A stretch of DNA of 64,000 bases. It comes from an uncultured delta proteobacterium. GTDB lineage: Bacteria; Myxococcota_A; UBA9160; SMWR01. The notes beneath the pieces are model-generated. The model was given only the letters and a program-made list of their open reading frames with translations. It was not told the origin of the DNA and made no database searches. The stretch is taken from assembly GCA_963832165.1 (NCBI GenBank), contig CAWHTE010000011.1, forward strand, positions 832,001 to 896,000. The letters are read 5' to 3'. Both the position numbers and the translations under genes were made by a program. Positions 1 to 64,000 of the stretch are shown piece by piece. Positions within the stretch are counted from its first letter, which is position 1. Every line of letters begins with the position of its first letter.

Positions 1-255
1 TTGTCGTTTCCCCACCCGCTGAGCAACCACAACGGCAGCGACATCATGTTCGGCGGCGACGGCTTCCTCTACTACAGCATGGGCGACGGTGGCAGCGGCG
101 ACGATCCGGACAACAACGGCCAGAACATGGGAACGCTGCTCGGCAAGATCCTGCGCATCGACGTGAATAGTCCGCCGCCGGGCGGCAAGACCTATGCGAT
201 TCCCGGCACCAACCCGTTCGCGACCAACGCCCAGTGCAACACGGGGCCGCGCTAG
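1..255 (+). pseudogene. Fragment of a PQQ-dependent glucose/sorbosone dehydrogenase (GSDH) family gene; 5' part outside the window, apparently truncated at the 3' end
   Basis: Motifs NHNG..I.FG.DG.LY...GDGG..DP...GQN..TLLGKILRIDV and YAIP.TNPF. The stop comes before the GLRNPWR motif that normally follows. Confidence 0.65.
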
Positions 256-277
256 CCGCACCCGGAGGAGAAACCCC

Positions 278-1507
278 TTGGCCGAATACCGCACGATGAG
301 CGAGCAGGAGCTGCGCGAACGCACGCGCGCGCTGCTCGCGCAGATCCACCCCGAGAAGAGCGACAGCGTCACGTTCCGCCGTGCGCAATACGAGCACGGG
401 CTCGCCTGGGTGCACTTTCCGGAAGGCTACGGCGGCCTCGGGCTGGCGCCGAAGATGAACGTGATCGTGCACGACGAGATCACGCAGCACTCGAAGGTCG
501 TGCACGGCGATCCGCCCGCGAGCATCATCGGCATCGGCATGGGCGCGCCCGTGGTGCTCACCTACGCGACCGACGAGCAGAAGAAGCGCCTGCTGCCGAT
601 GATCTTCACGGGCGAGGAGATCTGGTGCCAGATGTTCTCCGAGCCGAGCGCGGGCTCCGACGTCGCGGGCCTCGCCACGCGCGCGGTGCGCGACGGCGAC
701 GACTGGGTCGTGAACGGGCAGAAGGTTTGGACGACGGTCGCGCACCTCTCGAAATGGGGAATGCTGCTCGCGCGCACCAATCCGGACGTGCCCAAGCACG
801 ACGGCATGTCGTACTTCATCCTCGACATGAAGGCGCCGGGCGTCGAGGTGCGGCCGCTCTACCAGATCACGGGAGAGGCCGAGTTCAACGAGGTGTTCTT
901 CACCAACGTGCGCATCCCGCACTCGATGATGCTCGGCAAGGAGGGGCAGGGATGGCGCGTCGCGATCACGACGCTCATGAACGAGCGCGTGGCGATCGGC
1001 GGCGGCGTCTCGAAGCGCAAGGGCGGCGGCGCGGGTCGACAGCTGATCGAGCTCTGGAACGGCCGCCAGCGCGATGCGCTCACGCCCAGCCAGGAGGCCG
1101 TGCTGCGCGATCGCGTGACGCGCAGCTACATCGACATCGAGCTGGGCCGCCTCACCGCGATGCGCGCGCGCGCCGCACAGAAGGCCGGCAATCCCGGGCC
1201 CGAAGGCTCGGTCTCGAAGCTCGCGATGGCCGAGATCAACAAACACCTCTGGGAGACGGCGATCGACATCCTGGGCGCACGCGGGCTCGCATTCGAGGCG
1301 GGCTACGAGCTGCGCCAGGCGTCCGGTGGGCGCGTCGAGAGCCTGGAGGATCAGGCGAAGTACTGGTTCCTGCGCTCGCGCGCGAACTCGATCGAGGGCG
1401 GCACCTCCGAGATCATGCGCAACATCCTCGGCGAGCGCGTTCTGGGCCTGCCGGGTGAGCCGCGTGCGGACAAGGACGTGGCTTGGAAGGACGTACCGCG
1501 ATCATGA
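278..1507 (+). CDS. Acyl-CoA dehydrogenase family protein
   Basis: WCQMFSEPSAGSD, NGQKVWT, EFNEVFF, NSIEGGTSEI motifs. TTG start at 278 follows GGAGGAG; ATG at 296 is an alternative. Confidence 0.92.
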   Translation: MAEYRTMSEQELRERTRALLAQIHPEKSDSVTFRRAQYEHGLAWVHFPEGYGGLGLAPKMNVIVHDEITQHSKVVHGDPPASIIGIGMGAPVVLTYATDEQKKRLLPMIFTGEEIWCQMFSEPSAGSDVAGLATRAVRDGDDWVVNGQKVWTTVAHLSKWGMLLARTNPDVPKHDGMSYFILDMKAPGVEVRPLYQITGEAEFNEVFFTNVRIPHSMMLGKEGQGWRVAITTLMNERVAIGGGVSKRKGGGAGRQLIELWNGRQRDALTPSQEAVLRDRVTRSYIDIELGRLTAMRARAAQKAGNPGPEGSVSKLAMAEINKHLWETAIDILGARGLAFEAGYELRQASGGRVESLEDQAKYWFLRSRANSIEGGTSEIMRNILGERVLGLPGEPRADKDVAWKDVPRS

Positions 1508-2622
1508 GCACCGATTTCTCGTTCACCGAAGAACACGACGAGCTGCGCGCGACGATTCGCGCATTCCTGGCCGAACACTCCGATGAGAGCGCGGTGCGAG
1601 CGCAGATGGCGGGTGAGCGCGGCTACGACCCCGAGGTGTGGACGCTGCTCGCCGAGCAGCTCGGACTCGCCGGTCTGATCATCCCCGAGGAGCACGGGGG
1701 CGCGGGCATGGGCTATGTCGAGCTGCTCGTTGCGATGGAGGAGATGGGGCGAGCGCTGCTGTGTGCGCCGTATCTCGGAACCTCCGTGCTCTCGACCAAC
1801 GCGTTGCTCACGTGCGCAGACGCCGCGACCCAGAAAGAGCTGCTCGCCGGGATCGCGGCGGGCCGGACGATCGTGTCGCTCGCGCACGCGGAGCCGAACG
1901 GGCGCTGGGACGTGGCGGGGATCGCGATGCGCGCTCGCGCGAAGGGCGACGGCTTCGAGCTCGACGGCACGAAGTCCTGGGTGCTCGACGGGCACGTCGC
2001 GGACACGCTGCTCGTGGCCGCGCGCACGGACGAGGGAATCGGACTGTTCCGTGTCGACGCGCGCGCCGAGGGTCTCACGCGCACGCTCGTCCCCTCGCTC
2101 GACACCACGCGCAAGCTCGCCACGATCGAGCTCGCGGCGACGCCCGCGCGACTCGTGTCGCGCGGTGATCAGACCGCGAACCTCGAGCGCGTGCTCGCGC
2201 TCGCGGTCGGGGCGCTCACGGCCGAGCAGGTGGGCGGCGCGCAGCGCTGCCTCGAGATGGCTACCGACTACGCCAAGACGCGGCTGCAGTTCGGGCGACC
2301 GATCGGCTCGTATCAGGCGATCAAGCACAAGTGCGCCGACATGCTCGTGGCGGTCGAGTTCGCGAAGTCGGCCGCCTACGCGGCGTGTTTCGCGGTCGCG
2401 GGCGGCGCAGACGACGTGCTCGAGTCCGTCGCGCTCGCGAAGGCCTACTGCTCGGAGGCCTACTTCCGGGTGGCCGCCGAGAACATCCAGATCCACGGCG
2501 GGATGGGATTCACCTGGGAGCACCCGGCCCATCTCTATTTCAAGCGCGCGAAGGCGAGCGACCTGTTGTTTGGCGACGCGGCCCATCACCGAGACCGGTT
2601 GGCGGAACACGTCGGGATCTGA
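1504..2622 (+). CDS. Acyl-CoA dehydrogenase family protein (partner subunit type)
   Basis: R.QFGRPIGSYQAIKH and QIHGGMGFTWEH motifs. ATGA overlap with the upstream gene. Confidence 0.92.
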   Translation: MSTDFSFTEEHDELRATIRAFLAEHSDESAVRAQMAGERGYDPEVWTLLAEQLGLAGLIIPEEHGGAGMGYVELLVAMEEMGRALLCAPYLGTSVLSTNALLTCADAATQKELLAGIAAGRTIVSLAHAEPNGRWDVAGIAMRARAKGDGFELDGTKSWVLDGHVADTLLVAARTDEGIGLFRVDARAEGLTRTLVPSLDTTRKLATIELAATPARLVSRGDQTANLERVLALAVGALTAEQVGGAQRCLEMATDYAKTRLQFGRPIGSYQAIKHKCADMLVAVEFAKSAAYAACFAVAGGADDVLESVALAKAYCSEAYFRVAAENIQIHGGMGFTWEHPAHLYFKRAKASDLLFGDAAHHRDRLAEHVGI

Positions 2623-2659
2623 GTCCGAGGGGGATGGAGGCGCGCGCGTTGCGGCCCGC

Positions 2660-3595
2660 CTAACCGGGAGCTGTGATCTTCGGCCGCTCGATCAGCTCGA
2701 GGCAGGTGCCGTCGGGGTCGCGGAAGAAGACGGCGAAGAGGCCCTCGATCGGGATCTCGGGACCCATTTCGAGCCAGCACGGCCCCGAGTGTGCGACGCC
2801 GAGCCGGTCGAGCTCGGCGCATGACGCGCGCGCGTCCTCGACCAGATACGCGAGCCGGAAATAGCCGAGCTGATTGGCTGGCTCCGCGGGCTTGCCGATC
2901 GGCGTGGGATCGAGCCACTCGAGCAGATCGATGATCAGATCGACGCGGCCGGGGATCGCGAGGAAGTCGGCGCGGAATTCGCAATCACCGGCGAAGCCGA
3001 GCGCGCGCCCGTCGACCGGGCCCGGCTGCGAGCGCGCCGTGAGCGGCGCGAGCCCGAGCACCTCCTGGTAGAAGCGTGTCGAGCGATCGAGGTCGCGGCA
3101 GTTCACGTTCACGTGCAGGAGCCGCACGGCACCGGGCTGCTCGATGAACTCGACGCACGCCCCGTCGGGATCGAACGAGCAGAAGAACTTCACCGCGAGT
3201 CCACTCGTGTGGTCGAGAGTCATGTGCGCAGGCGGCGATGCGGTGCGCACGCCCGCGCCGCTCATGCGCGCGTGCAGCGCATCGACATCGGGGTACGACA
3301 GGCACAGGCGATAGAGGCCGAGCTGGTGCGGCGCACTTGCGGGCTGGCCGGTCGGGCGCGGCTCGTGCCATTCGAGCAGGTCGACCGCGGGACCCGCGAC
3401 TCCGCGCTCGTCGTGCAATAGATGCGCGTCCCACTGCACGCGGCCGGAGAGCCCGAATCCGCGCCCATCCTGTGGCACGGGACGCGTGTGCGAGAGCGGC
3501 GTGAGACCGCACAGGTCCCGGTAGAACGCGAGCGAGCGCGTCAGGTCGGAACAGTTCGCGTTGACGTGGACGGTCGAGAGCAGCGGCAGGGCCAT
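2660..3595 (-). CDS. Two-domain VOC (glyoxalase/bleomycin resistance) family protein
   Basis: Duplicated HVN.NC.DL.RS..FY ... DPDG...E modules. Confidence 0.85.
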   Translation of the reverse strand: MALPLLSTVHVNANCSDLTRSLAFYRDLCGLTPLSHTRPVPQDGRGFGLSGRVQWDAHLLHDERGVAGPAVDLLEWHEPRPTGQPASAPHQLGLYRLCLSYPDVDALHARMSGAGVRTASPPAHMTLDHTSGLAVKFFCSFDPDGACVEFIEQPGAVRLLHVNVNCRDLDRSTRFYQEVLGLAPLTARSQPGPVDGRALGFAGDCEFRADFLAIPGRVDLIIDLLEWLDPTPIGKPAEPANQLGYFRLAYLVEDARASCAELDRLGVAHSGPCWLEMGPEIPIEGLFAVFFRDPDGTCLELIERPKITAPG

Positions 3596-3608
3596 TTGCG
3601 CAGGGGCC

Positions 3609-4061
3609 TCAATTCATCTCGAACAGCTCGATCACGCCGCCGCCGATCTCGGGTGGAGATTCGAGATAGGCGAACGCGAGCGTAGGTCCGAAGCGCTTCT
3701 GCATCACGGTGCGGTAGCCGGCCGCCTCGAGCTCGGCGAGCTTCGGGTCGAGGTCGCCGACACGGAAGCGCACGTGGTGAAGTCCCTCGCCGTGCTGCTT
3801 CAGGTGCTCGGAATGGGTCGTCTCGCCTGTCACCACCTCGATCAGCTCGATCTCGACAGGCCCCGAGTTGTTGATGGCGAGCCGCAGCGCACAATCGGCC
3901 GGACGGCCGCGGATCGTGCAGTCCTTCATCTCGTAGGTCGCGACCTGGAACGGACCGAACATCGCTTCATAGCGCGGTAACGCCCGTTCCAAATTTTCTA
4001 CGACGTAGGCGACCTGGTCGATCGGGCCGAGCCCGAGGTCCTTCGTACCGGGAGCGCTCAT
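3609..4061 (-). CDS. VOC family protein, methylmalonyl-CoA epimerase-like
   Basis: DQVAYVV, EIELIE, GEGLHHV, IELFE motifs; GGAG RBS upstream. Confidence 0.85.
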   Translation of the reverse strand: MSAPGTKDLGLGPIDQVAYVVENLERALPRYEAMFGPFQVATYEMKDCTIRGRPADCALRLAINNSGPVEIELIEVVTGETTHSEHLKQHGEGLHHVRFRVGDLDPKLAELEAAGYRTVMQKRFGPTLAFAYLESPPEIGGGVIELFEMN

Positions 4062-4406
4062 GCGTCATCTCCTTAGGTGTTCGAACCAACTCGTCATGGC
4101 GACGGTATACAATGGCGCAGAGTGAGGTCGTCGGGAAATTCCCCACCCAAGTTTCATTCGAAGCCTGACTAGTTCGCTCGCGGGCGGTCGTTCAGCGTGA
4201 TACTTAGACGGGAGAGACGAAGCGGCGCCACTCCCGCCGAGTCGAGCGAGAACGGGCTGATCGGCTGGCCAGTTCATCGAGCCCCGGTCGCCCGTCCCGC
4301 TCGGCTTTCCTGACTTTCTCTGGATCGGTGTCTCGCATCATCAGCCCCCTCGCGAGCCCCGCATCCGCAACCTACTTGCAGCCCACAGCTCACGTGAGGA
4401 GCAGAG

Positions 4407-6551
4407 ATGACAGTCGATCGGTCTACGCAGCGCTTCGCAGTTCTCGCCATCGGTTTCGCGGCGCTCGGATCCTGGATCGCCCCGGCACCCGCGCAGGCGC
4501 AGTGCCTCGGTACGACGACCGAGTGCAGCGCTGGCCGCTTCACGTCGCCGTTCGCGGAGCCCACTGTGTTAGGTGTTACCACCACCGAGAAGTGCGTGCT
4601 GGACACCGACGGCGAGAAGGCGTGCAAGCCGACCGCCGGTACGGTCTCGCTACTCGCCGACGACCGGATCCTGTACTGGAACGCGCTCGAAGGCACCGAG
4701 AACATGGAGCTCAGCATCGTCGCCGAGTTCGGCGTCGTTGCAGCCAACGACCAGACCCGCCTGCTCTCGCTCAACAACGGAGTGCCGAGCTGGTCGCGCC
4801 CCACGCCCGTAGATGCCGGCGCAAACCCGGACGGAAGCGATCCGGACGCGGTGCTGCCCGGGGTGATCCCGATCAACAACGCCGGCGCCGACGGCGCGCT
4901 GTTCTGTTCGGACGTGGTCTTCCTGAACGACGGGCGGGTGCTCGCGGCTGGCGGCACCGACTACTACCTCGAGCCGGGCCTCCCGGAATTTCCGTACGGC
5001 ATCTCGGAGCTCGAGGGTCTCAAGAATGCGCGCATCTTCGACCCGAAGGGCGACATCTGGACCCAGACCGGCGACATGAACTTCGGGCGCTGGTATCCGA
5101 CGATGGTGACCTTGCCCGACTCGGACGTGTTCGTCGCGAGCGGCGTCACCAAGCTGCTGAAGCCGGTCTATCCCGAGCGCGTCGCCGCCTCGGGCCGCAA
5201 CACGGTCGAGACCGAGACCTACGACACCGCGTGCGGCACCTGGAGCGTGAACGGGCCGCTCGCCGAGCGCACGCTGCCGCTGTTCCCGCGGCTGCATCTC
5301 CTGCCGAACGGCCATGTCTACTACAACGCAGGCGGCCAGGCGTTCAATCCGTTCGGTCAGAGCTATGACCAGGCGCTCTGGAACATCACGGCCACCTACG
5401 ATCCCGCCACGAAGACGTGGTCGGATCTCGTCTACGCCGGGTTGCCGCTGCAGCTGAATCAGATCGGCCTCCAGCAGCTCGTCGCCGCGCTCAATCCGAC
5501 CAACTCGCTCCAGGCGGCCACGCTGACGGCGCTGCTCGGCAGTGCCGTGGGCACGATCACGACCAATCCAGGCGCGCTGCTCTCGCAGGTCGGTGCGCTG
5601 CTCGGCCTCACGGTCGACCCGGCCGTACTCGAGAAGGTGATCGGGTCCGGCATGCGCGGCTCGACGTTCTCCGTGATGTTGCCGCAGAAGCCCGAGACGA
5701 ACGGCCAATATCGCAAGACCGAGTTCCTCACCGCGGGTGGTATTCCGACCGCCGTTGCCGCCACGAATCCGGGCACCTACTTCGCGACGACTTCGAGCCG
5801 GATCGACACCGTCTCGATCGCGACCGACGGCAAGATCTCGTCGGTCTCGCGGCTCACGGGACCGCTCGCGAGCGCGCGCTGGTACACCAGCGGCGTCCTG
5901 CTGCCGACCGGCGAGGTGTTCGCCGTGTCGGGCGCCGACCGCGACGAGGTCGCGCTGCCCGGGCTCGGGTTCGCGGTGAAGCGCGCGGAGATCTTCAATC
6001 CGCAGACCGAGACGTGGCGCGGGGTCGCGACGCAGATCAATCCGCGCACCTATCACAACACGGCCCTCCTGCTGCGGGACGGCCGCGTGCTGGTGGGTGG
6101 CCACGCTCCGATCACCACCGCCTACCTGTCCCACATCGATCTTTCGAGTCTCGGCTTCTCGCCCAACGACGGGCGCGATCCCTCGTTCGAGATCTACAGC
6201 CCGCCGTACATGTTCCGCCCGCGGCCGACGATCACGAGTGCGCCGGCCTCGGCGGCGCGTGGCGCGACGATCAAGATCAACACGCCCAACTCGATGAGCA
6301 TCGACACGGTGATGCTGATGAGCCGCACGGCCACCACGCACCTCGTGGACGGCGATCAGCACGCGGCGCAGCTCAAGATCGCGACGCGGAGAACCGGCTC
6401 GATCGACGTGGTGATCCCGGCCTCGGCCGGGGTGGCGCCGAGCGGCCCCTACATGCTCTTCGTGACCGTTCGCAACGCCGACGGCACTCGCGTTCCGTCC
6501 GTGGGCGCTGCGCTGAAGATCGAGGGCGGCCCCGGGACCTGCACGCCGTAG
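4407..6551 (+). CDS. Secreted galactose oxidase/glyoxal oxidase-like copper radical oxidase (kelch propeller plus C-terminal Ig-like domain)
   Basis: Signal peptide (APAQA). LFCS, RWYPT, RTYHNT and TTH motifs match the Cys-Tyr cofactor and Cu ligands. EIYSPPYMF and GPYMLFV in the C-terminal domain. Confidence 0.85.
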   Translation: MTVDRSTQRFAVLAIGFAALGSWIAPAPAQAQCLGTTTECSAGRFTSPFAEPTVLGVTTTEKCVLDTDGEKACKPTAGTVSLLADDRILYWNALEGTENMELSIVAEFGVVAANDQTRLLSLNNGVPSWSRPTPVDAGANPDGSDPDAVLPGVIPINNAGADGALFCSDVVFLNDGRVLAAGGTDYYLEPGLPEFPYGISELEGLKNARIFDPKGDIWTQTGDMNFGRWYPTMVTLPDSDVFVASGVTKLLKPVYPERVAASGRNTVETETYDTACGTWSVNGPLAERTLPLFPRLHLLPNGHVYYNAGGQAFNPFGQSYDQALWNITATYDPATKTWSDLVYAGLPLQLNQIGLQQLVAALNPTNSLQAATLTALLGSAVGTITTNPGALLSQVGALLGLTVDPAVLEKVIGSGMRGSTFSVMLPQKPETNGQYRKTEFLTAGGIPTAVAATNPGTYFATTSSRIDTVSIATDGKISSVSRLTGPLASARWYTSGVLLPTGEVFAVSGADRDEVALPGLGFAVKRAEIFNPQTETWRGVATQINPRTYHNTALLLRDGRVLVGGHAPITTAYLSHIDLSSLGFSPNDGRDPSFEIYSPPYMFRPRPTITSAPASAARGATIKINTPNSMSIDTVMLMSRTATTHLVDGDQHAAQLKIATRRTGSIDVVIPASAGVAPSGPYMLFVTVRNADGTRVPSVGAALKIEGGPGTCTP

Positions 6552-6569
6552 GCGGTCGACGACTCACGG

Positions 6570-6968
6570 ATGAGCCGAACGATGGCCGTGGTGGCGATGT
6601 CGGCGGCGGCATTGCTGGCCCTCTACGTGTGCTTCCGGCCGCCGCCGGCAGAAGCCCCCGCGCCGCCGCCCGGTGGTGTCTCGAACGCCGAAACGCCGCC
6701 GCGAGCCGAGTTCGCGCTGACCGTGATCGGCGACAAGCTCGTCTCGGGACCCGACGTCATCCGGGTCGCACAGGGAACACAGGTGACGATCCGGATCCGC
6801 TCCGATCGCGCCGACGAATTGCACCTGCACGGCTACGACCTGCACGTGCGATTCGGCGCCAACCAGCCGGCCGAGCTCGCGTTCACGGCCAACCGGAGCG
6901 GGCGATTCGAATACGAGCTGCACGGCTCGCACGCTGAGATCGGCGCGCTCGAGGTCCGGCCGGAGTAG
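6570..6968 (+). CDS. Small membrane-anchored cupredoxin-like protein
   Basis: N-terminal hydrophobic anchor; DELHLHGYD and G.FEYELH motifs. Confidence 0.65.
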   Translation: MSRTMAVVAMSAAALLALYVCFRPPPAEAPAPPPGGVSNAETPPRAEFALTVIGDKLVSGPDVIRVAQGTQVTIRIRSDRADELHLHGYDLHVRFGANQPAELAFTANRSGRFEYELHGSHAEIGALEVRPE

Positions 6969-7027
6969 CCGAGCGGCGATCGAACGCGCATCCTTCGATC
7001 CCGCTCTCGATCTGCGGAGGAGCCACC

Positions 7028-7576
7028 ATGAAGGCCGAGGAGTGCATCCTGTTCAGCGGCGCCGCCAACGGCGCGGAAGCCGCGTTCGGCGCCGCCGCAC
7101 AGCGCCATGGCGTCGCCGAGGTGAACTTCACGTTCGAGGGACACAACGACGCGCGCACGCGCGGCATCCGCGTGCTCACCGAGCCCGAGCTCAAGCAGGG
7201 CGATGTGAACCTCCACTACGTGAGCCGGCTGATGCATCGCGAATATCGCGACACGCGGCTGTTCCGGCGCGTGCTGCAGAGCATCTGGCACCAGGTGAAC
7301 AACGGCCTCGAGGTGTTCGTGGTCGGGCGCATTCTCGAGGACGACACGGTGAAGGGCGGCACGGGCTGGGGCGCCGAGTTCGCGAAGCTCTGCAACAAGC
7401 CGCTGTTCGTGTTCGATCAGCTGCGCGACCACTGGAGCCGCTGGACCGGCGACGAGTGGGAGCAGGCGCCCCCTCCCACGATCACGCAGCCGCGCTTCAC
7501 GGGCACTGGAACGCGCTTCCTCGAGCAGGGCGGCGCGCGCGCGATCGACGAGCTGTTCACCCGCTCGTTCCGCTAG
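7028..7576 (+). CDS. Conserved hypothetical protein, possibly SLOG/YpsA-like nucleotide-binding fold
   Basis: GGAGGAG RBS; SGAA.GAE, KGGTGW and KPLFVFDQ motifs; typical codon usage. Confidence 0.6.
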   Translation: MKAEECILFSGAANGAEAAFGAAAQRHGVAEVNFTFEGHNDARTRGIRVLTEPELKQGDVNLHYVSRLMHREYRDTRLFRRVLQSIWHQVNNGLEVFVVGRILEDDTVKGGTGWGAEFAKLCNKPLFVFDQLRDHWSRWTGDEWEQAPPPTITQPRFTGTGTRFLEQGGARAIDELFTRSFR

Positions 7577-8847
7577 CGCGGCTCGATCACGACGACGGCC
7601 GTGTACCCCCCTTCCACGACCTCGATCGGGACGCGCCGCTCACCCACGCCTTGTCCCTCGAGCTGGACCACCACTTCGTGAGCGCCGGCCGGGAGCAGCA
7701 TTCGCGCCACCCAGACGCGGCCCGGCAAGAAGGTCCACGAGCGGGTGTCGGGCTTATCGAGTCCGACCAGCAACGCCTCGGCACCTAGCCCGGCGACGAT
7801 GCCGACCACCTCGCCGGCGCCGCCCGCGCTGCGTCCCGCTGCCATCGCCCCCTCGCTCACGACGGCGCGCGCGATCATGCGCGAGAGCGCGGCGGCGATG
7901 ATGCGCGGTCGGATCTTGTCGTACTCGCGCGTGACCTCCGCTGCGACGTCGGTCACGAGCTCGAGCTCGACATTGCGATCCCCGATGCGTGCCCGCGCGC
8001 CGCGCACGAGGCTCGGCACCTCCTGCAGCTCCGGGTACACGACGACCTTGAAGACGCTGTGCTGGAGGACGCGCGGATCGCCGCTGATCAGGGTGCCGGC
8101 GATGCCGACGGCGGCCCCGATCGGAATCCGCTTGGGAACCTTGATCGGCGTGCGGCCCGCGCCGATCACGAGCAGCACCTCGCCGGATTTGGGCCGCTTC
8201 CCTCGACGGGCGACCGGCTCCTCGAGCGAATGCACCTTCGTCTCGGCCTGGACGTCCTTGTAGTAGCGGAGCGCGCGGTCCGCCTCGCCGAGATGCTCGA
8301 AGACGAAGCCCGCGAGATACGCCCCGACTCGGCCACGCGGATGATCGAAGCCGAGGTTCTCGAGATAGTCGCGCATCACCTGGTAGCGGCGCGCCTCTAC
8401 CGCCGCGCCCTGCAGGTCGGACATCGAGAGGTAGTTGAGCATGTTCAACACGTTCAGCGCGACGCGCTCGAGCGGCGGTGCCCGGTACTCCTCGGCGCTG
8501 TCGCTGTAGATGTACGTGCCGATCTTGCCGACCGTGTCCAGGGTGAGATCGATCAGCTCCAGCTCGGTCTCGGCCGCGGACAGATCGCGCGCGCTCTCGT
8601 GCCAGGCGCCTTGCGCCTGGAGCACGACCGCGCGCTCCAGCACGGCCAGGCTTCGCTCGGAGTTCCAGGTCTCCGGAAGATCGGCTCGCGACTCGACCCC
8701 GAGCATCTTGTTGATCTGCTCTTCCGCGCCCGGCCAATCATCTCGCGCGGCGGATTCGTGGGCAGAGATCAGCTTGTCGGAGTAGGTCGCGCAGCCGACC
8801 GCGACCACCGCCCAACAAGACAACGCCGCGCAGAGCAGGAACCGCAT
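7573..8847 (-). CDS. COG3014-like TPR-containing lipoprotein
   Basis: Lipobox-like VAVGC, A.VEARR and PDTRSW.FLP motifs; TGATG coupling to the upstream gene. Confidence 0.7.
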   Translation of the reverse strand: MRFLLCAALSCWAVVAVGCATYSDKLISAHESAARDDWPGAEEQINKMLGVESRADLPETWNSERSLAVLERAVVLQAQGAWHESARDLSAAETELELIDLTLDTVGKIGTYIYSDSAEEYRAPPLERVALNVLNMLNYLSMSDLQGAAVEARRYQVMRDYLENLGFDHPRGRVGAYLAGFVFEHLGEADRALRYYKDVQAETKVHSLEEPVARRGKRPKSGEVLLVIGAGRTPIKVPKRIPIGAAVGIAGTLISGDPRVLQHSVFKVVVYPELQEVPSLVRGARARIGDRNVELELVTDVAAEVTREYDKIRPRIIAAALSRMIARAVVSEGAMAAGRSAGGAGEVVGIVAGLGAEALLVGLDKPDTRSWTFLPGRVWVARMLLPAGAHEVVVQLEGQGVGERRVPIEVVEGGYTAVVVIEPR

Positions 8848-9476
8848 CAACGCTTCAGTTGCTTGCTGCGCGTCACCTCGTTCTGCCATCGCACGAGTCC
8901 CGTCTCGACTTCCAGTACCTGGAGGAAGAGGCTGTACTGGAGGCGGCGGATGTCGGAAAGCTTCTCGTCGACGCTCGTGATGCGTCCCGTGACGAAGTAG
9001 GCGGCGCCGAGCTGACGGCCGGCGCGCTGCGCCGTCCGCGCGTCGAACATCGAACCGCTCTGCCGGCGGATCTCGTCGGCGAGGTTCTCCTGCTCGTTGC
9101 GGGCCACGACGCGCACCTCGCCGCTGTTCACGAACGTCGTCTCGATCGACGAGAGGAGCGTCACCAGCTGATCTTCGATGTGCTGGCTGGTGCGGTTCTC
9201 GATCGGCCAGATCGCGACGATCGGCGGAGGTTTCGCAGGCACGACGTCGCCCATCCAGAATTTCGAGGCTTCCAGCGAGGCGAGGTTCTGTGCGACGAGA
9301 TAGTTGATGTCCTCGCGATCGAGGCCGACACCGAGCGCCGCCTCGTCCATGTCGGGACGCGCGGTGCCCGCGCCACCCCGGCTGGCTTGCGGTGCGCAGC
9401 CGGCCAGTGACGCGACGAGCGCAGTCACGGCGAACGCGACACTCGCGCGAGTCGATCGCGACGATCGCAGGATCAC
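8847..9476 (-). CDS. LpoB/CsgG-like lipoprotein (penicillin-binding protein activator family)
   Basis: Lipobox LAGC; IENRTSQHI, G.QLGA.Y..TG.I and ETG.V.W motifs; GTG start after AAGGGG. Confidence 0.75.
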   Translation of the reverse strand: MILRSSRSTRASVAFAVTALVASLAGCAPQASRGGAGTARPDMDEAALGVGLDREDINYLVAQNLASLEASKFWMGDVVPAKPPPIVAIWPIENRTSQHIEDQLVTLLSSIETTFVNSGEVRVVARNEQENLADEIRRQSGSMFDARTAQRAGRQLGAAYFVTGRITSVDEKLSDIRRLQYSLFLQVLEVETGLVRWQNEVTRSKQLKR

Positions 9477-9492
9477 GAGATTCCCCTTTGTT

Positions 9493-9795
9493 TCAGTCTT
9501 CGCCGGGAAAGAAGCCAGCGATGAGTTCGATCGGGAGGAAGGCGACGTCGAGCGGAACCGTGAAGAAGTACAGCGGCACCTGTGCGGCCGGGACGAGCGT
9601 GGAGTCGGCCACGGCCCGAGTGATCGCAAACAGGTAGTCGGTCGTATAGACCTCTTTCTCGGGCGGGGGCCGCGGCTGGTAGGTGGGCTCGAGCCGCCCC
9701 GATTCCGGCTCGTCTTCCGCAGCAGCCGCGAGCGGATGGACCAGCGCGAGCAGCAGCACGGCCAGTGTCGCGCAGCGGAAAAGGGCTCGGATCAC
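9493..9795 (-). CDS. Small exported/membrane hypothetical protein
   Basis: 3' part of track ORF 9493..10968: signal peptide plus C-terminal PLD..FLP.EL..G hydrophobic hairpin. Confidence 0.6.
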   Translation of the reverse strand: MIRALFRCATLAVLLLALVHPLAAAAEDEPESGRLEPTYQPRPPPEKEVYTTDYLFAITRAVADSTLVPAAQVPLYFFTVPLDVAFLPIELIAGFFPGED

Positions 9796-9881
9796 GATTC
9801 GATCCCCCGGAAAGATCTGCCAATCGTGACGCCGAATCGCTCTCAGATCAACAGACCTCTCTCCGCTAGCGATCGGAGGAC

Positions 9882-11249
9882 TCACGGCTGCATCGTCTTC
9901 CACTTTCCGCCGCGGAAGCGCATCACGAACGACAGGCCGAGCAGCGAGAGGTAGCCGAGCTCGCCGACCCACGCGCCGAACACGCCTCCGTCGAGCCAGA
10001 TCGCGAACAGCCAGACGAGCGGCAGGCGCGCCACCCAGGCGAGCGTGGCATGCACGAGGAACGGCCAGCGGGTATCGCCGCCGCCGCGCAGGCTGCCGCC
10101 TGCGACGATGCCGATCGCGTCGACGACCTGGAAGAAGGCGCCGAGCTGCAGCAGTGGGCGCGAGAGCCCGAGCACCTTCGCGTCGTCGCTGAACAGTCGC
10201 ATCAGGAACTCGGGTGCGCCCAGGAACAGCGCCGCGACGATCGCCGCGAGCACCATCGCGAGCTTCATCGCCGATGCATAGCTGCGCGCCGCGGCGGCGG
10301 GGTCTCCCGCGCCGAGATAGCGGCCCACGAGCGTGCCCGCGCTGACCGAGATCGCGACGGCCTGCATGAACGAGAGCGACAGCAGCTGGATCATCGCCTG
10401 GCTCGCGGCCATCTCGGCGTCGCCCATGCGCGCGACCACCGACGAGAACAGCGCAAACGACAGCATGTCGAGCAGCCACTGGCCGCCGATCGGCGCGCTC
10501 GTGCGCAGGAAGCGCAGGATCTGGTCCGGGCGCGGCGCGGTCGGCGCGGTCGCGAAGGGCACGCGCGTCTTGCGCGCGAACAGGAAGCCGAACAGGATCG
10601 CCGCGTAGGCGTACTCGGCGATCGTGAACGCGATTCCCGCGCCCTTCACTCCCATCGCGGGCAGCCCGGGCTGGCCGAAGATCAGCGCGTAGGCCGACAC
10701 CACCTGCAGGATCACCGCTGCGATCGTTGCGAACATCGGAATCCGCGTGTTGCCGAGGCCGCGGAAGAAGGTCGTGACGGCCGAGGCCGCCGCGATCGCG
10801 GGCAGGCCCGGCAGCCTCCCCGCCACGTACTCGAGCGCCCGATCGCGCAGCGCGGGCGATGGATCGACCGCCGCGAGCAGCGCCGGGAAGAGCGCGCCCA
10901 CGATGAGCGTCCAGACCACCGCAACGGGCACGAGCACCGCGAGCGCCTGCCACACCCAGGGTCCGCACGCGCGAGGGTCGCCCGCGCCGTGCGCGCGCGA
11001 CACGAACACAGCAACGCCGGTCGCGGCGCCGACGAACGGGCAGATCAGCGTCCAGAGCCAGATGCCGCCGAGGCCGACGGCGCCGAGCTCGGAGGGTCCG
11101 AGCTGACCGACCATCGCCGACGACGCCACCTGCATGAGCGTCTCGGAGAGCATCTGGACGAGCACGGGCGAGGCGAGCACAGCGACTTCGCGCACACCTC
11201 CGCCGCGCGCGGGCGGTGTGAGCTCGGCTATCGCGAGTTGGGTCGACAT
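9882..11249 (-). CDS. MATE family efflux transporter
   Basis: About 12 hydrophobic segments; RG.GNTR.PM, LIFG..G.P.MGV.GA and LRG.GDTR motifs. Confidence 0.92.
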   Translation of the reverse strand: MSTQLAIAELTPPARGGGVREVAVLASPVLVQMLSETLMQVASSAMVGQLGPSELGAVGLGGIWLWTLICPFVGAATGVAVFVSRAHGAGDPRACGPWVWQALAVLVPVAVVWTLIVGALFPALLAAVDPSPALRDRALEYVAGRLPGLPAIAAASAVTTFFRGLGNTRIPMFATIAAVILQVVSAYALIFGQPGLPAMGVKGAGIAFTIAEYAYAAILFGFLFARKTRVPFATAPTAPRPDQILRFLRTSAPIGGQWLLDMLSFALFSSVVARMGDAEMAASQAMIQLLSLSFMQAVAISVSAGTLVGRYLGAGDPAAAARSYASAMKLAMVLAAIVAALFLGAPEFLMRLFSDDAKVLGLSRPLLQLGAFFQVVDAIGIVAGGSLRGGGDTRWPFLVHATLAWVARLPLVWLFAIWLDGGVFGAWVGELGYLSLLGLSFVMRFRGGKWKTMQP

Positions 11250-11256
11250 CGGGGCT

Positions 11257-11459
11257 CCAGAACGCCGGAGGCCGCGTACGCTTGTCGCGCCCGCGGCCTC
11301 CGGTTGGCGTCTGGCCCGTTGGGATCAGTGGCGGATGCGACGACTCGTCTTCATCGGGAACGCGGCCGGAGTCGATCTCCGGGCATGCCCGCAGAGCGCA
11401 AGCTCCCAGCTTTCGAAACTGGGGTGGCGCCCGTGATCAGCAGAGTCGTTACCCACATC
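11257..11459 (-). promoter_or_regulatory. Candidate structured cis-regulatory leader RNA of the MATE gene
   Basis: Nested inverted repeats at 11340-11449, plus a perfect 12-bp stem (11265-11276 with 11292-11303) next to the RBS. Confidence 0.45.
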
Positions 11460-11512
11460 GCGCGCAGACCAATAACGCAGCCCTGTGGTGGTGCGCAATC
11501 GCGGGTCCTGGC

Positions 11513-12325
11513 TCAGGGGACCAGCGCCACGATCCGGAGCGGTCCGCCGCTGCCCTTGCCGATCTTCATCGGCAGCGCGATCACCGTGAAGCCGCGCGCG
11601 GGCAGCCGATCGAGCGCCGCGACGTTCTCGAACACGGGGATGTTCGCGTCGAGCAGGATCCGGTGCGCGAGGAAGGTGCTCGACGGACCCGCGTCGATGC
11701 TCGGCGTGTCGAGCCCGATCGCGTGGATCCGCCGCTGCGCGACGAGCCAGCGCGCCGCCTCCGGGTCGAGGCCCGGGAAGTGGAGGTTCCTGGTCGCGGC
11801 GGCGCCGCGCTGCGCCGTGCCGAGGTAGCGCTCGGGGTCGGGCCAGTAGGCGCCGTGTCCCGTGCGCAGCAGCACGATCGCTCCATCGGGGATCGGCCCG
11901 TGCTCGCGCTCCCAGTTCTGCAGGTCGGCGACCGAGACGAGGTAGTCGCGCGTGGCGGCCGCGTTGCGCTTGACGTCGACGAGGATCGCCGGGCCGATCA
12001 TGCGCTCGAGCGGAATCTCGTCGGCGGTCCAGCGATGCGCGGCGAAGTGGATCGGCGCGTCGAGGTGCGTGCCGCCGTGCTCGGCGGCGCAGAACGAGAA
12101 CGACTCGTAGTAGTAGCCACCCGGCTGCATGCCGATCGTGTCGGCGTTGTGCTCGAAGCGCTCCCCGGTCGGCCAGTAGACGGTCTGCTCATCGAACGTG
12201 TGGGTGAGGTCGACGATCGAGGCGCCCGAGAGATCCGGGACGGCAGCGCGTTCGGCCGGTGGCGCGGACGCGCAGCCACAGACGAGCAGCGCAACGGCGA
12301 AGAGTCGTTCGCGTTGATGGACCAT
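11513..12325 (-). CDS. Cyclase family metal-dependent hydrolase (kynurenine formamidase-like fold) with lipoprotein-like signal
   Basis: EHGGTHLDAPIHF, IGLDTPSID and GSGGPLRIVA motifs; LLVCGC near the N-terminus. Confidence 0.88.
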   Translation of the reverse strand: MVHQRERLFAVALLVCGCASAPPAERAAVPDLSGASIVDLTHTFDEQTVYWPTGERFEHNADTIGMQPGGYYYESFSFCAAEHGGTHLDAPIHFAAHRWTADEIPLERMIGPAILVDVKRNAAATRDYLVSVADLQNWEREHGPIPDGAIVLLRTGHGAYWPDPERYLGTAQRGAAATRNLHFPGLDPEAARWLVAQRRIHAIGLDTPSIDAGPSSTFLAHRILLDANIPVFENVAALDRLPARGFTVIALPMKIGKGSGGPLRIVALVP

Positions 12326-12374
12326 GAGCACCGATGCTAGCGGCGCGCAGCCCGCGTGCGTATCGTGGCCGGCC

Positions 12375-13916
12375 ATGCGCGGATTCTGGATCGCAGCGGA
12401 AGAAGAGCCGGATCGGCTCGCGCTGACCCTGCCCGACGGGCGCGAGATTCGCGCGGGCGAGCTCTCCGCGTCGGTGAATCGGCTCGTACACGGGCTGCGC
12501 GCGCGCGGCGTCGGCGAGGGCTCGGTGGTCGCGGTGTTGCAGCCCAACGGCGCGCCCGTCGTCGAGCTCCTGCTCGCGGCAATGCAGGCGGGTTGGCACT
12601 ACACGCCGATCAACGTGCATCTGCGGCCGGGTGAGGTCGCACACATCCTTCGCGATTCGCGAGCCGACGCGTTCTTCGGCCACGAGCGCTATGCCGACGT
12701 GTGCGCCGCGGGAGCGGACGAGGCCGAGCTGCCGCGCGCACGCCGCTTTGCCGTCGGCGACGTGCCGGATGCCGAGCCATTCGACGCCGTGATCGCGGGC
12801 CAACCCGACTCGCGCCCGGAGAAGCGCCTCGCGGGTCAGTTCATGCAGTACACGTCGGGCACCACGGGTCGGCCGAAGGCAGTCCGGCGCGCGATCCCCG
12901 CCTTCGATCCCGACCAGATGATCGCGATGCTCGCGCCGAACCTGCAGCGCTACGACATCGAGCCCGGCGGCGATCACGTACACCTGGTCACCTCGCCGAT
13001 GTATCACATGGCGCCGCTGTCGTTCGGCTACTTCTCGCTGCACTTCGAGCATCCCGTGGTGCTGATGGACGGCTGGGATGCCGAGCGCGCGCTCGCGCTG
13101 ATCGAACGGCACCGCGTCACGACGACGCACATGGTGCCCACGCAGTTCCAACGCCTCGTGCGCCTGCCCGCGGACGTGCGCGCCCGCTACGACGTCTCCT
13201 CGCTGCGCCACGTCATGCACGCGGCCGCGCCGTGCCCGATCGAGACGAAGCGCGCGATGCTCGCGTGGTGGGGGCCCGTGATCTACGAGTACTACGGCGC
13301 GACCGAGGGCGGCGGCACGATGGTGCGCGCGCACGATTGGCTCGCGCACCCGGGCACGGTCGGACGGCCGTGGCCCGGCGCCGATGTGAAGGTCTTCGAC
13401 GACGAGGGCCGCGAGTGCGGACCCGGAGAGATCGGCACGGTCTTCCTGAAGCTCTCGATGGAGTTCGAGTACAAGGACGACCCCGAGAAGACGCGCGCGA
13501 ACCGGCGCGGGAACTACTTCACCGTGGGCGACGTCGGCGAGCTCGATCGCGACGGCTATCTCTACCTGCGCGACCGCAAGATCGACATGATCATCAGCGG
13601 CGGTGTGAACGTGTATCCCGCCGAGATCGAGGCGGTGCTGCTCGGCCACCCCGACGTCGCGGATGCCGCGGTGTTCGGGATCCCGCACGACGATTGGGGC
13701 GAAGAGGTGAGGGCGGTGATCGAGCCGGCGGCGGGCGCGCGCGCGGGTCCCGAGCTCGAAGAGCGCCTGCTCGCGCACTGCAACGACCGGCTCGCGAAGT
13801 ACAAGTGCCCGCGCAAGGTGGAGTTTCGCGACGCGCTGCCGCGCGATCCCAACGGCAAGCTCTACAAGCGCCTGCTGCGCGACCCCTATTGGGAAGGGCG
13901 CGACCGGCGCATCTAA
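12375..13916 (+). CDS. Acyl-CoA synthetase / AMP-binding ligase
   Basis: YTSGTTGRPK, EYYGATE, GD.G.LD.DGYL and NGKL motifs. Confidence 0.93.
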   Translation: MRGFWIAAEEEPDRLALTLPDGREIRAGELSASVNRLVHGLRARGVGEGSVVAVLQPNGAPVVELLLAAMQAGWHYTPINVHLRPGEVAHILRDSRADAFFGHERYADVCAAGADEAELPRARRFAVGDVPDAEPFDAVIAGQPDSRPEKRLAGQFMQYTSGTTGRPKAVRRAIPAFDPDQMIAMLAPNLQRYDIEPGGDHVHLVTSPMYHMAPLSFGYFSLHFEHPVVLMDGWDAERALALIERHRVTTTHMVPTQFQRLVRLPADVRARYDVSSLRHVMHAAAPCPIETKRAMLAWWGPVIYEYYGATEGGGTMVRAHDWLAHPGTVGRPWPGADVKVFDDEGRECGPGEIGTVFLKLSMEFEYKDDPEKTRANRRGNYFTVGDVGELDRDGYLYLRDRKIDMIISGGVNVYPAEIEAVLLGHPDVADAAVFGIPHDDWGEEVRAVIEPAAGARAGPELEERLLAHCNDRLAKYKCPRKVEFRDALPRDPNGKLYKRLLRDPYWEGRDRRI

Positions 13917-13979
13917 GCCACCCATTCTTCGCGAGATCGCACCCCGGCGAGATGCCTTCTATGGTAGGCTGGCGCCCAC

Positions 13980-13994
13980 CTGACGGACCGTCAG
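13980..13994. promoter_or_regulatory. Palindromic operator CTGACGG-A-CCGTCAG upstream of the amidohydrolase gene
   Basis: Perfect 7-bp inverted repeat lying between a TGGTAGGCT extended -10-like element and the AAGGAG RBS. Confidence 0.55.
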
Positions 13995-14024
13995 ATTCGG
14001 CCGACTGCGAAGGAGAACCCGTCG

Positions 14025-15209
14025 ATGCCCTTCGAGGATTTCGTCGTCTGCGACGCCGACATGCACGTGATGGAGCCCGCGGACCTGTGGCAGCGCTACA
14101 TGACGCCCGAGTACCGCCACGCCGCGCCGATCGGGATGACCGAGCTCAAGCGCGACATCCGCGTGAAGGTGAAATCGCAGGTGCTCTTGCGCGCGGGACC
14201 GGTAAGGCCGCTCAAGGAGCGCGGCGGCAGCGGGATCGGCTGGCGGCCCGATCAGGAAGCCGCGTACGGCGAGGCCGAGGCGCGCGGCTGGGACGCGCAG
14301 GCACAGATCGACGCGATGGACCGCGAGGGCGTCGATCTCACCGTGCTGTTTCCGACGCGCGGTCTGTTCGCGCTCGGACTCGACTCGACCGAGCAGATCG
14401 GCGCCGACGGCCTCGAGCCCGAGTTCGCCACGGCGATCGCGCGTGCGTACAACGACTGGCTGCACGACTACTGTCAGCTCGCGCCCGATCGGATCTACGG
14501 CGCAGCGATGGTCGCGCCGCACGACATCGCCGGCGCCGCCGACGAGACACGGCGCTGTGTCGAGGAGTATGGATTCAAGGCGATCTACCTGGCGCCGGGT
14601 TGCGTGAACCGCAGGCCGTGGCACGACCGCGCCTACGATCCGCTCTGGGCGGAGTGCCAGAAGCAGGGCATCGCGGTCGGCTTCCACGGCGGCGGCCGCA
14701 CGCTGCTCACACCCGACTTCAGCCTCGGCGACATCTTCGGCGACCGGCTCATGATGTGGCACACGTTCAACCAGCCGCTCGGTGTGATGGCGGCCGCGGT
14801 CAGCTTGATCGGCGGCGGTGTGCTCGAGCGCTTCCCGGAGCTGCGCATCGCGCTGCTCGAGGGCAACTGCTCGTGGGCGCCGTGGCTCATGCACCGGCTC
14901 GACGAGCACCACGAGTGGGTCGGTTGGTACGAGTCGCGCGACCTCACGAAGAAGCCGTCCGAGTACTTCCGCAGCAACTGCTTCGTCTCGGTCGAGGCCG
15001 ACGAGGAGACCGTCGTGCACTACCTCGACTGGTTCGGCGACGACAACCTCGTGTTCTCGACCGACTACCCGCACGGCGATTCGCAGTATCCGCACGCGGT
15101 CGAGACGTTCCGCAAGCTGCCGCTCTCCGAGGAGACGCAGCGCAAGGTCACGGGTGACAACTGGAGCCGCCTCTACGACATCCCGCTCGTGCGCAAGAGA
15201 CCGCGCTAG
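14025..15209 (+). CDS. Amidohydrolase_2 family metal-dependent hydrolase
   Basis: DADMHVME, YNDWL.DYC, LERFP.L and FSTDYPH motifs. Confidence 0.9.
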   Translation: MPFEDFVVCDADMHVMEPADLWQRYMTPEYRHAAPIGMTELKRDIRVKVKSQVLLRAGPVRPLKERGGSGIGWRPDQEAAYGEAEARGWDAQAQIDAMDREGVDLTVLFPTRGLFALGLDSTEQIGADGLEPEFATAIARAYNDWLHDYCQLAPDRIYGAAMVAPHDIAGAADETRRCVEEYGFKAIYLAPGCVNRRPWHDRAYDPLWAECQKQGIAVGFHGGGRTLLTPDFSLGDIFGDRLMMWHTFNQPLGVMAAAVSLIGGGVLERFPELRIALLEGNCSWAPWLMHRLDEHHEWVGWYESRDLTKKPSEYFRSNCFVSVEADEETVVHYLDWFGDDNLVFSTDYPHGDSQYPHAVETFRKLPLSEETQRKVTGDNWSRLYDIPLVRKRPR

Positions 15210-15244
15210 CTGAATTCGCTGCATCTGATCTGGAGGCGTCGAAG

Positions 15245-18200
15245 ATGAAACCTGCGGTCCGGCGCTCTTGGAGGATTGGCCTGGCGCTGATCCCCGCGCT
15301 CGCATTTGCGGTGGGCGCGCCTGCGACGGCCCAGACGCCGCCGGAGGGACCCGGTGGCAGCGACGCGCTCGCGGGGGCCGAAGCTCCGGGCGTCGACGCC
15401 GTCGAGTGGGAGGCGCTGACACGCGGCTCCGCGACCTCGACGGCGGGCGAGGGCGGTCTGCAGGCGCTGCTCGAATCGGCGAACGTCGACCTGGTCGTCT
15501 TCTACAAGAACTCGAATCGCAGCAGCGCGGTCGACGAAGACGACGCCTATCACGTCTTCGCGCGCCGCTGCGGCGCGCGAAGCGTGCCCGCAGAGGACTG
15601 CGACCCCGCGCAGATCGTGTTCGATCACCTCGTCTACACGCGCACCGCGATCGGGAACGGCGGCTTCGCGTTCGACGTGGTGGCGCTCACGGCCGAGAAA
15701 CCGGTCGGGACCGTGCTCGCGATCGCGCCGGAGAATCCATTCGGTGCACCCGTGGCGGGCCCGGTGACGCTGGCCGACCGCGACGACCCGCGCCGCGATC
15801 CCAGGGCGCTTGCGACACTCTCCGACGAAGTCGTGGCCGCCACGCAATCAGTGTTCGAGAGCGAGCCCGCGACCGAGGCCGGCGTAGAGCGTTCCTTCAT
15901 TCCGCCCGAGCACACGACCTATCCCTATCCCTACGAGCGCCTCTCGGCCGTCTTCGACGACAGCGATGCACCCGACCTCTACTTCGTGCCGACGCCCTCG
16001 GGCGATCTCGCCGAGGAGCCGCCGCGCGGCGGGCATGGATCGCTCGACGTGACCCAGAGCCGCGCGACGTTGCTCGTCTCCGGGCGTGCCGCGCGCCGTA
16101 CCCCGCTCGATCCGGCCGAGGAGGCGGCGCTCGAGATCCGCCACGTCGACCTCGCACCCACGATCGCGAAGGTGCTCGGCATCCCGACGCACGCGGCCGC
16201 GCGGTATCTGAACGGCGGCGGTGCCGGCGACAATCCGACTGCACCCGAGGCGCGCCTGTTGCGCCAGGACGGCAAGCCGATCGACGCGCTGCTCGAGCCG
16301 CGCCTGAACGTATTCGTGGTGGTGATCGACGGGATGATTCCCGAGAACATCACCGCCTCCGAGACGCCGAATCTGTGCAACCTGATCGACTGTCCCGGCG
16401 CGATTGCGCCCGACGCGTCGGCACACACCACCGTGTATGGCGCAGCCCGCGCGGTGATGGTGTCGCAGACCAACTCGAACCACACCGCGATGATGACGGG
16501 CGCCTTCGCTTCGGTGAACGGAATCGTCGCGAACAGCGCCTACGACCGGACCGCGAACCAGGAAATCGCGCTCGATCGGCCGGAGCTGATCCGCGTGGAC
16601 ACGCTCTTCGACGTCCTGCGCCGCGAGAGGCCGGAGCTCAAGACGGCGGCCGTGCTCGGCAAGTCGAAGCTGCGCTCGCTGTTCGATTGCACCCAGACCG
16701 ACGGCGCGTGCGCCGTCGACGTCACGGCCAATCCCGAGGGCGTGGCCGTCACCCACGTGCGGCCCGATTTCCTGCGCGGCGCGCTCGATCTGCCCGAGGT
16801 CGGTCCGGGCGACTGCGCGGCCGAGCCCGCGAGCGGCTCGGGCGTTGCGCTCGACCACTGCATCATGGATCTCGTGATCGAGCTCTCGGCCACCGAGGAT
16901 CCGGACTTCACGTTCGTGAATCTCGGCAACGTCGACGCCATCCAGCACGCGACGGGGCCGAACTCCCCGGCTTCCGACGCCGCCGTGCTCGTGGCCGACG
17001 TCGAGATCGGTCGGCTCGTCCAGTATTTGAAGGAATCGGGCAAGTGGAAGCAGTCGGTGGTGATCGTGACCGCCGACCACTCCTTCTCCTGGCAGGGTCT
17101 CCCGCCGCTCGGCCGCGTGGATCTCGCGTCCGTGCTCGCGCCGTGCGCCGAGGCCGGCGAATCGTTCCAGGTCGTTTCGAACACCGGCGCGGCGCACATC
17201 TATCTTGGACAGCATCGAGGCGGGCACCAGTCCGCCGCTCACGGCGAGCCAGTACACCGCGCTCCAGTGCATGCGCGGCATTCTCACGGGCGCGTCTGCG
17301 CCGGACGGGATCTCCGAGGCGTCGTATCGCTTCGAGAACCCGCTCGATCCGGGCCACACGCTCGCAGCGACGCGGCCCGACTGGCACCTCGCAGATCAGC
17401 GCGCGGGCGACCTCGTGGTGACGGCGCTCGCGAGCGGCCCGACCGCGGGGCTCCTGGCGCCGACGGCACCCGGCTCGGGCCCGTTCGAGGTCGCGAGCGG
17501 GTCCGGCATCGCGCTCGCCTCGCCGCTGGAGGCCTCCGGCGTGATTCCGGGGGATCACGGACACCCGGGCGCGCGTCACGTCCCGTTCATCATCGCGAGC
17601 GGCGGCGATTTCGTGATCGACCAGGCGGTCGCGCCGAGCGGCACCGTGAACGAAGGCGACGACACGGCGGCGAATCCGGAGCAGCCCGAGGCCGTCGACG
17701 TGGCGCCGACGGTCGCGTGGATGTTCGGGCTGGATCCGGCGCTCGTGATGCCGGCCGCGCAGGGCCGCACGCTCGACGCCGCGTTCACCGTACGGCCGAT
17801 CGACGCCGTCGAGCCGCACGCGAACCGGGCGGTCGTGCTGATCTTCGACGGCAACAACAGCGTGCGCATCCACGATCTGATCGCGGACTGCGACGACGAG
17901 ATGTGCGGCTCGCCGGACAACCGCCCGATCGCAGGCGTTCGCTCGCTGCTGGTCCGCAGCACCGACGCGCGCAGCGACACGCCGGTCGGCACGCTGGCGA
18001 CGTTCGGGAGCATCAGCGCGCACCCGACCGTGACGTTCCCGAACCACAACGTGGTCGGGTCCGGCGCCTATCCCGGACACCACGGGATCGTCCAGAACCG
18101 CTACTACGAGCGCGACATCGAGACCGAGCGCGACCCGATCGACATGCAGGACCCGCGCAATCCGCTGTTCTTCTTCAGCTCGGAGCTGCTGCGCAGCGAC

Positions 18201-19372
18201 GTCGAGACGCTGCACGAGGCGGTGCATCGCGGATTCGGCAACTGGTCGCCGGTGCCCAATCCGAATTGCGATCCGCAGACGGAGGTCTGCGACGGTCCGA
18301 GCGGAGCGTTCACGGCGTCGGTCAACGAGCCTTCCGCGCGCGGCGCCGACTTCGCGTCGCTCGAGCTCGTGTCGAGCGAGAGCGTGCCCGCGCTGTTCGC
18401 AGTGCTCACGGCGAACGCCGCCGATTTCGCGACCGACACCGATCCCGACTGCGCGGGCCAGAATCCGCCCGGCTACGCCTCAGGAGTCGATCCTCGACCA
18501 CATCGGCCAGGCGCCAGGCGCGCGCGCTGTACGCGGAATCGAGCACCTCGAGCTTCGCGCGTCCGGCGGGCGTGGACCCGCTCCTGATCGACGAATCGCT
18601 CGGATCGATCCACCCCGACCCGAAGTACCTGATCGAGAACTTCACGCTCACCGACGGTGCCGGCCACGAGTACGGACCGCACGGCAACTGCGCGCGCCGC
18701 GCCTATCGCGACACCTCGAGCCGCGTGGCGCGACTGCTCGACGAGCTCGGCAATCACGGCCGCTTCCTGCCGACGGGCGAGCCCGCGCGTCTCGGAGAGA
18801 CGTTCATCCTGGTGACGGGCGACCACGGGATGGAGAACCAGGACCTGCGGCCCGGACGGCACGGGGGCTTCGACGTGACGCTCACCGAGGCGGACGTCGA
18901 GTACGTGCGCCAGGAGACCTTCCTCTACCTGCTCACGCTCGACGTCGCGATCGCGGGCGTACCCGAAGCCGGACTCGCGAGCGGCGTGCCCGCGAGCCTC
19001 ACGTTCACCGTCACCGACTCCGACCGGCGCGCCGATGGCAGCGCCACGCCGGTCGAAGGCGCGAACGTCACGGTGTCGTCCGACGCCGGAAGCATCGGCG
19101 GGCTCACGGATGCGAACGGAAAGATCACGCTCGGTTTCACGCCGATCGGCGAAGAGGTTCGCGTGGTCGTCGACCGCGATGCCAACACCGCATCGGGCGG
19201 CCGCACCCTCGGCTCCACGAGCCCGGATCCCTCGAGCCACGGTCTCGTCGCGAAAGCCGACTTCAACGACCGCGTGATCGTGCTGCCCGAGCCCAGTGGT
19301 GTCCTCGGCGTCGTGTTCGGCGCGGCCGTGCTCGGGATCGCGCGCCGCAGGTGCGTCGGCGGAGCGCGTTAG
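15245..19372 (+). CDS. Large secreted alkaline phosphatase/nucleotide pyrophosphatase (NPP) superfamily protein with PEP-CTERM-like tail; three apparent +1 frameshifts
   Basis: Signal peptide; VIDG, TNSNH, TADH, GDHGH, IFDG, TVTFPNH, DGAGH and TGDHG motifs; LPEPSG-TM-RRR C-terminus. The real middle section is in track ORF 17205..18587. Shifts near 17205, 18480 and 18514. Confidence 0.8.
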   Translation: MKPAVRRSWRIGLALIPALAFAVGAPATAQTPPEGPGGSDALAGAEAPGVDAVEWEALTRGSATSTAGEGGLQALLESANVDLVVFYKNSNRSSAVDEDDAYHVFARRCGARSVPAEDCDPAQIVFDHLVYTRTAIGNGGFAFDVVALTAEKPVGTVLAIAPENPFGAPVAGPVTLADRDDPRRDPRALATLSDEVVAATQSVFESEPATEAGVERSFIPPEHTTYPYPYERLSAVFDDSDAPDLYFVPTPSGDLAEEPPRGGHGSLDVTQSRATLLVSGRAARRTPLDPAEEAALEIRHVDLAPTIAKVLGIPTHAAARYLNGGGAGDNPTAPEARLLRQDGKPIDALLEPRLNVFVVVIDGMIPENITASETPNLCNLIDCPGAIAPDASAHTTVYGAARAVMVSQTNSNHTAMMTGAFASVNGIVANSAYDRTANQEIALDRPELIRVDTLFDVLRRERPELKTAAVLGKSKLRSLFDCTQTDGACAVDVTANPEGVAVTHVRPDFLRGALDLPEVGPGDCAAEPASGSGVALDHCIMDLVIELSATEDPDFTFVNLGNVDAIQHATGPNSPASDAAVLVADVEIGRLVQYLKESGKWKQSVVIVTADHSFSWQGLPPLGRVDLASVLAPCAEAGESFQVVSNTGAAHIYLGQHRGGHQSAAHGEPVHRAPVHARHSHGRVCAGRDLRGVVSLREPARSGPHARSDAARLAPRRSARGRPRGDGARERPDRGAPGADGTRLGPVRGRERVRHRARLAAGGLRRDSGGSRTPGRASRPVHHRERRRFRDRPGGRAERHRERRRRHGGESGAARGRRRGADGRVDVRAGSGARDAGRAGPHARRRVHRTADRRRRAAREPGGRADLRRQQQRAHPRSDRGLRRRDVRLAGQPPDRRRSLAAGPQHRRAQRHAGRHAGDVREHQRAPDRDVPEPQRGRVRRLSRTPRDRPEPLLRARHRDRARPDRHAGPAQSAVLLQLGAAAQRRRDAARGGASRIRQLVAGAQSELRSADGGLRRSERSVHGVGQRAFRARRRLRVARARVERERARAVRSAHGERRRFRDRHRSRLRGPESARLRLRSRSSTTSARRQARALYAESSTSSFARPAGVDPLLIDESLGSIHPDPKYLIENFTLTDGAGHEYGPHGNCARRAYRDTSSRVARLLDELGNHGRFLPTGEPARLGETFILVTGDHGMENQDLRPGRHGGFDVTLTEADVEYVRQETFLYLLTLDVAIAGVPEAGLASGVPASLTFTVTDSDRRADGSATPVEGANVTVSSDAGSIGGLTDANGKITLGFTPIGEEVRVVVDRDANTASGGRTLGSTSPDPSSHGLVAKADFNDRVIVLPEPSGVLGVVFGAAVLGIARRRCVGGAR

Positions 19373-19495
19373 GGCCCGCGCAGAATCTACAATCGCTGCG
19401 CTCGCCCGACTGCGGTCAGCGCCCCTGTTCGCACACCGCGCGGCACGAAACGTGCAGCCTAGATCTCCATGTCCGCCGACGAGAAGGAGGCTGCC

Positions 19496-20026
19496 ATGAA
19501 GCCGGCTCGAATTCTCGGACACCATGTCCATCCGATGATCGTCGTCTTTCCGCTGGGGCTGCTCTCCGCCTCGCTGATCTTCGACGGCATCTACGTCCTC
19601 ACCGACTCGGTCGTGTTCGCCGAAACCGCCTACTGGAACATCCTCGCCGGCGTGATCGGCGGGCTCGCCGCGGCGGTGTTCGGTTTCTGGGACTGGCTCT
19701 CGATCCCCCCGAAGACGCGCGCGAAGCGGATCGGCCTGCTGCACGGCGTGATCAACGTATTCGTGGTCGCACTGTTCTCGGCGAGCTGGCTGATCCGGCG
19801 TGGCGAGCCGATCCACCACGTCCCGGAATCGTCGGCGATCGCGCTGTCGATCATCGCCGTCGTCTTCGCGGTGGTGAGTGGCTGGCTCGGCGGTGAGCTC
19901 GTGGAGAAGTTGGGGATCGGTGTCGCCCCGAATGCGGGGCCGAACGCTCCGAGCTCGTTGAGCAGCCGAGACGTTCCGGTGCGCCGCTCGGCACAGGGCG
20001 CGATGCGGCGCCGGACTTCACCGTAG
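19496..20026 (+). CDS. DUF2231-type membrane protein
   Basis: GH..HPM.V.FP, G..DW.SIP, H...N and GWLGGELV...GIGV motifs; AAGGAGG RBS. Confidence 0.82.
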   Translation: MKPARILGHHVHPMIVVFPLGLLSASLIFDGIYVLTDSVVFAETAYWNILAGVIGGLAAAVFGFWDWLSIPPKTRAKRIGLLHGVINVFVVALFSASWLIRRGEPIHHVPESSAIALSIIAVVFAVVSGWLGGELVEKLGIGVAPNAGPNAPSSLSSRDVPVRRSAQGAMRRRTSP

Positions 20027-20033
20027 GTTCGAC

Positions 20034-20150
20034 ATGAGAGACCACCCGATCGCAATTCTCACCGCGGCGGCATTCGTCATTGCGAGTGGAGCGGTACTCG
20101 CGGCCAGTGCGCGCGACATCGCCCGCTACTTGCGGATTCGGCGGATGTAG
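20034..20150 (+). CDS. 38-aa small membrane protein ending DIARYLRIRRM (DUF6893-like); below the ORF-track cutoff
   Basis: Translated by hand: MRDHPIAILTAAAFVIASGAVLAASARDIARYLRIRRM*. Starts 7 bp after the upstream stop. Confidence 0.7.
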   Translation: MRDHPIAILTAAAFVIASGAVLAASARDIARYLRIRRM

Positions 20151-20163
20151 GTCGCGCGGCGAG

Positions 20164-20721
20164 TCACTGCGCGGCGGGCGCGGTGCGCTCGTAGGTCCCG
20201 ATCAGCTGGGTCTCGGCGATGATGTGCCCCTGCATCGCTTGTTCGAGTTCGGCCTTCGTCGGACTGAACAGACCCGTGATCACCGTGTCGAGCGCGTAGA
20301 GCTTGTGGACGTAGCGGTGGCGTCCGGTCGGCGGACACGGGCCGCGATAGCCCGTGCGCTTCCAATCGTTCGAGCCCTGGCGTGCCTGCGGCGGGAGCGC
20401 GGATGGAACCACCGCTTCCGCGAGTCCGGTCGTATCGGGGGGCAGGTCGTAGAGCACCCAGTGCACCCAGGGCGCCTGGGGTGCCTTCGGATCCGGCGCA
20501 TCGGGATCGTCGACGATCAGCGCGAGGCTCTTCGCACTCGAGGGTACGCCGGACCACGCGAGCGGCGGCGAGCGATCCTCGCCGTCACAGGTGTGGGTCT
20601 TCGGGATCTCGCCGTCCCGCGAGAACGCAGAGGACGTCAGCTCGAGTCCTTCCTGAGCACGGATGGACGACGCGAGGACGAGCAGCAGGAGTGCGGCGGT
20701 GCGGGTCACCGCAGAGATCAT
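20164..20721 (-). CDS. YbhB/YbcL (PEBP, Raf kinase inhibitor-like) family exported protein
   Basis: SPPL.W, DDPDAP, WVHWV and GPCPP.G.HRY...LYALD motifs; signal peptide. Confidence 0.92.
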   Translation of the reverse strand: MISAVTRTAALLLLVLASSIRAQEGLELTSSAFSRDGEIPKTHTCDGEDRSPPLAWSGVPSSAKSLALIVDDPDAPDPKAPQAPWVHWVLYDLPPDTTGLAEAVVPSALPPQARQGSNDWKRTGYRGPCPPTGRHRYVHKLYALDTVITGLFSPTKAELEQAMQGHIIAETQLIGTYERTAPAAQ

Positions 20722-22076
20722 TGCACCTGAGCGCGCTCTCGGCACTTCCCGAGGTAGCTCGCCGCGAGCGCATCGAACTCCTGCACGCCGAGCTCGCGCG
20801 CATAGACGCTCACGTAGCTCTTCAAGTAGAGCGCGGCGGGCAGCCGGTCGAATCTCTCGCTCTCGATGTGGTCGAGGCTGCGGATCCGCGTCCGTTCCGT
20901 CATCTCCGTGAGCGTGAGGCCGAGCGCTTCGCGACACCGGCGCAGGTACGCACCGGGCTCGGCGAGATCGAGCGGCGGCAGCGCGGGCGCCCGCGTGATC
21001 CGCGCTGGAGACGGCTCCACCACGCGCAGCGGTCGCGGCCGCGGTGTGTCCTCGGCGATCGACTCGCGCGCGCGATCCTCGCTCTGACGGAGCAGGCGCC
21101 GCGCGAGTCCCTCGATCTGGCGCGAGAAGCGGCAATGCGGAAACGCCTGCACGGCGGGCTGCCGCTGCGACACCGCGGTGCGCACGCTCGCGTCGCTTTC
21201 GAGCGACGCGACGAGCTCGATCGACACGCCGTGTCGATCACGGCACGACGCCACGAGCTCCGGGCCGGCGCGGCGGTCCTCCACGCTCTGCACCTGGTTC
21301 ACGATCAGCATCGGCGCGAACGCCTTCGCGCACTCTTCGAGCGGCTTCGCTGCGGTCGGGTCCATCTCGCGCACGAGCGCGATCAGCTCCTGCGCCGAGC
21401 GCACGCGCCGCTTGTGGTGGTTGTCGCGCAGCCGCACGATCGCCGCGTTCACTTCCGGTCGCCGCGCCACGAAGCGCAGCGAGCGGTAGGCCGCCGCGCG
21501 CAGGAAGTGCTCCGCGTTCTCGATCGCCGTCGGCTCCGGCGTCACGACCACGAGCCCGCGCTGCGCGCGCAGGAACAGGTCGAGCACGTTGAACGCGCTG
21601 CCCGCGCCGAGGTCCAGCAGCACGTCGTCGACGTCGAGCATGCCGATCTGGCGGCTCAGGAGCTCCCGCTCGCGCTGCTTGGGATTGGCCATCTCGAGCA
21701 GCGCCTGGTGCCCGCTCACGAGCCAGAGGTTGGGCACCGAGGTCTGCACCATCACGTCGGCGAGCGACGACACCTCGCCGGTCAGGAAATGGGAGAGCGT
21801 GACGCGCGGCCGCGACGCGCCGAGCAGCGTGTGCAGGTTCGCGGCGCCGAGGTCGGCGTCGATCACCGCGACGCGGCGGCCCAGCCCCGCCATCGCGGCC
21901 GCGAGGCTCGAGGTGACGACGGATTTGCCCACGCCGCCCTTGCCGCCGCCAATCGCCCAGATGTTCGGAGCGGTCGCGGGGGCCTCGGCCGGCGCGCGGT
22001 CGGGGGTGGGTTCCGGGGCCGAGTTTCCCCTCTCCGGGGATCGCCCGCGGGCCGATATCTGAAGCATGGTCGCCAT
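20718..22076 (-). CDS. MinD/FleN-like ATPase fused to a C-terminal RodZ-like HTH domain
   Basis: Deviant Walker A KGGVGKS; DADLG.ANLH, DLGAG and PEPTAIENA motifs; C-terminal G.YLR..RE..G.TL.....RTRI...IE...Y..SY...YA..LG. Start uncertain. Confidence 0.85.
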   Translation of the reverse strand: MATMLQISARGRSPERGNSAPEPTPDRAPAEAPATAPNIWAIGGGKGGVGKSVVTSSLAAAMAGLGRRVAVIDADLGAANLHTLLGASRPRVTLSHFLTGEVSSLADVMVQTSVPNLWLVSGHQALLEMANPKQRERELLSRQIGMLDVDDVLLDLGAGSAFNVLDLFLRAQRGLVVVTPEPTAIENAEHFLRAAAYRSLRFVARRPEVNAAIVRLRDNHHKRRVRSAQELIALVREMDPTAAKPLEECAKAFAPMLIVNQVQSVEDRRAGPELVASCRDRHGVSIELVASLESDASVRTAVSQRQPAVQAFPHCRFSRQIEGLARRLLRQSEDRARESIAEDTPRPRPLRVVEPSPARITRAPALPPLDLAEPGAYLRRCREALGLTLTEMTERTRIRSLDHIESERFDRLPAALYLKSYVSVYARELGVQEFDALAASYLGKCRERAQVQ

Positions 22077-23583
22077 GGGAGATCCCCTGAAGGGTTCGGG
22101 CGATTGGCTGCGCGGCGTCGTGACGCTCCTCACGTCACGAGCCGGCAAGTTGCGAGCTACCCGGATCCTGAACGTCGCCGTACCCCTGCTGGCGTTGATT
22201 GCGGGCGTCGCGCCCTCCTCGATGTCGCCGGCCAGGTCCGCGGGCCGACCCTCGGTCGTGCTGATCACCGTGGATACGCTGCGCGCGGATCACCTGGGCT
22301 CGTACGGCTTTGCGCTCGATGCGAGCCCCCAGATCGACCGGTTCGCCGCCCAGGGCGTGCTGTTCGAGCGCGCGATCGCGGGCGCGAGCGCGACGGCGCC
22401 GTCGCACGCATCGATCCTGAGCTCGCGCTTCACGCGCGAGCACTCGATCGGCTTTCGCAACGGCGACACCCGGCTCGGAGGCGTTCCGACGCTCGCAACC
22501 GTCTTCCGCGACGCCGGCTACGCGACCGCGGCCTTCGTGAGCAACGTGGTGCTCCGGCGCGGCCGCGGGTTCGAGACCGGCTTCGACGTGTACGACGACG
22601 ACGTGCCCGTGGCGGAGCTCAACCGCAGCGAGATCCACGAGCGGCTCGCGCCGCAGACCACGGCCGCCGCACTCGCGTGGCTCGAGAGCCGGCGCGACCG
22701 GCCGTTCTTCCTGTGGGTGCACTACCAGGATCCGCACGGCCCGTACGCGCCGCCGCCCGACTTCCGCGGGCGCTTCCACCTGCCGCGCCGAACCGATCAG
22801 CGGCCGCTCGCCGTGCTCGCGGACAACTCGGGGCAGGGTGGGATCCCCGCCTATCAGGTGCTGGGCGACCTGCGTCACCCGACCGTGTACGAGGGCCGCT
22901 ACGCCGACGAGATCTTCTACGCCGACGTGTCGATCGGGAAGCTGATCGAAGCCGCGGATCGCGCGGCCGGCGCGCGCGGCGCCGTGGTGCTGCTCACAGC
23001 CGACCACGGCGAGAGCTTCGGCGAGGAGGATCGCTTCTTCGTGCACGGCGCGGCGACGACGCCCGACCTGGCGCACGTGCCGATGATCTTGCGCGCCCCC
23101 GGGCTCGCACCGGGCCGGCGCGCCGACCTCGTGCATCACGTGGACGTGCTGCCGACGCTGCTCGAGCTGGCCGGGATCTCCGCCTCCGCTCCCACGAGCG
23201 GGATCGCGCTGGGTCCGATGCTGCGCGCCGGCACGCCGCTGCCCGAGCGGACCGTCTTTACCGACATCGGCATGGAGCTCTCGGCCTATACGCGGAGCGG
23301 CTTCCTGCGCGTCTACGGCGCTCAGGCGGCGTGGCAGCGACGCGCGGACGCGCATGCTGCGCTCGCGCCGGTCGCGAAGCCCTATGCGTGGAATGGCGGA
23401 GGCACCTGGAGGGCGGAGGGCCCGCGGGCCGGACTGCCGGCCGAGGTCGCGCGCTACATCCGCACCGCGGTGCCGATGGAATCGGCCGGTGGCGTGAGCG
23501 AACAGGATCTGGAGCGCCTGCGCGCGCTCGGATATCTCGAGGTGGCGGCTTCTGACCGGGACACCCGCGCGGTAGGCTGGTAG
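22066..23583 (+). CDS. Sulfatase-like hydrolase (non-canonical TAPSH signature); true start probably downstream, near 22120
   Basis: VDTLRADH, FFLWVHY.DPH.PY, TADHGE and HVPMI motifs; C-terminal LRALGY. Confidence 0.85.
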   Translation: MVAMGDPLKGSGDWLRGVVTLLTSRAGKLRATRILNVAVPLLALIAGVAPSSMSPARSAGRPSVVLITVDTLRADHLGSYGFALDASPQIDRFAAQGVLFERAIAGASATAPSHASILSSRFTREHSIGFRNGDTRLGGVPTLATVFRDAGYATAAFVSNVVLRRGRGFETGFDVYDDDVPVAELNRSEIHERLAPQTTAAALAWLESRRDRPFFLWVHYQDPHGPYAPPPDFRGRFHLPRRTDQRPLAVLADNSGQGGIPAYQVLGDLRHPTVYEGRYADEIFYADVSIGKLIEAADRAAGARGAVVLLTADHGESFGEEDRFFVHGAATTPDLAHVPMILRAPGLAPGRRADLVHHVDVLPTLLELAGISASAPTSGIALGPMLRAGTPLPERTVFTDIGMELSAYTRSGFLRVYGAQAAWQRRADAHAALAPVAKPYAWNGGGTWRAEGPRAGLPAEVARYIRTAVPMESAGGVSEQDLERLRALGYLEVAASDRDTRAVGW

Positions 23584-23653
23584 GGATCGGGCCGCCCTCG
23601 AGTGATCGGCGCGATCTGCCGAAGCGCATGCAGCGGCCCCCCGGAGGCTCGCC

Positions 23654-24829
23654 ATGTCGCACGCACCTGAATCCAGCGTCGACCTCAAGCAGTACGACGT
23701 GAGTCCGGCGCGCGGCTTCCTGCCCGAGCCCGATCCCGAGCCCGCGCTGCCCGCGCCGCTCGCGCTGTGGCAGGAGCTCGCGGGTGAGCTGCCCAAGCGG
23801 CTCGCGGCGCAGCGCGTGCGCGCAGCGGTGCGCTCGCTGCCCCAGTTCGAGATCGCTTCGCTGCGCTCGCCCGCGGAAGAGCGCGCGGCGATGCGCGTGC
23901 TGTCGTTCCTCGGGCACGCGTTCGTCTGGGAAGGCGGCTCTCCGGAGCCCGTGCTGCCGAGGTCGCTCGCGGTTCCGTGGTGCGCGATCGCGCGCCGGCT
24001 CGGGCGACCGCCCGTGCTCTCGTACGGCTCCTATGCGCTCGACAACTGGCGCCGGTTCGACGCGCGCGGGCCGCTGCGCGTCGAGAACCTCGCCATCCTC
24101 CAGAACTTCCTGGGCGGGCAGGACGAGGACTGGTTCATCCTGATCCACGTCGAGATCGAGGCGCTCGCGGCGCGCGCACTGCGCGCCGCGCCGGGTGCAC
24201 TCGAGGCCGCGCGCCGCGTCGACGGCGCGGCGCTCACGGCGCACCTCGAAGAGGTGGCGAGCGCGCTCGAGGCGATCCTCGCGACGCTGCGCCGGATGCC
24301 CGAGCGCTGTGATCCCTACGTCTACTTCGCGCGCGTGCGCCCGTTCATCCACGGCTGGAAGAACCATCCCGCGCTGCCGCAGGGCGTCCACTACGAGGGC
24401 GTCGCGGAGCTCGCGGGCCCGCAGCGGTTGCGCGGAGAGACCGGCGCGCAGAGCACGATCGTGCCCGTGCTCGACGCACTGCTCGGCGTGGCCCACGCGC
24501 CCGATCCACTGCGCGAGTATCTCGACGAGATGCGCGGCTACATGCCGCCTCGTCATCGCGCGTTCCTCGAACACGTAGAAGATGGGGGCTCGGTGCGGTC
24601 CTCGGTGCGCGAGCTGCGCGGTGCGCGTCCGGAGCTCGCCGAGGCCTACGACGCGTGCCTGCGCTGGCTCGAAGCGTTCCGCACGCTCCATCTCGACTAC
24701 GCGGCGCAGTACATCCACGCCCAGGCCGGAGGTGGAGCGAACCCCAGCGACGTCGGCACGGGCGGCACGCCGTTCATGAAGTACCTCGCCAAGCACCGCG
24801 ACGAGACCGCCGCCGATCGCCTCGGTTAG
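23654..24829 (+). CDS. Indoleamine 2,3-dioxygenase (IDO/PrnB-like) family heme protein
   Basis: RGFLP, Y.L.NW, E.WF...HV.IE, GETGAQS, YMP..HR.FL, FR..H and GTGGT.F..YL motifs. Confidence 0.88.
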   Translation: MSHAPESSVDLKQYDVSPARGFLPEPDPEPALPAPLALWQELAGELPKRLAAQRVRAAVRSLPQFEIASLRSPAEERAAMRVLSFLGHAFVWEGGSPEPVLPRSLAVPWCAIARRLGRPPVLSYGSYALDNWRRFDARGPLRVENLAILQNFLGGQDEDWFILIHVEIEALAARALRAAPGALEAARRVDGAALTAHLEEVASALEAILATLRRMPERCDPYVYFARVRPFIHGWKNHPALPQGVHYEGVAELAGPQRLRGETGAQSTIVPVLDALLGVAHAPDPLREYLDEMRGYMPPRHRAFLEHVEDGGSVRSSVRELRGARPELAEAYDACLRWLEAFRTLHLDYAAQYIHAQAGGGANPSDVGTGGTPFMKYLAKHRDETAADRLG

Positions 24830-24861
24830 TCGAGCACTCGAGCAGTTCCTCTCCGGCATGA

Positions 24862-25114
24862 TCGTGCGGCCGGGGTGGTTGGCTTGCTGCGGCTCATGGC
24901 TCGCCGGCCTGGGGGTGACGTTCTCTCTCGCCCGAAGGGTCCGAAGCCAGCGATGGCTTCAGGCTTTCAGGTTGCCGGTCCAACCCAAGTTGCCACGAGC
25001 CCTGCGACGGCCCGTGGCCGGCTGCGCTTTACTTCGCCGCAGCAAGCCAACCACCCCGGCACTCGAACTCGTACGCCCTGGAGGCGTGAACCTCTCAGTG
25101 CGCTAGGCCGGGCG
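24862..25114. repeat. Dispersed repeat copy 1: 192-bp element with 25-bp terminal inverted repeats plus conserved linker
   Basis: 24869-24893 is the exact reverse complement of 25036-25060; near-identical to 52958-53216. Confidence 0.95.
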
Positions 25115-25250
25115 GATGATTTAGTCGCGCAGGCCCGGGCGCAGGCAAGCGGGCGTTGCGAACGACCCGTCGGGCATCGACTCGAACGCCGCGCGGCTTC
25201 CGCGTTCACTGCCGAAGCCAAGGGCCGGAGCGACAAACATCCGCCCGGCC
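25106..25250. other. Structured hairpin module A adjoining repeat copy 1
   Basis: GGCCGGGCGGATG / CATCCGCCCGGCC closing stem with internal sub-hairpins. Confidence 0.75.
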
Positions 25251-25272
25251 CGGGCAACGGACACGGTCAAAG

Positions 25273-25923
25273 TCAGCGGCGCCGGCGCCGGCGCGGGCGC
25301 TCCTCGATCGCCGTGAACAGCGCGCGGTCGAGGCCCGTGACGCCCTCCACCGCGAACGACGCCACGGCTGCGCCGACCGCGTCGAGATCGCGGATGCCGC
25401 GCCGACGTGCATGGCGGATTCCCGCGTTGGAGAGTGAGACCATGAGCGCGGCGAGCAGCTCGGCGCCCGCGAGCCCTCCCTCGCCGTCGCCGACGAGAAT
25501 CGGCCGCATGATCCGCGCGACGCGCTCGATCACCTGACGCACCGCGCGCTCGCTCACCTCGCCCGAGGGCGCCGAGGTGTCGGGCGCGAACAGCAGCTCG
25601 GTCCCGGCGGGGCGCAGCTGCGCAAACTCGAACGCGGCGCGTATGCCCAGCGACACGCCTTCGCGCAGTCCTTCGCGCTCCGCGCGATCGTAGGCGGCGA
25701 ACAGGTGGCGGGTGAGCAGCGAGGCCTCGCGCTCCACGGCGCGCGCGTAGAGCTCCTCCTTCGAGGAGAAGCGCGCGTAGAGCGTCGGCTTCGTGGATCC
25801 CGCGCGCGACGCGATCTGATCGACGCCGGTCGCGCCGTAGCCGTGCTGCGCGAACAGATCCGTCGCGGCGTCGAGGAACGCGTCTTCGGAGATCGGCCGT
25901 CTCTGGGTCGCAGGGGCGGTCAT
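25273..25923 (-). CDS. TetR/AcrR family transcriptional regulator
   Basis: N-terminal AA.DLF...GY..T.VD.IA..AG.TKPTLY.RF.SKE.L HTH. Confidence 0.92.
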   Translation of the reverse strand: MTAPATQRRPISEDAFLDAATDLFAQHGYGATGVDQIASRAGSTKPTLYARFSSKEELYARAVEREASLLTRHLFAAYDRAEREGLREGVSLGIRAAFEFAQLRPAGTELLFAPDTSAPSGEVSERAVRQVIERVARIMRPILVGDGEGGLAGAELLAALMVSLSNAGIRHARRRGIRDLDAVGAAVASFAVEGVTGLDRALFTAIEERPRRRRRR

Positions 25924-25981
25924 GCGCGCTCCGCGCCCGGGCCGCCGTTCGGCCGCCGAGCTGCGATTTTTCACTTGACTG

Positions 25982-26006
25982 GTGAGTAAAGATCATCTTT
26001 ACTCAC
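25982..26006. promoter_or_regulatory. Probable TetR operator GTGAGTAAAGAT-C-ATCTTTACTCAC in the divergent promoter
   Basis: Perfect 12-bp inverted repeat in an AT-rich gap, just downstream of TTGACT (25975-25980). Confidence 0.7.
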
Positions 26007-26032
26007 TGGTAAAGTAGCACGGAGGGCGGGCG

Positions 26033-27256
26033 ATGCGAATCCGAAGTCTCTGGCGATCGATCGGGGCAGGGGTCGTGGCGGCCTGGTTCGCGTGGGGCGC
26101 TCCCGCGGCGGCCACGATGCGCTGTGAGCTGCCGATGCTTCCGGGGCAGCCATTCAACGTCACGTGGCCGGGGGCCGTCGACCTCGACGCCGCGAAGCTC
26201 AAGCAGGCGGTCGACTATGCGGCGGCGCACCTGTCGTTCTCGGTACGCGTCTATCGCCACAACTGCCTGGTCGCGAAGAGCAGCCTCGATCTCCTGACCG
26301 AGAGCGTCCCGAACAACGTCTGGAGCACGACCAAGGGCGTCATCTCGATGCTCGCGGGCCGCGCCGAGAAGCTCGGCAAGCTCTCGCTCGACGACCCGAT
26401 CGGCAAGTACCTGCCGCAGGCCGACGCCGCCCACGCCGCGATCACGATTCGCCAGCTGCTCACGCAGAGCTCGGGCCTGCACTTCGTGTGGACGCCCGAG
26501 CTGCTGGGCATTCCCGAGAACGAGGTGACGTACACGCTCGGCCTGCCGTTCGACTATCCGCGCGGCACCCACTTCGAATACGGCCAGACCACGATCACGC
26601 TGCTCGCGCACGTGATCCAGAAGGCGGTCGGACAGGATCTCCAGGAGTTCGCGCACCAGCAGCTGTTCGCGCCGATCGGCATCCAGCGCAACTGGATCTG
26701 GTTGCGCGACCGCGCGGGCAACACGAAGGGCTGGGCCGACCTCTACATCGCTCCGGCGGACCTCGCCCGGCTCGGCCACGTGATGCTGAACAAGGGCCGA
26801 TGGCGCGACCTCCAGCTCCTGCGCCCCGAGTACGTGAAGGCCGCGTCGACGCCTTCGCCCACGAATCCCTACTACGGGTATCTGTACTGGCTGAACGCGA
26901 GCGACCACGGCTACACGGTGGCGATGCCGGGCGCGCGCGCGATCGAGAACCGCCGGATGTTCGAATCGGCGCCGCCCGATCTCTACGCGTTCGTCGGCTT
27001 CCGCGACCAGCTGATCTTCGTGATCCCGAGCCTCGACATGGTGATCGTGCGCACGGGCGAGCCCGGAAACACACAAGGCAACGAACAGCAGCTGCTCACC
27101 GCCGACTCGGGCGAGTGGCACCACGAGTTCTTTCGCAAGCTGATGTCCAGCGTCCAGGACGTGCCGTATACCGATCCGGGCCCGTACGACTGGCAGTCCG
27201 GGGACGGCCTCGTGATCGACCTCGATCACTTTATCTGGATACCGTCTCTGCCCTAG
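26033..27256 (+). CDS. Secreted beta-lactamase-family serine hydrolase
   Basis: SxxK (WSTTK), IT.RQLLT.SSG, F.Y, LF.PIG and DLARLG motifs; signal peptide. Confidence 0.88.
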   Translation: MRIRSLWRSIGAGVVAAWFAWGAPAAATMRCELPMLPGQPFNVTWPGAVDLDAAKLKQAVDYAAAHLSFSVRVYRHNCLVAKSSLDLLTESVPNNVWSTTKGVISMLAGRAEKLGKLSLDDPIGKYLPQADAAHAAITIRQLLTQSSGLHFVWTPELLGIPENEVTYTLGLPFDYPRGTHFEYGQTTITLLAHVIQKAVGQDLQEFAHQQLFAPIGIQRNWIWLRDRAGNTKGWADLYIAPADLARLGHVMLNKGRWRDLQLLRPEYVKAASTPSPTNPYYGYLYWLNASDHGYTVAMPGARAIENRRMFESAPPDLYAFVGFRDQLIFVIPSLDMVIVRTGEPGNTQGNEQQLLTADSGEWHHEFFRKLMSSVQDVPYTDPGPYDWQSGDGLVIDLDHFIWIPSLP

Positions 27257-27284
27257 CTTTCCGGGTCCATCCCGGAGGTTGGGC

Positions 27285-28598
27285 ATGAAGGCATCGGGGA
27301 AGATCGTCCGCCGGCTGATTCCGTTCCTGATGCTCTGTTATTTCGTGGCCTATCTGGACCGCGTGAACGTGGGCTTCGCGGCGCTCACGATGAATCAGGA
27401 CCTGGGCTTCTCGGCCGAGATGTTTGGATTCGGCGTCGGCATCTTCTTTCTCGGCTACGTCCTGTTCGAAGTGCCGAGCAATCTGCTGCTGGAGCGGTTC
27501 GGTGCGCGGATCTGGATCGCGCGCATCATGATCACCTGGGGACTGTTCTCGGCGGGCATGGCGTTCATCGCGGGTCCGACGAGCTTCTACGTCATGCGCT
27601 TCCTGCTCGGCGCCGCCGAGGCGGGCTTCTTCCCGGGCATCATCCTCTACCTGACCTACTGGTTCACCGCCGAGGAGCGCGCGCGCTGGGTCGGCCTGTT
27701 CATGACCGCGATTCCGCTGTCGTCGTTCATCGGCGCGCCGGTTTCCGGATGGATCCTCGACTACCTGAACGGCGCGATGGGCGTGGCGGGCTGGCGCTGG
27801 CTGTTCCTGCTCGAGGGCGTACCGTCGATCGCGGTCGGCCTGGCCTGTCTCGCCTATCTCGACGACGGGCCCGCCGCGGCGGCGTGGCTCGAGCCCGCCG
27901 ATCGCGACGCGCTCGTGCGCCGGCTCGAGGCCGAGCGCCGCCACCGCGAGACAGTGCACTCCTTCACGCTGCGCGAGGCGCTGACCCACCCGCGCGTACT
28001 GCTGCTGTCGGTCGCCTATTTCGGGATCGCAGCCGGCAACTATGGCCTCGGCTACTGGCTGCCGACGATCGTCAAGGAGGTCGCTCAGGCGACGCAGCTC
28101 GACACGACCACGGGCATCCCCCTCAACTCGCTCACGGGCTACCTCGTGGCCGTGCCCTACGCGCTGTCCGTGATCGCGATGATCGCGTGGACGCGGCGAT
28201 CCGACCGCATGCGCGAGCGGGTGTGGCACGTGGCCGGTCCATCGCTGGTCGCGGGCGCGGCGCTCGCCTCGATCGCCTTCGTGGACGACCCGCTGTTCGC
28301 CGCCGCCGCCGTGACGATCTGCGCCGTAGGAACCTATGCGGCGTTGCCGACGTTCTGGACGCTGCCGACGGCGTTCCTCACCGGCACGGCGGCGGCCGGT
28401 GGAATCGCGCTCATCAATTCGATCGGCAATATCGGTGGCTTCGTCGGCCCCTATCTCGTGGGCTGGCTGCGCGATCTCACGGGTTCGCCGACGATCGGGC
28501 TCGCGGCGCTCGGCAGCTGTTACCTCCTGACCGGCGTCGTGACGCTCTGGGTCGGTCACGACAGCCGTGTCGAAATGGTCTCGGCGGAGGAGCCGTAG
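27285..28598 (+). CDS. MFS transporter, anion:cation symporter type (tartrate/aromatic acid permease-like)
   Basis: YLDRVNVGFA, FEVPSN, EAGFFPG, GWRWLF..EG and INSIGN.GGF.GP motifs. Confidence 0.92.
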   Translation: MKASGKIVRRLIPFLMLCYFVAYLDRVNVGFAALTMNQDLGFSAEMFGFGVGIFFLGYVLFEVPSNLLLERFGARIWIARIMITWGLFSAGMAFIAGPTSFYVMRFLLGAAEAGFFPGIILYLTYWFTAEERARWVGLFMTAIPLSSFIGAPVSGWILDYLNGAMGVAGWRWLFLLEGVPSIAVGLACLAYLDDGPAAAAWLEPADRDALVRRLEAERRHRETVHSFTLREALTHPRVLLLSVAYFGIAAGNYGLGYWLPTIVKEVAQATQLDTTTGIPLNSLTGYLVAVPYALSVIAMIAWTRRSDRMRERVWHVAGPSLVAGAALASIAFVDDPLFAAAAVTICAVGTYAALPTFWTLPTAFLTGTAAAGGIALINSIGNIGGFVGPYLVGWLRDLTGSPTIGLAALGSCYLLTGVVTLWVGHDSRVEMVSAEEP

Positions 28599-28605
28599 CG
28601 CTGCG

Positions 28606-29884
28606 TCAGCTCTCGGCGACGGCGCGCCAGCGCGCGATCTGGTGGTGCAGCCAGCCACCCTCCCAGAAGTTCACGTCGCCGCCTGCGGCGAGCAGCGCCT
28701 CGTGCGCATCGACGAGCAGCTGCGCGGCCTCGCGGCTCGCGGGCTCGGCCGCGGCGACCGCCTCGGCGAGGCGTAGTGCGCGCAGAGGATCGCGCGCGGC
28801 GAGCCGGCCGCGCGCGCGGTCGAGCACGGCCTTCGCGCCCGCGAGCTCGACGAGATCCGCGAGCGCTGCGTCGGGCCCATCGGCGTAGAGCTCGCTCGTC
28901 GCGCGGCGCTGGAACCATCCGGTGTAGGCCTCGAAGATCGTGCGCACGGCCCAGCTCACCTTCCCATAGCCCTGACCCACGCGCAGGTGCGCCGGCAGCT
29001 GCACCTCGCGCATGATCGCGTACACGTCCTGACCCTTGTTGATGCGCGCGACCGTCTCGCCGTGCACGAACTCCACGGCATCGTGCAGCCGCGCGATCGA
29101 TGCGTCGATCAACTCGGCGCCCTCGATCGGGAGATGGCGGCCCGTGATGAGCAGGCGCGGTGCGAGCTCGCGCACGCGCCGCGCGTTGGCGAGATAGGGC
29201 TCGGCAAACCGGTACTTGTCGCCGCGCAGCGTGTTGAAGTTGGGGAAGTGCGGGAAGAGCGGGCCGAACAGGTTGCCCACGAACGCGATCCGGTGCTGCG
29301 GCAGCCACACGATGCAGCTGTCGACGGTCTCGCCGCCGGGCGCTGCGTAGAGCTCGACCTCGAGCTCGCCCACGCGCAGCGCGAGCCGCGACTCGAACGT
29401 CAGATCGGGCACCGGGCGGTCCTGACCGAGCGCCGCGCCCGGATATTTGCGCGCGAACGAGCCGATCAGGCCAGCGAGCTGACCGAACCAGAGCAGCGCG
29501 GTGCCGGTCCGGAACTGCGCGATGCGCGCATCGTCGGCCTGGCAGGCGGGGTTCATCGCCTGCGCCACGTAGCGGGTGCCCGGCTCGCGAAACCGCGCGA
29601 CGCCGCCCACGTGGTCGACGTGGCCCTGTGTCGTGATCACGTAGGGCGTCGGCCCGGGGCAGATCGCGTCGAACAGGTGCTTGTGGTGCGGCGCCTCCCA
29701 ACCCATCCCGGTATTCACGATCACGCGGCCCGCGCTCGTCACGAGCATGTAGGCTCGCACTGGTACCGCCCGAGCGGTAGATGAAGTCGCGAATCGGAAA
29801 CGCGCGCTCGTCGTGCACGAAGGTCAGAAGCTCCGCGCCCGGCCGCGTGTCGATCAGCTGGTCCACCTCGTCCTGGATGCTCAT
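28606..29884 (-). CDS. MBL-fold hydrolase, alkyl sulfatase-like; one apparent +1 frameshift near 29755
   Basis: N-terminus MSIQDEVD...YRSGGTSA continues in the next frame as AYMLVT; TQGHVDH, GGET.D, FPNF.TLRGD..R, TGRH and GQGYGKVSW motifs. Confidence 0.8.
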
Positions 29885-31140
29885 GAGACCTCCACCTTGA
29901 CCGGGAAGCGCTCGAAGTAGAACCCGAACGTCTCGCGTACCGCGGCCGGATCGGCGCCGAAATCGCGGCGCAGGTCGTAGACGACCTGGCCCTCCTTCCC
30001 GCGCGGATGATCGCGCAGGTATGCGGCGATCTCGCCGCGCGCGGCGTCGGTCATCGCGAGTCCGGCCACCTCGTAGATGCGCTCGACCGTCGCGAGATCG
30101 TCCGCCATGAACTCGTGGAACAGCACGTCGATCGTGCGCTGCGCGGGCAGCAGTGTGCGATCGCGCACCGACGCCTCGAGCAGGCGCCGGATCCGGTCCG
30201 TCCAGTACGCGAGGTACCACTCGGGGTCCGGCGTGCGGTAGTTCATGCGCGCACCGTAGGCGAGCATCGTCGCAGCGGATTGCACCACCGATACCGGGTC
30301 GCGATGGGTGACGACGATCGTCGCGTCGGGGAACGTCGCGAGCAGCGGCCCGAGCTGCTCGAGGTGCTGCGGCGACTTCAGCACCCAGCGCTCGCGCGGC
30401 TGCCGCCACTGGAGGATCTGCAACACGCTCTTCAAGTAGGCGTAGTGCGGTGTCTGGTCGTGGGAGAGGTAGTAGTCGCGCCAGCGCGGCGCGCGCGCGA
30501 TCCACTCCTGGTTGTAGCTCGAGAAGTCGGGCAGCATGAGCTCGAGCTCCTCGTGGATGTGATCGGGACTCATCGGATGCATCGCCGCGAGCAGCGGCAC
30601 GTTCGCGCGCATCATCTCCCAGCCGCGCGCGGACCGCGCATAGCGCGGATCCGCCCCATCGGGTCCCGGCTGCTCGCGCGGATCGGGCACGGGCTCCTGG
30701 CTCTCCCAGAGAGGTAGCGAGCGCAGCCGGGAGTCCGCGGCGATCAGGTTCACGAGATGAGTGGTGCCGGAGCGCGGCAGCCCCACGACGATGATCGGGC
30801 GCCGGATCTCGACGCGCTCGATCTCGGGATGCTCCTTGCGCAGCGCGCGGATCCACAGCCGGTTCGCCGCGCAGCGCACGCAGTCGTTCCAGAGCGACGC
30901 GCGGCCGAGACCCGTGCGCTGGGAGTCCTCGTCCATCTCGGAGAGCCACAGCGCGAGCCGCTCGTGGAAATCGTCGGGGCCGAAGTCGTCGAGCCCCGTG
31001 CGGAGGACCGCCGCTTCGAGCACCGATTCGAGGGAGAGCGAGACGGGTGTGCGCTCGCCGAACTGGAGCGCCGCGCGCTGTGCGGGCGTGAGCGCGGGCT
31101 CGCGCAGATCGTCGATGCGGATCTGCTGCGCTCGACTCAT
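29881..31140 (-). CDS. Sulfotransferase family protein
   Basis: PAPS-binding GLPRSGTT, WVLKSPQH and THRDP....S motifs; ATGA overlaps on both sides. Confidence 0.9.
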   Translation of the reverse strand: MSRAQQIRIDDLREPALTPAQRAALQFGERTPVSLSLESVLEAAVLRTGLDDFGPDDFHERLALWLSEMDEDSQRTGLGRASLWNDCVRCAANRLWIRALRKEHPEIERVEIRRPIIVVGLPRSGTTHLVNLIAADSRLRSLPLWESQEPVPDPREQPGPDGADPRYARSARGWEMMRANVPLLAAMHPMSPDHIHEELELMLPDFSSYNQEWIARAPRWRDYYLSHDQTPHYAYLKSVLQILQWRQPRERWVLKSPQHLEQLGPLLATFPDATIVVTHRDPVSVVQSAATMLAYGARMNYRTPDPEWYLAYWTDRIRRLLEASVRDRTLLPAQRTIDVLFHEFMADDLATVERIYEVAGLAMTDAARGEIAAYLRDHPRGKEGQVVYDLRRDFGADPAAVRETFGFYFERFPVKVEVS

Positions 31141-32108
31141 AGGTAGGGATGGACCTCGCGCTCGAACAGATCGAGCATCCGCCGCGCGAACGCAGGCTCG
31201 ATTCCCGCGAGCAGCGGATTGAGATAGAGCACGCTGTTCGCGCCGAGCTGCTCGGCGAGCGCGAGCGCCTGATCCGGTGTGAGCACGCGATAGGCGGGAC
31301 TCTCGCGCACGGTCTCGGGCGTCATCTGCTTTGCGTAGGGGCCGGACGGGCGTCCGTAGGCCTCGATCGTCCACTCGCTGTAGGAGCGCAGCTGGTGGAG
31401 CACGTGCGGCATCACGCGATCCCAGTCCTTCTCGGGCTCCTTCGAGATCCAGAGGAAGATCGGACCCTGGTTCGGATACTCGCCGGGGTCGGGCTTGCCG
31501 AGCTTCAGGCACTCCTCGCGATAGGGCGGCCACAGCTTCGGCTCGAGCGGGGGGAACCAGCCGTCGGCGATCCGCGCAGCGCGGCGCGCGGCCGCAGGCG
31601 TTCCGCCGCCGAGCAGGATCGGCGGCGCCGGATCGGGCCGCGGCGTCACCCAGCAGCGCCGGCCCTGCCACTCGAACGGCTCGCCGGTCCACGCGCGCCG
31701 CAACAGCTCGATCGTCTCACCGACGATGCGCCAGCGATCTTCGAGCTTGCGGCCGAACGTCTCGAACTCGCTCGGGCGATAGCCGCCGCCGATGCCCAGC
31801 AGCAGGCGCCCGTTCGTCGCGAGCTGCGTCACCGCCGCGTCTTCGGCGAGCTTGATCGGGTCGTACAGCGGCGCGAGCACGACCGACGTGCGGAGCCGGA
31901 TCCGCTGGGTGCGCGCGCCCATCGCGGCAGCGAGGATCAGCGGTGACGGGTTGTAGCCGTCGGGAGAGCCGTGATGTTCGCCGAGCCCGACGCTGTCGAA
32001 GCCGAGCGCGTCGGCCCACTGCACCTGATCGAGCGCCGCAGCGTAGAGCTCGCGCGCGGGCACACCAAACGAGGGCGCCCGCATGTCGTAGCTGATTACG
32101 AGCTCCAC
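31137..32108 (-). CDS. LLM-class flavin-dependent oxidoreductase
   Basis: EHH...DGY.PSP, RT.RI, P..LAED and GR..LG.G.GY motifs. Confidence 0.9.
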   Translation of the reverse strand: MELVISYDMRAPSFGVPARELYAAALDQVQWADALGFDSVGLGEHHGSPDGYNPSPLILAAAMGARTQRIRLRTSVVLAPLYDPIKLAEDAAVTQLATNGRLLLGIGGGYRPSEFETFGRKLEDRWRIVGETIELLRRAWTGEPFEWQGRRCWVTPRPDPAPPILLGGGTPAAARRAARIADGWFPPLEPKLWPPYREECLKLGKPDPGEYPNQGPIFLWISKEPEKDWDRVMPHVLHQLRSYSEWTIEAYGRPSGPYAKQMTPETVRESPAYRVLTPDQALALAEQLGANSVLYLNPLLAGIEPAFARRMLDLFEREVHPYL

Positions 32109-32130
32109 GACTGGGCGGGCTCCTTCATGG

Positions 32131-32535
32131 TCAAGCAGACCGCTCCACGATCTCGATCAGATGGCCCTCGGGATCGGTTGCAAACGCCACCCGCACTTTC
32201 ATGTCGGGATAGTCACGGATGTCCTGGTACAAGCCGCCGCCTGCGTTTCGCACGCGCTCGAGCAGTGCGGGCAGATCGCGCGTGGTGAAGCCCAGGATCA
32301 GCTCGCCGCTGTGCGGGTGCGGCCTGTCGACGAACTTCAGCAGGATCAGTGCCCCGGGTGTGAGATTGCCCGCAGTGCCGAGGATGACCTGGTCGACCGC
32401 GTCACTGCCTACCGAGTCCTTCAGGCGAGTGATCTGCTCGAGCTCGAACGCCTGGCTGTAGAACGCGGCCATCTTGACGAGGTCGTCGACCACGAGCTTG
32501 GTGAAGGTGAAGGTCGAGAGTCGCGGCTTCGCCAT
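32131..32535 (-). CDS. VOC family protein
   Basis: FTKLVV.DL.....FY and F.TDPEGH.IE motifs; GAGGGGAG RBS. Confidence 0.82.
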   Translation of the reverse strand: MAKPRLSTFTFTKLVVDDLVKMAAFYSQAFELEQITRLKDSVGSDAVDQVILGTAGNLTPGALILLKFVDRPHPHSGELILGFTTRDLPALLERVRNAGGGLYQDIRDYPDMKVRVAFATDPEGHLIEIVERSA

Positions 32536-32677
32536 GGGCTCCCCTCGCTCTGTTGAACGGCGTTCCATTCTACATCGGCGCCGGCGCGGACCCTCCTTCC
32601 CCGCGCTTGACGCCTGGGGCGCTGCTGCGCACGATCCGTGCGCCGCGGACAGGGCGCGCACGCCCGAGGAGGATCCA

Positions 32678-34101
32678 ATGCGTCGCCGAACGATCTGGCA
32701 CTGCGTGGTGTTCACGGGGCTCGTGCTATCCGGGTGCGCGGGCCCCGCGCCTTCGATGCGCGTCGAGCGCAGCGAGCCGCGCCCGGGCTCGGTCTGGATC
32801 TCGGACGTCGCGGTGCTCGACGTGGCGGCCGGCGTGCGCACACCCGGGCGCGACGTGCTCGTTGCGAACGGGAAGATCGAGGCGATCGCGAAGACCGGCG
32901 CGGGCGCGCCCCCGGCCGGCGCGCTCGTGATCCCGGGGAAGGGCGCGACGCTGGTGCCGGGCCTCGTCGACATGCACGGCCATGTGTATGCCGACTCCCA
33001 CCCGATCTGGAACCTCGGCGTTCCCGACCCCGAAGCGAATCTGCGCGCGTATCTCTACTCGGGCGTCACCACGGTCTTCGATCCGGGAGACAACAGTCCC
33101 GACGCGTTCGAGCGCCGCGATCGCGTCGCGCGCGGCGAGCTGCCCGGCCCGCACATCTTCACGGCGGGCCCGATCCACACCGCTCCCGAGGGTCACCCGA
33201 TCTCGCTCGCGCGCGCCTTCGCACCGTGGTGGATCGGCTGGTATCTCGCGCCGCGCGTCGCGACGGCGGTGGATTCCGTGGAGGAGGCGAACGAGGCGAT
33301 CGACCGCCTCGCAGAGCAGCAGCCGGACGCGGTGAAGATCGTCGATCGACGAAGTTCCGCTCGAATCACCGCGCCTGCGCCCGGAGGTCGCGCGCGCGAT
33401 CGCCGACCGTGCGAGGAGCCACGGCCTGCGCACCGTGGCGCACATCGGCACGACCCGGGATGCGATCATCGCAGCGGAAGCCGGCGCCGCGCTCTGGGTG
33501 CACGGCGTGTACAAAGAGCGCATCCCCGACGCGGACATCAAGCTGCTCGCGGGCTATCGCATCCCGATGGTCGCGACGATCGAGGTCTTCGACAACTACG
33601 CGCGGCTGCGCGGGGGTGGACCGCGTGTGGCGACTCCGCTCGAGCGCGAGACCGTACCCGCGGAGCTGCTCGATTCGTTCTACCCGCTGCCGGACGGATT
33701 CGACGTGGGAGTGCTCACATCGTGGAGCGAGCTGAACGAGCGGGCAGTGCCGCACCGGATCGAGAACGTGCGGCGCCTGCACGCGGCAGGTGTCACGATC
33801 TTCGCGGGCAGCGATACGCAGTCCGGTGTCTTTCCAGGGCCCGGCCTGCACCGGGAGATCGCGACATCTCGTGCGCGCGGGGCTCACGCCCACCGAGGCG
33901 ATCCGCGCCGCCACGCTGGATCCGGCGCGCTTCCTCGCCCGGACCCAGACACCGGACTGGGGCAACGTGGCGGTCGGCCAGCGCGCCGATCTGCTGCTCG
34001 TCGAGGGCGACCCGACCCACGACGTGGCCGCGCTCTCGGCGATCCGCGCGGTACTCCAGGACGGCGTGCCGATCGCGCGCAAGCCCGTGGAGAAGCGATA
34101 G
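32678..34101 (+). CDS. Amidohydrolase family lipoprotein; apparent +1 frameshifts near 33344 and 33864
   Basis: LSGC lipobox; PGLVDMHGH, AHI, AGSD, G.TP.EAI.AAT and G.RADLLLV.GDP motifs spread over three consecutive frames. Confidence 0.8.
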
Positions 34102-34108
34102 TCGGACG

Positions 34109-36314
34109 CTACGAGGCGTGGTCCACGAAGATCGGCGACGACCACGCGCGCTCCTCGGTCTCGGAAAGACACTCGTCCTCGGCGGGACGGCCGAAGCACG
34201 GGGCGACCTTCGTGCAGCGGCCCTGCGCGTCGTAGGTGCAGCCGAGCGGATTTGCGTCCACGGCCGGGCTCGGTGCCTCGATCGCGCGCACGTAGTAGAG
34301 GGCGTCGTGCCCCGACGCCGCGAACTCCGGGTCGGTGAACTCGGCCTGGCAGCCGGTGGGATCGCCCGGGCACGGGATCACGCGCCACGGATCCTCGATG
34401 CGCTGGTGCGCATCGGGGCCGGGGCCGGGCCGGATCCGCACCACTTCGAGGCGTGTGATGGGGCGCCGCTGATCGGTCGGGTTGTAGCACTCCCCGCGAC
34501 ACAGGCGTTCAACGCGATCGCCGAGTGCATCGAGCGCATCGGCGGGACAGCCGGGCTTCTGCTCGAACGAGCCGACCGCGCGCGCCTGGAAGATCGGCGC
34601 GTCGCCCATCGCCGCCTCGCCGCCCATCGGCAGCGGCTGCCCGCCCGGCGCGTTCACGAGATCGAACCAGAGCAGGATGCGCGGGCCGCTCGTTCCATAC
34701 ACTTCTCTGCGTTGGAGCGCATCCCAGACCGCGCCGCGGCTGCGCCCGGTCGCGTGCACGGCGGCGAGCCCGCCGTTCAGGAAGAACGAGGCCTGACGCT
34801 CGGTCTCCATCACCGCGAACGGTGAATCGCCGGGCTTTCTCACGTAGGGCTCGGTGTGCGAGAGCGGCGGCCGTTCCTTCACCTGGCCGATCGGCGTCTC
34901 GAGCAGGTTGCCGAAGCGCGCCTCCGTGAACTCGGTGCGCGCCACCTCCTTGTAGCCGGTGCCGGGGCGGCCCGAGTGGTTGTCGCTCGATCCGATGAAG
35001 CCGAAGCGGAAGCTCTGCGGGCCGTCACCGTCGGCGCCCGAGCGACATGATGTACTGGACCGAGCTGCGCGGCCGGTAGTTGAACGCGGGCTGGAAGCAG
35101 TCGCGACACTGGCCCGCGTCCTGCCAGTCGACGGGCTCGGTGCCCGGCACGACCGAGGCGCCGCCGTTGTTGATCGCGTCCACGAAGTGCTGGCGCGCGC
35201 TGGCCGCGCGCTCGGCGCATTCCGACTCCGGGCGCTTCTCGGCGAGGCAGCGCGCTTCGATGATCTCGCCCGCGCGCCAGCACGAGGGCAGATAGTTGTC
35301 GGCGGGGGAGGGGCAGGTGCTCGTGCCGTCGGCGGAGATCACGACTTCTCGATAGGGCCGGAACTCCTCGGAGTTCCCGTGCCCCGAGAACACCTCGATC
35401 AGCCGCTGCCGCGCCGGATCGTGCTGCTCGAACGACAGCTGCTTGTCCCAGCTCGAGCCGAGCGGCGTGTAGAAGCCCCACGTGGTGCCGTGCGGGATCA
35501 CCATCGACACCACGTTCCACTCGTTCAGCTTCGCGAACAGATCGTGCGGAGTGGGCGCGAGCTCCCGGCAGTCCCGGGGCAGGTCGCGCACGGGAACTCC
35601 TTCGGGACAGATCGGCACGTCGGTGGCGCTCATGAAGCGCGCGAAGTCGGCGCCGCCGTCGGCGTAGCGGCCCAGCGCGAGCAGTCCGAGCAGGAACGGC
35701 GAGGGGGTGACCAGGTCTTCGCTGCGCCCGCTGACCACCGTGGTGAGCGGCCGCGCGACGATCTTGTCGTCGTCGAGGTCGCGCAGCACCACGTTCTTGT
35801 GACCCCAGTGGTCCTTGGGCGTCGAGCCCACGTTGGTCCACTCCCAGCCGAGATAGGCGACCGTGTCGGGGCTCTCGGGGTTGTCGGCGATCGCGTTGCA
35901 CTGCCGGATCGACTCGATCGTCTCGCTCCACATGCGCGGAGTGAGCGTGAGGTCGTGGTCGTTGATCGACCAGAAGTCGAGCCCGGAGCAGTGGCGCGCG
36001 TAGTCGCAGGCGTCCGCGACCGGGTGCGCGCCGTCGCCGCCCGCCATCGGCAGGCTCGCCGCGAACGCATCGAACGAGAACGTGCTGTGCACGTGAAGAT
36101 CGCCGAACAGGATCTGCTTGGGCTGCGCGACGCCGATGCCGCGCGCGGCCTCGCTCTGCATCGCCGCGCGGTCGCCGACGATCTCCTTCGCGATCGCGCG
36201 CGCCTGCGGTTTGCCCGCGGCGGTTTCCCTGCCGAACAGGCCGAGCCCCGCGCTGTAGAGCAGCGCGAGGGCCAGGACGAGGAGCAGCGCGATTCCGGCG
36301 AACAGGCGCGTCAT
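34109..36314 (-). CDS. DUF3604 (PHP-like) domain exported protein; one frameshift near 35038
   Basis: FGDLHVHS.FS.DA, INDH, GWEWT, FGFIGSSDNH, EVYGTSGPRI and ERAWSSPI motifs across two frames. Confidence 0.82.
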
Positions 36315-36427
36315 GGCGATGACGGGACCTCCCGTCGGCCTTCTACCATTGTGCGCGTCACAAAGAAAGGTCCGAAGCGACATCGCGGTGATACGCTGCG
36401 GCGCGACGAGGCGAGGGGAGGAGCGCG

Positions 36428-37261
36428 ATGGCAGCGGACGCGGGTGCGGTGCTGGTGACGGGTGCGGGTGGTGGCATCGGTTTCGCGTGCGCGCGCGCGC
36501 TCGCGGGCAGCGGGTCGCTCCTGCTCCAGGACCTGGACGACCGCAGACTCGCGATGGCCCAGAAGGAGCTCACGAGTGAGGGGATCCCGGCCCAGACGAT
36601 CGCGGGAGATCTCTGCGATCCGGCACATCTCGGTGCGCTCGCGGCCGCCGTCGCGCGCGCGGGCGGCCTGCGCGCGCTCGCGCACACGGCGGGCATCTCG
36701 CCCGTGATGGCCGATGCGCAGCGCGTCTTCGAGGTGGATCTGGTCGCGACGGTCCGGCTCGTCGATGCGCTCGTGCCGCAGCTGCAGCCCGGCGCGGCTG
36801 CGGTGCTGATCGCCTCCCAGGCCGGACACTTCATCGCGCCGGTCGCGACGCCCGCGATCGATGCGATCCTCGACGCGCCGCTCGCAGACGATGCGTACGA
36901 GCGCCTCGTCGCGATCGCGGGCCCGCTCGCGAGCAGCTCCGGCGGCGCATACGGGCTCGCGAAGCGCGGCGTGCAGCGCCTCGCCGTCGCGCGCGCGGCC
37001 GAGTTCGGCGCCGCGGGCGCGCGAATCACCTCGCTCTCGCCGGGAATCATCGACACGGGAATGGGTCGCTCGGAGCGCGTCGCGCACGCGGCGGCGACCG
37101 ACCAGATCGTGGCGAAGACCAGCGCGGGGCAGCGGCTCGGCCGGCCCGACGAGATCGCGTCGGTGGTGGCGTTCCTGTGCTCGGATGCGGCGAGCTTCGT
37201 GACCGGGGTCGACTGGCTCGTCGACGGCGGAAGCACAAACCAGGTGCTCAGCGGCCGTTAG
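36428..37261 (+). CDS. SDR family oxidoreductase
   Basis: TGAGGGIG, YxxxK (YGLAK), SPG.IDT and FVTG....VDGG motifs. Confidence 0.92.
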   Translation: MAADAGAVLVTGAGGGIGFACARALAGSGSLLLQDLDDRRLAMAQKELTSEGIPAQTIAGDLCDPAHLGALAAAVARAGGLRALAHTAGISPVMADAQRVFEVDLVATVRLVDALVPQLQPGAAAVLIASQAGHFIAPVATPAIDAILDAPLADDAYERLVAIAGPLASSSGGAYGLAKRGVQRLAVARAAEFGAAGARITSLSPGIIDTGMGRSERVAHAAATDQIVAKTSAGQRLGRPDEIASVVAFLCSDAASFVTGVDWLVDGGSTNQVLSGR

Positions 37262-38124
37262 GCTGCTCCGTCGTGCGCGCGCTTCTCGAGCGCGCGCGCG
37301 ATCTCCTCCTCGCCGAGCGGCTCGGGGTGCACGACGCGGAAGCTCGTCGCCCATTCGGCCGCGATGTCGCGGCCGAGCCACACGTTGATCGAGATCGTCA
37401 CGCCCATCGCGCCGATTGCGCCGAGGCTCGCGAGCGCCATGTCCTTGTGCGCGTCCCAGACATCGCCCTGCGTGCCCAGATAGGATTGCCCGAGGTCCCC
37501 GCCGAACGCGACCGCGGCGCCCCACTCGATCAGCTCGTAGATCATCGAGCTCGACATCGTGAGGTCGAGCGGCAGGAAATAGCCCCAGAAGCCGCGCACG
37601 TCGACGATCCGCAGGAACACTTCGCGGATCGGGTAGGCGAGCAGCAACCCGTACGCGAAGTGGACCAGGCGATCGTACATGTTGCGCTCGAAGCCGAGCG
37701 CGGCGTCGGGCGAGAAGCCGAGCCAGCGCTGGCTGCCGGCGTCGTAGGGCACGAGCGAGTAGGTGTAGTGCGAGCCGACGACGTGCAGCGTCAGGAACAG
37801 GAAGATCAGCGTGTAGGAGACGCGCGAGAAGCGGAACGCGCGGTAGGTGAAGGCGAGCACGGCGACGCCGAGCACCGTGAGCGCGTTCTCGAGCAGCCAG
37901 GTCGAGCGCGACACCGGCGAGATCGCGAGCACCACGAACTCGACCGCGAACACGCTGCCCAGGATCGCGAGCGTCGCGGGAATCGAGAGGCGCTGATCTC
38001 GCAAGCGAGCTCCGGATCTGCGCCGCTCGCGAGCCGCAGCGAGCGCGCCCGGAGCGTAGAGGAGACGCTCGCCACGCGCCGGGACGGGAGCTAAGGCCGT
38101 GTCGGCGTTCGCCCGATCCTCCAT
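37258..38124 (-). CDS. DUF2238 / YjdF-like inner membrane protein
   Basis: W.LEN, H..G.HYTY..VP, RN.YDR.VHF, YE..EW and QGD.WDA.KDM motifs; start uncertain. Confidence 0.85.
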   Translation of the reverse strand: MEDRANADTALAPVPARGERLLYAPGALAAARERRRSGARLRDQRLSIPATLAILGSVFAVEFVVLAISPVSRSTWLLENALTVLGVAVLAFTYRAFRFSRVSYTLIFLFLTLHVVGSHYTYSLVPYDAGSQRWLGFSPDAALGFERNMYDRLVHFAYGLLLAYPIREVFLRIVDVRGFWGYFLPLDLTMSSSMIYELIEWGAAVAFGGDLGQSYLGTQGDVWDAHKDMALASLGAIGAMGVTISINVWLGRDIAAEWATSFRVVHPEPLGEEEIARALEKRAHDGAA

Positions 38125-38141
38125 GCGAAGGGGTCGGGCCG

Positions 38142-38549
38142 ATGCAGATCGAGCTGCTCGTGGCGTTCACGCTGCTGGCGATGCTGGCGTTCCCGTTGGC
38201 GCTCGACCGGCTGCGCCACGAGCTGCGGCGGCAGCGAGTCTGCGCGGCCGCGCGCGATTTCGGGGGGCTCATCACGCGGAGCTTCCTCACGGTGCCGTGC
38301 TCGCAATGCGACGAGCGCGACATGGGACTCGTCTCGGTGGGTCCGAACGCGCGCTCGATCCACTACGAGTGCCGCGGCTGCCGGAACCGCCATCACGCGT
38401 CCGCCGCCTCGACCGATTTCTCGGCGGCGGCTCCCCAATACGAGCTGTTCCAGAACCTGCTCTCGGCGTTCAACGAGCGCTATCGCCGCCGCCGCATCGC
38501 GATCGACATCGTGTTTCGCACGCCACGGGCTCGCGCAACGGACGCGTGA
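38142..38549 (+). CDS. Hypothetical membrane-anchored protein with two CxxC pairs (zinc-ribbon-like)
   Basis: N-terminal TM; CSQC and CRGC; fills the gap between neighbouring genes. Confidence 0.55.
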   Translation: MQIELLVAFTLLAMLAFPLALDRLRHELRRQRVCAAARDFGGLITRSFLTVPCSQCDERDMGLVSVGPNARSIHYECRGCRNRHHASAASTDFSAAAPQYELFQNLLSAFNERYRRRRIAIDIVFRTPRARATDA

Positions 38550-38574
38550 TCTGGCAGGATCGGGCAGAGGCAAA

Positions 38575-39321
38575 GTGCGGCGCGTGTTCCACGACGCGTA
38601 CGAGATCGCAGGCGACCCGGCGGCCGGGCCGTTCCTGTTCACGTGCGAGCACGCGACGCGGCGGCTGCCCGAGTGGGAGGCCGAGCCCGCCGATCTGCCG
38701 TTCCTCGAGGACCACTGGGGCTTCGACGTCGGCGCCGCCGACCTCACGCGCGAGCTCGCGCGGCTGTGCGAGAGCGGCGCGCTGCTCTCGCGCTTCTCGC
38801 GACTCGTGTGCGATCCGAACCGGGCGCCCGAGGAGGCGAGCTTCGTCGTGGCCGAGGTCGCCGGACACGCGCTCTCGTTCAACCTCTCGGTCGACGCAGT
38901 CGAGCGTGCGCGCCGCCGCGCGCGCTATTTCGATCCCTATCACGCGGCAATCGATTCCGCGCTCGCTGAGCGCTTCGCCGCGGGTCCCCCCGTGCGCCTG
39001 TGCTCGATCCACTCGTTCACGCCCGTGTTCGACGGCTGTGCCCGGCCGATGGAAGTGGGCGTGCTGTTCGACGACCACGAGCCGCACGCGCTGCGCGTGG
39101 CCGACGCGCTCGAGCGCGAGGGCTTCGCGGTGGCCCAGAACGAGCCCTACTCGGGCTTCGCCGGGCTGATCTACGCGGCGCGCCGCCACGGCCGCGAGCA
39201 CGGCGTCGTGTATCTCGAGCTCGAGGTGCGCAACGACCTGATCGCCACCGCACAGCAGGTGCGCGCGATCGCGCCGCGGATCGCGCGCGCGCTCCAAGAG
39301 TACGCGCCGAGCGGCGGCTGA
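38575..39321 (+). CDS. N-formylglutamate amidohydrolase family protein
   Basis: CEHA, D.GA, SRL..DPNR, PYH, HSFTP, NEPY and E.E.RNDLI motifs. Confidence 0.88.
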   Translation: MRRVFHDAYEIAGDPAAGPFLFTCEHATRRLPEWEAEPADLPFLEDHWGFDVGAADLTRELARLCESGALLSRFSRLVCDPNRAPEEASFVVAEVAGHALSFNLSVDAVERARRRARYFDPYHAAIDSALAERFAAGPPVRLCSIHSFTPVFDGCARPMEVGVLFDDHEPHALRVADALEREGFAVAQNEPYSGFAGLIYAARRHGREHGVVYLELEVRNDLIATAQQVRAIAPRIARALQEYAPSGG

Positions 39322-39324
39322 GCG

Positions 39325-40578
39325 CTACACCGAACGCGCGAAGCGATAACGGATCGGCAGGTGCTTGATGCCCGCCACGAAGCTCGACGCGGTGCGCGCG
39401 GGCTCGCCCGCGAGCTCGAGCCGCTCGACGCGCCGCGCGATCTCGGTGAACAGCGCCGTGCTCGAGCGGCGGGCCAGGTGCGCGCCGAGGCAGAAGTGCT
39501 CGCCGATCCCGAACCCGAGGTGGCGGTTCGGGCTGCGCTCGATCCGGAACGCGAACGGGTCGTCGAAGACGTCCTCGTCGCGGTTCGCGGACGCGTAGCA
39601 GAGCATCAGCTCCTCGCCCTCGCGGATCTTCTGGCCGCGCAGCTCGACGTCGCTCGCGGCCGTGCGCTTCATGTAGTTCACGGGTGTGGTCCAGCGCACG
39701 ATCTCTTCCACGGCCTGTGCCGCGAGCGCCGGGTTGGCGCGCAGGCGCGCGAGCTCGGCGGGGTTCTCGATCAGCGCGAGCAGGCCCCCGGAGATCGCGT
39801 TGCGCGTGGTGTCGTGGCCCGCCGTGAATACGATCAGGTAGTAGCCGAGCGTCTCCACGGGCCCCATCGGGGCGCCGTCCACCTGTCCGTTCGCGAGCAC
39901 GGTCGCGAGGTCATCGCGGGGATTCGCGCGGCGATCCTCGATGATCTTCGAGAAGTAGTTGAAGAACTCGAGGCCGATCTGCATGATCCGCTGCTCGCGC
40001 GTGCCTTCGCGCTGGAACTCGGGATCGTCACCGCTGAACAGCTCGTTGGTCAGGCGCAGGATCAGCGCCTCGTCCTCCTGTGGCACGCCGAGCGCCTGCG
40101 ACAGGATGCGCAGCGGGTGTGCGACCGCCACGCGGGTCACGAAATCGCACTCGCCGTCGCCGTCGGCCGCAAGCGCGTCGACGAGCGAGCGCGCGCTCTC
40201 GTCCACGGCGGACTCGAGCCGCGCGAGGCTGCGCGGCGTGAACCAGCCGCTCGCGACCTTGCGAAACGTGCGGTGCGCGGGCGGATCCATCTCGATGATC
40301 GTCTTCATGCCCGCGAGCCCCGACTGGTCCGATTCCCGCATGCGCGTCTGCTCGTCGTCGAGCACGACGATGCCCTTGCTGTTCACGAACGCGTCGGGGC
40401 GCTTCGAGATCTCGCAGATGTCGGCGTGCCTGGTGATCGCCCAGAACGATCCGTGGCCGGGTGGCTCGCAGCGATGTACGGGTGATTCGCGCCGCAGCCG
40501 GGTCCAGACGTCGTGCGGATAGCCGCGGTCGGCGTACTGGGTCGGGAAGATCAGCTCGCTTCCATCGGTGATCTGCAT
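39325..40578 (-). CDS. Cytochrome P450
   Basis: AGHDTT I-helix, ExxR and FGIGEHFCLG heme motif. Confidence 0.95.
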   Translation of the reverse strand: MQITDGSELIFPTQYADRGYPHDVWTRLRRESPVHRCEPPGHGSFWAITRHADICEISKRPDAFVNSKGIVVLDDEQTRMRESDQSGLAGMKTIIEMDPPAHRTFRKVASGWFTPRSLARLESAVDESARSLVDALAADGDGECDFVTRVAVAHPLRILSQALGVPQEDEALILRLTNELFSGDDPEFQREGTREQRIMQIGLEFFNYFSKIIEDRRANPRDDLATVLANGQVDGAPMGPVETLGYYLIVFTAGHDTTRNAISGGLLALIENPAELARLRANPALAAQAVEEIVRWTTPVNYMKRTAASDVELRGQKIREGEELMLCYASANRDEDVFDDPFAFRIERSPNRHLGFGIGEHFCLGAHLARRSSTALFTEIARRVERLELAGEPARTASSFVAGIKHLPIRYRFARSV

Positions 40579-40672
40579 GCGTGCGTTCTCCGGGTGCGCG
40601 GTCGGAAGCTAGCGGCTCGGATTCCGATGCGCGCGGCTGCCGCATGGCTCGATTGCGTGGCATGATCGCCGG

Positions 40673-41539
40673 GTGTTCGATGCGCTCGACCACGTGATCC
40701 TCGCGGTGCGCGACCTCGCGGACGCCACGCGCCGTTACGCGACGCTGTTTGCGCGCCGGCCCTCGTGGCGCGGCGAGCATCCAGGCCAGGGGACCGCGAA
40801 CACGCTGTTCCGTCTCCACAACACCTACCTGGAGCTGCTGGCGCCCGAAGGCGACGGTCCGACCGGGCGCCTGATCAGCGAGCGGCTCGCTTCGCACGGC
40901 GAGGGGCCGCTCGGACTCGCGTTCGCGACGCGTGATGCGGACGCCGCGGCGGCGACACTCGCGGAGCACGGGCTCGAGCCCGCGCCCGTCATGCCGGGTC
41001 TGGGCCGCGATGCCGATTCGGGGCTGATCCGGCGCTGGCGCACGGCGATGCTGCCGCTCGAGCGCACGCGCGGCGTGCTGCTGTTCGCGATCGAGCACTT
41101 GACGCCCGATCTGCTTCCGGAGGCGGGAGCGGTCGGACCCGCCGAGGCCGTGGTCACGGGCATCGACCACGCGGTGGTGCAGACCTCCGACGCGGAGGCC
41201 GCGATCTCGCTCTATCGCGACGGGCTCGGACTGCGGCTCGCGCTCGATCGCAGCTTTCCCGAATGGGGCATGAGGCTCGTGTTCCTGCGCGTGGGCGGAG
41301 TCACGATCGAGGTCGCACAGCCGCTGCAGGACGCCGCGCCGCCGCCCGACACCGATCGGCTCTGGGGGCTGTCCTGGCGCGTTCCGGATGCCGACGCCGC
41401 GCGCGAGCGGCTGGCCGCCGCGGGCGTCGATGTCTCCGAGGTACGCGCGGGTCGAAAGCCCGGCACGCGTGTGCTCAGTGTGAAGGACGGCACCTGCGGC
41501 GTGCCGACGCTGTTGATCGAGCCCGCGGCGCCGGCGTAG
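40673..41539 (+). CDS. Two-domain VOC/glyoxalase-like protein
   Basis: LDHV..AV.DL, G.H...GT.N, YLEL and a second IDH module. Confidence 0.82.
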
Positions 41540-41549
41540 CCGCTCTCGC

Positions 41550-44500
41550 CTAGCGACACCCCTGCGGAGTGCCCGCGCAGTAGCGACCGGAGGGACCCGG
41601 CGTCGCTCCGGGCCGCGCGAGCATCGGCGCGAGGTAGTCGGTGTAGTCGATGTCGTCGACGGCTCCGTCGCAGTTCATGTCGGTTCCGCGTCCGCCGTCG
41701 CGGCCCGCCGCGCGATCCGGCGCGAAATAACCCTCGAGATCGAGCGTCGTCGATCCTGCCATTCTCGTCGAAGTCGCCGTCGCAATGATTTCCGTATCCG
41801 TCCTCGTCGGTGTCGCACTGGCTGCGATTGGCGAGCTCCGTGCAGTTGTCTCCCCAATTGATGTGCGTATCGCCATCGGGATCGCAGAACGAATCAGTGC
41901 AGTTGGGGCACGGGAATGTGCCCGCGCACTCGAGTCCCGAAGGCCCCGGGCGATCCCCCGCCGCAAGCAGCTGGGGCACGAAGTAGTCGCGGTAATCGAC
42001 GTCGTCGACGGAACCATCGCAGTTCATGTCGGTTCCGCGGCCGCCGTCGCGGCCCGCCGCGCGGTCGGTCGCGAAGTAGCCGCTGAAATCAGCCTCGTCG
42101 ACGCGCCCGTTCTGGTCGAAGTCGCCGTCGCAGGAGTTGCCGTATCCGTCGTGGTCCGCGTCGCATTGGCGCGAGTTCGCGACCTGCGTGCAGTCGTCCG
42201 CGCGGTCGAGCAGGCCGTCGCCGTCGCCGTCGCACGCCGAACCCGTGCACGGGACGGGACACGGCACCGTGCCTGCGCAGCGCAGCCCGGACGGGCCCGG
42301 GATCGCCCTGGGCGGCTTGAACGGCGGGCGGAGCCCGGCGAAGTCTGTGTCGTCGACGACCCCGTCGCAATTCATGTCGGTACCGCGCCCGCTGTCCGTC
42401 CGCGAACGCCGATCGCGGGCCAGACGGTTCAGGTCGACCGCGTCCACGCTTCCGTTCTGGTCGAAGTCGGCGTCGCAGAGGTTCCCGAAGCCGTCCCGGT
42501 CCGTATCGCACTGGCTCGGGTTGGCGACGCCAGCGCAATTGTCGTTGCGGTTCACCTTGCCGTCCCGATCGTCGTCGCACATCTCGCCGATACAGTCGAG
42601 CGGGCAGGTCGGACACTTCTGAGGGAAGGGAATCACCGTCACGTCCGCGGCGCCCACGACCCGGTCCCGCCCGTCGAGGTCGAACTCGTCGCAGTCGGTC
42701 GTCGCGAAGCTGTTGCAGCTGTCGGCGGAGAGGTCCTTCCCGAACTCGGCCGTCACGAGCGGCCAATCCGAGGTATCCGGCACGCCGTCGCCGTTGTGAT
42801 CGCCATCGCAGGCGTTTCCGAATCCGTCGGCGTCGTCGTCGAGCTGACCGCCCGTGGTCGTGCGGAACAGATAGCCACCGCGCCGGGTGTAGTTCGCGGG
42901 GTCGTCGAGGTCGTAGTGCGGATTTGCGGCGAGCCGGCAGTTGTCACAGTCATCCCCGACGCCGTCGCCGTCGACGTCGAGTTGATAGATCGTCGTGCGC
43001 CAGAAGATCGTGTTATCGATCGAAGGGCAGTTGTCGCAGAGATCGCCGCGACCATCGCGATCGCGATCGCTCTGGTCCAGATTGGCGAGCTGCGGGCAGT
43101 TGTCGTCGCAGCCGCTCGTGCGTCCCGTTCGACACGTTGCGTCGGATGGCGAGCCCGAAGCGTCGCCGTCGTCGGCGATGCCGTCGTCATCGTCGTCGGG
43201 GTCGCACGGGTCGCCGAGACCGTCGCCGTCGGTATCCACCTGAGAGGGATCCGCCGTGCTCGGGCAGTTGTCGCACACGTCCCCGACGCGGTCGCCATCC
43301 GCGTCCGCCTGCTCGGCGTTGGCGATCGCGGGGCAGTTGTCGCAGGCATCTGCGCGGCCGTCCCCATCGGTTTCGCGCTGGTCCGGGTTCGCGACGGTCG
43401 GACAGTTGTCGCAGGCGTCGCCGAGCGGATCCCGGTCTGCATTCGCCTGATCCGGATTCGCCGTCGCGCAGTTGTCACAGGCGTCCCCGACGCGATCGCC
43501 GTCCGCGTCGGCCTGATCGGGATTCGCGACCGTGGCGCAGTTGTCGCAGACGTCGCCGAGCGCATCGGCGTCGCGATCGCGCGCGTCGGGCAGCACGTAC
43601 GAGAAGGTCGGGGCGATGTTCGACTGCCCCGGGCACCAGTCGAGCGCATCCGCGAGGCCATCGTTGTCGGAGTCGGCCGCTGCGTCGTCGGGGGCGCCGT
43701 CGCAGCGGTCGCCCCGGCCGTCGCCGTCGAGATCGCGCTGCTCCGGATCGGAGATGGATCCGCACACATCGCACGCGTCTCCCGCGCCATCGCCGTCGCG
43801 GTCGGCCTGATCGGGATTGGCCGCATCGCGGCAGTTGTCGCGGAACGCGACGACGCCGTCGGCGTCGCGGTCGGTCTGTCCCTCGGGCAGAGTCGCGGCG
43901 GCTCGGCACAGGCCGTTGCAGCCGTCATCGCTGTAGAAGTTTCCGTCGTCGCACTGCTCGCCCGCGTCGACCACGCGGTTGCCGCAGATGGGCGCCGTCA
44001 CGAAGTGCGCCGTCGTGAATCCGGGATAGGGAGCGGAGAGGACGTCGACCCCGAAAGGCTCGGGGTCGATCTCGATCACGCTGGGCGGCTCGACCGCGAG
44101 CAGACGGCTGCGCGCGTCGTCGTACGCGAGCGCTTCGGAGAGGCGCGGGTAGAACCTCGGCGTGAGCGCGCCATCGGCGCGATTCACGGTGGCGATCATG
44201 GTCGACCGCGGCGGATCCGCGCGCGGATCGGACAGCCAGATCGCGAGCAGCTCGGAGCGCTTCGAGTCGAATGCGAGCGAGCGGACGGCATGGTCGAGGA
44301 TCACGGGCGCGCGCAGTACGGATCCTGTGTCGGGATCGATCTCGATCAGCCGAGCCTGCTCCGGGAGGGCGAGGTCGAGGATCAAGCCGTAGAGGTGGCG
44401 ATCGTCCGAGGCGAAGGTCAGAGCCGCGATGCCCGTGGCAGCGAGACTTCCGACGAGATTCGGAACCCCGTCTGCGTCGAGGCGATAGAGCCGGTCGCCG

Positions 44501-45555
44501 GAAGCATCGGGCGACACGAGGTAGAGCGCGCCGTCGGCCGGATCGCGCGCGAGCCCCGTGATCGGCGCGTGGAAGTCGAGGAACAGGTCCAGCTCCGGGC
44601 CGCTCGTGCGCGGCGTGCTGCGGTAGAGCAGGTCGTGACGGCCGTTCGCGCTCGACTCCACGAGCAGGAGACCCGGAGCGTTCGGATCGACCTCGATCGC
44701 TTCCTGGCATGGAACGCACTCGGAGCGGCTTCCGGTGCACGAGCGACACTGTCCCGGCTCGCTGCAGTCCGCGCCGCGCGAGGGCAGCGAGTGCCCGTCG
44801 ACGCACGCGCGCGCAGCTGCGATGCAGCGGCCCAGGCCATCGCACCAACCGTCGCGTCCGTCGCAGGACGTGAACCTCGCGTCGGGCGTGTAGGGATCGG
44901 TGCTTGGCGGCACACCCGAGCCCGAGATGCAGGCGGCGGTCGTGCGCTGCGCCCCGCGGCGCTTCGCATAGTCGATGTACATCGCGCAGAGCCTCGCGGG
45001 CACGTCTCGAGTCTTCTGACCGGAGCCCCCGAGCAGCGTCTCGTCCCAACCGACGTGATCGAACGGCACACCCGCCAGATGCCCCATCTCGTGCGCGTAG
45101 GTGGAGCCGGCATCCTGCGTGCTGCGGTAGAACCCGGCCCCGACGAACATTCCGAGACCGGGCAACGACGTGTTCGCGCAGCCCGACGCCTCGGTCAGCA
45201 CGGATTCGGGGAACAGGGCCGCTTCGTACGGGATCTCGGTGCTGCACGCGTAGGGCGGCGTCGGCGCCGGGTCGTAGCGTCGGATGTTGGACGCCCGGAA
45301 GCGAACCGGACAGGACATCTCACCGGGCGGCTTGCCGTCGATGCCCTCCAGGATCAGCGTGGCCTCGTCGAGCATCGTGTTCACGCGCGCCGCGGTCTGC
45401 GCGGGGGAGGCGAGCTCGACGTCCGGATGGACGACGATCGACATGTCGAGCAGGTACTCGTCGGCCGGGGGCGTCGCCCACGCTTCACGCGGTGTGACGG
45501 CGCAAAGCATTCCGAGAATTTCGAGAATCAGGTGGCCCCTGGTCAGAGCCGACAT
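41550..45555 (-). CDS. Large secreted modular protein: HExxH zinc peptidase-like domain, Cys-rich region, propeller-like region, thrombospondin type 3 repeats and dockerin-like repeats; +1 frameshift near 41745
   Basis: [21 protein letters not shown]; many DNC....NPDQ.D.DGD..GDAC units. The true C-terminus is in track ORF 41550..42017. Confidence 0.8.
41560..43870 (-). repeat. Intragenic repeats: TSP3 units and three roughly 90-codon C-terminal units
   Basis: Recurrent gcagttgtcgc motif; recurring [14 protein letters not shown] and PGPSG units. Confidence 0.85.
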
Positions 45556-45596
45556 CGGTGGACCCTCCTATGGGAAGGGCCTTTGCAGTAGAAAAT

Positions 45597-45625
45597 ACGG
45601 TAAGTAAGGCTTACGTAAGCGTCAA
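45597..45625 (-). promoter_or_regulatory. Sigma-70-like promoter (TTGACG-17-TACCGT) with GTAAG-N5-CTTAC palindrome in the spacer
   Basis: Read directly from the sequence; palindrome at 45600-45614. Confidence 0.55.
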
Positions 45626-46107
45626 TTACTCCTGGAGGGGAGCGAGGCAACCACGGCATCGATTTCGCCGTTCAGGCGGTCCGGACCCGGATCGCGGCCC
45701 GCGGCGACAGTGGCCAGGCGCGGCAGGTAGTGTCCCCAACCAAACTCGTGGAAGGCATCGTGTCCGGCGGGCAGGCCAGAGTGCCGCAGCGTCAGCACGG
45801 TCTGGTCGCGGTCGCGGCGCAGCGTGAACTCGACGCGTGTCGATCCGGGTGGAAGGAGTCTGTCGGATCCCTCCCAACCCCAGGTGAACACCAAGCGGTG
45901 CGGAGGTTCCACCTCGACGAACTCGCCCCGGGCGAAGATCCCGGGGCGCACCATCGCGCAGCGGTAGATGCCGCCGGGCCGCGGGTCGAGGTCGGCGTCG
46001 ATTCCCATCCAATGTGAGATCAACGCGGGATCGATCAGGAAACCGAAGACGACCTCGGGGGGTGCCGCGATCCGAACGACCCGTTCGATCGTGCGTTCAT
46101 CGGCCAC
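45622..46107 (-). CDS. SRPBCC/AHSA1-like (START-fold) protein
   Basis: I.APPE.VF, D.RPGG.YR, G.F.EVEPP.RLVFTWGW and GW..YL..L motifs. Confidence 0.88.
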   Translation of the reverse strand: MADERTIERVVRIAAPPEVVFGFLIDPALISHWMGIDADLDPRPGGIYRCAMVRPGIFARGEFVEVEPPHRLVFTWGWEGSDRLLPPGSTRVEFTLRRDRDQTVLTLRHSGLPAGHDAFHEFGWGHYLPRLATVAAGRDPGPDRLNGEIDAVVASLPSRSN

Positions 46108-46426
46108 GGCGTTGGCGCCTGCCCGGCCGTTCTGCCGCCGCCTTGAGTAGCGCCAAGCTGTCGTCCCACATCTCCTCGAGAAAGGGTCGAATCTCGGCGA
46201 AGCTTTCGGGCCGCGCGCGGTAGTAGCGCCGCGTCCCCTCCTTCCTCTCCGCGACGAGGCCTGCGTTCCGCAGCACCCGCAGATGCTGCGAGATCGCCTC
46301 GCGCGTCACGTCGAATTCCGAGGCGATGGATCCAGCCGTCATCTCCTCGGCGAGGACCAGCCGCAAAATCGCGCGTCGCCGCGGCTCTGCGATCGCGCGG
46401 AGGGCGGCTTGGGCAGAGGTTGCCAT
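46097..46426 (-). CDS. ArsR/SmtB family transcriptional regulator
   Basis: A.A.P.RR.IL, ISQHL.VL..AGLV and G..RYY motifs. Confidence 0.9.
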   Translation of the reverse strand: MATSAQAALRAIAEPRRRAILRLVLAEEMTAGSIASEFDVTREAISQHLRVLRNAGLVAERKEGTRRYYRARPESFAEIRPFLEEMWDDSLALLKAAAERPGRRQRRGR

Positions 46427-46466
46427 ATGTAAGTGATTCTTCCGTACTGAGGACTCCGCCGCCAGC

Positions 46467-48122
46467 TCAGAAGCGCGAGGCGCGCAGCGGGACGTCGGCC
46501 CGCGCCCATGCCGTCTCGAAGCCCTTCTGCGCCCAATCGGCTTCGCCGCGCTTGCGCTGCGCGCGCAGACTCGCTGCGAGTCCGTAGAGCGACCATCCGT
46601 TGCGCGGGTAGCGCTCGAGATCGGCGCGGTACACGGCCTCGGCCTCCGCCGCGCGCCCGGCATCGAGCAGCACCGCGCCGAGCGCCTGGCGCGTGGGAAA
46701 GTACCACGGCGGCGGCTCCATGTACGCGAGCGCGTCCTGTCGCGCGACGGCCTCCTTCAGCTCGTTCACCGCTCGCTTCGCATTGCCCGTGGCCGCTGCG
46801 ATCTCGCCGGACAGGTGCTTGCTTCCGATCCCGAGCAGCTGCGCGGCCGAAGCGACACCGCCCGAGAGCATGAGCTCCGAGGCGGGCTTGCCTGTCGCCA
46901 CCGCGTCGAGCGCGGCGAGCTCGGTGCGCGCCTCCGCGGCGCGTCCCGTGCGCACGAGCGCGAGCCCGCGCGCGTAATGCCAGATCCCGGACAGGTACAC
47001 GCGCGACTCGGGCGGCTTCGCGGTGCCGAGCAGGGAGTCCCAGCGCCCGAACCGCACGAGCGTGAGGTTCGGGATCGTGAGCATCTCCTCGAGGAAGGGA
47101 TAGGTCTCGATACCGGTCGCGACCGCGGCCTCGAGCTGGCGCGCGGTCATGAGCGCCATCTCGCTGCGGCCCTCGGCCGTGGCCGATGCCCACAGGAAGT
47201 GGAGGTTGTGCGGGTAGTAGGCCGACTGGTACCACAGCCCCGGGCGGCAGGTCGCGAAGAACTTCTCGTCCGAGCGCAGTGCTGCGCGATTGACCTCGAC
47301 CGCGTCGTCGTAGCGCCCGACGCGCCAGAAGATGTGCGAGGGCATGTGGACGAGGTGCCCCGCGTCGGGCGCGAGCTCGAAGAGCCGCTCTGCGGCCGCC
47401 ACGCCGCGCTCCGGATACGGCATCTCCACTGCGTGGATGTAGTAGTGGTTGGCACCGATGTGATCGGGGTGCGACTCGAGCACCGACTCGAGCAGGTCGA
47501 GCAGCTCCTCGGTGTGCTCGCGCGGCTTCAGGTCGGGCGTCCAGTAGTTCCACGGCGACAGGTCCATCAGCGATTCGGCGTACAGCGTCGCGGCGTCCTC
47601 GTCCGACGGATCTTCCTCGTGTACCGATCGCATCGCCTCTGCGAACGCCCGATCGAGTGCGCTGCGGTCCTCGGCCGGCTCCGCGGCATAGCGCGTGGCG
47701 ATGGCATCGATGTAGGCCTGCTCGCGCTCGCTCGCGCGATCGGCGAGCGCGCGCGCGCGCTGTGCGGCTGCGTAGGCGCGGCGGCCCGCGTCGGGCCCCA
47801 TCGGCGCATTGATGTTGGGGCCGTGGGCGAACGCGATCCCCCACTCGCACATCGCGCAGCCCGGATCGATCGCGAGCGCGGCCTCGAACGCGCGGATCGC
47901 GGCCTCGTGGTTGAAGCCGAAGCACAGGGCCAGACCCTGATCGAAATACCGCTGGGCGAGCGGGCTCGGCGTGGTGATCGGATGGTGCAGGCGGCCGAGA
48001 CCCTCGAGCAGGGGCGGCGCTTGCGCGGTGGCCGGCGGCTCGGGCGCGGGCCCCCCGCGCGTGCACGTGACCGCGGCGGCGACCACCGCGAGGATCGAGG
48101 TGAGCCGGCGCGCGCCGGGCAT
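46467..48122 (-). CDS. Exported TPR-containing conserved protein
   Basis: AQ.YF.QGL...GFNH.A, HYYIHA.E and HMPSHI motifs; TPR-like helices. Confidence 0.8.
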   Translation of the reverse strand: MPGARRLTSILAVVAAAVTCTRGGPAPEPPATAQAPPLLEGLGRLHHPITTPSPLAQRYFDQGLALCFGFNHEAAIRAFEAALAIDPGCAMCEWGIAFAHGPNINAPMGPDAGRRAYAAAQRARALADRASEREQAYIDAIATRYAAEPAEDRSALDRAFAEAMRSVHEEDPSDEDAATLYAESLMDLSPWNYWTPDLKPREHTEELLDLLESVLESHPDHIGANHYYIHAVEMPYPERGVAAAERLFELAPDAGHLVHMPSHIFWRVGRYDDAVEVNRAALRSDEKFFATCRPGLWYQSAYYPHNLHFLWASATAEGRSEMALMTARQLEAAVATGIETYPFLEEMLTIPNLTLVRFGRWDSLLGTAKPPESRVYLSGIWHYARGLALVRTGRAAEARTELAALDAVATGKPASELMLSGGVASAAQLLGIGSKHLSGEIAAATGNAKRAVNELKEAVARQDALAYMEPPPWYFPTRQALGAVLLDAGRAAEAEAVYRADLERYPRNGWSLYGLAASLRAQRKRGEADWAQKGFETAWARADVPLRASRF

Positions 48123-48216
48123 GGACGTCCTCCCTCGCAATGCGACTCGCTAGCATGCGCGCGGCCCGGGGCGATGTCCATGCCATCGATCGGCGGGCCG
48201 GAGGACTCTGGAAGGG

Positions 48217-49152
48217 ATGGCGAAGCACCGCGCCAAGAGCGCTCGCGATGAGCGGAGCTGGGGGCGAAACCCCTTCGAAGTGCTCGTGTATCTCGCTGTG
48301 GCGCCGCTGCTGCGCGGGCTCGCGCGGCTGCCGCTCCCAGTGCTCTACCGCGTCTCGGATCTCGCGTTCTGGATCGTGTACCGGGTCCTGCGTCTGCGGC
48401 GCGCCGTCGTGCGCGAAAACCTGCGCCGCTCGTTTCCGGAGGCCGCGACGCATGAGCTCGATCGGATCGAAGAGCGCTGCTACCGCCAGCAGTGCGATCT
48501 GGCGGTCGAGTCGCTCAAGCTCATGACGATGAGCGCGAACGAGATTTTCGACCGCATGCGCGCCAACTTCGACATCGGTCACCAGCTGATCGCCCGTCGC
48601 CAGAGCGCGATCTTCGTGCTCGGCCACTGCGGCAACTGGGAATGGGCGATCCCGCTGGCGGTGCTCTCGTTTCCGGGCGCGCTGGTTCACATCGTCTATC
48701 ACCCGCTGCGGCACACGGGCTTCGACGGACTGATCCGCTCGGTGCGCGGGCGCTTCGGCGGCGTGTTCACGCGGACCGACGAGGCGCCGCGCGCGATCGT
48801 GCGGATGCGGCACGAGCTCAGCGCGACGTTCCTGGTCGCCGACCAGCGCGCGCACAACCGCAATCCATATTGGACTCAGTTCCTCGGCCAGCAGACCGCG
48901 TTCCTGCGCGGTCCGGAGCGACTCGCGCGCAGCCTCGGGATGCCCGTGGTGTACGTCGAGTCGAGGCGTGTCGAGCGTGGGCGCTACGAGGTGAGCCTCG
49001 AGTGGCTCTGCGAGGATCCGAGTGTCACGTCCGACGGCGAGATCACCGAGCGCTTCGCGCGGCGCCTCGAGCAGCAGATCCTGAAGGCACCGGACGATTG
49101 GCTGTGGTTGCACCGGCGCTGGCGGGATCGGCGCGCCGAGCGAGCTCGGTAG
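48217..49152 (+). CDS. Lipid A biosynthesis (LpxL/HtrB-like) lysophospholipid acyltransferase
   Basis: GH.GNWE, ADQ, FLG and W.W.HRRW motifs. Confidence 0.88.
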   Translation: MAKHRAKSARDERSWGRNPFEVLVYLAVAPLLRGLARLPLPVLYRVSDLAFWIVYRVLRLRRAVVRENLRRSFPEAATHELDRIEERCYRQQCDLAVESLKLMTMSANEIFDRMRANFDIGHQLIARRQSAIFVLGHCGNWEWAIPLAVLSFPGALVHIVYHPLRHTGFDGLIRSVRGRFGGVFTRTDEAPRAIVRMRHELSATFLVADQRAHNRNPYWTQFLGQQTAFLRGPERLARSLGMPVVYVESRRVERGRYEVSLEWLCEDPSVTSDGEITERFARRLEQQILKAPDDWLWLHRRWRDRRAERAR

Positions 49153-51055
49153 GCGGGTTCCAGCGCTCACCGCGTCGTCGACAGATCACGTCGGGGGTCT
49201 CCTGGGTCGATGCGACGCGCAGCCGACCCTCGGCGTCGGCGCCGTCGCAGACCGCGCTCGCATCGGCGAGGCGCAGCCACAGACCCGCGCAGGTCTCCCG
49301 CAGGCGCAGTGCGCGCGAGCCGTCCTGCGCGTGATCTCCGTCCGCGAGCGCATAGCGCGCGTGCGGATGCCACGCGGGCAGCCAGCCGGTCTCGAGCGCG
49401 CTGGCTCCACTGCGCGCGATCTCGGGCGAGAGGTGCACAGTCACGGGACAGCCGCGAAAGCGCGCGATCGAGAGCCCGTCCCGGCGCCAGTCCTCGCTGA
49501 ACCCGAGTTCGTTGAGGCGGTCCGCTTCTTCGGAGCGCCCGTAGAACACGACGTCCTCGAACGCCGTCGCGCGCGATGCGAGATAGGCGAGCAGTGCGTC
49601 CCGGAACGCGCGGTCGCCGGCGGGACCGGGGCGCGTGAGATCGGTGAGGTACGAGCGATCGAGCCGCGCGGGCGCCCGCTCCACAGCGTCGGGCCGCACT
49701 ACGAGGTGATGCATGCGCGCGTTGCGCACGAAGCCGTACGGCGTCAGGCCGCCCTGACTCGCGGCGTAGAGCTGGCCCAGGTTCACCCACGGCAGCGCGA
49801 AGGGCATCGCCGCGCGCGCGGGCGGCAGGTCTGGATCGGCGCCCGTGTCGAATACGATCGGCAGTCGCACGCCGCTGCGCACGAGATTCGTTTCGAGGCC
49901 CGAGAGTGCGCTCGCCGACGCACCCGCGAGCGCTTCGTGATACATCCACGCCCAGCCCGTCGACGCGAACGCGAAGGTCGCGAGCGCGACCCGTGCCGCG
50001 ACGCGCGCGCCGCGCGCGAGCCGCTCGATCGGCAGGGTCAGCGCGAGTGCGCTCACGCCGATCGGCAGGAAGCGCGGCGCGAAGTACTCCCAGGATGCGA
50101 GGTCCATCGGCAGCCACGCGGCCGCGGCGAGCGCAGCGCCGCCCGCGACGAGCAACGCCTCGTCCTCCGCGCTGCGCCCCGCGCGGCGGCGCGCGAGTGC
50201 GACGAGTGGAGCGGCGAGTGCGAGCAACGTGAGCGGCCACGCGCGCCACGCGGGCCCGCCCGTGAAGCATTTCGCGAGCGCCCACCACGGAGCGGGCGTG
50301 AGCGGCGGTGGGGCGGTGCCCGGCTCGCCGAGCGAGTCGGCCCCCGGCCAGACCAACGCGAGCGCAACCGCCGTCGCGGGCAGTGCGATCGCGGCGATGC
50401 GCAGGCACGCCGCACCGAGCGCGCCGCGCGGCGCGCGCCGCCAGTACAGCGCCGCGAGCACGCATCCCGTGACCGCAGCGCTCATCACGTGCAGCAGCGC
50501 GACGCCGCCGAGCAGTACGGCGAGCAGCGCGACCTGGCGCGGGGTCTCGGGTCGCTTCGCGATCGCCCACGCGAGCACGAGCAGGCCGAACGAGCTCGCG
50601 AGATGGAACGAGAAGAATCCCATGTAGAAGGTCCAACCGAACGCCGCGCCGCCGAGGGCGAGCCCGAGCCACGCGCGCTCCGGATGTAGGGCCCGCGCGA
50701 GCGCGTACGCAGCGCCGGCCCAGAACAGCGCGAGCACCGCCACCGTGCAGCGCAGCGCGACCGGCCAGGGCAGCCACAGGTCGAGCGGTCCGAACACCGC
50801 GGCGAAGCCGAGACTCGTGACCGGGCGCGCGATCTCGAACCAGCTCTCCCATCCCCGCGCGGGGTCGCCCAGGTGGTTTGCCACGTGCACGGCGTAGACG
50901 TGCTGGGGGCCGTCGTGGGTCGGGATGTAGGCCGGGTGCGCCGCCGCAAACCCGATCGCGATCAGGAGGACCGCGAGCGCGAGCGCCGCGAGGCGGTCCT
51001 CGAGGCCTCCGCTGGCCTCCGGTTCCGTCCGCGCGGCTTGCATGCCCGAATGCAT
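49043..51055 (-). CDS. Polytopic membrane protein, possible GT-C-type glycosyltransferase; 3' end uncertain
   Basis: More than 10 hydrophobic segments; D.PQH in the first loop; GF..F and RF.P motifs; next to a GT2 gene. Confidence 0.6.
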   Translation of the reverse strand: MHSGMQAARTEPEASGGLEDRLAALALAVLLIAIGFAAAHPAYIPTHDGPQHVYAVHVANHLGDPARGWESWFEIARPVTSLGFAAVFGPLDLWLPWPVALRCTVAVLALFWAGAAYALARALHPERAWLGLALGGAAFGWTFYMGFFSFHLASSFGLLVLAWAIAKRPETPRQVALLAVLLGGVALLHVMSAAVTGCVLAALYWRRAPRGALGAACLRIAAIALPATAVALALVWPGADSLGEPGTAPPPLTPAPWWALAKCFTGGPAWRAWPLTLLALAAPLVALARRRAGRSAEDEALLVAGGAALAAAAWLPMDLASWEYFAPRFLPIGVSALALTLPIERLARGARVAARVALATFAFASTGWAWMYHEALAGASASALSGLETNLVRSGVRLPIVFDTGADPDLPPARAAMPFALPWVNLGQLYAASQGGLTPYGFVRNARMHHLVVRPDAVERAPARLDRSYLTDLTRPGPAGDRAFRDALLAYLASRATAFEDVVFYGRSEEADRLNELGFSEDWRRDGLSIARFRGCPVTVHLSPEIARSGASALETGWLPAWHPHARYALADGDHAQDGSRALRLRETCAGLWLRLADASAVCDGADAEGRLRVASTQETPDVICRRRGERWNPPTELARRADPASAGATTANRPVPSGSAARGAARSAR

Positions 51056-51107
51056 CGGTCTGGCGCGGGCATAGCTGAAACAAATTCACTCAATTGATAG
51101 GCCCGAC

Positions 51108-52088
51108 GTGCCGATGGTTGGAGGCGTGACGGGCAAGCTCTCGGTCGTGATCCCGGTCTGCAACGAGGAGAAGAACCTCCTCCCGCTGTTCGAGGAGCTG
51201 TCCGCGTCGCTGATCGGTCTGTCCGAGCCGTTCGAGATCCTGTTCGTGGACGACGGCAGCAGTGACCGCAGTCCCGAGATCCTCGCCCACCTCGCGGCCA
51301 AGGAAGAGGCGATCAAGGTGATCCGCTTCCGCCGCAACTTCGGTCAGACCGCTGCGGTGGCAGCCGGCATCGAGCACGCGACGGGCGACGTGATCGTGGT
51401 GCTCGACAGCGACGGCCAGAACGATCCCGCCGATATTCCGCGCCTGCTCGACGCGCTCGCGAAGGGCTACGACGTGGTGTCGGGTTGGCGCCAGGAGCGC
51501 CAGGACGGGTGGCGTCGCGTGTGGTTGTCGAAGGTTGCCAACGCGCTGATCTCGCGCGTGACCGGCGTGCGGCTGCGCGACTACGGCTGCTCGCTCAAGG
51601 CCTATCGGCGCGACGTGATCGGCTCGGTGCGCTTGTACGGCGAGATGCACCGCTTCATCCCGATCTACGCCACCTGGATGGGCGCGCGCGTCGTCGAGAT
51701 CCCCGTGAATCACCGACCGCGCGAGCACGGGGATTCGCACTACGGCTTCGACCGGATCGTGAAGGTCTTCCTCGACCTGCTCGTGGTGCAGTTCCTGGCA
51801 CGCTACGAGACGCGACCGATGTACGTATTCGGCGGATTCGGCCTCGTGAGCTGGGGCATCTCGCTGCTCTCTGCCGTGTTCGCGTTCTATCGCAAGTTCT
51901 TCGATGCGACGTCGTTCATCCAGACGCCGCTCCCGCTGTTGTCGGTGATGGCGTTCATCACGGGTGTGCTCTCGATGCTGATGGGACTGCTCGCCGAGCT
52001 GCTCGTGCGCACCTATTACGAATCGCAGTCGAAGCGCCCGTACTCGATCAAACACGCGCTCAATCTGAAGCTCGACACGCAGGATTGA
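51108..52088 (+). CDS. GT2 polyprenol-phosphate glycosyltransferase (ArnC/DPM-like)
   Basis: SVVIP..NEE, VDDGS.D, RNFGQTAA, DSDGQNDP and HRFIP motifs; two C-terminal TMs. Confidence 0.92.
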   Translation: MPMVGGVTGKLSVVIPVCNEEKNLLPLFEELSASLIGLSEPFEILFVDDGSSDRSPEILAHLAAKEEAIKVIRFRRNFGQTAAVAAGIEHATGDVIVVLDSDGQNDPADIPRLLDALAKGYDVVSGWRQERQDGWRRVWLSKVANALISRVTGVRLRDYGCSLKAYRRDVIGSVRLYGEMHRFIPIYATWMGARVVEIPVNHRPREHGDSHYGFDRIVKVFLDLLVVQFLARYETRPMYVFGGFGLVSWGISLLSAVFAFYRKFFDATSFIQTPLPLLSVMAFITGVLSMLMGLLAELLVRTYYESQSKRPYSIKHALNLKLDTQD

Positions 52089-52120
52089 GAGTCCGCGCGC
52101 GTCGGGTAGCCTCCGGCGCC

Positions 52121-52687
52121 ATGTCCCCGCGGCGGGTGGGAATCCGGATCGGGCTCGCGGCGTGCACTGCAGTGCTCGCGGCGCTCGCGTGCGGCGACCC
52201 CGCACCCGAGCCGGCTCCCGAGCCCGCCCCGGAGGAGGCACCCGCGAAGCCGCCCGAGCCGGCTACGCCGGCCCCGGCGCCTCCACCCGAAGCCGCTCCC
52301 GCGCCGGACCCGGCTCCGAAAACGCCGCCTGCACCGGCTCCGGCCCCCGTGGTCGAGGAGCCGGAACCCTCGACGCTGCCCCCGGAGGCCACGATCTCGC
52401 TCGAGGAGCTCGGGGCCAGGATCAAGGCGACTCCCGCGATCGGCACGTTCTCCAAGCTCGCGCTGAAGAACGACATCGATGATCTCGTCAATTCGCTGCG
52501 GGACTACCACCAACACAAGAAGGGCGATCTCGACGATCTGCACGAGCGCTACGAGGCGCTCGTGCTCAAGCTCATGACATTGCTCGAGGAGGACGAGCCA
52601 GCGCTCGCGCTCGCGCTCAGCCGCTCACGCAAGGACATCTGGAGTCGGCTGGTCAACCCGATCGAGTTCGCCAAGCTGCCGACATGA
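52121..52687 (+). CDS. Pro/Ala-rich hypothetical lipoprotein
   Basis: ALAC lipobox, PEPAPEP low-complexity linker, helical C-terminal domain. Confidence 0.7.
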   Translation: MSPRRVGIRIGLAACTAVLAALACGDPAPEPAPEPAPEEAPAKPPEPATPAPAPPPEAAPAPDPAPKTPPAPAPAPVVEEPEPSTLPPEATISLEELGARIKATPAIGTFSKLALKNDIDDLVNSLRDYHQHKKGDLDDLHERYEALVLKLMTLLEEDEPALALALSRSRKDIWSRLVNPIEFAKLPT

Positions 52688-52935
52688 GGATGAAGACCAT
52701 GCGCCCGATCCGAATCTTCTGCGCGCTCTCTCTGGTCGCGCTGGCCGCGCACGCGGAGCCCGTCGCGGTTCCCGAGGATCTGCTCGCGGTGTTGACGCTG
52801 CGCGGGAAGCCGTGCGGGACGATCGCCTCGCACGAACGGAAGGGCGCGTCCGACTACCTCGTGACGTGCTCCGATGGCCACCGCTACCGCATCTTCATCG
52901 GCCCCGGCGATCGAGTCGTCATCGAAGAGAAGTAG
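52684..52935 (+). CDS. Small secreted protein with a Cys pair
   Basis: Signal peptide AHA; G.PCG and YLVTC.DG.RY motifs; ATGA overlap. Confidence 0.7.
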   Translation: MRMKTMRPIRIFCALSLVALAAHAEPVAVPEDLLAVLTLRGKPCGTIASHERKGASDYLVTCSDGHRYRIFIGPGDRVVIEEK

Positions 52936-52957
52936 TAGGGCTGGGCGGCTCATCGTT

Positions 52958-53216
52958 TCGTGCGGCTGGGGTGGTTGGCTTGCTGCGGCTCATGGCTCGC
53001 CGGCCTGGGGGCGACGTTCTCTCTCGCCCGAAGGGTCCGAAGCCAGCGATGGCTTCAGGCTTTCAGGTTGCCGGTCCAACCCAAGTTGCCACGAGCCGTG
53101 CGACGGCCTGTGGCCGGCTCCGCTTTACTTCGCCGCAGCAAGCCAACCACCCCGGCACTCGAACTCGAACTCGTACGCCCTGAAAACGTGAACCTCTCCA
53201 CGCGCTAGGCCGGGCG
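52958..53216. repeat. Dispersed repeat copy 2: 192-bp element with 25-bp terminal inverted repeats plus linker
   Basis: Arms at 52965-52989 and 53132-53156; 5 substitutions versus copy 1 over 192 bp. Confidence 0.95.
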
Positions 53217-53349
53217 CTTGAATTCGCCGCCGGAGGCGTTGGTGATCCTGGAGCATATGCGTCTCCGAGTCGGCAACCGTTGTGCTCCGGTGCACCGTCG
53301 TGCACGCCAACGGAGCCACAACGCCGACGCGGCGAATCAACGCCCGGCC
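53208..53349. other. Structured hairpin module B adjoining repeat copy 2
   Basis: GGCCGGGCG / CGCCCGGCC closing stem with long internal hairpins. Confidence 0.75.
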
Positions 53350-53373
53350 CCAGGCAAGACCACCGCGGAATGG

Positions 53374-54171
53374 TTAGGGGACCGGGCCGACGAACCCGAG
53401 GCGCTTCTGGAAGCGCTGCATGCCGACGAGCCAGCGGTCGTAGTCGTCGGCCTTGCGCCGCACGTAGGTCAGCACCTCGGCGTGCGGCAGGATCAGGAAC
53501 GACTCGCGCGCGAGGCCATCGATCACCGCCGCGGCGCAGTCTTCGGGCTCGATCATGCCGTCCGCACGCGCCGCGCCGACGCCCACGTCGCCCACGGCGG
53601 AGCCCGCGTCGGTCATCGCCGTGCGCACCGCCTGCGGACACAGCACCGAGACGCCGATTCCGCGATCGCCGTAGGTGATCGCGAGCCACTCCGCGAGCGC
53701 CACCGCTGCGTGCTTGGTGACGCCGTAGGGTGCGGAGCCGATCTGGTTCAGCAGCCCCGCCGCGGACGCCGTGTTCAGCAGATAGCCCGCGCCGCGCTCG
53801 AGCATCGACGGCAGCACCGCGCGCGCCGCGTACACGTGCGCCATCACGTTGATCTTCCAGATCCGCTCCCAGTCGGCGTCGATCACCTCGACGCCGCCCG
53901 AGATCGCGATGCCCGCGTTGGAGCAGAACAGATCGATCGGGCCCCAGGCGTCCTCGGCGCGCTTCACGAGTGCGCGCACCGCGGCCTCGTCGGCGACGTT
54001 GGTGGGAACGGCTGTGCCCTTCACCTCTGCGGCCACCGCCTCGCAGCCCGCGGCATCGAGGTCGGCCACCACCACGCCGCGCGCGCCCTCGGCCGCGAAG
54101 CGGCGGGCGAGCGCGCGCCCGATCCCCGATGCGCCGCCGGTCACCACCACGTGCTTGCCCTCGATCCGCAT
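53374..54171 (-). CDS. SDR family oxidoreductase
   Basis: [11 protein letters not shown] and YGVTK motifs; GGAGG RBS. Confidence 0.92.
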
Positions 54172-54314
54172 CGCGCCTCCCGAGATGTATGGATGCATCG
54201 TGGCACACTCCGCGCGGCTGCGTTCGCGGAACAGACTGCATCAAGAATGGGAGCGTGCGGGACGAAGAGCGAATCTGGCGTTCGCCATTCGAGGCATCAC
54301 CAGGGGTCCTGAAC

Positions 54315-55802
54315 GTGCGCAAGGAGCGGCCGCGCCGGGGCCTGCAGCTCGAGCTGCTGGTTCAAATGGCCATCGTGATGGCGACCGCGACCGGGGTCCT
54401 GGTATTTCTCGGGCTGCGCCTCCAGGAGGCGCGGCTCGACCAGACGTGGCCTCTTGCCGCACAGGCATTGGCGCGGTTTGCCTCGGAGTACCCGGAACTT
54501 CCGCCCGGACCGGCAGGCGCTCACTGGTGGCGGATGGACGGACAGGGGATCGCTCGACCGCTCGGCGACGCACCTCCGATCGACGACGAAACGCGAGCGC
54601 TCGCGGAGGCGGCCGGAGCGCGCGGAGAGATGCTCCTGGCGAGAGGCTGGCCCTGGGAGCCCATGCGATTTGCCATGCCCGATTCTCGCGGCATCGCCGC
54701 GATGCGGCTTCCCGCGACGGCGCCGCCCGCGATGCTGGTGGGGCTCGTGCTCGGCGCGATCGCGATCTTCACCGCGTTCGGAGCGATCGTGTTGCGAAGC
54801 ACCGTGGTGCGCCCGCTGGAGCGACTCTCGCAGGCCACGCGCGCGGTCGCTGCGGGCGACCTGGAGGTTCGGATTCCCGAGGAGGGCGTGGCCGAAACGG
54901 CCGGCATGGCGCGCGCTTTCAATGAGATGACCGAGGCGCTTGCCGAGCGCACGCAGGCGCTCGAGAAGGCGATCGCGGACCTGCGCGAGAGCAGCCGGAA
55001 CCTGCGTACCGCGCGCCAGGGGCTCGAGCGGGCGGAACGCCTCGCGGCGGTGGGAAGCCTGGCGGCCGGGGTGGCGCACGAAGTGGGCAATCCGACCGGC
55101 GCACTGCTGGCGTTCCTCGACCTGGTGGGGCGCGACGCGGGTCTTTCCGATGCGAGTCGCTCCCACCTCGCGAAGGCGCGCACGCAGGTCGAGAGGGTGC
55201 GCTCGATCCTGCGCGACCTGCTCGGCTTCGCCCGGCCCGCACGCGGCGAGTGCGTGCCGGTCGACCTCGTGCTGGTGGCCGAAGAAGTTCTCGAGCTCGT
55301 GCGCACGCAGCGGCGCTATGCGGGAGTCGGATTCCGTCTCATTGTCGAAGGCGAGATCCCGCCCGCGCTCGCCGACCGGGCCGCAGTCGCACAGATGCTG
55401 CTCAACCTGGTGGTCAACGCCGGCGACGCGGTGCGACCCGACGGAGGCGACGTGCGCGTGTGCCTGGCACCGACCGCGCTCGAGCGCCGCGCGAGCGATG
55501 CCCCGGGCTTCGCAGCGGGCCGCTCTCGGATCGACGCCGTCGAGCTGCGCGTCGAGGATGATGGACCGGGCGTGCCCGCGGCCGACCGTGAGAGGATCTT
55601 CGACGCCTTCTTCACCACCAAGGATCCAGGCGAGGGTACCGGCCTCGGGCTCGCGAACGCGTTGCGCTGTGCGGACCAACTGGGTGGCCGACTCGACCTC
55701 GCTCTGGACCGACCCGGCACGGGCGCAGTCTTCGTGGTGACCCTCCCGGCGGCGCCAGTTTCGGGCGGGTGCCCGAAAGCGAGCGAAGTCCGAAGCGGCT
55801 GA
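54315..55802 (+). CDS. Membrane sensor histidine kinase (HAMP-HisKA-HATPase)
   Basis: Two TMs; HAMP; AHEVGNP H-box; NLVVNA, DDGPG and FFTTK..GEGTGLGL motifs; start approximate. Confidence 0.92.
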   Translation: MRKERPRRGLQLELLVQMAIVMATATGVLVFLGLRLQEARLDQTWPLAAQALARFASEYPELPPGPAGAHWWRMDGQGIARPLGDAPPIDDETRALAEAAGARGEMLLARGWPWEPMRFAMPDSRGIAAMRLPATAPPAMLVGLVLGAIAIFTAFGAIVLRSTVVRPLERLSQATRAVAAGDLEVRIPEEGVAETAGMARAFNEMTEALAERTQALEKAIADLRESSRNLRTARQGLERAERLAAVGSLAAGVAHEVGNPTGALLAFLDLVGRDAGLSDASRSHLAKARTQVERVRSILRDLLGFARPARGECVPVDLVLVAEEVLELVRTQRRYAGVGFRLIVEGEIPPALADRAAVAQMLLNLVVNAGDAVRPDGGDVRVCLAPTALERRASDAPGFAAGRSRIDAVELRVEDDGPGVPAADRERIFDAFFTTKDPGEGTGLGLANALRCADQLGGRLDLALDRPGTGAVFVVTLPAAPVSGGCPKASEVRSG

Positions 55803-55855
55803 TTGCCGAAGCCCTGGCGCTCACGCGTCCCCGCCGCCTTTCCGATACGCGCAAA

Positions 55856-57211
<1,356 letters not shown>

Positions 57212-57340
57212 GCATGCGAACGTCACTACGCACGCAGCTGCGTAGCGCGAACGAAATTGCGGACCGCAGCGGACCGGATCGATGTGCAGCTCGCCCGCCA
57301 ACTCCGCGCGAACGCGGCGTTCGGATTCTCGGTCCTCGAC

Positions 57341-57356
57341 TGGTACGGAGCTTGCT
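57341..57356 (+). promoter_or_regulatory. Sigma-54 (-24/-12) promoter of the minor pilin operon
   Basis: TGGTAC-GGAGC-TTGCT with exact GG-N10-GC spacing, one mismatch to the TGGCAC-N5-TTGCW consensus. Confidence 0.8.
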
Positions 57357-57430
57357 CTGTGACCCGGGCGGTGACCCCGATGGAGTCAAGGTTCCAGCTG
57401 CGATTGTCGATGAAAAAGCCCAGAGATCCC

Positions 57431-58144
57431 ATGGCGAACTGCGTTCATAGCTCGATCGTTCGCGCGCGGACGCGCGAGCGCGGCGCCACGCTCACAGAAC
57501 TCGCCACCGTCCTCGCGGTCGCTGGCGTGCTCATCATGATGGCGGTGCCCAACACGCTGCGCTGGCAGCGCGACCAGCGGGTCAAGGGCGCGGCGCACGA
57601 CGTGGCCGACCTGCTCGTGCTCGCGCGCTCCGAATCGACGCGCACGGGCAATCGCCACGTGGTGATCTACGGCCCGCCCGGAACCCAGGATCCGGCCGGC
57701 ACCGCGATCACGGGTCCGAACGGCACGGTGCCGTTTCTCGTGCTGAACGACGGCGCGGCCGCGACTGCCAACTGCCAGATCGACGCGGGCGAGGCGAAGA
57801 GCGTTGTCGACCCCGTGCGCGACGTGCGCTGGGGCGTTGCGCTCGCGACCGTGCGCGCACCCGGCGACACGGGCGCCGCCGCGTTCTCGCCGCCGCAGAC
57901 GAGTGGCGGCACGACCGCCACGCCCGCGAACGGCGCGGTGCCGTGGTTCCTGTTCCGGCCCGACGGCGTCCCCGTGCGCTTCACGGGAGCGCTCGGCAGC
58001 TGCGGGGCGATCGGCGCCACCGCGCTCGGCGGCGCCGCGTTCTACCTCACGAACGGCACGCGCGACTACGCGGTCGTGATGACGCCGCTCGGCGGCGTGC
58101 GCGTGCACGTCTGGGATCAGATGGCGGGGGCGTGGAAGTCATGA
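57431..58144 (+). CDS. FimT/FimU/GspH-like type IV minor pilin
   Basis: RG|ATLTEL prepilin site; L..ARSES, F.PDG and V...GGVR motifs. Confidence 0.8.
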   Translation: MANCVHSSIVRARTRERGATLTELATVLAVAGVLIMMAVPNTLRWQRDQRVKGAAHDVADLLVLARSESTRTGNRHVVIYGPPGTQDPAGTAITGPNGTVPFLVLNDGAAATANCQIDAGEAKSVVDPVRDVRWGVALATVRAPGDTGAAAFSPPQTSGGTTATPANGAVPWFLFRPDGVPVRFTGALGSCGAIGATALGGAAFYLTNGTRDYAVVMTPLGGVRVHVWDQMAGAWKS

Positions 58145-58566
58145 TGCGGCGCAATCGCTCGAGCTCCGGGTTCACGCTGATCGAGATCATGATGGCGCTC
58201 TCGCTGCTCGGGATCGGGCTGCTCTCGCTCGCCGCGATGCAGCTCACCGCGATGCAGTACGGCGCCCGTGGGCGGCACCTGACCAAGGCGGCTGCGATCG
58301 CCGAGGTCCAGATGGAGACGCTGATGCGCCAGCGCTGGACGGACCTCGCGCCGACGGGTGGCTGGACCGGCCCCGTCACGGTGAACGAGGTGGTCCAGGG
58401 ACCGGCCAACTCGACCGAGCAGGCCTACAGCGTGTCCTGGCAGATCGCCAACGTCGACGTGGGCCGCACGCGCAGCATCGACGTGCGCGTGCAGTGGGAC
58501 GAGCGCAACCGCGCCGGCCGCCAGTACGGCGTTTCGAGCATGCGATTCAATCATGAAGGGTTGTAA
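58141..58566 (+). CDS. pilV: PilV-like type IV minor pilin
   Basis: G|FTLIEIM.A..LL.IGLL..A.MQ; operon position. Confidence 0.8.
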   Translation: MMRRNRSSSGFTLIEIMMALSLLGIGLLSLAAMQLTAMQYGARGRHLTKAAAIAEVQMETLMRQRWTDLAPTGGWTGPVTVNEVVQGPANSTEQAYSVSWQIANVDVGRTRSIDVRVQWDERNRAGRQYGVSSMRFNHEGL

Positions 58567-59554
58567 CCCGGTGCGCAGAGCCGGCTTCACGTTGATCGAG
58601 ATGCTCACGGTGGTCGCGATCTTCGGCCTCGTCGCGGTCTACGTCGGCCGCATCCTCATGGTGAACGAGCGCGCCTACCACACCGTGGAAGAGACGAGCG
58701 AGTCGCAGCAGAACCTGCGCGTGTTCGGCGAGCTCGTGGAGGACCAGATCCGGCACGCGGGCATGATGGTGTCGCGCAACGGGGCCGTGTGCGGTCGCGA
58801 CTTCACGAACGCGCCGGACGTGCTCTACGTGAGCGACGCGGCCGCGATCGACCCGCAGGACGACTTCGCCGTCTACCCTGGCCCGACGATCACCGGCGGC
58901 GTCACCAACCTGAACGTCGGCTCCTCGCAGACACTCACGCTCAGCTCGCTGATCGTCGAGCCGTCGCCGCCGAGCCGGCCCGCCTACGACACGGACGTCA
59001 ACGGCGCCGCCGACAGCGACTTCCGCGTGAACGGCGGCGTGATCGTGTTCGACAGCGCGAACCCCGGACGCGGCAACGCGTGCGGGCGCGTCACGGCGGT
59101 GAACGTCGGGGCCAGCCAGATCACCGTTCTCGGAGCGGCCGCGATGGCCGCCGGCGCCGGCACCATGCTCGTGGCTGTGCCCGCCAACGAGTACCAGGTG
59201 GTCGGCACGCAGCTGCGCTGGAACAACGTCGCACTCGCGGACGGCATCGAGGACTTCCAGATCGCCTACGTCTTCGACCAGGACGGCGACAACGTGATCG
59301 ACGGCAACACCGACCTGCGCAGCTTCGGCGGCGCGGGCACCACGAACTACACGTCGTCGGAGCTCCAGCCGAACATGATGCGCGAGATCCAGGTCGGCAT
59401 CGTGTCCCGCGCGCGCTTGGCCGATGCCACCTTCTCGGGCCGGCCCCAGGCGCTGCTCAACCGCGCCGCCGTCACGGCGGCGGACGGCTTCCGGCGCCGC
59501 ACGTTCGAGACGCGCGTGCTGCTGCGCAACCTCGCCACGAGGATCGACTCATGA
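58553..59554 (+). CDS. pilW: PilW-like type IV minor pilin
   Basis: G|FTLIEML, IR.AG, LADGIE.FQ..Y and V.LRN motifs. Confidence 0.82.
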   Translation: MKGCNPVRRAGFTLIEMLTVVAIFGLVAVYVGRILMVNERAYHTVEETSESQQNLRVFGELVEDQIRHAGMMVSRNGAVCGRDFTNAPDVLYVSDAAAIDPQDDFAVYPGPTITGGVTNLNVGSSQTLTLSSLIVEPSPPSRPAYDTDVNGAADSDFRVNGGVIVFDSANPGRGNACGRVTAVNVGASQITVLGAAAMAAGAGTMLVAVPANEYQVVGTQLRWNNVALADGIEDFQIAYVFDQDGDNVIDGNTDLRSFGGAGTTNYTSSELQPNMMREIQVGIVSRARLADATFSGRPQALLNRAAVTAADGFRRRTFETRVLLRNLATRIDS

Positions 59555-60042
59555 TGACCTTCCGCTCGCATGATTCGCGTTCCGCGCCGCGGCGCGAAGC
59601 GGGCATCGCGCTGCTCGCGTCCGTGCTGCTTCTCTTGATGCTGGCATCGATCGGGATCGCGGCGCTCAACGTGGTCGAGCGCGACCAACAGGTTGCGGGC
59701 TATCTCAACCGCAAGGCGATGGCGCTGCACGCAGCCGACGCTGCGATTGCGCGCGCGCTCGGGACAATGGACGCGACCGGCACGCCGAGCGTGCCCAACA
59801 CGTCGATGGGCGACGCGTCGCTCTATCCGGGTGGTCAGCCGTCGTATCGCACCGACACGACGGCTGCCGATCCGATCAAGAAGGCGGGCATCGGAGCGCT
59901 CGGCGGCCACACGCTCAACATCGGGGCAGGCGGCGGGGCGCAGTTCCAGGTGCAGTACTGGAAGATCCGCGTGCAGGGCGAGGCGCCCGGCGGCTCGATC
60001 GCGCGCGTCGAGGTGCTGACCGGATCGCTGCTCGCACCCTAG
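59551..60042 (+). CDS. pilX: PilX-like type IV minor pilin
   Basis: G|IALL without Glu5; A..AADA motif; operon position. Confidence 0.75.
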   Translation: MMTFRSHDSRSAPRREAGIALLASVLLLLMLASIGIAALNVVERDQQVAGYLNRKAMALHAADAAIARALGTMDATGTPSVPNTSMGDASLYPGGQPSYRTDTTAADPIKKAGIGALGGHTLNIGAGGGAQFQVQYWKIRVQGEAPGGSIARVEVLTGSLLAP

Positions 60043-60105
60043 CACGCGTCCAATCCAAGACACGAGAAAACCCGTTTCGGGAGGGGCCTCGAAAGGGGAG
60101 AAGAC

Positions 60106-63100
60106 ATGCGAATCAACCATAACCGCGCACGACGGATCGCGACTCTGGCCGCAATCGCGGCCCTCGCGGTACCGCGCGCGGCGATCACCGAGACCGTCGA
60201 CGACACGTTCCTGATCACGACGAGCGTCAAGCCGAACGTGATCCTGATCCTCGACAACTCGACCACGATGAACCAGATCGAGTGGCACCCGGCGTTCAAT
60301 CCGGCCACGGCGCCCACCTGCGCCGGCATCGATCCGAACACCGAGTATGTCGGGACGGGCAACAACGAGACCTACTGCGGGAACACCCGCAGGATGTACA
60401 AGGTGACCGCGGGCGGAGCCCCCGCGACGCTCTGGAATGGCAAGTATCTGGCCTGGTACTACAGCTTGAGCACGGCGGTTCCCGCGGAGAACGCGATCCT
60501 CAACCAGATCGCGACCAGCGTCGTCACGGTCGCGGGCTGCAACACAGCGGGCGCCGGAACGCGATTCACGGCGCAGTTCCGCCGCACGCGCGCCGACGCC
60601 ATGCGCCAGGTCTTCTTCGACGTGCTGTGCCTCTCGGAGCCGAAGGGCCTGCGCTTCGGCCTCGGAGTGCTTCGCCTTGCCGCCGACGCCGGCAGCGTCG
60701 ACCCCAACGGCGGCTATATCGCCGCGGCCGTCGACGACAATACGCCGGCCCACGCGGCCGATCTCGAGGCGCACATCGGCAATACGAAGATCAACGATCC
60801 GGGGACGCCCCTCACCGAGGCAGTCTTCCAGTACTACACGTACCTGATGCCGCGCACCAACGGGAGCATTCCCTACGGCAAGGGCGGCCCCCCTACGCGG
60901 TTCCCGAAATACGTCTACAACAAGAACGGCGACGACTCGACTGCGGCCGGCGGTCGCCTCGGCGACCCGGTGCAGCAGGCCTGCCAGAAGAACTACATGA
61001 TCCTCGTGACGAGCGGGCTCGCGACGCGCGACGACTTCGACACGGACCCCGCAACCACGTCGCAGGGCTTCGCCGACTTCGTCACGCTGGTCGGCGACTA
61101 CTATTCCGAAGGCGACACCGAGGTTCCGGGAACGACGGACGAGCGCACGCTCTACCTCGACGACCTCACGAAGTACATGCACGAGAACGACCTGCGCCCG
61201 GATTTCGACGACGATCAGACGATCGACTTCTACACGATCGGCTTCGGCACCACGGCGGCAGACAACGCGTACCTGAGCCGCGTCTCCGAAGGGGTCGGAG
61301 GCGGGCTCCACTTCACGGTGCAGGACGGAGATGCACTGTCGCAGGCGCTCGTCGACGCGCTCAACGACATCGTCGAGAAGTCGCGTTCGTTCACGGCGGC
61401 CACGGTTCCGTCGGCACGCACCGCCGACGGCGGCGACTTCTACAACAGCTTCTTCCTGCCGTCGGACAAGACGGCTTTCTGGGAGGGCCACCTGCGCGCA
61501 TGGCACTTCACGGCTGCGGGTGAGATCGTCGACAGCGACGATCATTGCGCGCTCGTCGACCCGGACGGCGGATCCGAGTGCAACGACGGCCCGTTCCAGG
61601 TGTCCTGCCAGACGGGCGAAATGTGGCCGGACTGCGTCAATCCGTTCTGGGACGCCGGCGATGCGACGCGCCTCACGCTCGATCCGGGCGCCGCCAATCC
61701 TACGACTACCCCATGGCCGGTCCCCGGCAACAACGCGCGCCAGCTCTACACGTCGAAGCTCTTCAGCGGAACACCCACGCTCGTCAACTTCGACATGGCC
61801 CTCACGAGGGCTGATCTCAAGCTCCTGACCTTCACAGTCGCCGGCACCGCGGGCATTCCCGCCGACCCGAGTCCGAACAGCGACTTGTACACGAGCAAGG
61901 GCAGCCAGGCCCTCAACGCGGACGGGCTCGCCGACGAGGTGGTCGCATACGCGCGTGGCTGCTTCTTCGGCACGGGCGTGACGGGTGCGAACATCCAGCC
62001 CGCACCCGACGGCCAGAAGCCCTGCGCGGAGCGCGGCTGGCTGATCGGGGACATCTTCCACTCCGACCCGATCGTGGTGCGCAACCCGGCGGTTCGCGAG
62101 CTCGATTCCAGCTACGACGCTTTCCGCACGACGTATGGCTCCCGCGATCGCGTGATCTACACCGGCACGAACGGCGGCTATCTCGAGGCGTTCCACGCGG
62201 GAGACTGGATCTCCACACCCAGCCCCGGGAAGTACGACGAGGGCACCGGCGTGGAGATATTCGGCTTCATGCCCTGGGAGCCGCGCACCAAGATCAAGAA
62301 CCAGCCGATCGACGCGCCGACCAACCGGACGCACTACGTCGACGGCGCACCGCAGGTAGCGGACGCTTGGTTCTACAGCGGCGCCAAGAGCGCCGTGAAG
62401 GCCGAGGCCGACTGGCACACCGTGCTCGCGGGCGGTCTGCGCGAGGGTGGCCGGCACTACTACGCCCTCGATGTCACGAACCCTTCGAAGCTCACGGGGA
62501 CCGGAAAGCCGCAGTATCCGGAGCTCCTCTGGGAGTTCCCGACCGAGGCCGACTTCAACTCGGGTACGGGCGACTATGTGAACATGGGCGAGACCTGGGG
62601 CCAGCCGATCATGGCGCGCGTGCGATTGCGCGTCTGCGATCCCACCTGCAGCGACAACGGCGGGCAGGGATTCGAGCGCTGGGTGGCGATCGTTACGGGC
62701 GGCTACGACGCCTCGAGCGACCCGAACCCCACCGTGGTGGACCCGAGCGCGGCGTACAGCGCCACCTCGACGAAGGGCCGCGGGATCTACATGATCGATC
62801 TCAAGACGGGAGCGGTGATCGCGCAGCAGAAGGTGACCACGCCCGGGGCGCCTCCGGCCCTGAATACCGGCACGGTCCAGAACCAGATGCAGTACTCGAT
62901 CCTGTCGACGCCGAGCGTGATCGACATCGACGCGGACGGCTTCGCCGACCTGGTCTTCGTCGGCGACCTGGGCGGCAACCTCTTCAAGTGGGTGATCAAG
63001 CCGATCGGCGAGGACCGCGTGAACGACGGCTCGGGCCTGCGCACGCAGCCCGCCTGGAAGTTCCAGCACTTGTTCCAGGCGCCGACCTTCACCGGGAGCC

Positions 63101-63789
63101 CCGGGAGCACGAAGTACTACAAGAACATCTTCCAACCGCCGTCGGCCGCGTACGTGAACAACACGCTCTGGCTCGGCTTCGGCACCGGCGAGCGCGCGGC
63201 GATCGGCTTCACGGATCGGCTGACCGACGGCGACGATCCCACCGACGCGACCGCCGACGACGAGGACCACACCGGTGAGGAGAACCGCTTCTACGCGATC
63301 AACGATCCCGACCCGCTCGCGACCGCGGCCACCGCGCCCAACGTGGTGACGGAAGCCGTGCTGACCGACATCACGACGGTGGGCACGCCCGTGACCTCGC
63401 AGCGCGGCTACTACTTCAAGTCGAGCAACGCCGAGAAGTTCGTCACCACCACGGTGATCTTCGCGGGCAAAGTGATCACGGCCTCGTTCACGCCCTCACA
63501 GATCCAGCCGGGCGCCCCGGGCTGGGACCCGTGCACTCAGCGCGGCAACGGCAAGCTCTACATCTTCGACCTCAGGACCGGGAAGGGCGTATTCGACGAC
63601 GGTGCGGGCGGCGAGCAGCGCTACACCGACATCGGCTCGGGCCTGCCGACCGATCCGAAGATATCGATCGGCGTCGGCGGCGACGACAACAAGATCGTGA
63701 TCCAGAAGAGCGGCACCGACATCCAGATCTTCGATGCGGAAGACGTGAGCTTTGGCCGCGGGATCATCTACTGGCGCGAGTTGCACTGA
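60106..63789 (+). CDS. pilY1: PilY1/PilC-family pilus tip adhesin (vWA-like plus beta-propeller)
   Basis: PNV.LILDNS..M, TPL.EA, CQKNY.I.VT.G, W.G.LRA, GDIFHS.P, G.N.G.L.AF, DIDADGFAD Ca loop; ends WREL. Confidence 0.9.
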   Translation: MRINHNRARRIATLAAIAALAVPRAAITETVDDTFLITTSVKPNVILILDNSTTMNQIEWHPAFNPATAPTCAGIDPNTEYVGTGNNETYCGNTRRMYKVTAGGAPATLWNGKYLAWYYSLSTAVPAENAILNQIATSVVTVAGCNTAGAGTRFTAQFRRTRADAMRQVFFDVLCLSEPKGLRFGLGVLRLAADAGSVDPNGGYIAAAVDDNTPAHAADLEAHIGNTKINDPGTPLTEAVFQYYTYLMPRTNGSIPYGKGGPPTRFPKYVYNKNGDDSTAAGGRLGDPVQQACQKNYMILVTSGLATRDDFDTDPATTSQGFADFVTLVGDYYSEGDTEVPGTTDERTLYLDDLTKYMHENDLRPDFDDDQTIDFYTIGFGTTAADNAYLSRVSEGVGGGLHFTVQDGDALSQALVDALNDIVEKSRSFTAATVPSARTADGGDFYNSFFLPSDKTAFWEGHLRAWHFTAAGEIVDSDDHCALVDPDGGSECNDGPFQVSCQTGEMWPDCVNPFWDAGDATRLTLDPGAANPTTTPWPVPGNNARQLYTSKLFSGTPTLVNFDMALTRADLKLLTFTVAGTAGIPADPSPNSDLYTSKGSQALNADGLADEVVAYARGCFFGTGVTGANIQPAPDGQKPCAERGWLIGDIFHSDPIVVRNPAVRELDSSYDAFRTTYGSRDRVIYTGTNGGYLEAFHAGDWISTPSPGKYDEGTGVEIFGFMPWEPRTKIKNQPIDAPTNRTHYVDGAPQVADAWFYSGAKSAVKAEADWHTVLAGGLREGGRHYYALDVTNPSKLTGTGKPQYPELLWEFPTEADFNSGTGDYVNMGETWGQPIMARVRLRVCDPTCSDNGGQGFERWVAIVTGGYDASSDPNPTVVDPSAAYSATSTKGRGIYMIDLKTGAVIAQQKVTTPGAPPALNTGTVQNQMQYSILSTPSVIDIDADGFADLVFVGDLGGNLFKWVIKPIGEDRVNDGSGLRTQPAWKFQHLFQAPTFTGSPGSTKYYKNIFQPPSAAYVNNTLWLGFGTGERAAIGFTDRLTDGDDPTDATADDEDHTGEENRFYAINDPDPLATAATAPNVVTEAVLTDITTVGTPVTSQRGYYFKSSNAEKFVTTTVIFAGKVITASFTPSQIQPGAPGWDPCTQRGNGKLYIFDLRTGKGVFDDGAGGEQRYTDIGSGLPTDPKISIGVGGDDNKIVIQKSGTDIQIFDAEDVSFGRGIIYWRELH

Positions 63790-63811
63790 TCAGTCTGCAG
63801 GGGGGAATGTC

Positions 63812-64000
63812 ATGCGAGGACTCGCGATCGGCTTCGCGATCGGGGCGCTGTGCGTGGGCTGTGGCGAGGGCGCACCGCCCGCGCCCACGTCCGCGACGGC
63901 GTCGCTCGAGTTCGGCGAGGCGGCTGGCAACCGCGCTCCGATCATCGAATCGGTGCGCCTCGATCCGGCCGAGCCCGCGCAGAGCGCCACCGTGAGCGCG
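63812..64000 (+). CDS. Partial lipoprotein, probably Ig-like/PKD (runs off the window)
   Basis: Translated by hand: MRGLAIGFAIGALCVGCGEG...NRAPIIESVRLDP; lipobox plus N.AP.I strand motif. Confidence 0.65.
   Translation, partial: MRGLAIGFAIGALCVGCGEGAPPAPTSATASLEFGEAAGNRAPIIESVRLDPAEPAQSATVSA

Follow-up and report, generated by a model that had tools for sequence, protein, structure and literature searches.

The 64-kb stretch of DNA analysed here (the window) carries two copies of a mosaic, non-coding repeat: members of two hairpin families, E1 and M, placed back to back with a spacer of about 45 nt between them. The reading that we favour with moderate confidence is that the eleven copies in the genome from which the window comes (G000) are recent, that they are likely moved as single-stranded DNA by an HUH-type enzyme, and that their alternative right halves, A and B, are exchanged by homology and not at the CTAG sequence at the foot of the module. 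The parts of both window copies and their surroundings are given below (coordinates, strand, feature).

23654..24829, plus strand, flanking gene of the indoleamine 2,3-dioxygenase family (context outside the element)
24869..25060, minus strand (the folding face, rich in G·T and G·A), E1, a hairpin of 192 bp whose arms measure 25 bp, from an order-wide family
24896..24903, plus strand, invariant 5′ core motif of the E1 family (ATGGCTCG), the insertion point of IS1111 in a relative in G041
25016..25037, plus strand, conserved 3′ core motif of the E1 family, the insertion point of IS1111 in G036 and G182
25061..25102, no strand assigned, spacer (linker), the left part of which varies by tandem TCGAAC units
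25103..25106, plus strand, CTAG tag at the foot of the module stem, kept in 13 of 16 genome copies
25106..25250, plus strand, module M of subtype A, 145 bp, with a 21-bp outer stem and a branched interior
25251..25265, plus strand, M tail (GGCAACGGACAC), the ragged right end of the composite
25273..25974, minus strand, flanking convergent gene of the TetR family (context outside the element)
52690..52935, plus strand, flanking ORF of 81 aa without a Pfam match (context)
52965..53156, minus strand, second E1 copy, 97.5% identity
53157..53204, no strand assigned, second spacer, with one TCGAAC unit more
53205-53208, CTAG of the second copy, as read in the window sequence
53208..53349, plus strand, module M of subtype B, 142 bp, with arms homologous to those of A, tandem G·A pairs and an interior unrelated to A
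53363..53373, minus strand, probable REP remnant, identical to the tail of a GTAG REP whose full form stands at the corresponding end of a B copy of G000 (C11:536566)
53374..54198, minus strand, flanking convergent gene for a short-chain dehydrogenase (context)

Both window copies lie between the end of a plus-strand gene and a convergent gene. The initial annotation had described a linker that leads into a second module after both repeats, and this arrangement is indeed present in the sequence. So are the two modules of 145 bp (25106-25250) and 142 bp (53208-53349), their closing ends GGCCGGGCG/CGCCCGGCC and the GGCAA behind them (at 25253 in copy A and at 53353 in copy B). The right part of the linker was also found ahead of M copies that have no E1. 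Elsewhere in the window, the minus strand at 41212-45555 contains an ORF of 1447 aa with internal repeats of 69 bp and about 348 bp, probably encoding a repetitive surface or calcium-binding protein.

Folded as DNA, both modules form an outer stem of 21 bp with two unpaired bases in the 5′ arm, which divide it into 13+3+5 bp in A (bulged A at 25119 and 25123) and 9+4+8 bp in B. In module A the loop is bracketed by G·A pairs (25129-25131 with 25227-25229). The stability of the folds corresponds to z-scores of -4.3 for A, -6.5 for B and -6.9 for E1, and 0 of 200 shuffles were equally stable in each case. The stem with exactly two unpaired 5′-arm bases, which had been put forward as a shared feature, thus holds for the window copies but is common rather than invariant elsewhere: the copy at C8:24323 in G000 has one bulge, both M copies of G006 show stem mismatches and no 5′ bulge, and the bulge positions of A and B are unlike. 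The inner sequences had also been called unrelated. This is true of the interiors, whose alignment is no better than that of shuffles (p = 0.55), but not of the outer ~28 nt of each arm, which are homologous and have retained their pairing. For this reason we regard A and B as subtypes of one family of hairpins of about 145 bp, named M. The covariation signal is weak, because both sides change in only 2 of 22 pairs (alignment A2) and the sequences are related. Searches of Rfam 15 at gathering-score and E-value thresholds gave no match for the hairpins, and a catalogued structured RNA was rejected on the gathering score.

The G000 assembly comprises 5.5 Mb in 11 contigs of up to 1 Mb and is 89% complete. 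A genome-wide search and cataloguing of whatever follows the linker, as the initial annotation had proposed, showed that all 11 full copies of E1 are followed by linker and module, namely eight B, two A and one A/B chimera with the 5′ arm from B and the interior and 3′ arm from A. The eight B modules occur in composites only, and their interior has no other match in the genome by BLAST or nhmmer. Modules of type A are additionally present at five loci that lack a full E1: two with a collapsed or decayed E1, one with the linker alone, one solo and one inverted A-A pair. Two partial relics of E1 have no module. Identity among copies amounts to 95.7-99.5% for E1, 92-99% for B and 75-90% for A; A is accordingly old, and the B composites are young. 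At the foot of M the tetranucleotide is CTAG in 13 of 16 copies and CTGG, GGGG and GTAG in one each; E1 has no conserved tetranucleotide at its foot.

The ends of the composites are ragged, with end segments locally duplicated in several copies. No target duplication was detected, as the mean shared flank repeat is 5.2 nt against 5.3 nt for mismatched flanks. We rejected the possibility that the composite is a MITE, given that it has neither a target duplication nor fixed ends. The copies are located 30-45 nt beyond stop codons, mostly between convergent genes; their neighbours are unrelated metabolic genes, and the 11 composites show no replication-strand bias (6 vs 5). The solo A fills the gap between uvrB and uvrC in G000, a gap which is empty in G001. 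The same gap (L087, L370-L373) harbours differing repeats in G000, G003, G004 and G005, so it appears to be an insertion hotspot. It can also be mentioned that a cobalamin riboswitch (L086:1241-1365) lies immediately downstream of the chimera at C4:651285.

The swapping of right halves is real. For each of the three A-bearing E1 copies, the nearest E1 relative is a B-bearing one (3, 3 and 2 differences, vs 5-6 among the A copies), which means that module content has changed more than once. The linker at C5:353155 is identical to that of a B copy as far as the shared arm. In the chimera at C4:651285, B switches to A at module position 21-23, the crossover is placed about 18 nt inside the module, and the stem is mispaired. 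Across E1 and the linker, 43 of 78 biallelic site pairs failed the four-gamete test; these mosaic haplotypes could partly be products of the assembly. CTAG is present in 13 of 16 copies in G000, in one of two in G004 and in neither of the two in G006, and no empty linker-CTAG-GGCAA site was found. The crossover within the arm, the recombination throughout E1 and the linker, the variability of CTAG and bulges and the missing empty site all argue against a precise junction, and the exchange would fit recombination within shared sequence. Hence the earlier proposal that modules are joined near CTAG is not borne out. As for the idea of interchangeable folded cassettes, a dispersed, multi-copy folded family with a shared scaffold and exchanged right halves does exist, but it has two different contents in total, A and B, and does not amount to a library. 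Copies without a module, or modules on their own, had been expected to point to chance clustering of ordinary hairpins. The evidence falls on both sides: A-type modules without E1 were found, as were 194 E1-family loci without a module, yet every one of the 11 full E1 copies carries one.

The two halves of the composite appear to fold on opposite strands. On the strand that carries ATGGCTCG, mismatches in the E1-family arms are A·C in 26 cases vs G·T in 3, and C·T in 31 vs A·G in 1 (one stem per arm cluster, 28 of 33 clusters scored). When all scored stems are taken together (108 of 127), the respective values are 82 vs 13 and 129 vs 4. This excess of A·C and C·T indicates that E1 folds on the other strand. 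There, on the minus strand, its core reads GC-G[CG]A-GC or a close variant, and GC-GNA-GC is presented as a mini-hairpin DNA motif in the sections of PMC13037366 used here. In 19 copies of M, G·A accounts for 53 of 85 mismatches on the plus strand and C·T for one, counts which derive from related copies and are not independent; G·T and A·C are even in the M arms (10 vs 13) and favour neither strand. With E1 folding on the minus strand and the G·A pairs of M on the plus strand, the composite takes the form of fold(-), spacer, fold(+).

The same geometry was found in 20 of 21 pairs of E1-family neighbours situated at most 700 nt apart, with no case of the reverse, and also in both M-M pairs, the first in G000 and the second, likewise inverted, in G006. 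Either a pairing rule or insertions behind both genes of a convergent pair could be the cause. The orientation of E1-family singlets is 5 vs 5 (22 of 132 singlets have both flanks called) and does not separate DNA from RNA. We infer folding as DNA rather than RNA, as well as the identity of the motor discussed below; G·A and G·U pairs suit RNA too. A CCGG stem foot common to the E1 family and M was considered and dropped, being present in 9 of 28 clusters only and so not general. In two inverted pairs (L344 in G006 and L347 in G187), the arms share interior sequence, which suggests local copying or conversion between partners.

Among the genomes searched, the composite is private to G000. M is present in G000, G004 and G006, and its 3′ end also in G002; beyond the genus it was not found in the 101 and 44 genomes searched, where the model search was limited to 30 candidates per genome. 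A covariance model match in G014 was discarded on account of its position inside a coding sequence. The E1 family is more widespread. Its core is invariant, with ATGGCTCG at one side and CT[GC]CGCT..TTC at the opposite one; the arms, of about 26 bp, are specific to each genome, and the interior varies. The 3′ part of the core was detected in 33 of 225 class genomes, 13 of which have at least three matches, the maximum being 34; the counts are pattern-based and thus lower bounds, and a reversed control pattern gave 0-2 matches per genome and 7 in one. A contig search for relatives gave 54 matches. The 5′ motif was present in 22, and 21 of these were retained; the 32 without the motif were set aside, mostly as chance. 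The related records are labelled as Myxococcota or Deltaproteobacteria MAGs. Neither module M nor the linker was found beside E1-family relatives at the 194 loci in other genomes; both halves therefore occur independently of each other. Plasmid and phage collections gave no match, and pattern matches in viral contigs (14 and 1) were judged to be chance, since none had the structure of the element. In three unrelated assemblies (L147, L184, L233) an E1-family element lies just behind a gene for an mglA-like small GTPase, in an orientation that is not uniform. G016 (L195, L345) contains tandem arrays of whole or partial E1-family units, with 73 matches to the 5′ core.

The E1 core also serves as a target for insertion sequences. 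We found 22 IS1111-type loci and examined 18 of them, excluding four short matches. Three of the 18 are inserted exactly in core motifs of the E1 family: one at the 5′ motif in G041 (L339:478-600) and two at the 3′ motif, in G036 (L359) and G182 (L360). These insertions make the E1 family an established repeat target. In G182, the IS1111 element has in its downstream non-coding region guide-like matches of 10 nt and 7 nt to the respective strands of the target, where cross-comparisons average 4.4 and 5.1. In G036 the exact matches are of 5 and 6 nt, with a 9/10 match by eye, and the end of the G041 element falls outside its contig. IS1111 elements are described as targeting REP sequences and attC sites through such guides (PMC11187229, relevant sections). 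With the E1 family, a third type of repeat joins these two as a target of IS1111 guide RNAs. The IS110 elements of G000 do not target E1 or M, and no similarity was seen between E1, M or the linker and the ends of the five G000 IS110 elements and the 18 IS1111-type loci. Four IS110/IS1111 elements of G000 (C2:368246-369373, C5:195716-196918, C1:234460-235497 and C11:96704-97741; L042-L045) lie in attC-like sites with TAAC ... GTTAG-type ends by eye. These sites suggest integron cassette arrays in G000; the C1 and C11 copies encode identical proteins.

A candidate for the motor is present in the same genome. G000 has a single RAYT above the NF047646 cut-off (C4:535321-535956); among the seven genomes of the genus it is the only one to have any. 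The protein is subclass-2.2-like, with the motifs DHLH, FWEH and YVHWNP as in that subclass (PMC6006769, in part). G000 contains 147 complete GTAG REPs. The RAYT gene has GTAG REPs of its own on its flanks, where neither E1 nor M is present. Four of the eight B composites have at their right end a GTAG REP directed into the unit, one complete and three with differing internal losses, and a stretch resembling a REP tail was kept in three further B composites; none of the six A-type ends has a REP. The REP head GCCCTAC occurs within 60 nt of four of eight B ends, as compared with 0.35% of random windows. According to parts of the literature on E. coli, TnpA-REP cuts CT at a distance from the REP and recombines linkers in vitro (PMC3333891) and requires an intact GTAG REP (PMC8266576), and the "atypical BIMEs" are chimeras (PMC3333891). 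Being the sole RAYT of the genus, with REPs at half of the B ends and with such activities of TnpA-REP in vitro, the enzyme is a reasonable candidate for the recent burst and the best that we can offer, yet we name it as the specific enzyme only tentatively. Against it stand the absence of E1 and M from its flanks, REPs that are mostly broken (intact in one of eight B copies) and the few E1-rich genomes with any Y1_Tnp match. The composite likely spreads as folded single-stranded DNA through an HUH-type transposase acting in trans. The RAYT would bind the attached REP and cleave the strand at CT sites, in the manner of E. coli TnpA-REP in vitro, and copies likely swap A and B by homology-driven recombination within the shared spacer and arm.

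No other gene emerged as a cognate enzyme. The remaining transposase genes of G000 inspected comprise 11 Y1-like and five IS110 genes. E1, M and the linker were absent from the RAYT locus (L077) and from the scanned Y1-like loci of G000, G002, G006 and G031. A Y1_Tnp match was found in 4 of 13 genomes with at least three E1-core matches and in 90 of 225 overall, which is no enrichment. NF047646 had no match in G016, G043 (96% complete, one contig), G187 and G041; reverse transcriptase (PF00078) had none in G000 (89% complete) or in four of five E1-rich genomes tested, so that a retron or RT-mobilised element was rejected. IS91-type Y2 transposase had no match in G000, and the control genomes gave no match either. 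There was no cognate enzyme among 55 Pfam-scanned neighbour ORFs (21 genome loci) or among 41 ORFs adjoining modules of G000, G002, G004 and G006, and no recurring nuclease among 622 ORFs near 130 E1-family elements (clustered, compared with 12 Y1 proteins of G000, and searched with Pfam in part). Where E1-family copies are inverted in G066, G187 and G051, the genes that they enclose looked ordinary by eye. Of eight tyrosine recombinase matches in G000, none is beside a copy. No ends shared with an autonomous IS were found among the IS110 and Y1 loci, the families inspected, or by genome-wide BLAST and nhmmer. Thus, the expectation that recombinase, HUH or RT genes would co-occur with the element is answered by one RAYT in G000, but there is no enrichment of Y1, no RT match and no recombinase adjoining the copies. 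The suggestion of an enzyme encoded elsewhere agrees with the fact that no mobility gene stands beside any copy examined; site-specific exchange at CTAG by such an enzyme is not supported. The eleven diverged Y1-like genes of G000 (L001, L003-L010; e.g. C2:485111-485863 and C11:62773-63468) encode proteins of about 230-250 aa with a YVLLN motif. Many of them are flanked by inverted GAGGGAAG-type repeats and not by GTAG REPs, and are TIRtron-like; similar genes occur in G002, G006 and G031.

The same mosaic anatomy could arise if some other enzyme or a host process read the G·A core, the RAYT and its REPs being bystanders. We consider this rather unlikely. It would account for the abundance of E1-family elements in genomes without a Y1 match (9 of 13) or an RT match (four of five tested, and G000 itself), and an invariant core between variable arms and interior implies a specific reader; likewise, no recurring nuclease appeared among the 622 ORFs or the 55 neighbours mentioned above. 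However, the searched neighbourhoods offer no candidate gene for it, mobile genes are often lost from MAGs, and the burst took place in the only genome of the genus with a RAYT, with REP heads at four of eight B ends. It is improbable, in our estimation, that the modules are attC-like folded cassettes whose bulged stem is recognised by a site-specific enzyme, encoded at another locus, which exchanges them precisely at CTAG. The presence of a module on all 11 E1 copies, the prevalence of CTAG (13/16) and of two 5′ bulges, a length of 151-155 nt in G000, the acquisition of A on different E1 backgrounds and the C5:353155 linker, which equals that of a B copy up to the shared arm, would all be expected of such cassettes. 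They have to be set against a crossover inside the arm, mosaicism through E1 and the linker, the missing empty site, a tag and bulges that are not kept in G006, only two contents and no integrase nearby.

We think it quite improbable that the hairpins act as RNA, be it to stabilise 3′ ends, to terminate convergent genes or as small RNAs, with gene conversion keeping the copies uniform. Their position 30-45 nt past stop codons of mostly convergent genes fits such roles, G·U and G·A pairs suit RNA, and a back-to-back unit gives each convergent transcript one well-folding half. Yet Rfam has no match, and both the scattered distribution and an orthologous site occupied by different repeats fit mobile DNA. 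BOX, RUP and IS elements are likewise enriched between convergent genes (PMC3049150, in part), and arrival at new sites is left unexplained. Finally, the repeats could be real and the A/B swap pattern an artefact of assembly or polishing in a mixed population, which we regard as very improbable indeed. The assembly is 89% complete, but its contigs reach 1 Mb against a unit of ~400 bp, the A copies differ by 10-25% and each has unique flanks, and degraded E1-A versions exist at two further loci. The preferred reading thus continues to be a mosaic repeat moved as single-stranded DNA whose halves are exchanged by homology.

Among known systems, the composite is a new form of the bacterial mosaic repeats, a REPIN/BIME-like heterodimer, and not a precise cassette system. 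No published description of the E1 and M families was found in the literature searched, supplements aside. For comparison, we took the BIMEs and REPINs with RAYTs of E. coli and Pseudomonas fluorescens, as portrayed in parts of PMC3333891, PMC3116915, PMC8266576, PMC6006769 and PMC3733652. With them the 11 composites share intergenic non-coding hairpins, inverted pairs and a variable linker. Further common points, again with respect to those parts, are chimeric combinations, stems with bulges and a tetranucleotide at their foot, over-representation at the 3′ ends of genes, the co-occurrence of a RAYT with GTAG REPs in one genome and targeting by IS110-family elements. On the other hand, the halves measure 145 and 192 nt and not 20-50 nt (PMC8266576, in the portion used), the composite pairs two unrelated hairpin families, its tag is mostly CTAG and not GT[AG]G (GTAG in 1 of 16 M copies), neither E1 nor M is found around a tnpA-REP gene, and most E1-rich genomes have no Y1 gene.

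Other mosaics resemble it in part. The neisserial NIMEs (dRS3-RS-dRS3), in the account drawn from sections of PMC1797815, also combine a constant inverted-repeat scaffold with variable cores, of 50-150 bp in their case; new cores were proposed there to come from recombination, and the scaffold is a landing site for a phage-encoded transposase or recombinase. Unlike in NIMEs as covered by those sections, the scaffold of our element is a long bulged stem and not a 20-bp repeat, there are only two cores, and G000 has no long arrays. Streptococcal BOX elements are likewise composites of separately folding modules enriched between convergent genes, but have IS-like terminal inverted repeats and target duplications (PMC3049150, in excerpt), neither of which the composite has. 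The same source, as far as used here, reports the convergent-gene enrichment for RUP and IS elements as well. ISPpu9/ssr9 is similar in that a non-coding module is found at REP-type sites, either by itself or connected to another part (bioRxiv 10.1101/2025.01.17.633520, in part). With integron attC sites the composite has in common a folded single strand, extrahelical bases and a variable interior, and also its use as an IS1111 target, which PMC11187229 describes for attC. The composite differs from ssr9 in having no ends or core dinucleotide that match a resident IS110 element, no empty site and ragged ends.

In attC sites, the R″ and R′ boxes read RYYYAAC ... GTTRRRY, and the cassette carries a cargo ORF. 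The module ends GGCCGGGCG/CGCCCGGCC, in contrast, contain no attC boxes, and there is no cargo ORF, no array, no adjoining integrase and no precise junction, the crossover being in the arm. Lacking both cargo and a precise junction, the composite is no evidence for a gene-cassette system. It does show two long, unrelated hairpin families that were joined, recently multiplied and traded halves, with a testable polarity rule, a named candidate enzyme and substrates whose sequence is known, and it bears on how REP-type repeats spread and diversify. The wider E1 family thrives in genomes that have no recognisable Y1 transposase or RT; either the genes were lost there, or a motor of another kind is at work. 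A bolder extension, which we put forward as speculative and rather doubtful, is that E1 and M might represent long hairpin elements of single-stranded DNA, zipped by G·A pairs, that form a class of their own across one Myxococcota order and are driven by neither a Y1 transposase nor an RT. Its members would pair back to back in a fixed polarity even across families and keep an invariant core while their arms and interiors are replaced, and they would be so old and common that the guides of IS1111 elements spell this core.

Another short, G·A-rich repeat family (GCAAGTTTCGCGCAGCGAGC...) was observed at gene junctions of G000, with 74 matches of a 16-mer, and an IS1111 element of G017 (L349) lies inside a related repeat.
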